Positions 1-64,000 of a stretch of 64,000 bases of DNA are shown one piece after another. Both the position numbers and the translations under genes were made by a program. Every line of letters begins with the position of its first letter. Positions within the stretch are counted from its first letter, which is position 1. Where the stretch lies: contig QPMI01000056.1 in assembly GCA_004431415.1 (NCBI GenBank), forward strand, positions 485,517-549,516. The letters are read 5' to 3'. A model generated the notes under the pieces. It made no database searches. It was given only the letters and a program-made list of their open reading frames with translations, and had not been told where the DNA came from. This DNA is from Cyanophora paradoxa CCMP329 (lineage: Eukaryota > Plantae > Glaucophyta).

Positions 1-968
1 CGGGAGCCTTGCCGTGCTGATGCGTCCCGATTTGCGCTGCAGCTCTCGGGCCCTGTATCGGCGCGGCGAGCGGCAAGAGGCTTCCCCTGCACAGCACGCG
101 GTGCGCCTGGGCCCGCGCCGGGGGCGCCGCCCCATCGGCCGATGCGAAGACTGCGCTGGGTCGCAGGGCGAGCGCAGGCCGCGCGATCTCGCGCCGACGC
201 TCTCGCCTCGCCTACGGCCTCACGGCGGGGCGCGCCAGATCCCTTCAGGGGGTACAGAGGTGCGCCCCGAGCCCCTAGAGGGGACGGCGGGGGGGGGGGG
301 GGGGGGGGGGGCGGGAGGGGAGGGGGCGAGAGAGGAGAGGCGGGGGAGGGGGCGGAGACGGGAGCCTTGCCGTGCTGATGCGTCCCGATTTGTGCTGCAG
401 CTCTCGGGCCCTGTATCGGCGTGGCGAGTGGCAAGAGGCTTCCCCTGCACAGCACGCCGGTGCGCCTGGGCCCGCGCCGGGGGCGCCGCCCCATCGGCCG
501 ATGCGAAGGCTGCGCTGGGTCGCAGGGCGAGCGCAGGCCGCTCGATCTCGCACCGACGCTCTCGCCTCGCCTACGGCCTCACGGCGGGGCGCGCCAGATC
601 CCTTCAGGGGTTACAGAGGTGCGCCCCGAGCCCTAGAGGGGACGGCGGGCGGGTAGGAGGAGGGGCGGGGAGGGGAGGGGCGAGAGAGGAGAGGCGGGGA
701 GGGGGCGGAGACGGGAGCCTTGCCGTGCTGATGCGTCCCTATTTGCGCTGCAGCTCTCGGGCCCTGTATCGGCGCGGCGAGCGGCAAGAGGCTTCCCCTG
801 CACAGCACGCCGGTGCGCCTGGGCCCGCGCCGGGGCGCCGCCCCATCGGCCGATGCGAAGGCTGCGCTGGGTCGCAGGGCGAGCGCAGGCCGCTCGATCT
901 CGCGCTGACGCTCTCGCCTCGCCTACGCCTCACGGCGGGGCGCGCCAGACCCTTCAGGGGGTACAGAG
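1..968. repeat. GC-rich tandem repeat, ~355-bp unit, ~2.7 copies (starts at the window edge)
   Basis: The motif cgggagccttgccgtgctgatgcgtcc recurs at 1, 359 and 712, with near-identical bodies and G-rich spacers. Confidence 0.93.
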
Positions 969-2689
969 GGGTTAGCCGGGGGCAAGCTGCCCCCGCGCCC
1001 CTCGAACCGCGTACCCCCGGTACGCGGCCCGGGCCCGACCCCCACCCACTGACGCCCTGCGAGGGCACTACCAGGCACGTCGGCGGTAGATGATCTAGAT
1101 CTAAATTAAAGACATCGCGGTCCTTACTGATGTATTCGCTGGGTCCCACCTCGCTGCCCCGGCCCCGCCGCGCGCCCCTAGGCCTCGAACCTCGAACCAC
1201 GAGCAGAAAGGGCGATCGGGCCTCATTATCCAGAGCTGCGGACCTGAAGCGCTTTAAAACGCATATAGGTTTCTGTTTCAAAGCGTTTGCACGTGTACCG
1301 TATACGTATGCGAATGATGCCTATGACTAGAACTGTCCTTTTTTTCCCCGTGATGCGTCGTATATTCAGGAACACCGCAGTACAGACTCCTACCTACTCC
1401 TTAGGTGGCCAAATATACGTATACTAGCCTGCCCAGGGCTCCTGCCGTCACTGGCCCCGACTCCCAGGGCTTCAGACCCAGCAGACAGAGAGGTGGAAGG
1501 GCGCTGAGAGCACCCGCGCAGTGATCATGAGTAGCCGACGGAGGACGCCCCCACAGGTGATAATCTACGATGAGATTGGGCGAGGCCAAGGTTTCGAATT
1601 CGTCGGGTGGGCAGCCGGGTTCGGCATACGGAAGGAGTGAGAGGGTGGCGCATTGGGGGTGGACGCATGGGGACGGAGCTCGAGACACCATGGGCGCCGG
1701 CAAAGGGCTGGAGGCCTAGGGGCGGGCGCGGGGCTGGGGCAACTAGGCGAGCGAGAGAGGGTGAAGGGGGCCTGGTTCGGCATTCGCTGACGTCGACGCT
1801 GATGGTGGGGAGGCGGGGTTCAGGATCGATATCTGGCCATGGGGCTGCGATGGAGGGCGAGGTACGGTGGCCCGGCGACGGCGTGAGGGCGGAGTTGGGC
1901 GGGAGGTGGCGAGCTGGAGGGGCAATTAATTGCAAGGGAGTTCTCGGGCGGGGCAGCGGCTAAGGGCGCAGGCTGGGTTCGGGAACGCGTGCGCACGGTT
2001 TAGGCATGCGCAAATGGCCCTTAAGCTTCTTGTAGTCGACGCAGATCTAGAGGAGCTATCGTTGCCTGCTGTGTGTCGGTGCTATCGAGCTGCAGCTTAA
2101 CCTGCAGCACACGTGCAGCGTCGATATCTTGAACGCTAGTGCTGCAGTCCGGCCGCGGATCCGGATCCTCTGGTCAGAATATTAATGTCGTACCAAAACA
2201 TGCTAGCACAACGTTATGTAGCCTTTTCAACGACTGTTAATGATATGTCTAGATAGTATAGCTGTTGTTCGTCCAGGAGCCTGCATGTGCAAGATGTTGT
2301 CTTGCATCGCACCTGTGCAGCTGCTGAGCCTTCCTTCAACTTTGAATTTCTGTTGACGAGGTGTAGTTCTATGACAGCTAAATATATCGTTTGAACGCCC
2401 TTTAAAAGAGCTTTCAGAATATGTAAAGATGTCGGGGTTCAAAATTGCTCTTTTTCGAAGAAGAGCCAACGAGATGTTCCGATGCGACAAAATCCTCAAC
2501 ATGTCGAATCACTCAGTGATCATGACCAGCTGACTCATCAAACCCGAGCCATGGCGACCAGTCTAGAAAAGCATAAAAGATGAATATAAAGCTTAAAAGA
2601 AGCCTGATATCATAGTATATCACTCATTGATTGAAATTCACGTGCGCCTGGGACATGGGGGTGCATGATCATGATGAAGAGGCGAGAAG

Positions 2690-3168
2690 AGCTCTTCAAA
2701 GATGGGCGTCGGGGCCTGGAAGCTGCGGAGACTGGCGAGCCGCTGTCCAAACACCATGGGGCCTCTACGGACGCAATTGCTAGGGGGCCGGGTGCTTTGC
2801 ATATTGCTCGAGGGGTACGATGGCGCCTGAGAGACGGGGAGCATGGAGGGCGGGAGGGGCTCTTTGGAGATGGGCGTCGGGGCCTGGACGCTGCGGAGAC
2901 TGGCGGGCCGCTGTCCAAACACCATGGGGCCTCTACGGACGCAATTGCTAGGGGGCCGGGTGCTTTGCATATTGCTCGAGGGGTACGATGGCGCCTGAGA
3001 GACGGGGGAGCATGGAGGGGCGGGAGGGGCTCTTTGGAGATGGGCGTCGGGGCCTGGACGCTGCGGAGACTGGCGAGCCGCTGTGCAGACGGCACAGGGT
3101 CTCTACGGACGCAATTGCTAGGGGGCCGGGTGCTTAGCATATTGCTCGAGGGGTACGATGGCGCTTGA
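2690..3168. repeat. Tandem repeat, ~168-170-bp unit x ~3
   Basis: gatgggcgtcggggcctgga...ctctacggacgcaattgctagggggccgggtgct...gaggggtacgatggcgc occurs three times. Confidence 0.9.
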
Positions 3169-3277
3169 CACTGGGAGATCATGTGCTGGTACGCCGACTG
3201 AGTAATAGTGCTTCGCCGACCTTTAGTACACCGACGAGGTCGGTGTTTTCCCACGGGCGATTACTCCGAGCATGTCA

Positions 3278-3346
3278 GTGTAATAGGGGTCGGTGTAATA
3301 GGGGTCGGTGTAATAGGGGTCGGTGTAATAGAGGTCGGTGTAATAG
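3278..3346. repeat. 15-bp minisatellite (gtgtaataggggtcg) x ~4.5
   Basis: Read directly from the sequence. Confidence 0.92.
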
Positions 3347-3677
3347 CGAATGTTGCAAACTGGCCCGCTCGTTCTTTTCATTCCAGCAGCGTGTCGCTAT
3401 TATAGAGCTTTGTTTTAATGTTTAAATTCAATCACACATATAGCTGAATAAGTTTGGCTAGAATAAGCTGTCACACAGAATACCTCCTGCGTAGATCTAG
3501 CTAAAGTGCATATATATATCTGGGAGAGGGTAACGCAGGTCCGAAGAAGAGACGAATGTGTCCCGCAGCTCGAACCTTGAGCTGGTTGGCACTGGCTGGA
3601 ACTGCGGACTTTGTTGAACGGATTGGCGCACTCTCCAGAAGTTGACGGATTGGTGCAATCATTCTGCGAAGGAGAAG

Positions 3678-4662
3678 CTGCGCATTTAATCGAATTTCCA
3701 GCTTGATATTGATTAGTAGATACGGATAAACGCACCCGGCGGGCCAGGGTCGCCCTCTAAGGCATCCCGAACGAGCCTCGCGCCCTCGCCCCCCTCAGTG
3801 ACTTGGACGGAGGGCCCTCGGCGACCTGCAGCGGGCTGCACATTTAATCGAATTTCCAGCTTGATATTGATTAGCAGATACGGATAAACGCACCCGGCGG
3901 GCCAGGGTCGCCCTCTAAGGCATCCCGAACGAGCCTCGCGCCCTCGCCCCCCTCAGTGACTTGGACGGAGGGCCCTCGGCGACCTGCAGCGGGCTGCACA
4001 TTTAATCGAATTTCCAGCTTGATATTGATTAGCAGATACGGATAAACGCACCCGGCGGGCCAGGGTCGCCCTCTAAGGCATCCCGAACGAGCCTCGCGCC
4101 CTCGCCCCCCTCAGTGACTTGGACGGAGGGCCCTCGGCGACCTGCAGCGGGCTGCACATTTAATCGAATTTCCAGCTTGATATTGATTAGTAGGTACGGA
4201 TAAACGCACCCGGCGGGCCAGGGTCGCCCTCTAAGGCATCCCGAACGAGCCTCGTGCCCTCACCCCCCTCAGTGACTTGGACGGAGGGCCCTCGGCGACC
4301 TGCAGCGGGCTGCACATTTAATCGAATTTCCAGCTTGATATTGATTAGTAGATACGGATGAACGCACCCGGCGGGCCAGGGTCGCCCTCGAAGGCATCCC
4401 GAACGAGCCTCGCGCCCTCCCCCCCCTCAGTGACTTGGACGGAGGGCCCTCGGCGACCTGCAGCGGGCTGCACATTTAATCGACTTTTCAGCTTGATATT
4501 GATTAGTAGATACGGATAAACGCACCCGGCGGGCCAGGGTCGCCCTCGAAGGCATCCCGAACGAGCCTCGCGCCCTCGCCCCCCTCAGTGACTTGGATGG
4601 ATCCGAAGGGCCCTCGGCGACCTGCAGCGGGCTGCGCATTTAAACGACTTTTCAGCTTGATA
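3678..4662. repeat. 158-bp satellite x ~6.2
   Basis: catttaa anchor at 3683, 3841, 3999, 4157, 4315, 4473 and 4637; copies nearly identical. Confidence 0.96.
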
Positions 4663-4971
4663 GTGATTCGGGCGAGATTGGGCAAGCTGTCGCGTGCGAT
4701 ATTAGTGTGTCTAATCGGGCGCGCGGGAAGCCCGTGCGGAGTGCAAGCTCGGCAGGGCGGGGAATGGCGAGTGTCACTGCTGTCGTCGCTAAGATCCAAC
4801 TCACTGGGTGTACCCGTCCAGATACGGCGTACCCCGACACAAATACAAGTGACCGCGGCGCTCTAACTAGCCTAGGCGCCGTCGGTCCAGCAGCTCGAAG
4901 GCTGACGTGATCTAGAGCCCTAGCGGCTCACATGTAAATGAGCATCCGCTATAATGTCGGATGCGACACAA

Positions 4972-5538
4972 GCCACACCTGGCGGAGAGTGCCTCACGCA
5001 GGCCGGACTCCGGAGGACCTGCACGCTTACAATCAATCCGAGAGATTTGAATCGGGCGAGGGCCTGGCGCCCCCACGACGCGCTCTCGTGCTTGAGTGTA
5101 CATGTGTTTGGGGAATATTAATACTCGGTCAAGATCGGGCGAGCCGCACCTGGCATTGCCAAGTTGAGGACCTCAGGCGGGGGACCTGCAAGTTCACAAT
5201 CAATCCCGAGAGAATAATCGAGCGAGGGCCTGGCTCCCCCACGACGCGCTTTCGCGCTCGATTTAGTTTGAGAACACAATTCAATAATTGGGTGAGATCG
5301 GGCGAGCCACACCGGGCGGAGAGTGCCTCACGCAGGCCGGACTCCGGAGGACCTGCACGCTTACAATCAATCCGAGAGATTTGAATCGGGCGAGGGCCTG
5401 GCGCCCCCACGACGCGCCCTCGTGCTTGAGTGTACATGTGTTTGGGGAATATTAATACTCGGTCAAGATCGGGCGAGCCGCACCTGGCATTGCCAAGTTG
5501 AGGACCTCAGGCGGGGGACCTGCAAGTTCACAATCAAT
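4972..5538. repeat. ~334-bp tandem duplication with internal ~167-bp sub-repeat
   Basis: gccacacc.ggcggagagtgcctcacg...gttcacaatcaat at 4972-5204 and again at 5306-5538. ggacctgca..caatcaatc..gagag..cgagggcctggc.ccccacgacgcgc recurs at the half period. Confidence 0.88.
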
Positions 5539-8500
5539 TTCGAGTGCTCTTTTCCCCCCCCCTCTCGCTTGAAGAACAAGAAAGCGATTCATTTCTCCCA
5601 GGTCGATCTTCCTGGCATGCTCCCCGGGTACGGGTGGTAGCGCCAAGCCGGCCAGCCGGCACCGGCCCGGCCCGGGCTTCTGGGGCCCGGCTTGGCTTGC
5701 GGCCAGGCTTGGCCGGCCAGACCGGACCGGCCGGGCCGCGGCCGCGGCCGTGGGCCCGGGCCGGGCCCGGCCGGGCCCGGGGCCCGGGCCCCGGGGCCCG
5801 GGGGCCGGGGCGCCGCCGCGCCGGCCGGGCGCCCGGCCTGCGCTGCTGCGCATGCGCATGCGCATGACTGCATGGGCCCGGGGCGCCGCGCGGGCGGGCC
5901 GGCGCCGGCGCCGCCGGGACGTGGACGAAGCACCGAACCGGTTTTTGACGGTCGGCGGTTTCCCGACTCCAGCCTTAATTTCTAATTCTAAATTATCGCC
6001 CGGTACCTACGTTCGCACTGCTTCTGCCTGAAGGCTCTTTCCTTCCCAGATCCGATGTACCCCGAATCCCACGCAACTGCATTTTTCCAGCTAAGTATGC
6101 GAACCCGACCCAGTCGCTCAGCCCCCCTGACTGTGACTGAATCAGTCAACCCGAGGTTCGCTACGAGTTATGGGCCTTAGGCGCAGTTTCCGCCATACAA
6201 ACTTTTTCCGAGTCAAGTCTATTGACCAAACTCGGCCGAGTTTTTAGACTGGGAACACCTTCCAAGTCAAATTAGTACCGGAATTATCAGATTTGTTGCA
6301 TTGGCTAAAAGATTTGGCAATGTTTGTGATATATAGCTAGCACGTAATAGTATACTTTAACTCAGCGTTTTTTGCTTTTCAGCATGGAAATGTATATCCA
6401 TTCGCAAATCCCATTGGCGTGAGTCAAGTCTCCCAGGCCAGGATCTTGCCAAATCTCTGCCAAATCTCTGCCACTCCCCGAGTTCGCCCCACAGGGCCAG
6501 GAAACTTTGCTCCTAGCGCCCAACTCGTAACGGTTCAGTCAGGCTACCGTGCAAAAACTGAGGAAAATGACCCGGAAATGACCCAGATGCGATCCATCGA
6601 TATCTAAGTTGCCAAGCACAGTGCGCGGGCAGTAGGGACTCTAGGGAGTGATTAGGCGAGCAAAGCTTAAGAACACTTGTGAAAGGAATTCGGCCCCCGT
6701 TAGCCTCGTTGGCGCGGGCGGTTTTGTTCAGATTTCGTTGTTTTTCTGGAGGTAAGACGACAGAAGATCCTTTTTAGGTCGATCCACGTCGAGCTTCAGA
6801 TGGAAAAAGCCCACAGGGGGGCACGCTCCCAGCAGGGTTTTGTATGGGACTGAGAGAACCTCAGTCGGCCAATTTGTTGACTCAGTCGGGTCAGTCAGAC
6901 CCTCTGACTTTGACTGACAGTGACTGAACCCAGCCCTACTAGACCGGCCCAGGCTGGGAATTTGAAACTCGGTACCGGTCACCGGAGGCTGCCACTGGCA
7001 CAGCACGCCGGCCCGAGTCAGCTCCTGCCGGTGGCTGCATATATTTAACAAATATATGCAGTTAACCGTATATAACCAAATATATAATTCTTTTAATCAA
7101 GACTTGCGTGACCTCACGGTCTTTGTCATTGGCCAGGCGCACGTGTGCCTCACGTGTGTCGCCTATCAGCACTACCCCCCGCCTACGTTCGCCCAAACTT
7201 TCCGCCCGGCTAGCTCGCTCCGCTCGCTCCAGCGCTCGGCCTGCGCGCGCTCCGCGTGCTCGGGAAGCATGTTCGACGCTCTCGCTCGCTTGCCGCCGCC
7301 CGCCGCAGACAAACGCTCCTCGAAGGCGATCCTGCGGCGCGCGTCTTCCGTCAACGCTCTTCCCGTGCTTTAGATGCGTGTACCAAGCTCTAGACGGGCC
7401 GGGGCGCCAGGCCTGCCGCTGGATCGGTCCCGGTCGTTCGAATCGCGGTTTCCGCCCATCCGGCGCGGTTTCGCCGCCCCGGTGCCGCTCGTGCTCCTGG
7501 GTGCGATTCTCCATCCTTGTGCATGCATTAGAACACCGCTGCATGCCCAGAAAGAGTGCCGCCCACGCGAAAGAAAGGTCGAGGTGCCTTGGACACGGGC
7601 CACACGGGCGGGCGCTACATACAAGGGGGGGCTGGGCGAGCGGTGCCAGAAGCTAGTAAACATGCCTACGAACGCCTCGGAATGGCGCTGCGTGCGATTC
7701 CGGCCCGGGGCCGCCGCCGAGGTGAAGGACCGCGCCTGGGTGGTGGTGGTGGTCCATCAGGCGGCGGCGAAATGGTCGCAGAAGAGAACGGAAAGGAAGT
7801 ATAGCACCTGTACATCAAGAAACGACGATGCGCAGCCGGCGAGCGAGCCCCCCGTCGTCAGGCGGCCGAGGAGCAGGGAAGTACTGCAGGCGCGGTTAGC
7901 AACAGCAACAGATTCACACGAGCGATTTGCCTACCATGCAAGGGAGAGCTTCAAAACCTTGATGCGCATAGGGAAGAACGCTTGCTGTGCATGGGAATTG
8001 CACACTTGCGGCGGGTCAGGAACTGTTCAAAAACCTCGGTCAATGGCACAAGTCGCCCCAGGGCGGGTAGCGCGGGCGCTCCAAGGCGCACCCGCATGAT
8101 CGCATATACTTTCTTATGTCAGCGCACCATGTCCCGAGGCCGCAGTGAGGCGCTCCTCGCATCGGATGTTGCTGCTCTGTCTCGCGCGGGTCAACTACGG
8201 AATCGCGGGCATGGCGAATGTGGTTTCTGATATCGATAGCGTACCTGTAACCGAGCTGGGCTCGTCCGGCGCAAATCGCTCGTGTAGCCGTGGTAACTGC
8301 CGACTAACTGCCGTAACCGCCCAGGTCTAGGGGACGCTCGGCCCGCCAAGGCATCCTTCTGGGTGCGCTAACAGTGATGCTGGTGCGCTTCGCCGCTCAG
8401 GCTGCTCAGGCCGCTCGCTGCCACGCACAAGGTCGCCGGGGTACGAGCGCGAACGAGAACTCGCCGTACCCACAAAGTTGAGTTGGAATTTGCATACTAC

Positions 8501-9125
8501 GGCGAGTCGAGTCAAAAAGTCCGAGTCAAAAACTCGAGCGATTTGCCTGATTGGTCAAAAAGGACTCGGAATTACTCAATCCACCGGCGCAGGTCCTGTT
8601 GGACCGGCGTGCTGTGTGGTAAGTTTTGAACATATTAGGGACAGTCCGAAGTACGGCTGGTGCGAGTCTAAAGGGAAAGAAAAAAGCAAAATTCTGCCAG
8701 CAATTTGGCTGACCAGTGCTGTAATTCAGTCATAAAAAAATGCACTTTGCCAGCCCGCATAGTACCGGGCCTCCATGTACCCGTGCATGGTCCGAACACA
8801 GCCAAAACATCGCTGGGGTACGTCAAAACATTTGAGTTGAAATCGCTTACTACGGCGAGTCGAGTCCAAACGCCCAGCCTAAAACTCGGGTGACTTGGTG
8901 ATTGGTTATTTAAACCTATAGCTAGGCCACGAATACCTGCGCTCGCAATTCCGATTGGCCAGCTAGCAGGGGGGGGGGGTGCGGGGGGGGCGGAGCCCCC
9001 CCTGCTTGTGCAAAGGATGCCGGCCAGGCGGCGCGGCAATAACCCCATCGCTAGCGCTAGCGCTGGTGCACCGGCACCGTACACGTAGCTATACTACCCC
9101 GAGCCGCCCTCGTATCATACCCCCC

Positions 9126-11032
9126 ATGGCGTTCGGTCCGTCGCTTTCGTGGGGCCCGCTGACGCTTCTGACAGCTTTCGTGCGCAGTTGTCGCCCTCGC
9201 CGGTGCAGCGCCGACCCGCCGCGGCGTCGCACGTGCAGGCCCGAGCGGGCGGGCCTGCGTCGATCCGGCCTCGGCCCAGCGGCATGCGCCGGTCCAGAGC
9301 CGCTCTTTCATGGGCACCAGAGTGGTGGTTCGGTCGGCGGCGCGGCGGGCGGCGAGGGCGGCGGTGTTCGAGGGCGCGGCGTGCTCGGCGCGCGCGCTGG
9401 CCCCGCCCAAGAACCCCGAGCTCGTCTCCCGCATCGTCGACCTTCTCAAGGTCCCGCCTCGCGCCGCCGCGCTGCTCTCCGCCTATCTAACGCGGCGCCG
9501 CCGCTCGCCCGCAGCACGAGCTGCCGTCCATGTTCGAGGCGAGCGCCCCAGGCTCGCCGCCCGCACGGCGCCGGGGCGCAGCTGACGCGCGCTGCAGCCG
9601 GGCAACAGCGTGGACTACTCCATCTACGCGCAGGACGTCTTCTTCCAGGCGCGCGCCGCCCCGGCCTGCGCGCCCGCGCACCGGGGCGCGGCCCGACGGG
9701 GCGGGCGGGGCGCCGGCGCAGGACCCGCTCAACAAATTCAACGGGATCGGGAAGTACCGTCAGAACATCTCCTTCCTCCAGACCTTCTTCAAGGACAGCA
9801 AGCTCGACCTGCACGACATCTACGTGCGCGCGCCGCGCCCGGCGGCCCGGGGCGCGGAGCGGGCGCCGAGGCGGGGCGGGGCGGGGCAGACGGACGTGAC
9901 GGCGGGGGGCGAGGACGTGGTGGTGACGCGGTGGACCCTCTCCATGACCGCCCCTTCCCCTGGCGGCCCCGCCTCGCCTTCACGGGGTCCGGCCCCGTCG
10001 CCCACCCTCCCCCGGCCCCCGTCTAGGGGGGATTGAACGGCTCGCAGGACGTCGGAGTACGTGCTCGGCCCGGAGGGCACCGTCGTCCGCCACATCGACA
10101 AGTGCGCCCCGCCGCCCCCCTGCCTCGAGCTCGCTGGGAGCCGGTGCGACGGGGGCGGGGCGGGGGGCAGGTGGGACAGCCTGCCGGGCCCGACGGAGGG
10201 CGGCCTGCAGGACCTGCTCTCCGAGATGTTCGGGGCGGGCAGCGGGGCGCCCCTCGAGGGCTCCGCCCCTGGCGCCGGCGCCGTCGCCCAGGCCCCCTAC
10301 ACCCTCCTCCGCCGCTACCCCGGCTTCGAGGTCAGCCTAGCCTAGAAGCCTAGCCCCCGAGCCTAGAAGAGGGACGGGGGGATGGGGAGGAGGGGGCCCG
10401 CGCCCCGGCCTGGCGCCTCGGGCCTGGAGGGCTGAGGGGCGGGGCAGGTGCGGAGTACGGGGCGTTCGAGGTGGTGCGGACGGCGTACACGGCGCGCCCG
10501 GCCGGCTTCTCGGCGCTGGACGCCTACCTGCACGGCAACTCGATGTCGGGGGAGGGCCTGCCCCGCTCCGCCCCCGTCATCTACGCCGTCCCCTCCGACC
10601 CCGCCTCCCCCGCCCCCAAGCGCATGGCGTACCCCGTCCCGGCGGGGGCCTCCGAGCCCCTCGACGACGACCTCGAGGTCGTACCCGTCGACTGTGCGGC
10701 CCCCGCGCCCGCCCCCTCGCGCCCGCACCCCCTCACAGTCCCCCGCGCGCCCGCGCCGCAGTCTCGCGAATCGCGGCCATCCGCTTCTCGGGCTCGGCGA
10801 CCCCCGAGGCGCGCGCGCCGCGCCGCCCCCTCCGCCCCCCTCTTCTCCGCAAACCGCCTCCTCCGCCGTGCAGATCGTGGCGGCGCGGCGGCGGCAGCTG
10901 GAGCGGATGGTGAAGGCGGCGGGCCTGCGGGCGGTGGAGGAGCCGGTGCTGCGCTTCGCCCAGTACGACGCCGTGTACAGCCTCCCCTGGACCCGCCGCA
11001 ACGAGGTCTGGCTCCGCCTCGAGGCCGACTAG
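9126..11032 (+). CDS. Plastid SOUL haem-binding protein with N-terminal DUF2358 (SnoaL-like) domain, multi-exon
   Basis: ATGGCGTTCG, intron 9136-9187, gives an MAFVVALAGAAP transit peptide. DUF2358 segments: DYSIYAQDVFFQDPLNKFNGIGKYRQNI, RWTLSM..PWRPRLAFTG..IDKWDS. SOUL segments: PYTLLRRYPGFEVAEYG, GFSALDAYLHGNS, FAQYDAVYSLPWTRRNEVWL*. One apparent 1-nt indel near 9955. Confidence 0.85.
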
Positions 11033-11230
11033 CCCGAGGGGGCGCCGGCCAGGGCCAGGGCCCCGGCCTCCGACCGCGAGCGACGCTCGGCGCTTTTTGA
11101 TCGCGTAGCTGAGAGCAATCTGCTCACAAAAGCGCGGGGAGGGAGAGTTGCTCGCGAGCTCGGGCCGGGGGGTCAGAGCGCGTGGCCGTGGGGGGCCTCG
11201 GCGCGGCACGCCTCCGTGCGTGGCCAGCGG

Positions 11231-12382
11231 CTAGCGGACGCGGACGAGCTCGACGTCGAAGACGATCGTCGCGTCGCGGTTCGTGTAGAGCACCGACCGC
11301 AGCCGCTGCCGCGCCGCGAACTGCCGGCGGCGTGGGCGGGGCGGAGGGTTGGGGCGGGAGGGGCGCGCGTCCTGCGGCCGCGGCTCGTCGTTCTCGGAGC
11401 GGTAGCCGAGGGCGGGGGGCACAACGATGCGGCGGACGCCCCCGGCCTTCATCCCCTCCAGGCCCTCCTCCAGGCCCGGCACGACCTGAGCGGGCGTTGG
11501 CTCGCGTTGCTCAGCGAGCGGCGGCTCGGGCCCGGGGCCGCCGTGGCGGGCCTCGCCGCTGCCGTAGGTGAAGGTGAAGGGGTCGGCCACTCCGTCCTGT
11601 CTCGAGGGCCGTCAGGCACGCGCCTGTGCTCTGCGGCGCCCTCCAGGGGCGGCGCGCCTTGGCGTGGTCCCCGGTGGAGTCCAGCTTGATCCCGTTGAAG
11701 CCTGAGGCCGTTTGGCGGCGGGTGGAGGGCGGCGGCGCGGCGGGGCGCGCCCTGCAGCCGGGAGAGGAACTGGATGGAGACGCGCGTGCCCGCCGCGGGA
11801 GCCTCCCCGCTCCCGACCTGTCGCGCGCGGCGCCGTCGGCCGCCGCGCAGGCCCGCGGCGCAGGCCGCGGCGCGTGCCGGCGCTGGCGGTGCGACGATAG
11901 GCGCGGCGCACGTCGATGTCGAAGTACTTGAGGCCGCTCTCCTTCCGCACGACCTTGCTCGGGTCGAAGCGCAGGCCCTGCGCGCCGCGCGCGCCGCGCC
12001 GCGCAGCAGATCGGCACGCGCCGCTGCATGCGGCACGGCACGCGCTGACCGCTAACCTTCAGCTTCTCCTCGAGGCGAGCTTCGAACTCCGTCGACAGCG
12101 CCAGGGCCGGCGCCGGCAGAGCGGCGACCAGGGCGAGGAACGCCCGGCGGGGGACGCTGGGCGCGGCCTCCCGCGCGGTATCCGCTTCGAATCGCCTCTA
12201 CACTCGGGAACGGTCTCTGCTCGGCGTATGCGCGTAGCGCAAGGCGTGTGGGCTCACCTCGCAGCGGACGGACGGAAACGCTGGGCCACTCAACTTCCGA
12301 TCTCGGCGACATGCTGCGGGCTTGAAGACGATCCCGGCGAGCTGCTTACGCGCCCCAGCGCCGAGCCGCCCACGAAGGCCAT
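11231..12382 (-). CDS. Thylakoid-lumen FKBP-type peptidyl-prolyl isomerase, multi-exon
   Basis: MAFVGG start; twin-arginine signal PRRAFLALVAALPAPALA; FKBP motifs SGLKYFDIDVGSG, GIKLDST, PFTFTYGSGE, VVPGLEEGLEGMKAGGVRRIVVPPALGY, TIVFDVELVRVR*. Confidence 0.9.
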
Positions 12383-12474
12383 TTTTTTGCGCGGCCGGGG
12401 GTATACGTTCCTAAGCCGCCTGGCCGCGGCGCGCCAGGCCGCCCCGTCCTGCCGAGGACCGTTGGCCGCACGCT

Positions 12475-14883
12475 ATGTCAACCACGCCGGGAATCTCGCC
12501 GGCTCTCGCCGACGCGCCGTGCCTCCGATTCGAGCGTGCGCCTTGGCAAAACCCGAGCAGCAAAAGCCAGCGGCCGCTACCGAGGTTCGCAGAATCAACA
12601 TCGCATACTAGTCAGCGGTCCCTTGAGTTGCCCGCCGTTCGCTCACAAGGTCCGGAGCGATTTGCGATGGATGCCTCGTGCAGGGATCAACTTCGCTGAT
12701 TTTATACGGTTCGCTCCAACTCCGCTAGAGCCAGCCGAGTGCGGCCTGGCGCCGGGCCGGCCGCCGCGCGTACTCGCGGATTAGTGAGCCTGTGCGGTGA
12801 CATTGCACGCTGTCGTGCTTCGCCTCCCCGGCCGAAATCGATCTTCGGATCTCTTGACGCACGTGCAGGAGGGCAGCTGGCCGATTCGCGTTGCCACACG
12901 AACGCGGTGCACTTGCTGGACGACCTGCACATCTTCGACCTGCAGTCGCAGCAGTGGCGGGAGATCCGGCGGCCGCTGGTGGGCGAGTGGCCGCCGGCGC
13001 TGGTGGACGCTGCCGGCTGCGTGTTCGACGGGGCCCTCTTCGTGTGGGGCGGGATGGCCCTCGGTCCAACTTTTTGGTTCAACTTTTTGGTCCAAACGTT
13101 TTGGTCCAACGTTCAACTTCAGGTCCAAACCTCGGGGACGCGATGCTCACGGAGAACGAGGAGATGTGGCGCTTCGACCTCGAGCTCCTGCGCTGGGAGC
13201 AGGTCCCCTTCTCGCGCCGCGAGGCCCCCTGCGGGCGCGCCGCGCCCCTCGCCCTCCTCAACGGCGACCGCTGGATCGTCTTCGGCGGCTCCTGCGGGAG
13301 CGGGCGGCGGCCGCAGCTGCGGTGCTCTCTGAAGCTAGCTAGCTCTCTGATCCTGCTCAGCTCCGCGCAGCGATATGTGGAGCTTCAGCTTCGCGCGGCG
13401 CGCCTGGAGCGAGGTCCGCTGGCGCGGGGAGGGGCCCGAGGCCACGGAGGTGCCGCGCCCCCTCCGAGGCTCCTCCGCGCGCCGCGCTGAGGGGCCCCCG
13501 CGCAGGGGGCGGCGGGCTGGGTGAGCGAGGACGGGGCGCTGCTGGCCGTCTTCGGGGGCGCCCGCAACCTCGACGAGGCGACCGCCGTCCCCGTCGCCGA
13601 CGCCTGGCTCTTCTCCTTCCCCCGCCTCGCCTGGAGCCGCCTCCCCGTCTCGCCGGACCCGCACAAGTACCCCCCGGCGCGGGAAGACGCGGCGTTCGGG
13701 GTGGTGAACGGGCGCTGCGTGCTGCTGGGGGGCATGGGCGCCCACGAGGACTTCCTCTCCGACGCCTTCGAGTTCTCCTTCGACGCGGCGGCGGCGCTGG
13801 CGACGCTCGCACCGGGGCCGGCCGCCCTCGCCCTCGCCCTCGAGCGCGAGCGGCCGCACCAGCGGCCCGTCTGGCGGCCGCTGCGGCCCTCGAGCGGGGC
13901 GCCTTCGGCACGCGCGGGGGCCCGCATCGTGTCGCCGCCGCTGAGCCCCGGTGCGCTCCTCGTCGGGGGCCGCAACGTGGCGGGCGGCGCGTGGCAGGCC
14001 TTCACGGCGGACCTCTACTCGCTCTCCGTGCAGGAGCCGAGCCCGGCGGGGAGCGCGCCGCCTCGCGCCGCGCCTCCTCCTCCTCGCCCGTGCGGCCGCC
14101 GCCGCCGCTGCAGGCCCCCGCCTCGTTCCACGGGGCCCCCGCCTCGCCCTCCGCCTCGGCCTCGGGCTGCCTCAACCCGCCCTCCTTCCGCTCCCGCTCC
14201 ACCTCCCTCATCGTCTCTCGCCCCCCGGCCTCCCTCCCCGCCCTCACCTCCCCGCTGCCCCCGCGCACCCTCTCGCCCCCCTCCGCCCGCCCCGCCTCCT
14301 CCCGCGAGCTCTCGAGCCTCGCCCTGCCCGCCCCCGGCCCGGCCTCGGCCTCCGCCCCCTCCTCGAACGGCGCTGGCCTGCGCCCGCTGCTGCGGCCGCC
14401 CTCGCCGACGCCGGCCGGCGGCTCGGCGCGGGCGGGGCCCGTGGCGCTCTCGGTCTCCCCGCCGGCCGCCCTCTCCCCGCCGACCTCGAGGGGCCATCGC
14501 GGCGGCCGCCGCCGAGCTGCGCCGCCGCCTCGAGGCCGGCCCCGCCCCCACCCCGCCCTCCCCCGAGGCCGGCCCAATCCTCCCGGGCGGCCACCCCGCC
14601 GGCCCCCACCCCGCCCCCCGGCCGCAGTCGCCCGTGGGGCGGCGCTCTCTCTCGCCCTCGGGCTCGCAGCGGACGCACTCGGAGCCGACGCCGGCGCAGC
14701 AGCAGCACCGCGCGCAGGCGCACGCGGAGGCGCAGGGGCAGGGGAGGGGGTGCGGGGGTGGCGCTGCCGACGGACGAGCAGCTGCGGCGGCTGCCGCTGG
14801 CGGAGCTCGCGCGCCTCCAGCTCCGCGTCGCCGCCGCTCTCGCCGAGGCGGCCGCCGCCGCCCTGCGCGCCCCCGCCCCCTAG
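12475..14883 (+). CDS. Kelch-repeat (beta-propeller) protein with Pro/Ser-rich C-terminal tail
   Basis: Spliced kelch units RPLPRSG..LILYGG..DDLHIFDLQSQQW, LFVWGG..MWRFDLELLRW, WIVFGG, LAVFGG..AWLFSFPRLAW, PPAREDAAFGVVNGRCVLLGG, PSARAGARIV..LLVGG. Confidence 0.82.
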
Positions 14884-15039
14884 CGCCACCCGCCCCAGCC
14901 CGCCCCTGCCGCCCCCAAGAACGCAACGCATTGCAACGCATTTCGACTACGGTCCTACTGGGAAGAAGCTGAGGGGGCGCCGCCAGGGGCCCCGCGCAGG
15001 GGCCCCGGCCTCTGCGGCTCCTAAAGCCGGCGAGCGGCC

Positions 15040-17877
15040 CTACTGCGGGGTGGTGTCCATTGGCGACGGCTCCGCGGGAGCCGGCGCTGGGGCCGGGGCG
15101 GCCGCGGGCGCCGGCGCGGGGCGCCGGGGCCGGGGGCGGCGCGGGGGCCGGCACGGGCGGGCGGGGCCAGGGACAGCCCCCGGCAGGGGCATCGCCGGCT
15201 GCGCGGGGGCGGGGATGGGGACCTGGGGGACGGGGGGACGGGGCGGGAGCGGGGCCACGGGGCCGCGGGGGCGGGCGGGCAGGCGGGCCAGGCGGGACGA
15301 TGGCGCCGGGGCGGCGGGGGCGGCGGCGGGGCTGCGGGAGATGGCGATCGGGGCGGGGCCGGGGCGGGCGGGGCGGGGGCGGGCGGGGCCGGGGCGGGCC
15401 CGGCGGCGATCGGCTGGTTGGTGATCATGCTCATCTTGGGGAGGGCGGCGCTGGGGTGGACGCCGGCCTCCGGGCCGGCACGCCCGGCGCGAGCAGCGTC
15501 GCCCCCGCGGGGAGGCCCCGGCCCGCGGCGCCATCGCCGGCGGCATCGGCATCATCGGCGGCATCGGCGGCGCCCCGGGCTGCGGCTTCAGCGGCGGCGG
15601 CTGCATGCCGGGCGCCGCGCCGGGGGCCGGCGCCATCGGCGGCCGCACGGGCGCCGCCCCGGGGATCGTGACTGCCTCCGAGGGCCCGGGGGCGCCGCCG
15701 GCCGGGGCAGGAACGGGCTGCGCGGCGGCGTGAGCTTACAGCTGACAGCGGAGACGGGGGCAGGGGGCAGGGCGGACGGCGTTGGGGTTGGCGGCGGCGG
15801 CGGCGGCGCGGCGCTTGCGGTGGAAGGCGTCGATGCTGTCCTCGTCCTCCTCGTCGCTGTCCGTGTCGGCGGCCGTCGAGCCGCCCTTCTTGGGGCGGGG
15901 CCCGTCGGCCCCCTGGTTGTCCTCCACGTCCGACCCGTCCAGCTCCCCCTCCCGCCGCACGTGCCGGTCCTTGTCCCGCTCTGCCGCCCCCCAGGGGCCC
16001 CTCAGGCGACGCGGAGGGCAGGGGAGGCGGGCGGGGCAGGGCGGGGCGCGCACGGGAGATGCGGACGTCGGGGTCGCGGCGGTCGTCGTCGTTCTCGAAG
16101 CGGAGCGAGTCGGGGGGGACGTCGTGGAAGGCGACGGAGGGCGCCGGCTCGATGTTGCGCAGCTGCTCGAGCAGCTTGATCCGGCACTTCTCCAGGTACT
16201 CCTTCCCGTTCAGGTTCTCCATGTTGGAGGCGGGGACGTGCAGCGTGTAGGTGGGCCCGTAGAAGTAGTAGTAGTCGTTGTAGGGGAGCTGGTCGGGGAG
16301 GTCGATGCCGAGGGCGATGGCGGTCTCGTTGGTCCAGCAGCGGGAGACGTTGCGCATGGTGTAGCCGCCGCCGCCGAGCATGAGAGTGGGCACGTTGAAG
16401 GAGCGCACGAAGCGGGCCGCCTCGGCGTGGCCCCGCAGGGAGAGGTTGAAGGAGCCGAGGCGGTCCCCCGAGAGCGAGTCCGCCCCGCACTGCAGCACCA
16501 CCGCCCCCGGCCGGTACCGCTCCATGATCGCCGTGATGATCTGCGCCCCGCGCCTCGGCCCCCGCCCTCCCCGCCCCCGCGAGGGGCCCGCTGGGCCGGG
16601 CTCAGCGGGCGCACGGGCTTGAAGTTCTCGAGGAAGGAGTCGTCGTCCAGGCCATCGTTGAGCGGGAAGTTCACCGCCGTGTTCTTGCCCTTGCCGTACC
16701 CCACGTCCTGCGCGAGCCTCAGCGGCGGCGGGGGGCGGGCGGCCGGCGGGGGGGCGGGGCCGGCGCACGAGGAGGTGGCCGGTGCCCGGGAAGTAGTCGC
16801 CGAACTTGTGGAAGGAGCAGGTCATGACGCGGTCCGTGCAGTAGAAGGCCTCCTCCACGCCGTCCCCGTGGTGGATGTCGATGTCGATGTACAGCACCCG
16901 CTGGTGGTACCTGCCACCGCCGGCCCCCGGTTGGGGCGCCGGCGCGCGCGCGCGGCCGAACGAAGCAGAGCGCACTTGAGCAGCTCGAGGATGGAGAGGA
17001 CGATGTCGTTCACGTAGCAGAAGCTGCGGGGGGCGGCTCGGAGGGGCGGCGGATCAAATGCGCGGAAGCGGCGCGGGCGCACCCCGAGGCCTCGCTCTTC
17101 TTGGCGTGGTGGCGGCCGCCGGCCCAGTTGATGCAGATGTCCGCCTGCTGCTGGTTGAGCTTCACCGCCCCAGCTGCCCCGCGCCGTCAGCCGCGCGGCG
17201 CGCTGGCGTCCCGCGAAGGTACCGATGGAGCCGCCGGCGGAGATCTGATTGAACTCGTACAGCCCGTCGAAGATCGGGTTATCGAAGTTCACGTTGACTG
17301 CGAGCCGAGTCGTTTGGCGGGAGCGGAGAGAAGCCGAGGGCGCGGCCGGACGCACAGCGCTGCAGGGCGGCCTGGTGCTCCTGCGCGGTTTCAGGCGTGA
17401 CGTGCTTCATGAATTGAATGTAGTCGTCCGCGTGGAAGCGGGTGAGTTCGTTGTCGGACGCGTAGTGCGGGCGCTGTCGGGGGCAGGTCAAGGAACTGCT
17501 CGAAACGCTTCATCGCGGCTGCTCTGGGCGCGGGATAACGCAACAAGCCCCACGCGGTACGCGGCTTGCGCAAAGGATACGACAATTTCCATGTGATCGA
17601 GCACGCCGTAGTTGTGGAGCAGGTTGTGGACCATGCGCACAATGTGCGGCTTGTGAGGGTGGCCCGGTCCGAAATAAACTGCACGAGGAAGCCGGCGCGA
17701 TTAGAGGCCGGCGTGTGGACGGAGGCGCGAGGCACGCACAGTTCCCGACATCGGGCTACGAAGCGAGGCGCAGAATCGAACCGAAGAAAGAGGTCAGCGT
17801 CTCCAGAGGGCGACGCGCAGCTGGGGGCGTGGAGCGACGCGCACGTTGTAAAAGTAGCTAACTCGCCGGTCGGGCAT
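15040..17877 (-). CDS. Class I histone deacetylase (RPD3/HDAC1-like) with long Pro-rich C-terminus
   Basis: [11 protein letters not shown]|PDVGN(16-nt exon 17740-17755)[12 protein letters not shown]; [19 protein letters not shown]; [20 protein letters not shown]; [13 protein letters not shown]; [12 protein letters not shown]; LGGGGYT; catalytic residues intact. Confidence 0.95.
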
Positions 17878-18246
17878 TGCGATCTCTTGTCACCGAGGCG
17901 ACTGTACGCGTGTTTCGTGGCGTCGTTTCCACCTAGCGCGAGCCCGCCTTTCCTGGCTTTTCGCGCTGTGTACCCCAGGCTGCGGGGAAAAGGTGTACCC
18001 CAACGTCGAGGAAAAGGGCCACGACAAAGGTCTACAGCGCACGCACAGCGCAAGCTGCGCAACCGAGACCCCTGCAGCGTGTTGAGTATATCGGCGCGGG
18101 AAGCGCTGGGTGCATCGTGGGTACCTGCGACCTGGTGAACAATGTCTCGGCAAAGCATGGGCGCGCATCATCAGCTGTAGAATAGCTTCGGCGGAAGCGC
18201 CCAGCGCAACCCCACCCCCGACCTCCATGCCAACTCTGCCCGCGCG

Positions 18247-20305
18247 ATGACAGCTACAACGCGAACTGCAGAAGAGAAGCTAAAGGTGCGCGACTCAGAG
18301 TGACGGCGGCGGTCAGAGTTCTCTTGCAGTCTAGTGCTAACGGGGCTGAACACCTGGGTCCCGCGACGTGCTCCCCCCGCACGGATACGGTGGCGGGGAT
18401 CGCAGCGCTCGCGGCTACCGGAGCGGCGTGGGAGATCGCCCGGGGTCGGCGTCGGGCTGAGGCGGGGCGGCGCAGGAGGTGCTGGAGGAGCTGACCTGCC
18501 CGATCTGCCTCGAGTTCTTCGTCGAGCCGCGGCTCCTGCCCTGCTCCCACACCTTCTGGTCCGCCCGCCCCACCTCGAGCCGCAGCCCGGCGCGGCTGAG
18601 CTGAGCGCGCTTCTCCCAGCTACGGGTGCATGCGGGGGCTCGTGAGGAGCCAGCACGTGAAGTGCCCGACGTGCCGGAAGGTGACGCTGCTCCAGGAGGA
18701 GGGCATCCGCTGCCTTCCGCGCAACCGCGCCCTCAGCAACATCGTCGCCAAGATCCGCGACAACCACCCCGAGCACTGCTGTCCGCCCCGCCCCCGCCCG
18801 CCCCCCGCCCCGCCCCGAGCCGGGCTGAGCGGGGCCTGCAGCGGGGTGCCGGGACCTGCTGGCGACCGTCTCGTGCCAGGCGTGCGGGGGCAAGTTCTAC
18901 TGCGACGAGTGCGCGGCGAAGGCGCACGCGCGGCTCGCCCCCACGGCGCCCCCGCACCCCCTGGAGAGGGTCCCGCCGCCCCCGCGCCGCGACGGCCGCT
19001 CCGCCGCCGACGCCGCCGCCCTCCGCGCGAGCTACAAGTGCCGTGCGCGCCGCCCGCCCCCCCGCCCGGCGCGGGGCGCTCGGGCGGCGGGGGCTGACGG
19101 GGGCGCAGCGGTGCACAGCTACAAGGAGGTGCGCTTCTACTGCCTGACGGACGGGGCGTCGGTGTGCAAGCACTGCATCCTCAAGGGGGACCACCTCGGC
19201 CACCGCTACGTGCTCCTCAAGGAGGGGGCCATGCGCGCCCGCACGGCCCTCTACGCGGCGATCAAGGGCGCGCAGGGCCTCGTCGCGAGGCTCGAGGAGT
19301 CCTCCCGCGCCCTCCGCTCCGCCCTCCTCGGCGAGGACGCCGCCTCCGCCCCGGACGCCCTGCCGCCGCCGCCGGCGGAGAGCGGGGAGGGGCCGGGCGG
19401 GGGCCGGGGCCGGGGCCGGGAGCTGCTGTGCCGGGCCCGGGAGGTGCGGGCGGACGTGGAGGGGGGGGTGATGGAGGCGGAGCGGGTGATCCGGGAGGGG
19501 GACTGCCTCTCGATCATCCACATGCGGGAGGACTTCGACGCCCTCCTCGCCTCCCTCCGCCCCGACGCCCTCCTCGCCGACGCCACACACTTCCTCGCCC
19601 CGGCCCCCGCCCCCGCCCCCTCCGACGCCCCCGCCCCGCCCCCCTCCCCGCACCCCCTCCCCGCACGCCCCGCCCTCCCCGGCCGCCGCGGCGGGGTCCG
19701 CCGGGGCGAGGAGCCGGACGCCGACGCCACCGGAGGGGTGGCGCTGGGGCGGGCGTCGGCGGTGCTGGCGGTGGCGCTGCAGCGCGTGGCCTCCGCGGGG
19801 TCCCTCTCCGAGCGCGACCGCGACCCCGAGGCGCCCCGCCGCCCGCCCCCGTCCCGCGAGCCTGACCGCCCCGCCCACCCCCACGAGCGCCCCCCCCTCG
19901 CCCTCCCCGCCCTCAACTCGCCCGCCTCGGCGCCGGCGGTCGAGCGGCCGCGGGGTCGGCGCACGCGGCGGCGATCCTGGCGCGGGGCGCGGGCGGGAGC
20001 TGCAGCGCTCCCTCTCGCAGAGCCCGCGGCACCAGCGGCCCTCGGGCACCGACTCGGACGCCGCGCCGGGCGAGGACGACGCGCCGCCGGGGCTGGCGCC
20101 CCCGCGCGGCCTCCGCGGCGGCCTGCAGGCGACCCTCGCGCCCGAGGCGGAGGGCGACGAGGGGCGCGCCTCGGCCTCGGCCTCGGGGCGCGGCTCCTCG
20201 CCCTCGCCGGTCCCCAGCATCGTCGCCGAGCTGCGCCGCCTCGGCACGCACCCCGTCTCCTCTCCCAACCTCGGCCTCCCCCACGCCTTCTCCGCCCCCC
20301 GCTAG
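18247..20305 (+). CDS. RING-HC + B-box (TRIM-like) E3 ligase with low-complexity tail
   Basis: [41 protein letters not shown]; B-box-like segments CQACGGKFYCDECAAKAH and H...RFYCLTDGASVCKHCILKGDHLGH; then a coiled coil. Confidence 0.87.
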
Positions 20306-21550
20306 CACCCGCCCCCTCCCCCGCTTTTTCTCGTGACCTCGTCACCCCAGAATATTCATGCATCCGTCAAATTTGTTCTAGTAATGCGCGGTTCTCGTCT
20401 TTGTAGATGCCGTGGCTTCCAGCCTGCCAGCGCTAGCGCCGGCGCCAGCTGCAGCGCCCGCCGTTTTTGGCGCCCGCCGCGCCGGCTTCTTTGAAATTCG
20501 TATTATATGCTTTTAGATACATAGCTAGAGTTTCAATACATCCAATATCCAGCCTCCGGGCGCGCCGCGCCGGACGCCCCTGCATGTGTGCGCTTAAAGC
20601 TTCGCACTTCGATCGCGAGTTCGAAACGGCGCCATGCCATGATCATATGCATGATGCCTCCCGATCCCGATCGATCTCTTTGATTTGATCTCTTAAAAGG
20701 TTCAACGGTTAACCGTACATGGCCGATGCATATGGTACGGGGGCGGCCCGGCGGGAGGGAAGGACGGAAACGCATTAAATATAGAAGCGATAGCGCATTT
20801 TACGTGCACATCGCGATCGATCAATCATTTGCAAAATAAAACTATTGATATTCGCGATCGAGGCGAATTAGATCGCGAAACACGTTTGATCCAATTAATT
20901 AGAAGTTATAATTAAAGCGCATTTCGCCAATGGGCACTAAAAATCGCCCGCGGCCGATAAGTTAAAGCGCCCGCGGCCCGGGCGAGAATTAAAATGCTGA
21001 TTATGAGATGATCATGATCATGCCGCGGCAGGCCGGCCGGCCGCGGGCCGGGGCGCCCGCGGCTGAGAAATTAAATGCTGAGATGACGTCGACGGTGCAG
21101 CACATGCAGCTGCAGGCGCCGGGTGGGGTACATATATATCTAGAAACTTGCGAGGCGACGTCGACTGCGGCTGCAGCTGGAGCTGCGAGAGATGCAAACG
21201 CGCTCGCACGACCGTGGTCGCCGTCCGGATGACGATGCAGAGAGCGATCGCGAGTGGGGTGCGTCGACTCAAATTTCTCCGGGATCGATATCCTGTCAAA
21301 TTCATGGCGAGCGCGCGCCCCGGCCCCGCGCGCGCGCCGCGGCGCGTTGCATGCATGTTAACTAGCTATAGACATCCCATATTTTGGGCGTTTGGATCAT
21401 CTAGCCGGGGAAAACAGTGCACGTGATCATGACCGGTCGCGCGTCGCAGAAATTGATCGCGCTGATCCCGACGTCGCCGCGGCTTCGAGCTGCCTTCCGC
21501 AAGCACGATCGCGACCGCGGCGCGCCGCTGCAGTCCGAGCATTGAGCAGA

Positions 21551-24500
21551 ATGGAGGAGGCGATGCGCGATGTCGACGAGGAGAGTGCACCCGAAAACCC
21601 AGATTTGACGTCGACTTCGAATTCGCGCTCGAAACGGCGCCATGCGCATGCCCCTCCGGCTCCGACGTCGACGTCGGCGACGCAAGAAGGAGACGCACCA
21701 GGTATCAGCGCTGATTACCCGCGATTGCGATGGCCATGGGCTCCCTCGAATATTAAATATTGCAATCCGCGCATGCATGTGCGCAGGAGTTTTGATTTCT
21801 AGATCTGATTGCAAGCGGGCGCGAAGGGCGTCGACGTCCGCGAATTCGAATTCGAATTCGACGCCGGCCTCATCATATTCGAATTTCACCCACGATTTCG
21901 ACATCGATCGCGATCGGGAAGCCGCTGCCGATCTAGATGCCGAGCCGGATCCGGAGCTCGAGGACTACGATCGCTCGCGATCGGGTACGCCTTGAATATT
22001 CATGATTGAAGAATCGATTATTCACCATCAATCATGCAAATTAAATTGATGCGTGCGATTTTTTGCGCGGGTTACGCGAAATTGTTGTCGACGTCGGCAG
22101 CTGCACATGCGCATATGCATATGCATGCAGCCAGCTCGAGCTCCATGGCCAGCTCCGCGGCCGGCTCTAGATCTCGGCGTGCGCAGCCCAAGATCAACCC
22201 GTTCTGTCAGCTGCAGCGCGATGGTGGCCCCCCGGCTGGCGCGATGATGCTTATCTTCAGCCGCGTGGCGGAGGACCCGCAGTCTCTCATCTCCCTGTCC
22301 CGCGTCGACAGCTGGTTCCGCATGATGCTGACGACGGAATCCGCCGCCACCGACGAGCTGTGGCGGCGCGCGTTCTTGGCGCTGCCCGTGGACGTTCTGG
22401 AGGCGGCGCGGGACGCGGGCGTGGACGGCCGCGACCAGCCGCGGCGTGCAGTCGAGCTGGCGTTCCCAGGGCCCTGCGGCGGCTGCGGGGCGACGCGGGC
22501 GAAGGAGCTGCGCACCCGCTGGGGCCTCCTCATCCGCGCCTGCCACTTCTGCTTCCGCTACAACACCATTGGAGACTACGAGGTTGGTCGTCATCGCGGC
22601 CTACTCGAGCACCTCCGGCGAGAGCGCGTCGAAGGGTGGCAGAGGTCGTTCGGCTACAGGTACGGCAGGGGTGAAAAAGTGGAGTACGATCGGCTTCTGC
22701 GCTCCAGTGTGGTGGCTGTGCTGCGCTCCAGCGGCGCCAGCGAGGAGACGATCGAAGCCGTCAAGCCGCGCGACAGGCGAACGCTTCTCAGCATTGCGGT
22801 CAAGGCCGCTGGGCTCAAAGTCGGCAAGGCGAGCTTGACTGACGCCTTCAAGGCCGCCGTCAAGAAGCGCACCAAGCCGGACATCAATCTCATGAAAACG
22901 ATTCGCGAGGAGATCAAAATCAAGCTGAAATCCAGGCAAGTGCGCGTGCACATATGCATCGCAAAGCACTTAATTCGTGCTAAAGATAAAGCGCTTGATC
23001 GATGTCATGACTTGGAATAATTAAATCACCAACGAATTCTTATTATCGATCAATCCTTTCGCTCATGCACATGTTCCGCAATCGATGTCGTGACGAATTT
23101 AATTTGCAGCGGGCCCGGGGGTGCTGGTGGCCGCGGATCCGCGCAAGCAAGCTCCGGATCCACATGTACAGCTGCATCTCCAGCCAATCCGGCTTCGAAT
23201 TCAGAGAGTCCACATGCACAAGCACTCCTGTCCGTTCGTGTTCGAAATAGCCAGGCCACAAATTGTTTTCTTCTAGACTACAAATTCTTCTAGACTAGCA
23301 AGTTCAGCGAACCACTCTTTCTGATCGCGATTTATATATATATCGGCAGAGGGCCGGCTGCGGCTGCTTCGAAGGGCCGGAGTTCGAGTTTAAATTTGAA
23401 GCGACCACGCGAAAGCCCCAGATACGGCGCCCTGGATTGGGTGGCCTTCTTCTGCCGGGGGGGAGTCACGGCAAAGAGGCTCGCTTTCGAGGACAAGGGG
23501 ATCAGCGAGCGGAGCTTTGCCGAGGTTCAATTGCAATTGATTCTGCGACGCAATCCGGAGATCTGTTGTTTTGGTGAACGTTGACTTCCAATTAATATTG
23601 CGTACGCATGCGCATGCGCAGGCATCGGAGTATTTCTACGACTTCTTCAAACAGTGTGTCAATGTCGACCTGGCCGCGTCGAAATCGTTTCATGAGCACT
23701 TCCAAAATTACGCCGAGGTACTTTTAATTTACTCCCATACAAGATTTGAGTTTTGAATCCATGTCATGATCATGATCAGAACGAGCTGAAATTCGCCCGC
23801 CACTACATTCCGAAGTGCGACATGCCCGCCGCTTTCTCTACAGAAGGGGATCCGATTATCCCTTAGATATAATTAGATATTCTATATAGATCTATATAGA
23901 TCCCTTACATTATCCTATAGATCTATATAGCTATATTCTCAAGTAATTTAAATTTAAATGTAAAAGCGACGTCTTGGAATTCGGATTCGTCTTATTCCAA
24001 TTTAAAAAGCGATCGCGATGGCGCCGGCTCGCTATATTGATCTCGATTGGATCTAGATTTAAAGTTTTTCTGGATCAAAACTGTCCTACGAACAGATTTT
24101 TTCTGACACTTTGTTTGCAACAAGATTCGAACGGATTGAGGAGACGCCTCGAACGCTGGCGGAGTCACTGACGGGGCTCCCTGTGAATCAGAAGGGGCGC
24201 GGCGAGGCCTGCCGCCTGATGCTGCCCGTCTTTGCCGAATTCGCGCACCTGGTCGCGGAGGAAGACGCAGCGCGGGCGGCGGGAGAAATTCGCCGAAGGC
24301 TGCGCCAGGAGGAGATCGTCGATTCCGCGACCGACCTGCGCCAGGTAATTACGAAATTGTAATGCAATAGCAGTATACGTATATATCGATTTTACGCCTG
24401 ATAAGAAGATATAATATATATATGCATTTTATATGCTCGCGATCGCAACTATGATCGAAATACCGGTACGTATACCGGTATTTATGCGATCCGGATCCTG

Positions 24501-27500
24501 ATTATGATATCGACGGCATATATATACCCGGTCGAGATCACGGCATGCGCACATCTACAGCCGGCGCCGCGCCGCACCGATCGATATATCGCGAGTTTCT
24601 GTACATGTAACTGCGCATGCTTGCAATTGTGCGCAGCCGCACACGTGGTACCCTGCAGCGCGTGCAATGAATCGGATTGTCACGTTTCACTCAGGGTACG
24701 TATACGCAAAAATTAGACATACACGAAATGGAATTCGAAGTCGAAAGCTGCACCTTCAAGAGGGGTTCTGATGGCCATGGTCGCACTTCTCTCCGCGGCA
24801 GGGAGACGAACAGCGGGAAGACGCACGCGGCGCTACAGGCCCTCGCCGCAGCTCAGAGCGGCATCTACTGCGCCCCACTACGTCTCCTTGCCCGCGAGGT
24901 GCTGCACGCGCGGCTGCGCTCGCCAGCCCCGTGGGAGATTGCAATTGCAGCCCTCGGCCTAGCTATGGGACTCGGCTTGCTTGATCATAAAATAATTCAC
25001 CACTGTTTTGCTAGAAATAATTTAATTTTCCTCTGACCCTTTAGGAAAAGTACTAGTACTATAGCTAGTTGAATATCTTGATCATGATACATGGATATCG
25101 ATCTTGATCGATCAACTCCAGATCGTTTTGACAATCGATATCGTGCGTATAGGTGTATGAGGCGCTGAACGAGCGTGGCGTCCGATGCGATCTTCTTACG
25201 TGCGTATGTTCGATGAGTTCTTCTTATCAATGCCATGGCCAAGCTATACTCTGCGCCAGAAGAAATTTATTTATTCTGCGCGCAGCTGCAGAATAAATAA
25301 AACCTCACGTGCACAAAAAGAAAGAATGCACGTTGTACAAACTAGTCGCGGATCGGAGGGGCTAAAGTTAACATTAATATCAGAAATTGAATGCGCTACG
25401 AATCTCGATCAATATCATTTTCAGAGCTCGAGTATGGTTTCTAACTTTTAATTTGCATTAATATTCTCAGGGGTCAAGAGAGCTTGAGCTGGAAGATGGC
25501 TCCAGCGCGCGCACAAGCTCGAAAGAACGGCGATTTTGCTGACGAAAGCGACTGTGGCTCTCACGTGAGTGATCATTAGTATTGAACTCGCGTTTCTGAT
25601 GATGACAACGTCAACATTAACATGTGCGTGTGCAGGTGTCGTGCACTGTCGAGATGGCGAGCACAGATCAGCGGTACGACGTGGCCGTCATCGACGAGGT
25701 TCGCATTCATGCATGCGCTCTAGATCTATTACTGAATAGTAATGATCAAGATTCCGAATTCTAGAAATTAAATTGCTTTTATTGCCAGTTGAAACTGCCG
25801 CCAGATCCAGATGATCGGGGACCCCTCCCGCGGCGACGCATGGACGCGAGCCCTGCAGGGGCTTCTCGCCCCCGCCGTGCACGTCTGCGGGAGTCCCTGC
25901 GTGGAGGAGCTGGTCCGGAGGCTGTGCGCGCTGCAGGGCGACAGGCTTGAGGTGCTTCGGTACAATCGGCATCTCGAGCTGCGCTGCGAGACGACGCCCG
26001 TCACCTCGTGGGCTTCTCTGAGGCGCGGCGACTGCGTTGTCGGTTCGGAAATATCGTTTATATGTCTTTTTGCGTCGCAGATCTAGAGCGCCGGCTCTTA
26101 AGCTCACAATATATATTAATATTAATGCTGATACGTTGACGTTGCGTTAACGTTTAATAAATTAAAACGCCCTGCAGCGTTTTCGCGAAAGGATGTGTAC
26201 GATATCAAGCGGGAGATCGAGAACACGACCAGCTACAAGTGCTGCGTCGTTTACGGTGGTCTACCGCCCGAGACCGTGCGCGAAAATGATTGATCGTTCG
26301 AATATCAAGCATTAGTATAGGTTTTGAGAGACGGCATCGATATCGCAGCGTGTGGAGCAGGCGAAGCTGTTCAACCGACACTCAGATTCAGATGGCGGAA
26401 GCCATGCCATACTTGTCGCGACTGATGCCATTGGAATGGGTCTCAATCTGTCAGCACCTTAAGCTTTGCATGTGTTATGAACTCATAGATTTAGATGTAG
26501 ATGCCTATATATAATTATATATAGAATCCAGGATCCCTGCAGCTTGGGCCACCGATCGCGAGCCGAAACTGAAATTTGCGCAACGTTAACGACAAACTAA
26601 AACAAAACACGCGCAGGAACATTGGACGGATCGTTTTCTCGGACGTTCAAAAGTTTGACGGCAACACGACGCGGGCCCTCACCGGGCTGGAGGTGAAGCA
26701 GATAGCGGGGCGCGCGGGCCGATTCGGCGGGCGCTTCGAGGCGGGCTTCGTGTCGGCCAGGACCAGGGCGGACCTCGAGGAGGTGCGCACCAAGCTCCAG
26801 AAGCCCACGGCGATCGTCAAGGTGCGTATCTCGCGATCGAAGCGGGACCCTTGCCGCAATGCGCTATATTAAATCACACCTGGCCAACATTGATTTAATT
26901 TCAATCAACATCTCCTACCCCGACACGATTCTCCGGATTCCTCACTTAAGCTTGCGCATTCACGACCACGCGACGTGTACATGTACATGTTACAGGCGGC
27001 GGGGCTCTTCCCCTCCTTCGACCGGGTGAGAATATTCGCGGACGCAATGGAGCACGGGGCCTCTTTACACGCCATTTTGGTTCGCCACTCCCTTGCGCAT
27101 GCTCGGTCCTGCGGCACCGTAGCCCCCTGAATTCATATTTCTTCTCAAGCAAGCTTGTGCAGAAAGAGTTCACGAAAGTCGTCGACAACCGGCACCGGCA
27201 CGGGATTGATGAACAGCTCTATTTCCTTCGCAACATCAAAGACATGCTCGTGCGCCCGCGTCAAAATTATAAATGTGTCTAGCATGGATATCGTTTCAAC
27301 GTTAACGCGTCGATTTTTTGACCGCGGCCCGGCCTTAAGCTTCGAATTACATATTCGAGCTCGAATGCGCAGCGGGTAGCGGAGATTGTGGAGTCCAGAC
27401 CGGTCCCGCAGCTGAGCCTGCGCGACCGCTACACGCTCAGCACATCTCCGGCGCGGCTCGACAATCGCAAAGTCACCGAATGCCAACGCCTTCTCGTGCG

Positions 27501-28366
27501 TGAACATAAATTATATATAGTTGCAATGCACTGCGCAGCTGATCATCATTGCAATCGACATATATATATATATATACCACGAATCGCATCTACGTATACT
27601 TGCATGTGCTTATAAATTTTAAAACTTGAATATTGATCGAAGGCGAATGCAGGAGCAAGTGGCGATCGACCTGGGGCGAGGAGTGCAAGTGATTCGCCTG
27701 CCCGCCAAGCTCCACAGAGGGAATCTGTATCTGGCGCAGAGCTCGAGCGGAGCCTGCAGCCAAGAGGACATCAAGATTCTCGAGGGTGTTTTCTGCCCCA
27801 TGGCCAGCCGATGCGCGTAATTATAACCTAGGCCTACCGTAGTATATGTACAGCTGCAGCTGGCGCATGTGCACTGACTTTTCGAGCCTGCGCGCGCAGA
27901 GGAAATATCGGCGATCCAACTGTACCTCTGGCTCGCGTGAGCGCCCAAACCGGCTCTAGATCTAGATCTAAAAGCGCTTGCAGCTTCAGCTTGCTCAGAT
28001 CAATTTTAAGATCTAGAGTGATCTTAAAACATGCATATGTACATGTGCATATGCATGCGCAGGCACCAGATGCGGGGGCGGGCGAGTTTCCCAGACGTGG
28101 AGGAGGCGGCGGCAGGGCAGGAGAGAATCGGGGCGCTGCTGCACGGGGCTCTCCAGAAGCGGGTGACTTCGAGCAACGCGTACATGTACAGCGGCGGCAG
28201 GGGCTATAGCTACCGGCCCCGGGACGCGTTCGGCGACTTCTTCCGCGGATTCCGGTACACGCACGACCGGTACGAGTACGGCAGCGACGCCGACGAGGGC
28301 GAGGACGAGTACGACAGCGACGACATCGGCAGCGACGCGTACGAGTACGACAGCGACTGCGAGTAG
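21551..28366 (+). CDS. SUV3-family (SUPV3L1-like) SF2 helicase with an N-terminal F-box-like + CxxC/CxxC extension, about 20 exons; the 5' end may extend to ATG 21192
   Basis: Spliced by eye: TDLRQ|PHTWYPAARAMNRIVTFHSG|ETNSGKT, GIYCAPLRLLARE, CTVEM..VAVIDE|IQMIGDPSRGDAWTRAL, GDCVVAFSRKD, VYGGLPPET, LVATDAIGMGLNLNI.RIVF, KQIAGRAGRFG, AGLFP, LYLWL; acidic tail ends TAG at 28366. Upstream exons join in frame. Confidence 0.88.
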
Positions 28367-29057
28367 GAGTATATATATATATATATATATACGTATGAGT
28401 ATACGTATCGATGTCCGATTGCGAATTCTAATCAATCAATATTGCGATTGCAAATTTATTTAAAACAGTTTTCCCGGTACGCGTACGATAGCGCCTGCGC
28501 ATGCCTGTACATGTATATATTTGCCTAGAAGCTGCACATGGTACATTCGAATTCGAAGCGCGTGTCGATCCGACTCGGCTTCGAATTTGACGATATGCAA
28601 TGCATTGGCGGGCCGCGCTGGCCATGGCCATGGGACAGTCCATGGGGCTATCACCTGCATCCGAATTCCAACGACTACGGAGGCCGCCGGGCTAGCACTA
28701 TAGCACTAGCGTGGCATGCGCAGCATGGCCGACCTAGATATGGATGGACGTCTAACCGCAAAAAGCGTCGACGTCTGCCGTCATGCGGCAAATTATATTA
28801 AATACATGTTCAGGTTCGTGGCTATATATATATGAGAGAGGGAGGGCGGATCGGAGGGGGACAAGGGAGGGGTAAATATAAACGAAAATTAAGCTACCTT
28901 CACAGCAATTTCGACGACAGCGACATCGACGATTCTCCCGGCCTTGGGCACTTGTGCTTTCCAGTAATGGAATTCGCGAAAGATAAACAGCCATTGATGA
29001 CACTCCTACGATCACAAACACTTCTGCAAGGGCGGGCGCCCCGCCAACAGCGCGCTC

Positions 29058-32000
29058 CTACCCCACGGGCGGCCTGTGCAACGCGCTGCTTGCTGTTTCT
29101 CCGCCGTCGCCGCCGCCAAGTTGGCTGGCAACCGGATCCGTTGCCCGTGCGAGCGCGCGGATCTCATTGGCACCCTCCACCTTGACGCCGGGGTACCGCT
29201 CCAGCACGGCCGCCAGCGCCCGCGCCGCCTCCTCGCGCTCGCCCTGCGTTCGCCAGCCGACAACTCGCCCGCACATGACGTCCTGTTCAAATGCGTCGGA
29301 GGGAATCCACGGAAGTGCGCATCTAGTCAAGGGAGCACAATCGCGAACCCAGAAGCGGTCATCGAGCTCCTCCTTGGGCGGCAGCCTCGGGTCTCGCAGC
29401 AGCTCGTCCACCCGCCGCACCGCCTCCGCCAAGCGCCCCTGATTGAAGTACCCCTGAGCCAGAGTCGTCAGGACCTGCTGCTCCGAGCCCGACAGAGGCG
29501 GGCACAGACCTTGGAGGTCGTGCGGAGCTTCAGCTCCGCCAGCATCTCTCGCATCGTCTCAAAGGCCAGGTCGACCTCGCCGCAGAGCGAGAGCGCCTGT
29601 GTGCACGCGGTGCAACAATCAGACGACTGGACTTGTGAGGTGCAGCACTAGTTCTTGATCAACGGCGACGCCATTGCACCTCAACGATGCTGCAGACGAC
29701 GTTTGCATTGACGTTGCGCAGCCCGCCGTGCTTTCCGTCTCGCAGAGCCTGCAAAAGGTCGTAGATCTTCGAGAGGCCCTCCCGCCCTCCCAGTCGCCCG
29801 TAGGAGTCTGATCGATTGCATGTGATTGAACGTATTGCAGTTGCATGCGGAGAAAACTGCGAACCAAAAATGCACGAAAACGCTTGAGCATCTAAATGAA
29901 TATCCCCATTTGCCGATGTATTAAGAAGCCTTCCGGCGATCTCCTGTGCCTCGTCGTGCTTCTCTAAGTTGCTGAACGCCTACGAAAGAGGGAAAGGAGA
30001 GGGAAAGGAGATGCGTCAACATCAAACCCACGAAGGTGAATGCAAGGCTGATGCATCCAAGACCTAGAAACGATGATCATGAGCACCTGTATGAGCGTGC
30101 AGGACAATATGGCATCTCGAAAAACGACATATGCGTCCTCCCGCACAATCTCATGCACATGCACAAGCATGTGTTGAAGATGAAAACCTGTAATGTCTCC
30201 GCCCTTCGCCGTCGCTACGAAAGAAGAAGAAATATGTAGTTCAGACCAAGCAACCAAGGAAGCTTCAAGATGTAAACCGAACCGATGGGTTTGAGAAGGG
30301 CGCTGAGGACGCCGGACGTGTCGTGTGCCGCCTGCCGCGCCATCTGAAGCCACTCCAAAGCGTGCTCCCACTGTCTCTCGGCCGCAAAGTGGTGTACCTT
30401 TTTTTTTTCAAAAAGCCCGCCCGGGCAATGTTCGTATTAAAAGGACAACAATTACCGCCCCGTCGCGCAATGTCCGACTGGGGGGGCACCGTCCGACTGC
30501 TCTACCTGCTCTGCGGCATAGAGGGGAGACGTCGTGCTACCCTGCCCTAGCTAGCTGCGAGCTATTATGAGGGAGCGGTGTGGAGTCGAGTCGGTCCTTG
30601 GCCCTGCAAGAGGGGGGGGGGGGGGGGGGGGGGAAGGCTCTGTTTGCCCTAGCTAGGAGCTATCTGTCGGAGTCTTGGCCCTGGGGGAGGGGGGGGGAGG
30701 GGAGGCGGGGCGCACGGGGCGTGGGGGGTGGCGGGGGCGGAGCGGAGGGAGGGGAAGGGGCGGGAGCGGGTGCACAGCGGGGTGGGGGGCGGCGGGGGCG
30801 GGCGCTGGAGGGCGGCCAGGGCGGGGCGCTGGAGCCGGAGGGCGGGGCGGGGCGCTGGAGGCGGAGGGCGGGGCGGGGCGCTGGAGCCGGAGGGCGGGGG
30901 CGGGTGCTGGAGCCGGAGGCAGGGCGGGGCGCTGGAGCCGGAGGCGGGGCGGGCGCTGGAGCTGGAGGGGGGCGGCGTGAGCCGGAGGCGGGGGGCGCTG
31001 GAGCGGAGGCGGGGCGGGCGCTGGAGCGGAGGGCGGGGCGGGCGCTGGAGCCGGAGGGCGGGGCGGGGCGCTGGAGCCGGAGGGCGGGGGCGGGGCGCTG
31101 GAGCCGGAGGGCGGGGGCGGGGCGCTGGAGCCGGAGGGCGGGGGCGGGGCGCTGGAGCCGGAGGGCGGGGCGGGGCGCTGGAGCCGGGGCAGGGGCGGGG
31201 CGCTGGAGCCGGAGGGCGGGGCGGGGCGCTGGAGCCGGAGGCGGGGCGGGGCGCTGAATCCGGAGGGCGGGGCGGGGCGCTGGAGCCGGAGGGCGGGGCG
31301 GGGCGCTGGAGCCGGAGGGCGGGGGCGGGGCGCTGGAGCCGGAGGGCGGGGGCGGGGCGCTGGAGCCGGAGGGCGGGGGCGGGGCGCTGGAGCCGGAGGG
31401 CGGGGCGGGGCGCTGGAGCCGGAGGGCGGGGGCGGGGCGCTGGAGCCGGAGGGCGGGGCGGGGCGCTGGAGCCGGAGGCGGGGCGGGGTGCTGGAGCCGG
31501 AGGGCGGGGCGGGGCGCTGGAGCCGGGGGCGGGGCGGGCGCTGGCGCCGGCGTCAGGGGCCGGCTTGGAGGCCGGGTCCGGGCGAGCCTCGTCTGGCTCT
31601 GGGGGGGGGACCGAGCGTACACGTCTCTGTACCGACCTCGGGGAGGAGGAGTCCGGGTGGGCGCCCTTTGGGCCCAGGCCGGGGGAGAGGGGGCGGGGGC
31701 GTGGGCCCGCGGGGCCTGGGCTCTGGGCGGGGGAGGGACCGGCGCGGGGCGCTAGGGAGTACTAGTTGGGCGTGGGCGCACCCCGCCGTAGTTGTACATC
31801 GGACGGCGCCGACGGCCCCGTCGCGCGGCGAGCTCGAGGCGGAGGAGAGAGGTCAAGATGCAGGTCGAGATCTGCAGGCGCGCGAGCACGTTCTGTAAGG
31901 ATGGGGCGGCGCGCGCGGCGCCTGCAGCATGACGGCGGCATTCGAGGGACAGTACTAGTGGCGGCGGCGCGCGACGTCGACGGTGGGTGCGTCATCTTAG

Positions 32001-34212
32001 AGAGCTGGCGGTCATCGGGCATCGGCTATGCGGCGGGCGGCGTGTGGGTGGCCGGGCGGCGATGGCGGGAGCTCGGGCGTAGTCGAGGCGGTCGCTCGCA
32101 CGCTTTATATTAGGACTGCGACGTTATACGGAAGATCTAGAGTGGCAGCGCGCTATCCGTATGTCCCGCGCGGGGCGCGGGCAAGGTCCTTGAGATTCAA
32201 AAAGCGTCGGCGTCATGGCGAGGTCGGCGGGGCTCCACGTCGCTCCGGGGGCGGGCTGTCGGCTTCGGCAGTGATGCTGGACGGTAATGTGCCCGCGTCG
32301 GCTGTCGGCTCGCGCCCGGCTGGGCTGGCTAGCGTTGTCGGTCTACGGGGGTCGGGTGGAGCTGGCGCGCGACTTTCCGAGCAGCTTGACACGCGGCGTT
32401 ATCAGGCACCCACGGGTGGGAAGCCTGGCCCGCCGCGCTGCCGTAATCGTCGCGCCGCCGCAAATTTTGCGTACCCCACGTCCTCGCAAAGTGGTGTACC
32501 TATAGACGGGCTGCAAATTGCCTGCTGTGGCTTCCAAATCCGCAGTGTTCATCATGACCACGCACGACGGTGGTGAAGGTGATGTGGTTGAAGTCGAAGC
32601 CAGCGCGCTGCATCCCCCCTCGCAGCAGCCGCGCCACGGCGTCCGCATCCAGTGAGAGCCCGGCTTCGGCCAGCTTCGGCCAAAGCTCGCTGACGGCCTC
32701 CTTGGGGCACGCGAGGCACATGTACAGCTTCAGGTATGTATCTGCGAAACGTAAGGCTCGCCCCTTGTGAGGTGTGGCGCATGCGGAACGAAAGTCGAGG
32801 TCAGCAGGGAACGCACTCCAAGTTATAAGCTTAAAAAGATAACATCGGACGCCTAGCTTCGGCATCGATATCAGCTCCCAGAAGCGCTGGCCGCGATGCC
32901 AGTCGCGGTGGTCCGCACAGGCACTCAGCAGAGCACTGAAGAATGAGTCCGTGATGAGCATGCCAGCTGCACTGCATCGCTGCACGAGAGCGATTGCTTC
33001 GTCGAATCGCCCGAAGCGTGCGTACAGCTGGACCTGGCACATGCACAGAAGTGAGCGGCCGAAGGTTGACATGCATATGTGGGCGCAAGTTGCGACGAAA
33101 TTTCGAAACCAGAAGATAGAACGAACGAACCAGACGCTGCACAGTGCGAGCGTGCACCCGGTGAGTCTGCAGGGCGTCCTTGACGAGCTTTTCTGCCAGC
33201 GAGACAAACTCTGATCGAACCGCGGCCTGGCTGCAACCGTACGAGTTGTAAGGGCAGAGGCTTGCCCTCAAGAGGATGGAAGCAGCGAAGGCTCACCAGT
33301 ACTCTCCCATGGCGATGTCTCGGCACGCAGTGATCGCGGCGCTGTACAAGCTTGCATCCATGCGCCCCTCGAACACGGCTAGCATGCTCTGCACCAGGGC
33401 CCACGCGTCGTTGAAGCGTTTTGCACCCAGGTAGCCATCGACTGTGCGAGGTTTAGTGTCGAACAAGGAAAGCTATCCTCGAGCTCGGTTGAACGCACTC
33501 ATTGCCGTGTAATGAAAGCCGTTCAGCAACGGGAGCCCCGGCTCCTGCGACTCCGCCCGGGTGAAGTACTCGCGAGCGGCGTCCACCCGCCCCGCGTTGA
33601 TGAGGCCATTCAGTAGGTCCGTCAGCAGGCTGCCCGTCGCGGCGCCGGCCTTGACTGCTGTTTCGAACAACTGCTTCGCGTCGTCCGGCCACTGGAGAAG
33701 GAAAGAGACCCTTGACCGTCTTCGGAGAAGTCTGCTCGCGATCGAAGCGCCCGCGCTCCTGCTTAAGCTCCTTGACTGTCTTCGATGATCGCGAAGGCTT
33801 CAGCTGCGTGCGCTCCGGCGCTCCGCCTCCCGAGCCGCCTGCCGGCGGCGCGCTCCTACCCCGCCGCATGCGCGCCGGGCTGCCTGCTGTCTCCCCATCT
33901 CGATCTCCGCCATCGCCGTCGCCGAATCTGTTGCAAGTGGCGTCGGTCTCCTCGACATCATTTACAGCTGCAGCTGCAGCTGGTGCCGGCCTCCGGATCC
34001 ACGAACGCGTCCGCTGCAGCTGGCGCCCCCGCCCGTCCAGGCTCGGAAGCTTCGCTTCGTCGTCACGGCTAGAGCTCGCTCCGCCGTCCAGTTCTCTCTG
34101 AGGCTGGCCTTTCTTTGCGCGAATCTTGCGGACGTCAACGTGTGGGTACCGCGAGGCTGACGGCGCCTGACGCGAGCTCGAAGCTCGCGAGGGAGGCGCT
34201 ATCGCTGCGCAT
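29058..34212 (-). CDS. Pentatricopeptide-repeat (PPR) protein, multi-exon, interrupted by a retroposon at 30383-32501
   Basis: PPR-like units: LLTDLLNGLINAGRVDAAREYF, VQLYARFGRFDEAIALV, FFSALLSACADHRDW, ITFTTV|VHHFAAERQWEHALEWL, SCTLIQ|AFSNLEKHDEA, FSCIFDSYGRLG, CSIVE|ALSLCGEVDLAFETM, LTTLAQGYFNQGRLAEAV. Both ends approximate. Confidence 0.82.
30383..32501 (-). mobile_element. Non-autonomous poly(A) retroposon (~2.1 kb) with internal VNTR and 17-bp TSD
   Basis: cgcaaagtggtgtacct at 30383-30399 and 32485-32501. A T10 run (minus-strand poly A) abuts the left copy. No RT ORF. Removing the insert restores a PPR exon. Confidence 0.85.
30795..31548. repeat. 22-24-bp GC-rich VNTR (ggcgctggagccggagggcggggcg(g)g) x ~30
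   Basis: Read directly; explains the spurious Pro/Ala and Gly/Arg ORFs here. Confidence 0.95.
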
Positions 34213-36634
34213 GCTCCTGAAGGGTCGCTGTTGATAGGCTGGAGCTGCAGCTGGCGTCAAGGCGATCCCCAGAGAGCCATGGGCAATCCGACAATGAAGG
34301 GGACGTGGCCATATGCATGGCCATTGCGGTCGCAGCCGCATAGGCAGCTGCAGACCGCGCAAATCGTCCTGCTCCGACGCGGCATCCGAGAGGAGCTTAT
34401 AGCTCAAGCTGAAGCCGCGGGCGTGTGAGCTCGAGCATGCAATGCAAATGCCCCCGCGCGCGGCCGCGGCCGCCGCATGCATATGCAGCTGCAGCTGGAG
34501 CGCGGCCGCGGCCGCGGCAGGCCACAAGCACGCATCCTGATGAATGGCGGGCCGCGAGGATCATCGCGAACTCGAGGCTGCGGTGCACGCTAGGAGATTT
34601 CGATCTGCGGCCGACCGGTCAAGCGGCGCGGATGGTTGTGACGATAAACGCGCTTCTCACCGCGCCTGCAGCTGACTCCATGCGCGCGTGCGCCTTGAAC
34701 AGGATCAAGCAGTCTGACCAAGGTGCGCCTTCCTGTGTGCAGTGTGTAGCCGCTAGAAGCGCTAGCGCAGCTGCCCAGCTGATCACGATGAGGAGGTTGA
34801 GCGATTTCGCATTCGGAGGGCCGGGCCGGGATCGGAAGGCTAGGGTCACATGTACCCGGCGAAATCCTGGCCCTGTACCCCAATGCATGCCCGTGACACC
34901 CGCGGCCGTGTGCCGGCATGCGCAGCGCTAGCTGCAGTACTAGTACTAGTGATATCGATCATCGGATATCAATAGATCGATATATATATATATATTGCGA
35001 TCGATCATAATCTTGAGCTCGCCGGCCGCGCGCGCGCATCATGAGCATGATCAGCAGGCGCACGTATACGTATACGTACTATACGTATATATACGGTATA
35101 CTTATACGTATAGCAGGCGCACTACGGTATATTGGGGAAGGGTAAAACACTTCCCCTGTCCCTCTCCTTTGGGCCCAACCCTACCCCAAATCGCGTTTCC
35201 CCGACCTCCTCAAAACCCGGGCCGCGCGGTACACCCTGAAAGCCCATCTCCAGGGGACCCCGAAACCGTGTCTCCCGGTCCCGTCCGACCAAAGGGTGAT
35301 CCAGGAACAGGCACCAACACCCGGGACAAAAATGGGTCCAGCGACGCACAGGGAGCAGATATACGGGCCAGACCAGTTCGAGGTCAATGCTTGCATCATG
35401 CTTGACATTCCGTTCTGCAGGAACGAGGCCGGGCACGAGCGCGGTCGCGAGGGAGGACGCCGCGCGCGCTAGCCAATCACATTGGAGAGTGCGAACTTAC
35501 CCTGAGAAACCTCTTAAAGTACCCCCCGGCCGCTTTCTCCCCCGGGCGCCGCAGCTCGGCTCGGCTCAACAATGGTTACGCCTCTCGCGCGCGCGGCAGT
35601 TTGCTGTGGCTCAGCGGCTAGCCGCGCCAACCGCGCACGCCCCGACGCAATTGCACAAGACGGCCGCAAGCCGGCCGCACTTGACCGGCTATGCCACTTG
35701 CAACGAGCCGACGCCCGCGCGGCGCGCGCGCCGCGCGACGAAGAGCCCCCGCGCGCGCGCGACGCAGACCCCCCGCGCGCGCGCGATGCGCATGCTTGCT
35801 GCAGCCGCTGATCATGAGCTGGCCCGCTGCGCAAGCGCCCTTACGGACCCTCCGGCCGCTTTCTGAGCGAAGCGTGAGCTTGAGCAGCGTCCCCGCGCCC
35901 GCGCCCAGATCGCGCGGAGGCCTAGGCGCCGGCCGCGCCAGCCCCTAGGCCTAGGCCTAGGCGCCGCGCGCCTCCGCGCCACGCCGTGACGCACCCGCAG
36001 CACATGCGCACTCGTGCACCCGCCACGCCTCACGCGCGCGGCGACCGCGCGCGGGGCATGCGCAGGAGGTCGAGCACGTCCATACAAGGTTCAATCTGCG
36101 AGCCATCCCCCGCCCCCGGGGCCCGCGCCCTATATAGCTAGGCCCTGAGGCCTACCTACCTCTAGAGGACAGCTCGCCTCGATCGCGAGGACAGCTCGCC
36201 TGGCATGGCCAGCCTCGGAGCCGGCCCGGCGGCTCGCCCGCCCACGTGCACCGCGCGCCTTCTTAAGCTTAAGCTTATGCTAAGTCCCTGCTCTCTGCAT
36301 CTAGATCTTCGGATACGCCGCGGTTATAAAAAATTACATGCCCTTCCCCGGACCCAACTGACGCGCGCGGCAAGTCAGTGGCCCTTTTATATACGTATAT
36401 ATATATATATACGCGTACGCACGCGTGCGGCCGGCGGCCGCCGGGCGCCGCGGCGCCGTTATGAAATACAGCTGCAGATCGCGACTCGAGCTTTAATTAC
36501 TCAGTGACTAGCTATAGTTAACTATGTTTCGATATATCGTAATAAGCTTGCGAGTCGAGAAGTTGCGACGATGCTAACGTTACTTAACATGAGTTCAGCA
36601 GCGCGAGCGCTAGCTTGGCTGCGGCCTGATCGAT

Positions 36635-38381
36635 ATCATGACACCAGCGGACCGCGCCCGGCCCTGTGCAAGTGCGGCAAGTGCGGGCCGCGCGCGGAGG
36701 TGCAAGGGGGGGTACTGGTACACATTGCAGGGTACTTGGTGGGGAGTGGTGCGGGGGGCGCAGGGGAGGGGGGCGGAGGGGGCAGCTAGAGAGGCAAGGC
36801 GGGCGGCCGGGCGAGGCGGGCGGGGTGGCGAGGCGGGTAGGTGGGGTGGCGACGCGGGCGGCGGCACCAGGCGGGCGGGCAGCTGCAGGCGAGGGCGGCG
36901 GCGGGCGGGAAAGCGGGATCCGGAGGAGAGAAAGGGGGCACCAGGCCCTGCACGTAGCCTGTGCATGCGCAGAACCGAGGCGTCAGTTCGCCCCGGACAG
37001 CGGCCGTGCGGGGGCGAGGCCCAGCGGGGGCGGCCGGGCCAGGTGCGCAGCAGCAGCGGCGGAGCGAACCTGGAGTCGACGAAGCTGAGGCAGCCGGCAG
37101 GGCGGCGGGCGGGGAATTCGAAGCGGGCGGAGCGGCAGATGGCGCTGGGCCCTGCACGTAGCCTGCGCATGCGCAGAACCGAGGCGTCAGTTCGCCCCGG
37201 ACAGCGGCCGTGCGGGGGCGGGGCCCAGCGGGGGCGGCCGGGTCAGATGCGAAGCAGCAGCGGCGGGGCGAACCTGGAGTCGACGAAGCTGAAGCAGCCG
37301 GCGGGGCGGCGGGCGAGGAAGCAGGCGGAGCGGCAGGTGGCACCGGGCCCTGCGCGTCGCCTGTGTGCGCGGGGCCGAGGCGTCAGCTCGCCCCGGACAG
37401 CGGCGGCGCCGGCGCGGGGCCCAGGGAGGTCGGCCGGGTGATGCGCACGGAAGCAGCGGCGCCGGCGGGGCGAACCTGGAGTCGTCGAAGCTGAAGCAGC
37501 GGGCGGGGCGACGGGCAGGCCTAGGGAGCAGCTGCTGAAGCAGCGGGCGCGCGGAGCAGCTGGGAGCAGCGGGCAGGGAAGCAGCCCGGCGCGGCGTACT
37601 AGGAGCAGCTGGGAATACTGCGACGCCGCCAACCTCCGCTACCGTAGTACAGCTAGTACGGCGTGCCGGCCGCGGCCGCGGGTCAAGCTTCAGCCACGCA
37701 TATACATCCAGTGCGGCCGCGGGCCGAGGCGTGCGAGTGGTGATCCGCCCCGTACTTGCGCTTGAAGGGCTTGACATCGCCGAGCTGAAGTCCGCCTGAA
37801 CCGGAGTCCGTCACATGTACACCGAGAGCTAGAGGGTGCACGTGGGCGAAACGCCGCGGCCCGGGTGCGCACCGGAACGCTGCGTAGCGGGCGCCTTCTT
37901 TCTGCACTCTAGCGTGGCTCCGCGACCTCGACCACCTCTAGATCTATAGCTAGATCTACGCTGCTGGAGGTGCTACGTATACGTACGTGTACCCAGCAAT
38001 CGCCACAAACTCTCAGGAGCGTTTTTTTGGGCGCCCGGTACAACAGGTACTTGAGGCGGCCTCAGGGCCTAGCGTGCCGCGCGCCGCTTCTCGAGCCCGG
38101 GCATGTATGGCAAAAGTTGTAGAGCGCATCGAGAGCAATCAGGAGCACGTGGTCTGGCGCATATAGCGATAGCAGGTGGGGCGCGACCTCGACATGTTTG
38201 CTCAGCCCCGCCCTTGCATTTTTTTCCGCCGCTCGCAGCGGCGACGATGCGATTACACCTATACGAGAGCGCATGCAAAGAATCTCATCTTACAAAAATT
38301 GCTAACACAGAAAGTACGCCGCACCAACTCACCAGGGGAGCAAGGGAGGGGGTACCCCCCCTTGCAATCATGACACCAGCG
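36635..38381. mobile_element. ~1.7-kb insertion bounded by a 15-bp direct repeat, with a terminal GC hairpin and internal tandem repeats
   Basis: atcatgacaccagcg at 36635-36649 and 38367-38381; hairpin gcaagggaggggg-ta-cccccccttgc at 38340-38365. Confidence 0.62.
36940..37510. repeat. ~200-bp tandem repeat x ~3
   Basis: ggccctgc..gaggcgtcag.tcgccccggacagcggc...gcgaacctggagtcg.cgaagctga occurs three times. Confidence 0.88.
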
Positions 38382-38414
38382 CTAGCTAGCTAATTATAAA
38401 TTTAAAGCGTGTAT

Positions 38415-40067
38415 CTATAGGGGCCGATATCGGTCGCTCGCACCAGCCTGCACCTGGGCGGCGGTACCGGTGCCCGAGGCCGATCGCGAGGGCCTTTCGA
38501 GCTCAAGCCACGAGTCGATGAGGCGCCGCGCGATGGCGTAGGGCCCGGGAACCTGCGCCCCGCGGCCGCGCGCCCCGCCCGTCATGATCATGCATATGAG
38601 CAGGCACGCGCGCAGGAATGCAGGCGCGCGAATGAGGGCCGGCCAGGGGGTACGCACGGCGAAGTTGGGGATGTCGGGCCCCGCGGGGCGCGGGGAGGGG
38701 GCGGGGGCCTTGGGATCGGCGATGCGGGCGGCGAGCCAGGCGCGTGGGAACCAGCGCGCGTCCTCCAGCTCGTCCTGGTCCACCGTGATCGCGGGGAGCT
38801 CCCCGGACGCCGGCACTGCGCGCGGGGGCACCCAGCGAATGAGCGCCCCAGCGGCTCACCGAGTCACTCATTCAGCTGTCACGGGTCCGGTGTACGCACG
38901 CGGGAGGGGCGCAGAGAAGGCGAGCATGAGGGAGGCCGGGAACGGCCTCAGGCATGGAGTCAGGCACTTTGAGGGGCACGTTTATCGTCGCAGCGATGCG
39001 CGGCGCTCGTACCACGGCTGGGACGAGTGGTAGGCGACGGCGGAGGGGGGCACGAGGACGCCGGCCTCCTCCTCGGTCTCGCGGGAGACGGCCTCCTCCA
39101 GGCTCTCACCGGGCTCGCAGAAGCCCGCCAGGCACGAGTAGCGCCCGGCGGGCCACACCGCCTTCCGCCCGAGCAGCGCGAACTCGCCGCAGGTCACCAG
39201 CTGCCCGCCCGCGCGCGGCGGTGAGGGCGGACGACCACGTCAGAGGGGACCGGGGGAAAGGGAGGCGGGGGGGGGGGGGGGGGGGGGGAAGGTGAGGGTG
39301 TGTGGGGGAGAGGGGGGGTATGGCACCATGATGACGGCGGGGTCGCTGCGGGGGTAGCTCTTGTGGGCGGCGTCGCGGGTGCAGGTGCGGACGAAGCCGG
39401 CGTCCTCGAGGGCGGCAGGGGCACCGCAGGCGGCGCAGAAGGGGCTGGCGCGGTGCCAGGCCGCCATGCCCCGCGCGTAGGCGAGGAGGCCGGCGTCCGA
39501 CGCTGACATGAGGGGGCCCAGCCGCAGCAGGTCCGCCCAGGCGGGGCCGTACCCCGCCCCGCCCGCCTCCTCCGTCCAGTCCGCCGAGCGCGCCTTGGCG
39601 AACTCGAAGGGGGCCTCCTCGTCCCTCGCGCCCTCGCGCTTCAGATTTACGCTGAAGACGGCGCCCTCGCCCCCGCGCCCCACGCCGAGCAGCGTTGGTA
39701 CCGTCTGCCCCCCCCCCACCCCGCCGCGTCGGGCTCGGGCCGCGCCGGGCGAGACTGCGCGCGCGGGGACGGTCGCCGCACATTCGGGTCGGCGAGGGCT
39801 TTCTCGATGAGCGCGCCTCCGTCTGCGTCGTCCCGCCCGAAGAGCACCGCCCGCGCGCCGCTCGCCTCGACCCGCAGCAGCACCAGCAGGTCCCACAGAG
39901 GCACGAAGCGCGTCGTCTTCGCCGCCAGGAGCTCCTTGATCTTCTCCGGCTTGGTGCGCAGCGCGTTCGCCCGGTCCAGGCCCGCGCTCCCGCTGCGACT
40001 CGTGTGAGCCGCTACGAGCCGCGCACGCCGGGGAACCAAACCTGTAGAAGTTCGCTTTTTGCGTCAT
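38415..40067 (-). CDS. NADH pyrophosphatase / NudC-type Nudix hydrolase
   Basis: WHRASPFCAACG...C...YPRSDPAVIM; Nudix box LAGFCEPGESLEEAVSRETEEEAG; SQPW|PFPASLM signature; ELEDARWF; VPGPYAIARRLI. An N-terminal targeting extension upstream of 40067 is possible. Confidence 0.93.
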
Positions 40068-40365
40068 AGCCGCTGAGGCCAGACGGCCGCTCGCGCCGAG
40101 AGGCACGGGCCGCACGCAGAACGACGAGGACTTGCGCGCCCCAACGAGCGCTTGTGCGCGCAGGCCTGCTAGCTGCGTGGTGAGACGCCGTGCTGGGCCG
40201 CGTATTGATGGACCCCTCTGACGTACACGTACCCTGGTCGAAGAAGAGACGAATTTAACCGAGCCCTCTAGCAGTAGCTAGCTGTCCCCATCCAGGCGTG
40301 GCCGTTCAACGTGAATCAGGTTAGGATAGCGATCTGACCAAGGGCAGCGGAGCCCAGCCGTCGCG

Positions 40366-42480
40366 ATGCCGGGTTTGCCTGCCCGCCTTCCGCATCTTCC
40401 CTCTGCCTCACGTAGAGGCGCGGCAGGCTGGAAGGTCGAGGATGTGTCGGTGGACCTCGCATTCGCGTCCGTGCTGACCAGGAATCTGTACACCGATGAC
40501 GAACAAGAACAGAAGCGCGCGCTCGATCGCATAAGAAAGCTCTCCCGGGAAGGTTCGTTCGGGCTCGCTGATGAGTTGTTTTAGGCTTCTTCGACTGGAG
40601 GGCTGGCGCGAGGCGGCCGCATTGAGGCGTTATTGTTAGCTGGCCGGCTTCTATAAGTCCTTCGATCAGCATAGCTCTTCCATCGATCGGTGGCTTGATA
40701 ACATGTTCCTTTGCAGGAAAGAAAGACGAGCTCGGCAAAGCGGGATGCATTCGCTGGCTTGTTGAGGCCTTGTCCAACGAGGCCCTCACGGAGCGGATGC
40801 TGGAGAAGGTCACGGCGACGCTCGCATCCCTTGCAGTTCATCGTACGCTCTCGTCCCGCTCGTTCGCCCGCCCGATCTCACGCGCCCGGGCGGCAGCGGA
40901 GAACAAAGACCGCGTGAGGGAGCTTGGAGGCATACCTCATTTGGTATGGATGCTGTCTCGCGAGAATGTCAGCCTGCAGATGTACGCGGCAACCTGCCTC
41001 TACAACCTCGTCTGCAACGACAGTGCGCCCGAGTCCGCGCAACGTTTGGTTTTTTCTGAACACGGGGTCGCGCAGGCGAGAACAAGGAGAAGGCGCGGGA
41101 CCAGTCGGCGATACCGGCCGCCGTGGACCTTCTCGCCATTGACAACAAGGTCCGCACGCCTGAAATGCGTTCCCGCCGAGAGCCGACGCTGGGATCAATT
41201 CTGCAGCCGCTGCTGGAGATCGCCTCATCGCTCATCTTCACGCTCTCGTTTGACGATGACGGGAAGAAGGAGATCATCGAGACGGAGCGGGCGCTGACGA
41301 GCCTGGTGATGCTGATGAACTCGGATAATGCGGCGTGCGCGGTGAACGCGACTGGCGTCTTCTGGAACATCGCCTCGCACAGCGACACCGACCTGCACGA
41401 GCTCATGCGCCAGGAGGGACTTCTCATTGAGGTCCCGCCCCGCCCCGCCCCCCCCGCCGCCCCGCCCCGCCACCTGCCGCCGACGCCCCTGTGCAGGTGG
41501 TCCGGAAGGTCGCGTCGGGCGGCTGCAGCGACATCGTCCTGAAGAACCTCACCGGCGCCCTCTGGAACTTCGCCGCCATCGGTGCGCCCGCGCGTCGCCC
41601 CGCCTCCCCCCGTCTTCCCCCGGCCGCCGACCGCCGGGCCAGAGGAGAACCGGGCGTCGCTGCTGGAGTGCGGGGCGGTGCCGGCGCTCATCTCCGTGGC
41701 GCGGGACGGGACCCTCGGGGAGCTCCCGCGCAAGAACGCGACGGGCGCCCTCTGGAACCTCGCCCAGTTCGGCCCCGCGAAGAAGGTCGTCCGGGAGGCC
41801 CGGGGCGTCCCCGCGCTGGTCGCCCTGCTAGGGGCGGCGGAGCCGGCGCTGCAGCGAGTCGCCTCGTGCGCGCTCTGGAGCCTCGCGGTGGACGACGGGG
41901 AGAGCAAGGACGCCATCCGCGAGGCCGGCGCCATCCCCAAGCTCGTCGCCCTGCTCGCCTCGGCGGACGACGAGGTGCCGGAGAAGGCGGCCGGCGCCCT
42001 CCTCTCGCTCTCCGTCAAGGACGAGAACAAGCGGGCTGTGCGGGAGGCCGGGGGCGTGGAGGCGCTGGGGCGGGTGCTGGCGTCGGCCCCCAACCCCAAG
42101 GTCAAGGAGACGGCCCTCGTCGCCCTCTCCAACCTCGCCATCGACCGTGCGCCCCGCCCCGCCGCGCCGCGCCGCGGGCCCCTGCCCTCGCCTCGCCTCA
42201 CGCGGGGCCGGCGGCAGCGGAGAACAAGCAGGCTGTGCAGGCGGCGGCCGGCCCCGTGCTGGGCGACCTCGCGGAGCAGACCAAGCACGCCGAGCTCGCC
42301 AAGCGCGCCCGCGCCCTATCCGACCTCCTCCGCGCCCCCTCCCGTGCCCCCGCCCCGCCCCCGCCCCGCCCCGCCCCCCGGCCCCTGACCCCTCGCGCAG
42401 GCGCCGTGGGCCCCAAGTCGAGCACGGAGATGGCCCAGAGCGCCGAGGCCCCCGCCCGCAAGGACGAGTCTCAGGCGTGA
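40366..42480 (+). CDS. Armadillo-repeat protein (probably the N-terminal part of an ARM-WD40 gene)
   Basis: Repeated ENK...GGIP.LV.LL...AAGALWNL units (ENKDRVRELGGIPHLV, ENRASLLECGAVPALI, ESKDAIREAGAIPKLV, ENKRAVREAGGVEAL). Confidence 0.88.
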
Positions 42481-42769
42481 CCCTTCCCCCCGCGCCCTCT
42501 TCCCCGCCCGCCACCTGCCGCACCGCCCCGACCCGCCGCCGCCCCCCCGCCGCCACCCCCTTGTACCCTGTAGTTTGGGGTGTGTCCGTGTCATTAGCAG
42601 CAGGGTTTGTGTACTAATGACACACCCTTGCGCGACACGGACACACCCTGTAGCGCCACACGGACCGAAGCCCCCGCCAGAGCCCCTAGGCCCACGACCG
42701 CGCCTAGCCCCGCGCCGCCTCTCTAGCGCGAGGCGGCGCCGGCTGACGGGGGAGGGCGCCGGGGGGCAG

Positions 42770-44118
42770 GTCGCGCCGGCGAAGAGCGCGCCGCCGCTGG
42801 CGGTGCGCAGCGTGGGGGGCCTCAAGGTGGAGGCGGCGGCCGGCGGGGAGGCGTCGGCGCGCCCGCTCTCCCCGCTGCCGCGGCGGGAGGCGCCGGCGGA
42901 CTGGGGCCTCGCGGAGCTGCACATCACGGACAACCTGATCGAGCACGAGGGCGCCGTGCGGACGATGCACTCCTCCGGCGACTGGTGCCGCCTTCGACTT
43001 GGCGTTGGCGTTGCGAGCGGAGCGCGGCGCTCTGACGCGCGCGCTCGGGCAGGCTCTTCTCGGGGAGCGACGACGGGACCGTCAAGTCTTGGAACCTGCA
43101 GACGAGCGAGTGCGTGGCGTCGCTGGCGGGGCACAAGAACTGGGTCTGCTCGCTGGCGGCCGACGAGGCGGACTACCGCCTCTACTCGGGCTCCTACGAC
43201 TCGACCATCCGCGTCTGGGACCTCAAGAGCCTCGAGTGCCTCGAGACCGTCTCCGGCCACGACAAGCGCGCCCCGCCGCGCCCCGCCGCCCCGCCCCCCT
43301 CGCTCGCCCCCGGCTGACGCGAGGGCCCCGCAGGCCCGTCCTGAGCCTCGCCCTCGCCGGCGAGCGCCTCCTCCTCTCCGGCTCCGCCGACAAGACCCTC
43401 AAGGCGCGCCCGCCCCGAGCAGCGGCGGCCCCATCGGCCCAGGGGAGCCCTGACGGGCGCCGGCCGCAGGTGTGGAACTTCGGGACGAACGACTGCACGA
43501 CGCTGAACGACCACAAGGAGGCGGTGACGACGGTGAAGGTGTGGGAGAAGCAGTTCATCACGGGCTCCCGCGACTGCCACATCCGCATCTTCGACCTGGA
43601 GACGCTGCGGGTGGTGACCGAGGCGAAGGCGCACCAGGAGTGGGTCCACTACCTCCTCCTCGTCGGCGACCGCCTCTTCTCGGGCTCAGACGACAACACG
43701 ATCAAGGCCCGCGCCCCGCGAGCGCCCTCCCCGGGCCTCCCCGCCGTGCGCTGAGGGGTCCGCGCGCGGTGCGCAGGTGTGGGACCCGAAGGGCGACCTC
43801 AAGAAGCCGATCCAGACGCTGAAGGGGCACAAGAACGGGGTGCGGTCGCTGGCGACGGGCGGCGGGGCGCTCTTCTCGGGCTCGGTGGACGACACGATCG
43901 CCCAGTGGGACCTCTCGAGCCTCCAGCTGCTGCGGACGCTGCGGCTGCCGTCCACCCTCAAGCCCAAGAACGAGGACCGGCCCGAGTTCTCGCAGCAGCA
44001 GGCCGTCCTCTCCCTCGCCGTCTCAGGCCCCCGCCTCCTCTCCGGTCTCTACGACTCAACAATTAAAATATGGACGGACGCCCCCGCCGCCCCGGACTCC
44101 CGCCCCACCCCCGCTTGA
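42770..44118 (+). CDS. WD40 seven-bladed propeller (TRAF7/MHCK-like WD repeats)
   Basis: LFSGSDDGTVKSWNL, GHKNWVCSL..LYSGSYDSTIRVWDL, LLSGSADKTLKVWN, FITGSRDCHIRIFD, LFSGSDDNTIKVWD, GHKNGVRSL..GSVDDTIAQWD, GLYDSTIKIW. Confidence 0.9.
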
Positions 44119-44501
44119 GCAAGCCCCCGCGCCCCCGTCCCTCGCCCCCGTCCTCCCGCCCTCTCCCCCGCCCCCGCCCTCTCTCCCGCGCGCTTTTCAA
44201 ACCCCCACCACCCCTCATCCTGCCGCCGTGCTTGCCTCCCCGTTCCGCGCCGCGTGGTCTGTAACCCTGAAGCGCCGCTTCCGCTCCGCTAGATCGCCTG
44301 CCCTCTCGCTGTAGGTCTAGCTTAGGATGTACGAATGATGTCCCTATAGAAATAACTAAGGTTTCTACGCGCTCGGAGCTCGGGGGCGCGGGGGCTCCAG
44401 AGCAGGCGGTCAGGAGCCCTGCGTGCGGGGGAATCAGGCGAGGGCGGGCGGGGTCTTGTCGAGGCTGGCACGGCCTAGCAGCGTGTGCGCACGGCGGCGG
44501 G

Positions 44502-46830
44502 TCACTTGACCTTGGAGTCGAGGGCGGCGCGGGCTGCCTCGATGGCGCGCATGCGCTCCAGCAGCACCGGGTGGCTGTAGTTGTACGCGCTGTACCTGCC
44601 GCCCCCCCGCTCGAGGAGCGCCGGCACGGCGCACGCGCTGAAACGTCCGGGGCGAACCAGGGGTCCGGGTCGAGGTTGCTCGCGTTCTCGAGATGGATCT
44701 TGATGAGCGCTGCGCGGCGCCGGCCGTCGTCGGGGGCGCGCGGGGGCGCGCGGGCCGCGGGTTGCGCGCACCGCGGTCGAGGTGGCCGAAGCCCTGCTTG
44801 ACGGCGAACTCGTCGGCCTGCGGGGAGGAGAGGGCGATGCCGCCTCAGCGCCGCCGGTACAGGAGGGGGGCGGGGGGGCCCCTGGAGCGCGGGGCCCTGC
44901 CTGGTACTCGAAGCGGCGGGTGAGGGCGTTCTGGAGGTACTGGAGCAGCGGGTTGACGAACTTGATGACCTCCATGAACACGATCATCCCGAGCACCACG
45001 GGGCCCCTGCGAGGCGACGCTGAGGGCGGGAGGGGGGAGGGGGAGAGGGGGAGAGGCGAGCACGGGTGGAAGCCGAAGGAGCGGTAGACGTCGGGGGCGC
45101 GCAGGACGAAGCCCATGGTGTAGAAGAGCAGGAAGGTGTTCGCGAGGGAGGTCACCATCCCCTTGAGCGTGTGCGAGAGGGCCCAGTGCCCCAGCTCGTG
45201 CGCCACGATCGCCACGATCGCCTCCGTGTCCTCCTTGTACTGCTCCAGCAGCGTGTCGTACAGCGCCTGCGCTTGCGCGTGTGAGGAGGGAGGGGGAGGG
45301 GGAGGGGGAGGGGGGGGGGGGGGGGGGGTTGGAAGCCGCACGATGAACTTGTTCCCCCAGAAGCCTGGCGGCGCTCTCGTCAGAAAGAGGTCGATGTGTG
45401 TGGAGAGGGGGGGGGGGTACAAGGCACCGTAGAGGTACGCGTTGGAGTGTGCAGAGCGTGTCGACCTGGGGCGAGCGCGAGGGCGCTGGAGGAGGCGGGG
45501 GCGCTGGAGGTGCCGGGGGCGGGGGTACCCGTCGACGACGTAGATCTTCTTGAGGGGGTACTCGAGGCGCGCGGCGAGGGCCTCGATGGAGGAGCGGAGG
45601 GGCCCCTCCTCCAGCGGCGTGTACTTGTTGACTGCCGCCGCCTCAGGGCGCGAGGCGCGGGGCCGGGGACACGCGGCGCACAGAGCGGCGCGATGAAGAT
45701 GGGGTACACGTAGATCATGACGACCTGCGGGATGCGTTGGAAAATGAGGGGAGGGGAAAGGACGCGGGGTACTGGCCATCACGGCGGCGACGAAGGCCCA
45801 GCAGTAGATGAAGAAGAGGGGTCCGCCCCAGTGGATGATCCTGCTCAATACAGTCGGGGGGAGGCGGCGGGATGGGGGGTAGAGGCGCGGGGGCGAGGCG
45901 AGGGCGCAGGGGGGCACCAGATGAGGGCGGCCACGACGGGGAGGCCGATGAGAGCCGAGAGCATCCCCTTCTTCAGCGTGTCCGTGAGGAAGCGCTGCGC
46001 CACGGCGTTGGCGAGGACGGGACGAAGGCGCAGAAGGGAGGCGATCGGGCCGGCGCATACTTGCGCATCACGTACCCAGGGGGTCGTCTTGTTGAAGCCA
46101 TGGCGCTGCTCGATGACCTGGGCGGGAGGAATTGAGGATCAGCCTTTTGAGGGGGCTGAGCGATCGAGCTCGGTTACGAAGGTGAAGTACAGGCTCCAGG
46201 GGAGCCCGATGAAGAACTCCATCACCGCCGTCACCTGCCGCGCGTCGGCGGCCGGCGGGGGCGGCTGCCGGCGTGGCCAGCGTGTTTGTCCCTACCGTCA
46301 CGAATACTAGCGAGCGTGGGATCTCGAGCTCGGGGTTTAGGCGGCACTTATGCAGGATTGTGCCGGAGAGATCCCACAGCCGCGGCGGCACGAAGCTGAA
46401 CGGGAAGGCCCCGTGAGCGCGGCGCGCAGGCGGGAGACGCGCGCTGGCGCACCAGAGCGTGAAAGTCAGCGCAAAAGCAAGGTTGTACAGCGTCGACCAG
46501 AGCCCAAACGTGGATTTGTCGAGCGTATAGGCCCTGCTCTTCGCGTGCTGCTCGGCGTTGACATGCTCGGCAAGCTCGACGGGAATTCTCGATCTCTGAA
46601 GGCGGCTGCGGTTTCGCACGTCCAGGTACACGTCCTGCGGCACTCTCAGTTCGAGCGCTGGGAAGCTAGATAGGATGGACGAGGCGCGTACCCACAAAAC
46701 GAGTACGAGGGTGGTCGCCAACGTGATCTCAAGCCACGGAACGCCGCTGTAGGGGAAAGGGCCTGTCGGACAGGGTGAGCACGATGCGCACGCGATTGAG
46801 CGCGGAAGACGCACGCAGCGGCAGATCCAT
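44502..46830 (-). CDS. STE24: CAAX prenyl protease 1 (peptidase M48A, STE24/ZMPSTE24-like)
   Basis: KSRAYTLDK, PWSLYFTFV|IEQRHGFNKTT, YPIFIAPL|.NKYTPL, YPLKKIYVVDG|STRSAHSNAY, AHELGHW, RRFEYQ|ADEFA, YSHPVLLERM. Confidence 0.95.
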
Positions 46831-46969
46831 CACTGCTGCTGCAGCAGTGCGTGCCGGGTACAACTTACTTGGCAACTTCGTCGATCGTTTCTAGCGCCTC
46901 GTGCGACCGTTTCCTAGTGATTCGTGAACCAGCAGAAGCTCCGCCCACCCGTCTTCCTCTCGGGCGAGG

Positions 46970-48741
46970 ATGGGGCTGCTGGGCCGACTCTACAGCTGGC
47001 TGCGGCCCAGCCTGGGAGGCTCCGATTCACAGGCCGAGACGTACGAGACTTACGAAGCCGATCTTAGCGACGCCCTCGACCCGGACGGCGAATCCGAGAG
47101 CCCAGGACCGTCCAGTCCTCGGGAGCACCCCCAGCCGGCGTCCGACCCTCCTCCCATTCCCGCCGGGGCAGTTCCATCTGAAGCTATTCACGCCGGGCCT
47201 GCTCCCATGATGGGCGTCCGCTCGTCGCCCGCAGCTCTGGTGCGCTGCGCGCTCTCCGCCGGTGCTCGCTTTTTTTTCTGGAATTCTGTCTGACGTGCCT
47301 TTTCTGTTGTTTCGGAAGGTCATGAAGGCCGTGGCAATGAAGCGTATGAGCTGGCGCCCGGTCCGGATCGCCCGGCCTCTCGGGAAGCCGGCCGTGCCTA
47401 GCCAGCCTGCTCCGCCCGTCGGCGCGCCTTCTTTCCTTTTTATCTAGACTCTTCTGCCTTTTGACGTGCCTCGCAGCGCCTGCGAAGCGGCCTGCGGAGT
47501 CGGGCGACGCGAGGCGATCGAAGAGAATCCGGCGCACTCGGCCTGAAGGAAAAGAGAACCGGAAGAGGAGGAGAAGTAGCAACCCCAACCTGGAAAAGCC
47601 CGCACCGGAGGCCCCGTGCAAGCAGCGCGCCTCCGCGCACGAGCGTCACACGGGCAAGCGCCAGCGCACGGCCCCGCCCTCCCTCCTCCGCAAGGTTCGT
47701 TTCGCCTGCTCTTCGCGTCTCGGACGTGCAGGCGCTGAAGACGCGCCGCAGCGGAAGAACGCGGAGCTCGACCTCCTGAGCGGCCTCTTGAGCAAGCGGG
47801 CGCGGATCGTGTCGGAGGAGGAGAGCGCGGCGAGCACGCGCGGCTCGCGGCGCAGGTGCGGCGCTGCTGGCTTGCGGGGGCGGCCGGGGCCGAGGGCGAG
47901 GCGGGGCGGGGCGCGCAGCGGGGAGGACCTCGCGTCGGCGAGCTCGGCGTCGGAGAGCACAGCGGAGAGCAGCTCGAGCTCCTCCGCGGGGCCCCGCGTG
48001 CGCCCGCGCGCCCCACGTGCGCCCCGCGCCCGCCCGGAGCTGAGCCCGGGCGGCGCGCAGGGCGCGCAGGCGGCGGTGGAGGAGCGGCGGCGGCGGCAGG
48101 CGGAGGAGGAGGCAGAGTGGGAGCGGCGGCGGCAGGAGATCGAGCGTCAGAACGAAGAGGCGCGGCGGGCCAAGGCGCGCAGGAAAGCTCAGGAGGCCGA
48201 GGTCCAGCTCCGCACCCGCCAGCAAGCCCGCATCGCCGAGCTCAAGCGCCAGGAGGAGGAGGGGGTGCGCGCGCCGGCCCCGCGCCCGCCGCGCGAGCCC
48301 CGCGCCGCCGACGGGCGGGGCGGCGGCAGGCGGCGACGGCGGAGCGGAAGCAGCGGCTGCTCTCGCTCGCCTCGCGCAAGGCGGCGCTGCGCGCCCGCGG
48401 CCGCGGCTTCTGGGAGCTCCTCGTGCGCCCCGCCCCGCCCCCCGGCCCCCTCCCCTCCCCCCGCCGAGGGCGGCGCGCAGGTGGAGTTCGGGGCGGCGGC
48501 GCAGGTGGCGGCGGGGGCGGCGGCGGGGGCGGGGCCGGAGGAGGGGGCGGTGCGGCGGGCGTACCGCAAGGCGCTGGCGCTGTACCACCCGGATAAGTTC
48601 GCGACGGAGAGCCTCGAGCGGCAGGCCGACGCCGAGGAGGTCTACAAGCTCCTCCAGAACTCGTTCGAGGCCTGGCAGGAGGGCTCCCTCCCCGCCCTCC
48701 TCCGGCCCCCGGCCGCCCCGCACGCCCCTCGCCCCTGGTGA
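46970..48741 (+). CDS. Coiled-coil protein with C-terminal J-domain
   Basis: AVRRAYRKALALYHPDKF...AEEVYKLLQNSFE; E/R-rich coiled coil upstream. Confidence 0.8.
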
Positions 48742-49142
48742 CCCCCCGCCTCCCCATTCCTTTCCCCGTGTACAGCCCCCGTAGGAGCTTGAGCATAATT
48801 ATGGAGCGCGCCCCTCGCCTGTGCTCGCCCCGGGACCCGCCCTCGCGTGCGTCCGGAGCCTCCTCGGGAGGCGCTGTTCGTTGAGGGTTGAGAGCAGCGT
48901 TGTGTGAGAGGGGGGCGGGGCGGCGCGGGGGGCGGCGCGGGCAGGAGAGAGGGCGGCGGGGGGAGGGCCGGTCGGAGGGCTGCCCGGAGTGTCGAGGCTC
49001 CGGGGAGGAGAGCCAGGAAGGCGGCGGGGAAGGGCGGCGCGGAACGGCGGCGGCGAGAGGGGCGGAGGCGGTGTCGGGAGGGTGCGGGGAGCGGGGAGGA
49101 AAGGGGAGGGTGGGGAGGCGGGCGGGCGGGGGCGGGTGGCGG

Positions 49143-50430
49143 CTAGCGGGCGGCGGTGACGGAGTCGAGGGACTGCTCCTGCGTGTCCTCGTTGCGCTGC
49201 CGGGCCGCCTCGTCCTCGTCGGCCCCCTCGTCGCCCGCGGCACCCCGCGCGCCCTTCTTGCGCGGCCGCTTCGAGCCGAGCGAGCGCTTGGCGAGGTACG
49301 CCAGCGCCAGGCGCTTGAAGCGGGGCGGGTCCACCGCGAAGTACCTGCGGGGGCGCCTCAGGGAGCGGAGGGCGGGGAGGGGCGGGGGCGGGGGCCGGGG
49401 GCCGGGGGCGGGGCGGGCCTGTAGAGGGTGATGAGGCCCTCGTCCTTGGCGACGGCGAGCTGGACGAGGTCGTCGCGCTCGGCCTCGGTGATCGGCAGGC
49501 CCTCGCCCTCCGCGCAGTTCACGTGCAGGTCGTGCACCAGCTTGTACAGCCCGTCCTGCATCGGGTCCCCCAGCGGGAAGTCTGCGCCCGCTCACCCCCG
49601 CCCCCGAGGAGGCCACAGCGGCAGCGGCGCTGGGGGCGCACGCTTGTCGATGCTCAGCTTCGAGGGGACGCCCCTCTCGTGCCTGCCGCCGGCCGGAGCA
49701 GGCGTCGGCGCCCGGCGCGCGGCGGAGCGCGGCAGGGTGGCGAGCGGGCGCGGACCTGGACCAGACGATCCAGCTGTCGTCCGCCATCAGGCGAATGTCC
49801 GTCGCAGATTCCAGCGGCTCGCAGAAGTGGGGGCCCACCTGCCACCCCAGAGCGTCGCCGGCGGCGCGGCGCGGTGCGGCCCGTCCGGCCGAACGAGCAC
49901 GGACCCATTTTGATATGCTCCTCACGTCCGTGGCTGTCATGTCCTCCGTCCCCTGTGCTATCTTGTCCTTGAGCGCATGCACCGTCGGCCACCGCAGCAC
50001 GATGGTCCGCACTCTCCTCACGCCGTGCACTGCCGCCCGGAGTTGACCTGTTGCTAGCTCTCGCAGGCGGGCGGCGCAGAGCGGCGCACCATCCGGATAC
50101 TCAATGGTCCTGGGCAAAGCAAACCGTCGCAGCGGTTAGCAGTGGGCGGCGCACGGGCGGGCGGGCTGCGCCGCGGTTAGAGCGAACCTAATCGTCTTGC
50201 CTGCGCGAGGTGTGAGCGCCCGGTCGAGTCAGCGACGCCGATTGCGCGGCTGAGCGGACGGACCGAGGATGAAGCTCTTTAAGAAGTGGAACGAGATTGC
50301 GCTGCCTCCGAATCCCTGCAAGGCATCTCGGCGGCGGCGGCGCGCTGCGAGGCAGCGCTGCGCACCGCCCACGAGGATGTCGCCTGTGCGTAGGCAGACT
50401 TCAGCAGGGCCGGCAGATTTGCCATTCCAC
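49143..50430 (-). CDS. Hypothetical multi-exon protein
   Basis: Coding-like exons joined by GT-AG introns (RTIVLRWPTVHAL..SISKW|VGPHFCEP..WIVWS|..DGLYKLVHDLH..LITLY|RYFAVDPPRF) and a basic NLS-like tail KRPRKK; start uncertain. Confidence 0.62.
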
Positions 50431-50686
50431 GCTCGCCCGCCCGGGCGTGCAAGACAAGCGGCGGGCGAGGGGAGCCAAGGGTGGGGGGAGCCGACAGGTT
50501 TGGGGTAGAGGTCGCCAAAGCAAAACACTTGCCCTCTTTCTCTTTATTCTGCAAGTGACAGCCTTGCACGGATAGCAAGTGACCATAGAACCGGCGTTGC
50601 AGTGCGTCACGCGGGCTTTGGCAACGCTAGGGAATTGATCTGAAAGTCTGACGGGGCGCGCGCACGCAGGTCCTGCACGCGCAGCG

Positions 50687-51796
50687 ATGGTGGCTGTGAT
50701 GTTGAGCAGCTGTATAGGATCTCCGCGAAGCGGAGTGCGCTTGGCGACCGAGCTTTCATCACCCAGCAAGCTCTTCCAAGAGAGAGAATCCCCGATCCCA
50801 GCAGCAGCGACGCCACCTTCACCAAGCCGGCGCATCTCCTTGAGCTTGAGTACACCCAGCGCGCCAGCCGCGAATCGCTGCGTGGCTTTGAGCGTCTCCA
50901 CACCAGCAATCGCCGTGGAGCCGCCCACTTCCCCATCCACACCCCACTTCACGAACGCCTCCAAAGTTGCGTTCTCTCCGTCCGAGAACACTCCGCCCGG
51001 CCACGCGAACTCCGGGAACTCCGAGGACACGATTCTCCGGCTCCAGGCGGAGCTCATCGGAATCAAACGCCGGCTTTCAGAGACAACAAACGAGCTCTCC
51101 GAGGCGCGTAGCAAGCTTGCACGCCTCACCGCCGACCGATCCGGTAAGCCACCTTCTGTGCGATTTGATCGAGTGAGATGCAGCGTAGAGCGTGACCGCT
51201 GACGCCGTCTTTGCGCAGTGCTGGTGACGATGTCCATTGACGAGTTGAAGAGTCTCTGCGGCACCATCTTCAGTCACCAGAGCACCGTCCTCTGCACGAT
51301 GCAGGCTCGGCTCCGCCTCGAGCGCACGAGGCAGCGGGTTGCAGCGGAGCGCAAGGCGGCGGCGGCAGAAGGGTCGCCGCCGGCCCGCGCCGCACCGGCG
51401 TCGCCAGCAGTCCGGCGAGCAGCCGCGTCTCCGGTTCGCGCCGCACCGGCGTCGCCGGCCCGCGCGGGGGCTGCATCGCCGATCGCCGTCTCGTCTTCGT
51501 CGGCGTCGCCCCCGGCCGCGCCTGCGGTATCGGTCGTCTCCTCGATGAAGGAGTTCGACGCGGCAGCGCGCCCTTCCGCGTCGGCGCCGGCGCCGTCGAC
51601 CGATGCGGCGGAGGCGGAGGCGCAGGAGGCGGCCGTCGCGCTCGCCTGCGCCGCCATGGAGGCCCGCAAGTGCAAGGCCGTGGCGGCGGCGGCCGCAGCG
51701 GCGGCGGCGGTGGAGGCGGCGGCGGCGGCGACCGAGGCGAAGGCGGAGGCCGCCGGCCGCACAAGCGTCGACCGCGAGGTTCCGGTCCTCGCCTAG
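50687..51796 (+). CDS. Hypothetical Ser/Pro/Ala-rich coiled-coil protein (2 exons)
   Basis: ORF 50687-51144, intron gtaagc...gcag (51145-51218), in-frame exon 2 to TAG; heptad segment ILRLQAELIGIKRRLSETTNEL. Confidence 0.65.
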
Positions 51797-52304
51797 TCTT
51801 TCTACGGCACTTTTCCCTTGATCGTGATTCGATCTTTCCAGTGCGCGGATTGTGTGTCTCCGCCGATGCATAGTCAGGGGTGGATGTATAGTGGTCATGT
51901 GTTGTACAACGTATGACTTACGGTCATGATCATGAGATTTAGCAATAGGAAGTTGCAATTGGCAACGCTGTAGACTCTGAGAGTCTTCTACAGTTACAGC
52001 GTGTATTTCAACAGTCCCGTTTCAATTGCAAGCGCACTTTTGTTCAGATTCCTGTATACGAAACCTGAAACCGCACAATACTCATTTACAAATTACCGTT
52101 GTGCGCGTGCACGTGTAGCGCTATATATAGCTAGCTATATAGCTGACTCAGTGACCTGCCAAAGCACAAAAAAAGAAACTTCACTGCCAGGCTGCAGCTG
52201 AAATCTATCTCTCCACTAGGCTAAAGTTCTAAACCCGGAAGTCCGCTCCAACGCTCAGCGGCTATCTGAGGAGAGTGATGCGGTAGGAAGAACGGGAGGC
52301 CGGG

Positions 52305-55300
52305 CTAGTCGGCCGCCTTGACGGCGGGGGCGCTGGCGGCGGGGGCCGCGGGGGTGCTCAGCATTTCGGTCCAGCGCGCGTAGTTCGACATGGCGCTGGC
52401 CACGACGCTGCGGATCGATGAGTCGGATGCGCCCGGAGCGCGCCGATCGACGTGGGCGCGGCGCAGCACCTCGATTCGACGATTGGGAAGGCTTCCCCGA
52501 ACGCCTTGAACAGGGGCATCACGATGAACTCGGAGAACCTGACTCGCTTCTCACCGACGGAGGCGCGGCGACGAGGGACGGGAGTTGCGTACCCGACCTG
52601 CGACTTGGGGAGGTTGGCGGTCTCCCGATCCATGAAGGCAGACACCGGCATGCCCGCCGCCTTCTCCCGGTCCCCCTGCTCCCCGGGGTCAGGCGGGAGG
52701 CGAAGGGGAAGGCCCCGCGGGGGGCGGGGCGGGGCGACCTGCGCGAAGAACTCCTCGGAGATGCGCTGGCTCCACTCGCGGTGCAGCTCGAAAGGCCGCG
52801 CCGCGTTCGCGATGTCCGCCGCCTGGAGGGGGGTACCGGATTAGGCGCACGGCCTGGAAACGGGTGGAGGGGCAGCCGGGGCGCGAACCTTCATCGCGAC
52901 GCTCAGGAGGAGGCGGCGATCCTCGGGCGGCAGGGGCGGCGCGCCGCTTGCGGTAGCCCCTTCCGCGGCCGGGGCCACCTCCGGCGCCTGGAGAGGGGGG
53001 AAGGCGCCAGCGGCGACCCGCTTTCGCCAGGCGCCCAGGACCTCGAAGTGCTGGGCCTGTGCCGCGTCAGGGCCCCTGCAGGGTGTCGGGGCGGGGGGAG
53101 GGGAGGGACCATGTCGGTGGCGAGGACCATGTCGATGACGGTGCGGCGGAGCTCCTTGAGGGCGGGCCTGGGCCAGTTGGAGAGGAAGTTGAGGTCCTCC
53201 CGGGAGACGAGCGCGCTCCATGCTGCCCCCGCAGCGCCCCCGCCCCTCAGCGGGGCCCCCGGGAGGGGGCCGGGGCGGGCGGACCGGCGGAGACGTGGTG
53301 GGACTCGAGGGGCGACTTGTCGTTGTAGCGGAGGGCGAGCGGGTCGGAGACCGCCACGAGGAAGTTGTTGTTCACCCCGGGGTGCTCGAAGTCTGCGGGG
53401 GCGCGCCCCCTCGCGCACGCGCCCGGGCCCGGGGCCCCGCGCACACGCCGCGGGCGCACCGTGGATCACGGACGCGATGACCCCCGCCAGCCTGTCCTCG
53501 TCCGTGAGGTACCCCCCCAGGCCCCCGCGCGTCAGGAGGAACGTCATGCACTGCGTCACGTCGGCGGCGTGCGTCCGGCTGAGGGGTGGTCAGAGGCAGG
53601 GGCGAGCGGGGGCGGGGGCGGGCGGACTTGTGGTACGGGTTCTCCAAGTAGCCGTCCTCCACGTGCGACACGAAGGCGGCGAAGCGGGCGGCGTCGAGGC
53701 GCAGGCGGGGGGGGAGGCGGATGGCCTCCAGCGCGGCGAGGGCGACGGCCAGCAGCGGGCGCCCGCCCGAGTCGGAGGCGGCGCGGAAGGGGTCGAAGGG
53801 CTCCCACGCGGTGAGGAGGGGCACGAGCTCGCGGGCAGCCGTCTCGGCCCCCCCGTAAAGCGGCTGCACGGGGGACTCCGGCGCCAGCTGCAGCACGGGC
53901 GGGCCCCGCATCGCCTCGCCCCCGAGGCCGCCCTGCCCGCCCCGCCCTGCCCCCGCCGGCGGGCTCTCGCTGCCGAGGCGCTCCCCCTGGCTCGGCGCGA
54001 TCTGCGCGGGGCGTCAGCGAGGGGGGCGGCTTGTGGGGGGCGGGCGGGCCTCGGAGAAGAGCCAGTGCTGGGTGTCGCGGTCGAGGCGGAGGAGGCCGTC
54101 GCGCACCTGCCGCCCGAGGTCCGGCACCATCCTGCGGGGGCCCCCTCCGCGTCAGCCCCTCCCGCGCACCGGGCGGCCGGGCCCGGGGGGGCGCGCATGG
54201 AGCCCCGCGCGAGGAGCTGGTTGAGGGCCCCCCCGAGGGACGCCTCCGCCCAGCTCCCCAGCGCCTGGAAGCCTGCGGGTGCGCGCTCGCCGCCGGGGCG
54301 CGGTGGCGGGGCGGCGGCGCGGGGCGGGCACGGGGGTCGGAGCGGAGGGAGAGGAGGGCGGCGAGGGCCTTGGCGAGGGGCGACTCCAGGTCCGCCTGCG
54401 TGCCCGCCTTCTCCCCTGCCCCCGCCGCCCCCTCTCAGCGGGGGCCGGCGGGCGGCAGCGCCCCGGGGCGGCTCACTCTGCAGGGTGCGGACTTGCTCCC
54501 GCAGGTTCGCCCGCTCCGCGTCCGCCTCGCGCAGCTGGCCCCCCGCCCCTCAGCCCGGCGCCCCTCTCCGAGGGGGGGGGAAGGGGGGGGGAGGGGTTGC
54601 GGCGCGCCTCGGAGCGGAGGCTGAGGGCCCGGCGGACGGTCCACTCGAGCCTCGCGATGCTCCCTTGGAGGGTGTGCACCTGCTTCTCTTAGACGGAGGG
54701 GGGAGGGAGGGGGAGGAGGGCCAGGGGACCTCCTCGAAGAGGTGAGCGGCGGGGCCGAGCTTGAGGCTGGAGCGGCGGGAGAGGGCGACGGCGCCCCAGT
54801 CCTCCCTAGGCACCCCCGCCAGCTCCGCCAGCTCCGCCTCCAGCCGCTGCGCCGACGAGACCTGCCCGCGCCTCGGCGCCGGGGGCGGGGGCGGGGGGGG
54901 GGCGCGCTGCGGGGCGCGCACGGCCTTGTGGAAGGGGCGCATGCCGAGCCAGACCAAGAAGGAGAGGAGGGCGCCCATGAGCACCGAGGCGATCGCCCCC
55001 GCCGACGCTGCCGGCGCCCCGTGAGGCGCCGCCCCGGCCGGCGCTGGCGTCTGGCGGGTACCGTATACGGTGGCGCCCTGGTTGACGCTGGGGGCCGGCG
55101 CCCGCACCACGACGACCCACTCGATGGCCCCCTGCGCCCACGCTCGACCGCCCGCGGAGGCGTCGCGACGGGAGGCGGGGGCACCTGGCGCATCAGCGAG
55201 CACGCCGAGATGTACTCCCCCGCTTTGCTCGGCGCCGGCCACGCCTCCCTGCTCGTCGCCGGCCGCCCCGAGCCGCTCTGGCGCACGGCGCGGGCGCAGG

Positions 55301-55987
55301 CCGGGGGTGCCGAGGACTACCGAGAGCGTGTGAGGGGGCGCTGGGGCGCGAGCGGGGCGGGGTGGGGCGGGGCGGACCGCTGCGCTCTCCTTCCAGAGGG
55401 CAGGGTCCGGGCTGAGGAGGACGCTGTCGTCGAACGAGAAGACGAACATCTCGCCTGCGGGAGGCTCGCGGGAGCAAGGGGGGGAAAGGGAGCAGGGCGG
55501 GGGCGGGGGCACCGCTGGCGGCCGAGTAGACCGAGTTCATCGTCCGCTGCTGCACGTCCCGCGCCCACTCTGCCCCCCGCCCTCAAGTTCCGGCAGGCCC
55601 CCTCGGAGAGGCGCGCGCACCCCAGTGCAGGTGCACGCCCAGCACGCCGACGATGCTCCCGTTGAAGGTCACGGGCGCTGCGCGGGCGGCGCGTTAGATG
55701 GGCCCCCCGGGCACGAGGGCGCGGGGGCGCGCCGCCGACGTCCACGAATCTCAGCGGCTCGGTGGAATTTGGGGCGAGCAGCTTCTGGAGGAGCACTGCG
55801 GGCCCGCGCGGGGCGGCCGAAGGCGAGCGCTCAGGGTCCGAAGCCGGACGGCAGGGCGCCGGCGCCTACCCGCGGGGTGGATGTCCCCAAAGTAGGGCGC
55901 CCTCGATTTCACCGTCTCCGAGAACCAGAGCCGGGCCGCCACGCTCTGGCCCTCCCTGCCGCCGAGCCGGTCGGAACGGGCGCAGAA

Positions 55988-56018
<31 letters not shown>

Positions 56019-56648
56019 CGGAGGGGGGAAGGGGGGGCGGAGCGGTGCTCACAGTAGTCCGTCTGATGCAGCGGACACCATGCCGACCGAGTCCACCAGG
56101 CCAATCCAGCTCGCGAACGGCATGAGGGTCTTCACTGGACGCGCTGAGGTCAGAGCGAGGCGGCAGCGAGGCGGGGCAGGGGCCCAACGGAAGTTGACTG
56201 TCGGGCGGTCAGCCTGCACGCGAGCCGCGGCTGTGCCGCCGCGGGCGAGGTCCTGCTCCAGTATGCGGGTTGTAAGCACGGTGAGCCGCTGGGACTCCAA
56301 GAGGCTCGCGCGAAGCAAGCCCGCCGCCTCCTGTGCCGCGCCCGACACCAGGATCTGTGCAAGCGGTCGGATGAGCAGTGGCCTTCAGCTTCCAGCGCTC
56401 TAGAGGTTGCGCACTCGCGTGTTCTCCTCCAGATCGCTCTTGGCCTTGTCGAAGGACAGGAGCACGACAGCTATGCTGATAGCTACGGATACAACAACGG
56501 CAATTGCGCCAATACAGAGATCCAGGCGAAGAGGAGGTCGGGCGCCATGCTTCTTCGCTGGCGAGGGCTGCGGCGTGCAGGCCACGGCGCGGTAGTCCGA
56601 TATACGCCGAGCTCCAGGAGGCTCACGGCAACTCCAGCTCGAGCCCAT
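52305..56648 (-). CDS. Membrane-bound class I cyclic-nucleotide phosphodiesterase with an extracellular Cache-like sensor domain
   Basis: PDE motifs NPYHN.THAADV, IH|DFEHPGVNN, YNDKSPLESHH, VLATDM..H, K|AADI.NAAR, EEFFAQ|GDREK. N-terminal TM IGAIAVVVSVAISIAVVLL; Cache-like ARLWFSE..PYFGDIH..RFVDV..D.NGSIVGVLGV..EWVVVV; second TM AIASVLMGALLSFLVWL. Confidence 0.88.
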
Positions 56649-57346
56649 CAGCGATGCCGCTCCAGGCTACCCGGCTCAGCTCTGCGGCAGCGTGACTCGC
56701 CTCCAAGGCTAGCGCTTCGCCGTGCTCAGCTCCGGCTACTCAAGGCTCCGAGGCATCGCCGCGAGCTCAATTACATGCGAGTGTCCATGGGCCCGGCCGC
56801 AGCTTCAAAGTTTCGCCCTCGGCGGCCTCGCTGAGCAGTGTTGCAACTGACCATGGCCCCATCGCCGGAAGGGGGAATGAGGTCGAAGGGGGGACATCGT
56901 CAAGCAGGGTACAATGCCGGTTCTGGCCGGCGCCAGGCTGCCGGCTTTAGCAATATAGCTATGCCGCATCCCGTTCTGCGCTTCTGCGCATGCGCGGCAG
57001 TGCATGTGCGCGCAGTACATGGCACAGTGCGGCGGGCTCAGCCTCGCTCAGCGGTCGAGCGCGCGCGGAGTCGAATTCGAATGCCTCGATCCTGATCCTT
57101 GAATGCCTTGATTCGGTAAGCCCCAATAGCTATCCTCTGCAGCAGCTCGAGGCTCTGCGCGCCTGCGGTAGCCCTAGGCCTGGCTCTCCGGGCTGGGCCC
57201 TCGCGCAGTGCGGCGGTGCGCCGGGGCGCGCTGGCTGTGTGCACGCGTGTGGGGCACCGGGCATGTGTGAGGCGCCGACGTGTGCAGGCTGCAGGGCGAG
57301 GGGGGGGCGGGGCGGGGCCTGGGCTGGCGCTCGGAGCCGGGGCGGG

Positions 57347-59583
57347 CTAGGCGAGGGCGACGGCGAGGGCGGCGGGGTCGTCGAGGGCGAAGGGCTCCCC
57401 CGCCAGCTCCGAGGGCACCCGTGGCAGCGCCAGCAGCTCCCGGTACACCTGCCCGCCCCTCGCCTCGCGCGCAGGCGGGGCGAGCGCAGGCCGCGACGCA
57501 TATACGCCGGCTCACCCGCCAGCGCTCGTCGGGCCGGTCGGCCGTGCCGCCCCGCTTCTCCACGAAGCGCGCCGTGAGGTCTGAGCAGAGCCCGCGCGGT
57601 CAGCCGGCTGAGGGGGAAGGGGAAGCTGGCAGCGGAGGGGGGAGAATCCGGAGGGGGAAGGTGGGCCCGGGTACGCGCCCTGCCCGAGGTTGTAGTTGAT
57701 CACGTAGGACCTGCCGCGGGGGCGGGGCGTCGGTGCGGGGGGCGGCGGCCAGGCGGGGAGCCGAGAGGGGGCACCGGTACGTCTCGATGAAGCGGACGCG
57801 CTGCGCGGCGCGCTCGGGCGTGGAGAGCTCGAAGCTGCGGGCGCCGGCGCCGGCGGGATTCAAAGGCGGGGGAGGGAAGGAGGGGGCAGGGTAGAGGCGG
57901 GGGGGCGAGGGGAGGCACCGGACGAGCCAGTCGACTGCGCGGTCGCGGGGCAGGTCGCCGTTGAGGTACCCCCGCGCCGCCTCGTTCCCCGCGTACCTGC
58001 GCCCCGGCGCTGAGCGTGCGGCCGAGCAAGGAGGCGGGGGGGCGGGGGGGCGGGGGCGGACGCGAGCTTCTTGACGAGGGCGAGGGCCTTGTAGTAGGGC
58101 GGGGCGAGCCCGGGGTCCAGCCCCGCCAGCGGGAAGAGCGCCTGCGCGGGGCGCGGTCAGGCGCGGGGCGGGGCGGGGCGGGCGGGGCGGGGGCGGGGCG
58201 GGGCGGGGGCGGGCCTGGGCCTCGAAGGCGACGCGCTCGTCGCCCGGGAAGGCGACGTCGATGCCGTAGTTCGCCGTCCCCTCCGCGATCAGCGACGTCG
58301 GCGCGAAGAGCGGCGACACGCAGAACTGCACCCCCCTGAGGCCAGCCCCGAGCGAGGGGCGAGGGGCGTGGGGCGGCGCACCTCCATCCAGCCGCGCGCC
58401 CGCACGTTCTCGTTCTCCAGCAGCGAGTTGAAGACGTGGTGCCCCGGGTAGCCCTGCCGGCGCACGAGGCGCGGTGAGACGGGCCGGGGCGGGGCGGGGC
58501 GGGGCGGGGCGGGGCGGGGGCGGGGGCGGGGGGGGCGGGCCTCGTGGCAGGCGAGGTCGATGATGCGGTCGATGAAGATCGGCAGCTCCGTGTTCACCTG
58601 CGCGCACCCTCAGCCCCGCTCCACCCCCCGCGTCGCGCGCCCCGCCCCGCCTCGCCTCGATCAGGCTGAAGTTGTTCCCCTTGAACCTTCGCCCCCGCCC
58701 CCCGATCAGCACCCCGATGACGCAGGCGCCCGCCGCGGGTCGAGGCGGAGTTGCGGGGCGGGTGCGGGCACCAGTTGTACGCGCTCCAGGGCTTCCCGGA
58801 GACGTACCCCACCTCGAAGTTCTCCCCCGCCGGCAGCGGGATGTGCTTGGCCGTCCGCCGCCGGCACTCCTCAATCGCCGCCTGCGTGCCCGCGTTGGCG
58901 AAGGGAGGGAGAAAGGGAGGGGGGTACAGGGGCGGACGCGGAAGGTGGCGTCGAGGCGGTCCTTGGGCACAATGAACTGCGAGCGGAACGCCTCCCATCG
59001 CTCGGAGAGGCTCTTCCCGCTCCCCGCGCCCTGCGCGGCGGTGGGCGGAGGAAGGCGAAGGGGGCGGGGGCGGGCGAGGGGCGCACGGGGAGGATCGAAT
59101 CGACCTGGGCGACGAGCTTCTGGAAGTGCTCCTCGGGGTTGCGGGGCGGGGCGCAGTCGTACAGGTACCGCGCCTCCTCATCGAACGTGAACCGCTTCCC
59201 GCCCTTCATCGCGCAGAAGAACGCCGCCGACCGCACCTGCCAGCGGTCAGAGGCGCGCCGTCCGCATATGAACGCAAACAGCCGCGCGTGGCGCGTACCA
59301 GCTTATACAGGAGCTTCCAACGCAGCGTCTGCTCGTCCTCGTCGCCGGCGGAAGGCCGGAGCTTGGCCAGCTCGCTCAGAAGCTGCAGCGCCGTGCCGCG
59401 CAATTCGGGCAATGGCGCCGCGCTCGCTTCTGCTTCCTCGCGCCAGCTCGGCGGCCCGTAGTACGCGTCGACCTGTACGAAGGTCGGTGGCGGCAGCTTG
59501 TGTCGCTGTCAACGCACGTAATTATCGTCATACTTGCCGATGGCCAGCACGAGCTTAACGTAGCGCTCCGCGACGTCGTTCAT
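57347..59583 (-). CDS. Bacterial-type zincin-like protein (DUF885-like, HEGYPGHH motif), about 15 exons
   Basis: MNDVAERYVKLVLAIG|..VDAYYGP, KPWSAYNW|FKG, VNTELPIFIDRIIDLACHE|GYPGHHVFNSLLE, SLIAEGTANYG, RVRFIETY|RSYVINYNLG. Family assignment is from memory of bacterial hypothetical proteins. Confidence 0.72.
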
Positions 59584-60223
59584 CTTCGGCGATGCTGCGC
59601 ACGCGTACCCGCCTCAGCTGGGTACAGTACTCGAGTTGGGCCGAATTTAACATGCGACCCGCTTGTGGCCGGCGGCGGCCCGGCGCTACAAGCGCCGGCG
59701 TCGACGTCTGTGCAGCTGCAGGAGGCCAGGGCGTACGCGTACACCCGCGCGCCCGCTCACGTTAGCGTTCAACGCGCGCGTACGGTTTGTGCGCATGCGC
59801 GTATACGTATACGTACGTATACGTATACGCGCGTGCTAGCGCTGAATCCGGATCGATATCCGGGAGCTAGCGCTCGAGCCGCCCCCCTGACGGCGTCATC
59901 TGCTTAAAAGCTTCAGTATGGCTGCCACGGCAGCCTTGCTTACAGCAAGCTAAGCACAACATGTCTTGTCATGAAGTGAAGGTCTAGATTCGCGCTTGCC
60001 AAAGCCGCGAAGCTAAGATCATGACTCGCTCGCTCACAAGAAGGGCAAGCTGCAACTGCGCTCGAGGACATCAGCTAGCGCACGCTGCAGAGTGAGTCTT
60101 GCGGACGTAGAATGATTGAACATTAGTGATCAATTGTTGATCAATTATTCATCAAAAGATATCAATGGTTGGCACTAACAATGGCTTAAAGATGACTGAA
60201 GGCATAGTAAACAATGGGCATTG

Positions 60224-61696
60224 CTAACACACATTGAAAGCGGCTAAGCAAAGCCGCGCTGCTGCAACTCGGCAAAGGTATTCATGTCTTCCGCCACCAT
60301 TGTTGATGTAGGCCACAGTCACTGTGTTGTCCGAGCGAACTAAGATGTTCTGATTGCGCAATAAACCTTGATAGTGCTGCATAGCGCGAAGCACTGCCAT
60401 TAACTCGCGCCACGACGAAATTTGCTGAGCTTCTTCTTGGTTCCACAGGCACTGGAATGGGGCAGGCTCAAGCTCCCAAGCCACAGGTTGAGCATCACCA
60501 ATTCGGGTAGTGATCCAGGCTCCTGCACCAACATGGCTTGCATCCGTAGTCAACACAAGGAGCCTTTCAGGCCGAATAGGGCAGCGGCCATTGTATCGGT
60601 GGATGTTGGCCAGCCACCACTCAAGTTCCCGACGAGTCTCATTGGTGAGCTCCACTGGATGATTCCAATGCCATTCTCTTGCCACGACATTGATGTATCG
60701 AAAGAGGGACCTGGTCTTGATGCGAGCTGGAGCCAAGCCCCGTGCCATGGACACAAGGGTGCCGGCGACCTTGGCCATTTCACGTGCAGATGCTGATTTC
60801 TTTTTCTTCAGAAGCCCTTTGATCAAAGCAAGCAGACGACCAAGCTTGTCTTGGGGTACTTCAAACAACATGCGGGCGGAGTCCACTATGAAGCCCAAGA
60901 AAGCCACCGACTGTGCTGGGGTGAGCTCAGATTTGCTGTTGACCACAAGCTTGAGGGCAGCAAATGTTTTGAGGACGAAATCCCGCAATTCACAGGCCTT
61001 CTCGTAGGTTGGAGCAGCAAACCACCAGTCGTCAACATAGTTCACCACGAAGATGCCAAAGCGGCGGAAGTAGTTGACCACTTGTCGCATGATCTTGACG
61101 AATGCAAACGGTGAGTGCTTGAGGCCGAAGGGCAAAACTGTGTACACATAGAATTTGCTGTCAAACTCAAAGCCCATGTTCCGCCAGTCTTGCGGTGAGA
61201 CTGGCACGTGGTGGTATCCAGATTCAAGGTCAATAGTGAACATGTACCAGCCTTGGCGCAGCATGGCTGCAACATGCTCAAGAGTCTCATACTTGAAGGG
61301 GATGTCCGGAAGGCCTTTATTGGTAGGCCGGCCATCCCAGATGAGCCGCAACTTGGATCCAGTCTTCTTGGGCACCACGGACAGTGAGCAGACAATGTTC
61401 ACTTGAGCTTCTTCAACTTCTCTGATCGCTCCCGTGCGCAAAAGCTTCTGAATTTCGGTTCTCACAAAGTCCTGATGGTCCACAGCCGCAGACTTGTGGT
61501 TGGCCCGGCGCTCTGCTGGCAGCCGCCTCGCTCCTGACAAAGGGAAACCACGCAAGATCCAGTTGAGCACGACATCATTGGCTCCAATCGCTCTCCACTG
61601 TTGGACTGCAGCTTGAATGCAGGATGCAACAAAGCCTCCTGCAAAGTGAGGTGAGGCCTTGCATTGGCAGACATGCCCAATTATCGCGGTGCCCAT
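60224..61696 (-). CDS. DIRS-type reverse transcriptase / RNase H (RH C-terminus apparently truncated)
   Basis: VVPKKTGSKLRLIWD, FKYETL, IDLESGYHHV, LPFGLKHSPFAF, NYVDDW, FLGFIVD; RH motifs TTDASHVGAGA, RELMAV, SDNTVTVAYINNGGG; intronless. Confidence 0.92.
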   Translation of the reverse strand: MGTAIIGHVCQCKASPHFAGGFVASCIQAAVQQWRAIGANDVVLNWILRGFPLSGARRLPAERRANHKSAAVDHQDFVRTEIQKLLRTGAIREVEEAQVNIVCSLSVVPKKTGSKLRLIWDGRPTNKGLPDIPFKYETLEHVAAMLRQGWYMFTIDLESGYHHVPVSPQDWRNMGFEFDSKFYVYTVLPFGLKHSPFAFVKIMRQVVNYFRRFGIFVVNYVDDWWFAAPTYEKACELRDFVLKTFAALKLVVNSKSELTPAQSVAFLGFIVDSARMLFEVPQDKLGRLLALIKGLLKKKKSASAREMAKVAGTLVSMARGLAPARIKTRSLFRYINVVAREWHWNHPVELTNETRRELEWWLANIHRYNGRCPIRPERLLVLTTDASHVGAGAWITTRIGDAQPVAWELEPAPFQCLWNQEEAQQISSWRELMAVLRAMQHYQGLLRNQNILVRSDNTVTVAYINNGGGRHEYLCRVAAARLCLAAFNVC

Positions 61697-62717
61697 CTAG
61701 CACTGCTACAGCTGATGGTCCATGCAGCCGCTGGCTTGAAGATGGTGACACGCGAACGGGAAGAAGCTTAGAGGCCTTGGCTGCGAAGCAAGACTGAGGC
61801 TTGTACCCCAGGGGCGCACTTATAACTTGTAAGTGCGCCCCTTGTACATATGTGCGTAAGCAAGGCTGCCTTTATTTGGCAGCCATACACTGCCCTATGC
61901 TACGCTGACGCTCACATAGGTTCGAGTATGGCTGCCACGGCAGCCTTGCTTACAGCAAGCTAAGCACAACATGTCTTGTCATGAAGAATATAAGAGTGAG
62001 CGTGTCAATGTGCTTGTTGGTTCAAGTCTTGAGCTCACATGCACACACAGTGCCACAATGCACCCACAGTGCCACAACACATTTGCACAGGCATGGACTT
62101 TCTGGATGAATGCGCCAACCTGCGATATCAGCGGGAACAGTTGGCATCATGGAATCTTCGTACCCTTGTGTACTCCTCACCTGCAAAATGCACTAGGTTA
62201 ATTTCAGAGCGCCCAGTATGCGATAGCGACACACGGGAAGGCCGGAGGGGGCCAGGAGCTCGACAGCCAGCAGCACTCCTGACCTGTGCTGGAAACAGGT
62301 CAGTTGCCGGGAGTCAGCTGGGGCTCTGCCAGGTTGGAGTCATCCAGACGGCAATATATGCACTAGCATTGAAAAGAAAAGTAGACTACAATCACAGTCA
62401 CACTTCACAGTGTTAACACATGCAAATGCACACAGGACCAATGCATAAAGCCACAGCACGCCGGCGCCACCACGGCTGGTAATGACTATGCCGCACCCGG
62501 CCACAATGCCGCACCCGGCCACATGTACACCATCACATGAAATGGAAGCATAATACATGTATTGCATGTTTAGGGAAGCATACACGCACACTCTAGATCT
62601 TCTGAAGACTGCACTTGCATATGCTAGCAATACTTATGCTTGCAAGAACACACCGAAACACTAGTATCTAGCGAAATGCGAAACGAAAACTGCGCGTCCA
62701 CACAAGGGCGCGCACGT

Positions 62718-63790
62718 CTACTTGGGGGGGTCGCGCCAGCCGGGGCGCGGCTCGTTCGGGCAATCCTTCACGACATGCCCGGGCTTGTTGCAGCGGAAAC
62801 ACATCCCGCTGTTGCGCTGCGACGGCGGGCGATCGCGGCCCTGGTGCTGGGGCCGCGGGTTGGCGTGCTGCACATACGGGCGCCCGCCGGCGGCCTCCGG
62901 CCAGCAATGTTGAGCGCGTGCGCCAGCGCCGCAGCCGTGCCCCGATACTCCTCTGGCACACCTGCCAGCCGCTCGGCAAGCTTGTCGCCGCCCTTGTCGC
63001 GAATGTCGATCCGCTTCCGGAGCTCGTCGAGGATTTTGAGGCTCTGCTTTACGTGATCGTAGCACGCAGTGCACGAAGAGCATCTCTTGAGCTGAAACTT
63101 AAGCTGCGATAGCTGCAGGGCAAGCTCACGAAGCCACGGGTTTTTGAGCTGCATAGCCTCATGGTTGTCTTTCTGCTGCTCGCCGAGCTGCTGCTGCTGC
63201 TGCTCTTGAAGCTTGATGACCGCGCTATCTATCCCACGCTGAAGTAGCTCAGCCCACGCTGGCGGAAGCGCACCCGCTGCCGGTTTGGTCGACGTTGGGC
63301 AGTCGAGTTGCCAGCGGTACAGCATAAGGGCCTTGAAGGTGACGGGTGAAGCCGGTTGACGGGCCAGCCGCGCCCGGATCCACTTGCGCCAAGTTCGGAA
63401 AGTTGCGCGCAGCCACTTGCTCTTCCTCGTCGTAGGCGCCACCGAACTGCTCACGCTGTGCCAGTCTAACGGCAACGTCGTCCTCAGGTTCATCTTCTGG
63501 GTCGGACTGCTGCTGGTCCGGATCCGGCGACACGGCTTTCTCCTTGCCTTTGCGAGATCGCGTCGGCGGAGGTGCAGGCTGCTCCTCCTCCGCACTGTCG
63601 TTGGCCGGAGCTTGAAGACGAGATGACGACCTCCGGGCCTGGGGCGCGGGGGTCGTCGCCGTCTTGGGTTTGGCCGACTTGCGCGCACCAGTGGCCGTTG
63701 ACTTGCGTTTCTGCGCCGCCTCGGCACAGGCGACGAGCAGAATGATGGTCAAGACGACTACGAACAGAGGGCCCACGATGGGCTCCTCCG
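62718..63790 (-). pseudogene. gag-like ORF with CCHC zinc knuckle, split over three frames
   Basis: CFRCNKPGHVVKDC near the C-terminus; coiled-coil middle; frame changes near 63300 and 62870. Confidence 0.7.
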
Positions 63791-64000
63791 CGAGCGAGCC
63801 ATGACCTCAGCTTAGAGGCCTTGGCTGCGAAGCAAGACTGAGGCTTGTACCCCAGGGGCGCACTTATAACTTGTAAGTGCGCCCTTGTACATATGTGCGT
63901 AAGCAAGCTGCCTTTATTTGGCAGCCATACACTGCCTATGCTACGCTGACGCTCACATAGGTTCGATGATCATGCATATGATCATGATCATGATCAGGGC

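Follow-up and report, generated by a model that had tools for sequence, protein, structure and literature searches.

An F-box-like and C4-zinc module directly upstream of an intact SUV3 helicase in Cyanophora paradoxa: a putative fusion gene

Known helicases and the SUV3 part of the locus

To our knowledge, FBH1 (human FBXO18, S. pombe Fbh1) is the sole well-known helicase with an F-box of its own. It is an SF1 UvrD-type enzyme which assembles into an SCF ligase. SUV3, the family of SUPV3L1 and plant DExH18, is known, with few exceptions, as a component of the mitochondrial RNA degradosome, where it acts as the helicase, and its nuclear roles are debated.

Within the window (the whole stretch of 64,000 nucleotides that was analysed), a Cyanophora paradoxa contig carries an exon for an F-box-shaped domain and a four-cysteine zinc knuckle, followed immediately on the same (+) strand by a complete SUV3 helicase gene. 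Both parts are real, intact, conserved and co-stranded, and an exon-chain search showed that they can be joined in frame by splicing. This pairing is undescribed so far and is present at two loci of the C. paradoxa genome. The likeness to FBH1 is that of an N-terminal F-box and a helicase in one polypeptide, the fusion here being putative. The differences lie in the core, which is of the SF2 DExH SUV3 type and not the SF1 UvrD type, in the F-box, which is recognised at fold level only and is without the Leu-Pro of helix 1, and in the zinc knuckle that follows the F-box-like domain.

The SUV3 part (24125-28366) comprises 16 exons and 15 GT-AG introns of 71-292 nt, with no internal stops. Exon 6 (24125-24344), the SUV3 N-terminal region, is common to the paralogue P0002, being 66% identical to its residues 232-303. 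It scores +0.73 bits per codon, and the sequence just ahead of it (24096-24125) scores -0.99. The exact 5′ edge of this exon is uncertain because its AAG acceptor scores poorly. Exons 7 and 8 (24637-24695, 24802-24898) were placed by Pfam DEXQc_Suv3, tblastn to SUV3 proteins and a motif check. A WYP-ARA motif lies in exon 7, and the Walker A sequence GETNSGKT crosses the exon 7/8 junction, with most of it in exon 8. Exons 9-15 (25153-25199, 25471-25564, 25636-25698, 25805-26042, 26178-26275, 26349-26449, 26617-26821) encode the helicase core with motif II (DEIQ) and motifs V and VI (TDAIGMGLN, QIAGRAGR), all in the stop-free frame. The C-terminal domains and an acidic tail (28260-28363) are encoded by exons 16-21 (26996-27079, 27163-27249, 27373-27495, 27653-27785, 27900-27936, 28063-28366), assigned by Suv3_C_1, frame and splice sites. 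The stop codon occupies 28364-28366.

Exon by exon, Pfam DEXQc_Suv3 (PF22527) matched at 24803-24898 (E 4.7e-13), 25817-26038 (4.8e-12) and 25636-25698 (1e-05), Helicase_C matched weakly at 26349-26447, and Suv3_C_1 matched 27373-27495 with 25.6 bits against a cut-off of 22.5. The SUV3_C domain, which is distributed over exons, was not picked up by this exon-by-exon search. In tblastn, algal and bacterial SUV3 proteins align with the exons in the same order. The DEXQ-box domain, the core motifs and the Suv3 C-terminal domain together point to membership of the SUV3/SUPV3L1 family. The earlier note's proposal of a complete SUV3 core with an acidic tail and a GETNSGKT Walker A in place of GPTNSGKT is borne out, and the Suv3 domains for which it suggested a profile search are present.

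The protein shares DEXQc_Suv3, Helicase_C, Suv3_C_1 and all core motifs with its relatives, and differs from them in several respects. The relatives have Pro or Gly in Walker A (GPTNSGKT, GGPNSGKT, GPPNSGKT), whereas the window copy and the paralogue both have Glu. The relatives possess a DExH18_N domain, which was not detectable here in the exon-by-exon Pfam search. The acidic tail is long, and a candidate N-terminal module stands in place of a plain presequence.

The F-box-like and zinc module

The module is encoded in an ORF at 22034-23020 on the + strand, which opens with an ATG at 22034. Its first part is an F-box-like helical domain at 22193-22468 (ORF residues about 54-145), delimited by sub-threshold Pfam matches, ESM features, an AF2 model and structure matches. 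The F-box-like stretch that had been read from this ORF earlier is present, at residues about 60-112. It is quite conceivable, at somewhat short of an even chance, that the module is fused to the helicase and is not an F-box in function, acting instead as a helical and zinc-finger domain that binds nucleic acid or protein, with no SCF link. Sequence comparison is consistent with this alternative. Pfam F-box-like (PF12937) remained below its gathering score (11.5 and 13.3 bits against a cut-off of 24.3, E 0.26 and 0.073), matched three of the eight module family members, again sub-threshold (best E 0.012), and no F-box was found by PDB sequence profile searches with the module. Helix 1 points the same way. 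The window copy lacks Leu-Pro and has Leu-Gln followed by a 7-residue insertion, versus Leu-Pro-Glu-Pro or Leu-Pro-Asp-Gly at the same site in the stand-alone relatives. Among the Skp1 contacts of F-boxes, Leu-Pro is the one conserved best; with it missing here, SCF coupling of the module is unproven.

The structural evidence argues against a function unrelated to the F-box. The ESM features of the module point to F-box clusters (0.96). When its AF2 model (pLDDT 75, pTM 0.67) was compared with 48,161 PDB chains, the top seven were all Skp1-bound F-box proteins with Z of 4.2-5.3, namely beta-TrCP1 (two entries), FBXO3, Cdc4, FBXO31, FBXW8 and Fbs2, and the alignments lay on their F-box regions. 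A fold search of the ESM Atlas returned as its first row a Mucoromycota (fungal) F-box cluster of about 130 aa, 92% of whose members have a Pfam F-box; the likeness is one of overall shape over 116 residues (TM 0.53/0.59), a match at the level of predicted models only. A Foldseek search with the AF2 model gave no match below E 1. The structural Z scores are modest, with a maximum of 5.3. The model is thus predicted to have the three-helix F-box fold, at modest Z values. The F-box called for by the earlier note is in this way matched by fold and falls short by profile.

The second part of the module is a C4 zinc knuckle or ribbon at 22469-22603 (+ strand). Its four cysteines, C148, C151, C170 and C173 (codons at 22475, 22484, 22541 and 22550), are spaced CxxC-x18-CxxC; the cysteines of the CGGC-x17-CHFC pattern described previously are correct, with a spacer of 18 residues instead of 17. 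All four are invariant in the eight family members found, so that two CxxC pairs are kept across the family, as in C4 zinc ribbons and treble clefs. By profile the knuckle weakly resembles two ribosomal proteins with zinc ribbons, eL43 and uS14 (E 0.16-3), and by structure it resembles various zinc fingers of the treble-clef type (Z 3-3.7).

When 1.84 billion proteins were searched exhaustively with HMMER, close copies of the module turned up only at the two SUV3-linked loci. More distant relatives are stand-alone proteins with the same invariant Cys and Trp. Five of these (P0003, P0007, P0004, P0006 and P0014) share the F-box-like and C4-zinc module over its full length, including ...F..LPEP..IL...LLSL..V..W...LW, CxxC...CxxC and the subsequent helices. 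They differ in having no helicase, in keeping Leu-Pro and, for some, in a C2H2 finger at the end. Some stand-alone relatives come from uncultured eukaryotes.

One gene or two

The extent of exon 1 was judged with a codon log-odds model for which the SUV3 exons were the sole training set. Scores lie above zero between about 22154 and 22933 (0.24-1.17 bits per codon) and below zero on either side, 22034-22153 scoring -0.54. Together with the donor scores and the identity to P0002 (63-71% up to 22939), this places the coding part at 22145-22939. The start is likely Met38 at 22145, from which 17 residues precede the module. The start at 21192 and the acidic N-terminus claimed earlier are unsupported, the coding signal beginning near Met38. 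As regards a mitochondrial presequence, residues 1-62 of the ORF include seven Lys/Arg and no Asp/Glu, the DNA at 22034-22144 itself scores non-coding, and an arginine-rich stretch lies in exon 2′. The donor is likely 22939/GTGCGC or 22945/GTGCAC, both in phase 0; among GT sites they rank at the 95th and 94th percentile. A GC donor at 22936 (AG/gcaagt, following 22935) had been proposed instead; it fits the introns of this gene less well. None of the 15 checked introns of the SUV3 part has a GC donor.

Downstream, the best exon chain keeps the reading frame between exons 1 and 6, and its introns measure 62-310 nt. Coding-like composition resumes exactly at the acceptor 23110, where exon 2′ (23110-23237), an arginine-rich linker, was chosen by splice scores, coding score and the chain search. 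Its acceptor is at the 97th percentile and its donor (23237/GTGTTC) at the 93rd, and the frame from 23110 scores +0.40 bits per codon with a GC3 of 0.79. The exon at 23110-23229 favoured by the earlier note looks non-coding in the frame given there (-0.21 bits per codon, GC3 0.38), the GC3 of all checked exons being at least 0.58. Exon 3 (23350-23524) has an acceptor at the 96th percentile, +0.55 bits per codon and a weak donor at the 40th. Exon 4 (23622-23717) is bounded by sites at the 99th (acceptor) and 91st (donor) percentile and scores +0.33 bits per codon versus -0.47 and -0.81 in the other frames. Exon 5 (23780-23814, 35 nt) is doubtful, with +0.48 bits per codon over 11 codons and both splice sites weak (75th and 69th percentile). 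Donor 23524 and acceptors 23780 and 24125 are weak sites of the chain and count against the single-gene reading. The mean intron length in C. paradoxa is 86 bp (PMC6704402). Phase is kept, as had been stated, at 22935/23110, 23229/23350, 23524/23622, 23717/23780 and 23814/24125. What the earlier note had seen stands for the ORF, the module, the SUV3 part and the phase, and is not confirmed for the start, the GC donor and the frame of the exon at 23110-23229.

The second, diverged locus has the same arrangement. Its public model (EukProt EP00741 P002497, tig00000076_g2421.t1) fuses module and helicase, with a module 63-71% identical, the same four Cys and an SUV3 with the same ETNSGKT. It differs from the chain described above in joining the module directly to the exon-6 equivalent, skipping the exon-7 equivalent and being truncated at 357 aa. 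The model is probably ab initio, because a conserved exon equivalent is skipped and the model breaks off after Walker A. The searches yielded a paralogue of the same arrangement, and a third, canonical SUV3 was not found among SUV3 proteins of up to 625 aa. The searches were blind to longer SUV3 proteins, so a canonical SUV3 may exist elsewhere in the genome.

On balance the locus is most likely, by slightly better than an even chance, a single gene for one fused protein of ~1,070 aa. This reading is favoured on several grounds. Coding signal ceases in exon 1 at two GT donors of consensus type and resumes at a strong acceptor. The best chain is in frame all the way to exon 6, and neither exons 3, 4 and 5 nor the beginning of exon 6 offer an in-frame ATG (where exon 6 has its first Met, the paralogue has Leu). 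The public model of the paralogue joins the two parts, and the HMMER search found close copies of the module only beside SUV3. That both parts are carried on one mRNA is suggested by these signals in the DNA.

Two genes lying end to end are the less likely arrangement, though one with a real share of the probability. A single-exon module gene would stop at 23018-23020, and an ordinary SUV3, probably mitochondrial with an arginine-rich N-terminus, would start from an ATG at 23065-23067 and run through 23110-23237 into the same downstream exons. The database protein matching the window locus exactly (P0001, 258 aa) is a split model of this kind that ends at 23020, against the fusion proposed earlier, for which the module beside an intact SUV3, the in-frame chain with good sites and the second locus all speak. 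The ATG at 23065 shares the frame of exon 2′ and leads into SUV3 without meeting a stop. Each of the distant relatives of the module stands alone, one of them on a 16-kb eukaryotic contig with no adjoining SUV3. The genes of C. paradoxa are tightly packed, frequently end to end and with UTRs that overlap, and its published gene models are in need of curation (PMC6704402). Against two genes, a mere 44 nt separate stop 23020 from the ATG, and both flanks of this gap score as non-coding: the last 28 codons before the stop have -0.72 bits per codon and a GC3 of 0.39, as in an intron, and the 15 codons at 23065-23109 have -0.59 bits per codon and 42% GC. The coding signal of exon 1 ends at its donors, about 75 nt short of the stop, and the changes in composition coincide exactly with strong donors and a strong acceptor. 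Both parts are, moreover, intact and adjacent at two diverged loci.

It is improbable that the locus makes two products, a fusion from an upstream promoter and, from a promoter in intron 1, a module-less SUV3 starting at ATG 23065 with its arginine-rich N-terminus as a mitochondrial presequence; the coexistence of a fused chain and an internal ATG, each in frame, the arginine-rich exon 2′ and the failure to find a third, canonical SUV3 of up to 625 aa would fit this, but the idea is a purely structural inference and a canonical SUV3 of more than 625 aa may exist elsewhere.

Proposed function and meaning

Under the single-gene reading, exon 1 (about 22145-22939) would encode, from the N-terminus, the F-box-fold helical domain, then the C4 zinc knuckle and lastly a helical region. 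This exon would be spliced via 23110-23237, 23350-23524, 23622-23717 and probably 23780-23814 into the SUV3-type DExH helicase (24125-28366). The helicase is predicted to be an active ATP-dependent RNA/DNA unwinding enzyme, as its core holds every catalytic motif. The module appears to correspond to a protein that stands alone in other eukaryotes; it may have been captured ahead of SUV3 in the Cyanophora lineage, with a later duplication giving rise to the two diverged copies. It is probably a protein-binding adaptor which tethers the helicase to a partner. The obvious candidate would be Skp1/SCF, for which the absence of Leu-Pro is a weak point. Because it begins with a folded module and not a long presequence, the fused form probably acts outside the mitochondrial matrix.

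The boldest version of this model is a long shot. It would make the protein an SF2 counterpart of FBH1, a SUV3 with its own F-box acting in an SCF ubiquitin ligase in the nucleus or cytosol (for example at R-loops or stalled forks), with an internal start codon still supplying the mitochondrial enzyme and the design kept in two diverged copies.

The two paralogous loci are modelled inconsistently in the public C. paradoxa set, one split and one fused and truncated, and both need manual curation. If the genes are separate, the locus would be an ordinary one, apart from a small uncharacterised family of F-box-like/zinc proteins. If they are fused, the combination of SUV3 with an F-box-shaped zinc module would count as a novel domain architecture and as the second example, independent of the first, of a helicase coupled to an adaptor for protein binding or a ubiquitin ligase. 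Glaucophytes, to which the host belongs, have seen little functional work, and in the fused case the roles of SUV3 outside mitochondria could be approached simply through the partner of the module.

The SUV3 helicase and its neighbours

The base composition of the window is that of GC-rich eukaryotic DNA, with introns that are AT-richer. The helicase part of the locus extends on the + strand from 24125 to a stop codon at 28364-28366. With splice sites read from the sequence and checked locally, it comprises 16 exons and 662 codons in a stop-free frame. All 15 introns are GT-AG, with lengths of 71-292 nt. The motifs GETNSGKT, DEIQ, TDAIGMGLN and QIAGRAGR all lie within this reading frame. Exon-by-exon comparison with Pfam placed DEXQc_Suv3 on three of the exons (E 4.7e-13, 4.8e-12 and 1e-05) and Suv3_C_1 above its cut-off, with a weak Helicase_C match. 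When four other SUV3 proteins served as tblastn queries, collinear matches were found on exons 7, 8 and 11-15. The complete SUV3 core read from the sequence in an earlier note is thus borne out by the 16-exon frame, the core motifs and the two SUV3 profiles, and the acidic tail is present as described there. The Walker A sequence GETNSGKT, in place of GPTNSGKT, is also real. The Glu is common to the paralogue P0002 (EukProt EP00741 P002497, tig00000076_g2421.t1), relatives carry Pro or Gly, and the GxxxxGKT pattern is still satisfied. The helicase is intact and is predicted to be active. A query with the exon-6/Walker A part of P0002 returned, among proteins of 196-625 aa, no SUV3 model for the window and no canonical Cyanophora SUV3.

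Upstream, a histone deacetylase gene lies on the - strand at 15431-16975 (Pfam Hist_deacetyl, E 3e-34). The nearer + strand neighbour, 18630-20406, looks like a TRIM-like gene. It consists of an ORF at 18630-19097, RING-like by eye with no Pfam match, followed by a B-box zinc-finger gene at 19111-20406 (zf-B_box, E 3.5e-07, at 19111-19500). Downstream of SUV3, a 124-aa ORF of ordinary, non-repetitive sequence on the - strand (29058-29432), with no Pfam match, is probably an exon of a neighbouring gene. The locus itself is embedded in AT-richer sequence in which short palindromes abound. Dense chains of these occupy 20400-22150 and introns from 22940 to 28060, with runs of GAATTC/TCGA at 21840-21870, ATGCAT/CATATG at 22100-22130 and 28030-28060, and TGATCA at 23760-23780.

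The exon 1 module and its relatives

Unspliced, the ORF at 22034-23020 encodes 328 aa and holds the F-box-like stretch quoted in the earlier note. The four cysteines of the zinc knuckle are also there, but their spacing is CxxC-x18-CxxC rather than x17. The exons and introns checked in SUV3 served to train a codon log-odds model and splice-site matrices. A version trained on SUV3 exons alone gives exon 1 a clear coding signal, 0.24-1.17 bits per codon, between about 22154 and 22933. The preceding segment, 22034-22153, scores as non-coding at -0.54 bits per codon, which favours Met38 at 22145 as the start. A long presequence beginning at ATG 22034 was dropped on the same score. The palindrome run at 22100-22130 falls inside this 5' part of the ORF. 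No consistent coding signal was seen for the start at 21192 or the acidic upstream exons proposed previously, and both were rejected.

Among 1.84 billion representative proteins, searched exhaustively with HMMER, the module had only two close matches, the window's own product and the paralogue. The module of P0002 is 63-71% identical to that of the window, which is too diverged for an allele. More distant relatives, few in number (E 1e-6 to 1e-4), came from the same search, as did one false match to a repeat protein; a word-seeded profile search added one further distant relative. These relatives are stand-alone proteins of 233-541 aa that align to the module along the whole of exon 1, and exon 1 therefore looks like a captured, formerly independent gene. 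One of them, P0003 (L001:2001-3278), is encoded by a single exon on a eukaryotic metagenome contig of 16 kb; no SUV3 adjoins it, and fragments of an adaptor-complex subunit gene lie downstream. Another, P0006/P0012, occurs on 2-kb contigs of Logan run ERR10034896 as a 541-aa protein with a Cys-rich N-terminal extra and no helicase. Its core motif is nearly that of the Cyanophora module (RVAEDPPSLVALSRVD). Conserved across the family are a short F..LPEP..IL motif, LLSL..V..W and LW, and PR.LLRLAGF.GC.LCG...W....R.C..C. The module is conserved and carries a zinc knuckle, and as a domain it is probably of a protein-binding kind.

Fold of the module

By sequence criteria, the module would not be classed as an F-box. 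The Pfam F-box-like profile scores it at 11.5-13.3 bits against a cut-off of 24.3, and finds three of eight family members with a best E of 0.012. A profile of the whole module, compared with PDB sequences, recovered no F-box protein, only zinc-ribbon ribosomal proteins through the zinc part. The helical part alone likewise matched no F-box among PDB sequences, the only weak match being a 48-residue fragment of DNA polymerase iota.

Structural comparison was based on an AlphaFold model built from an eight-sequence alignment (pLDDT 75, pTM 0.67); a two-sequence alignment gave an unusable pLDDT of 41. In an exhaustive alignment with 48,161 PDB chains, ranks 1-7 were all Skp1-bound F-box proteins at Z 4.2-5.3, namely beta-TrCP1 (two entries), FBXO3, Cdc4, FBXO31, FBXW8 and Fbs2, aligned on the F-box and linker helices. 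Further F-box proteins appeared at lower ranks. The Z values are modest, and the zinc part matched only assorted treble-clef fingers (Z 3-3.7). Foldseek against the PDB returned nothing below E 1 for the model. In the ESM Atlas, the first row of the fold search was an F-box cluster (TM 0.53/0.59 over 116 residues), and language-model features placed F-box clusters at 0.96, with the recognition value low. Also similar to the module (features 0.96, TM 0.63 over 126 residues) is an Atlas cluster with a Viruses label and 69 members, hypothetical proteins of 367 aa. The F-box-like segment of the earlier note, when followed through profiles and structures, was sub-threshold in Pfam but matched F-box proteins by fold. 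The modelled fold can reasonably be termed F-box-like, as distinct from a proven F-box.

The most conserved Skp1-contact feature of F-boxes is a Leu-Pro pair. At the site where the stand-alone relatives have Leu-Pro, the window module carries Leu-Gln and a 7-residue insertion, so binding of Skp1 is doubtful. The proposed coupling of the helicase to SCF is an attractive idea, weakened by this missing Leu-Pro.

One fused gene or two

On balance, the module and SUV3 are somewhat better read as a single fused gene. Non-coding composition sets in after 22934, at -0.72 bits per codon (GC3 0.39) over the 28 codons that precede the stop. Exactly at this drop are two consensus GT donors, 22939 and 22945, at the 95th and 94th percentiles of GT sites and both in phase 0. 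A GC donor at 22936, the choice of the earlier note, is conceivable, though such donors are absent from the 15 checked introns. Coding-like composition resumes exactly at 23110, behind an acceptor at the 97th percentile. For the second exon, the earlier note drew 23110-23229 in a frame of non-coding appearance (GC3 0.38, -0.21 bits per codon). Read in the frame that the phase-0 donors impose, 23110-23237 has a GC3 of 0.79 and +0.40 bits per codon, and the donor at 23237 (93rd percentile) leads into exon 3 in frame.

An exon-chain search run with no penalty on introns over-fitted very small exons, and a version with the penalty took its place. The best chain was then ...22945 / 23110-23237 / 23350-23524 / 23622-23717 / (23780-23814) / 24125-24344, free of stops, its introns 62-310 nt long. 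For exon 6, an acceptor at 24096 was dropped, as the 10 added codons score -0.99 bits per codon. Weak points of the chain are the 23524 donor, exon 5 with its very small size, and the AAG acceptor that opens exon 6. Exons 2-6, searched one by one, had no Pfam match. Exons 3-6 resemble DExH18_N by eye only, and phmmer with seven SUV3 N-termini against the stop-free segments of 21000-24900 gave noise except at exon 7. The P0002 model joins its counterparts of exons 1 and 6 directly; in the window that would require an intron of 1.2 kb, which is in frame but atypical. That fused model omits the equivalent of the conserved exon 7 and stops after Walker A. Introns of C. paradoxa average 86 bp, in a genome that is intron-rich and densely packed with overlapping UTRs (PMC6704402).

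Two separate genes, with SUV3 starting at ATG 23065, are a less probable arrangement. This ATG is 44 nt past the stop of the unspliced ORF and in the frame of the rescored second exon; the chain that it opens runs into SUV3 without a stop and has an N-terminus rich in arginine. A 258-aa database protein, P0001, matches the window locus with 100% identity and terminates at the 23020 stop, which means that some pipeline split the locus here. Look-ups for exact copies of P0001, P0002 and the 328-aa unspliced ORF came back empty. Public C. paradoxa models are BRAKER1/Augustus predictions, for which the authors call for manual curation (PMC6704402). The 45 nt before 23110, ATG 23065 included, score -0.59 bits per codon. 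No in-frame ATG occurs in exons 3, 4 or 5 or at the start of exon 6, and P0002 has Leu where exon 6 has its first Met. The ATG-started, arginine-rich ORF at 23065-23250 (+) has 61 codons, overlaps the second exon in the frame where that exon scores best, and may represent a relic or an alternative presequence that targets SUV3 to mitochondria. Production of both proteins from alternative promoters at one locus is improbable.

The Cyanophora helicase is an SF2 SUV3, unlike FBH1, which is an SF1 enzyme. A literature search for SUV3 with an F-box found no description of such a pairing. In function, the nearest counterpart is the F-box helicase FBH1 (PMC7913671). The fused protein would begin with a folded module rather than a long presequence, which suggests that it may be located outside the mitochondrial matrix.
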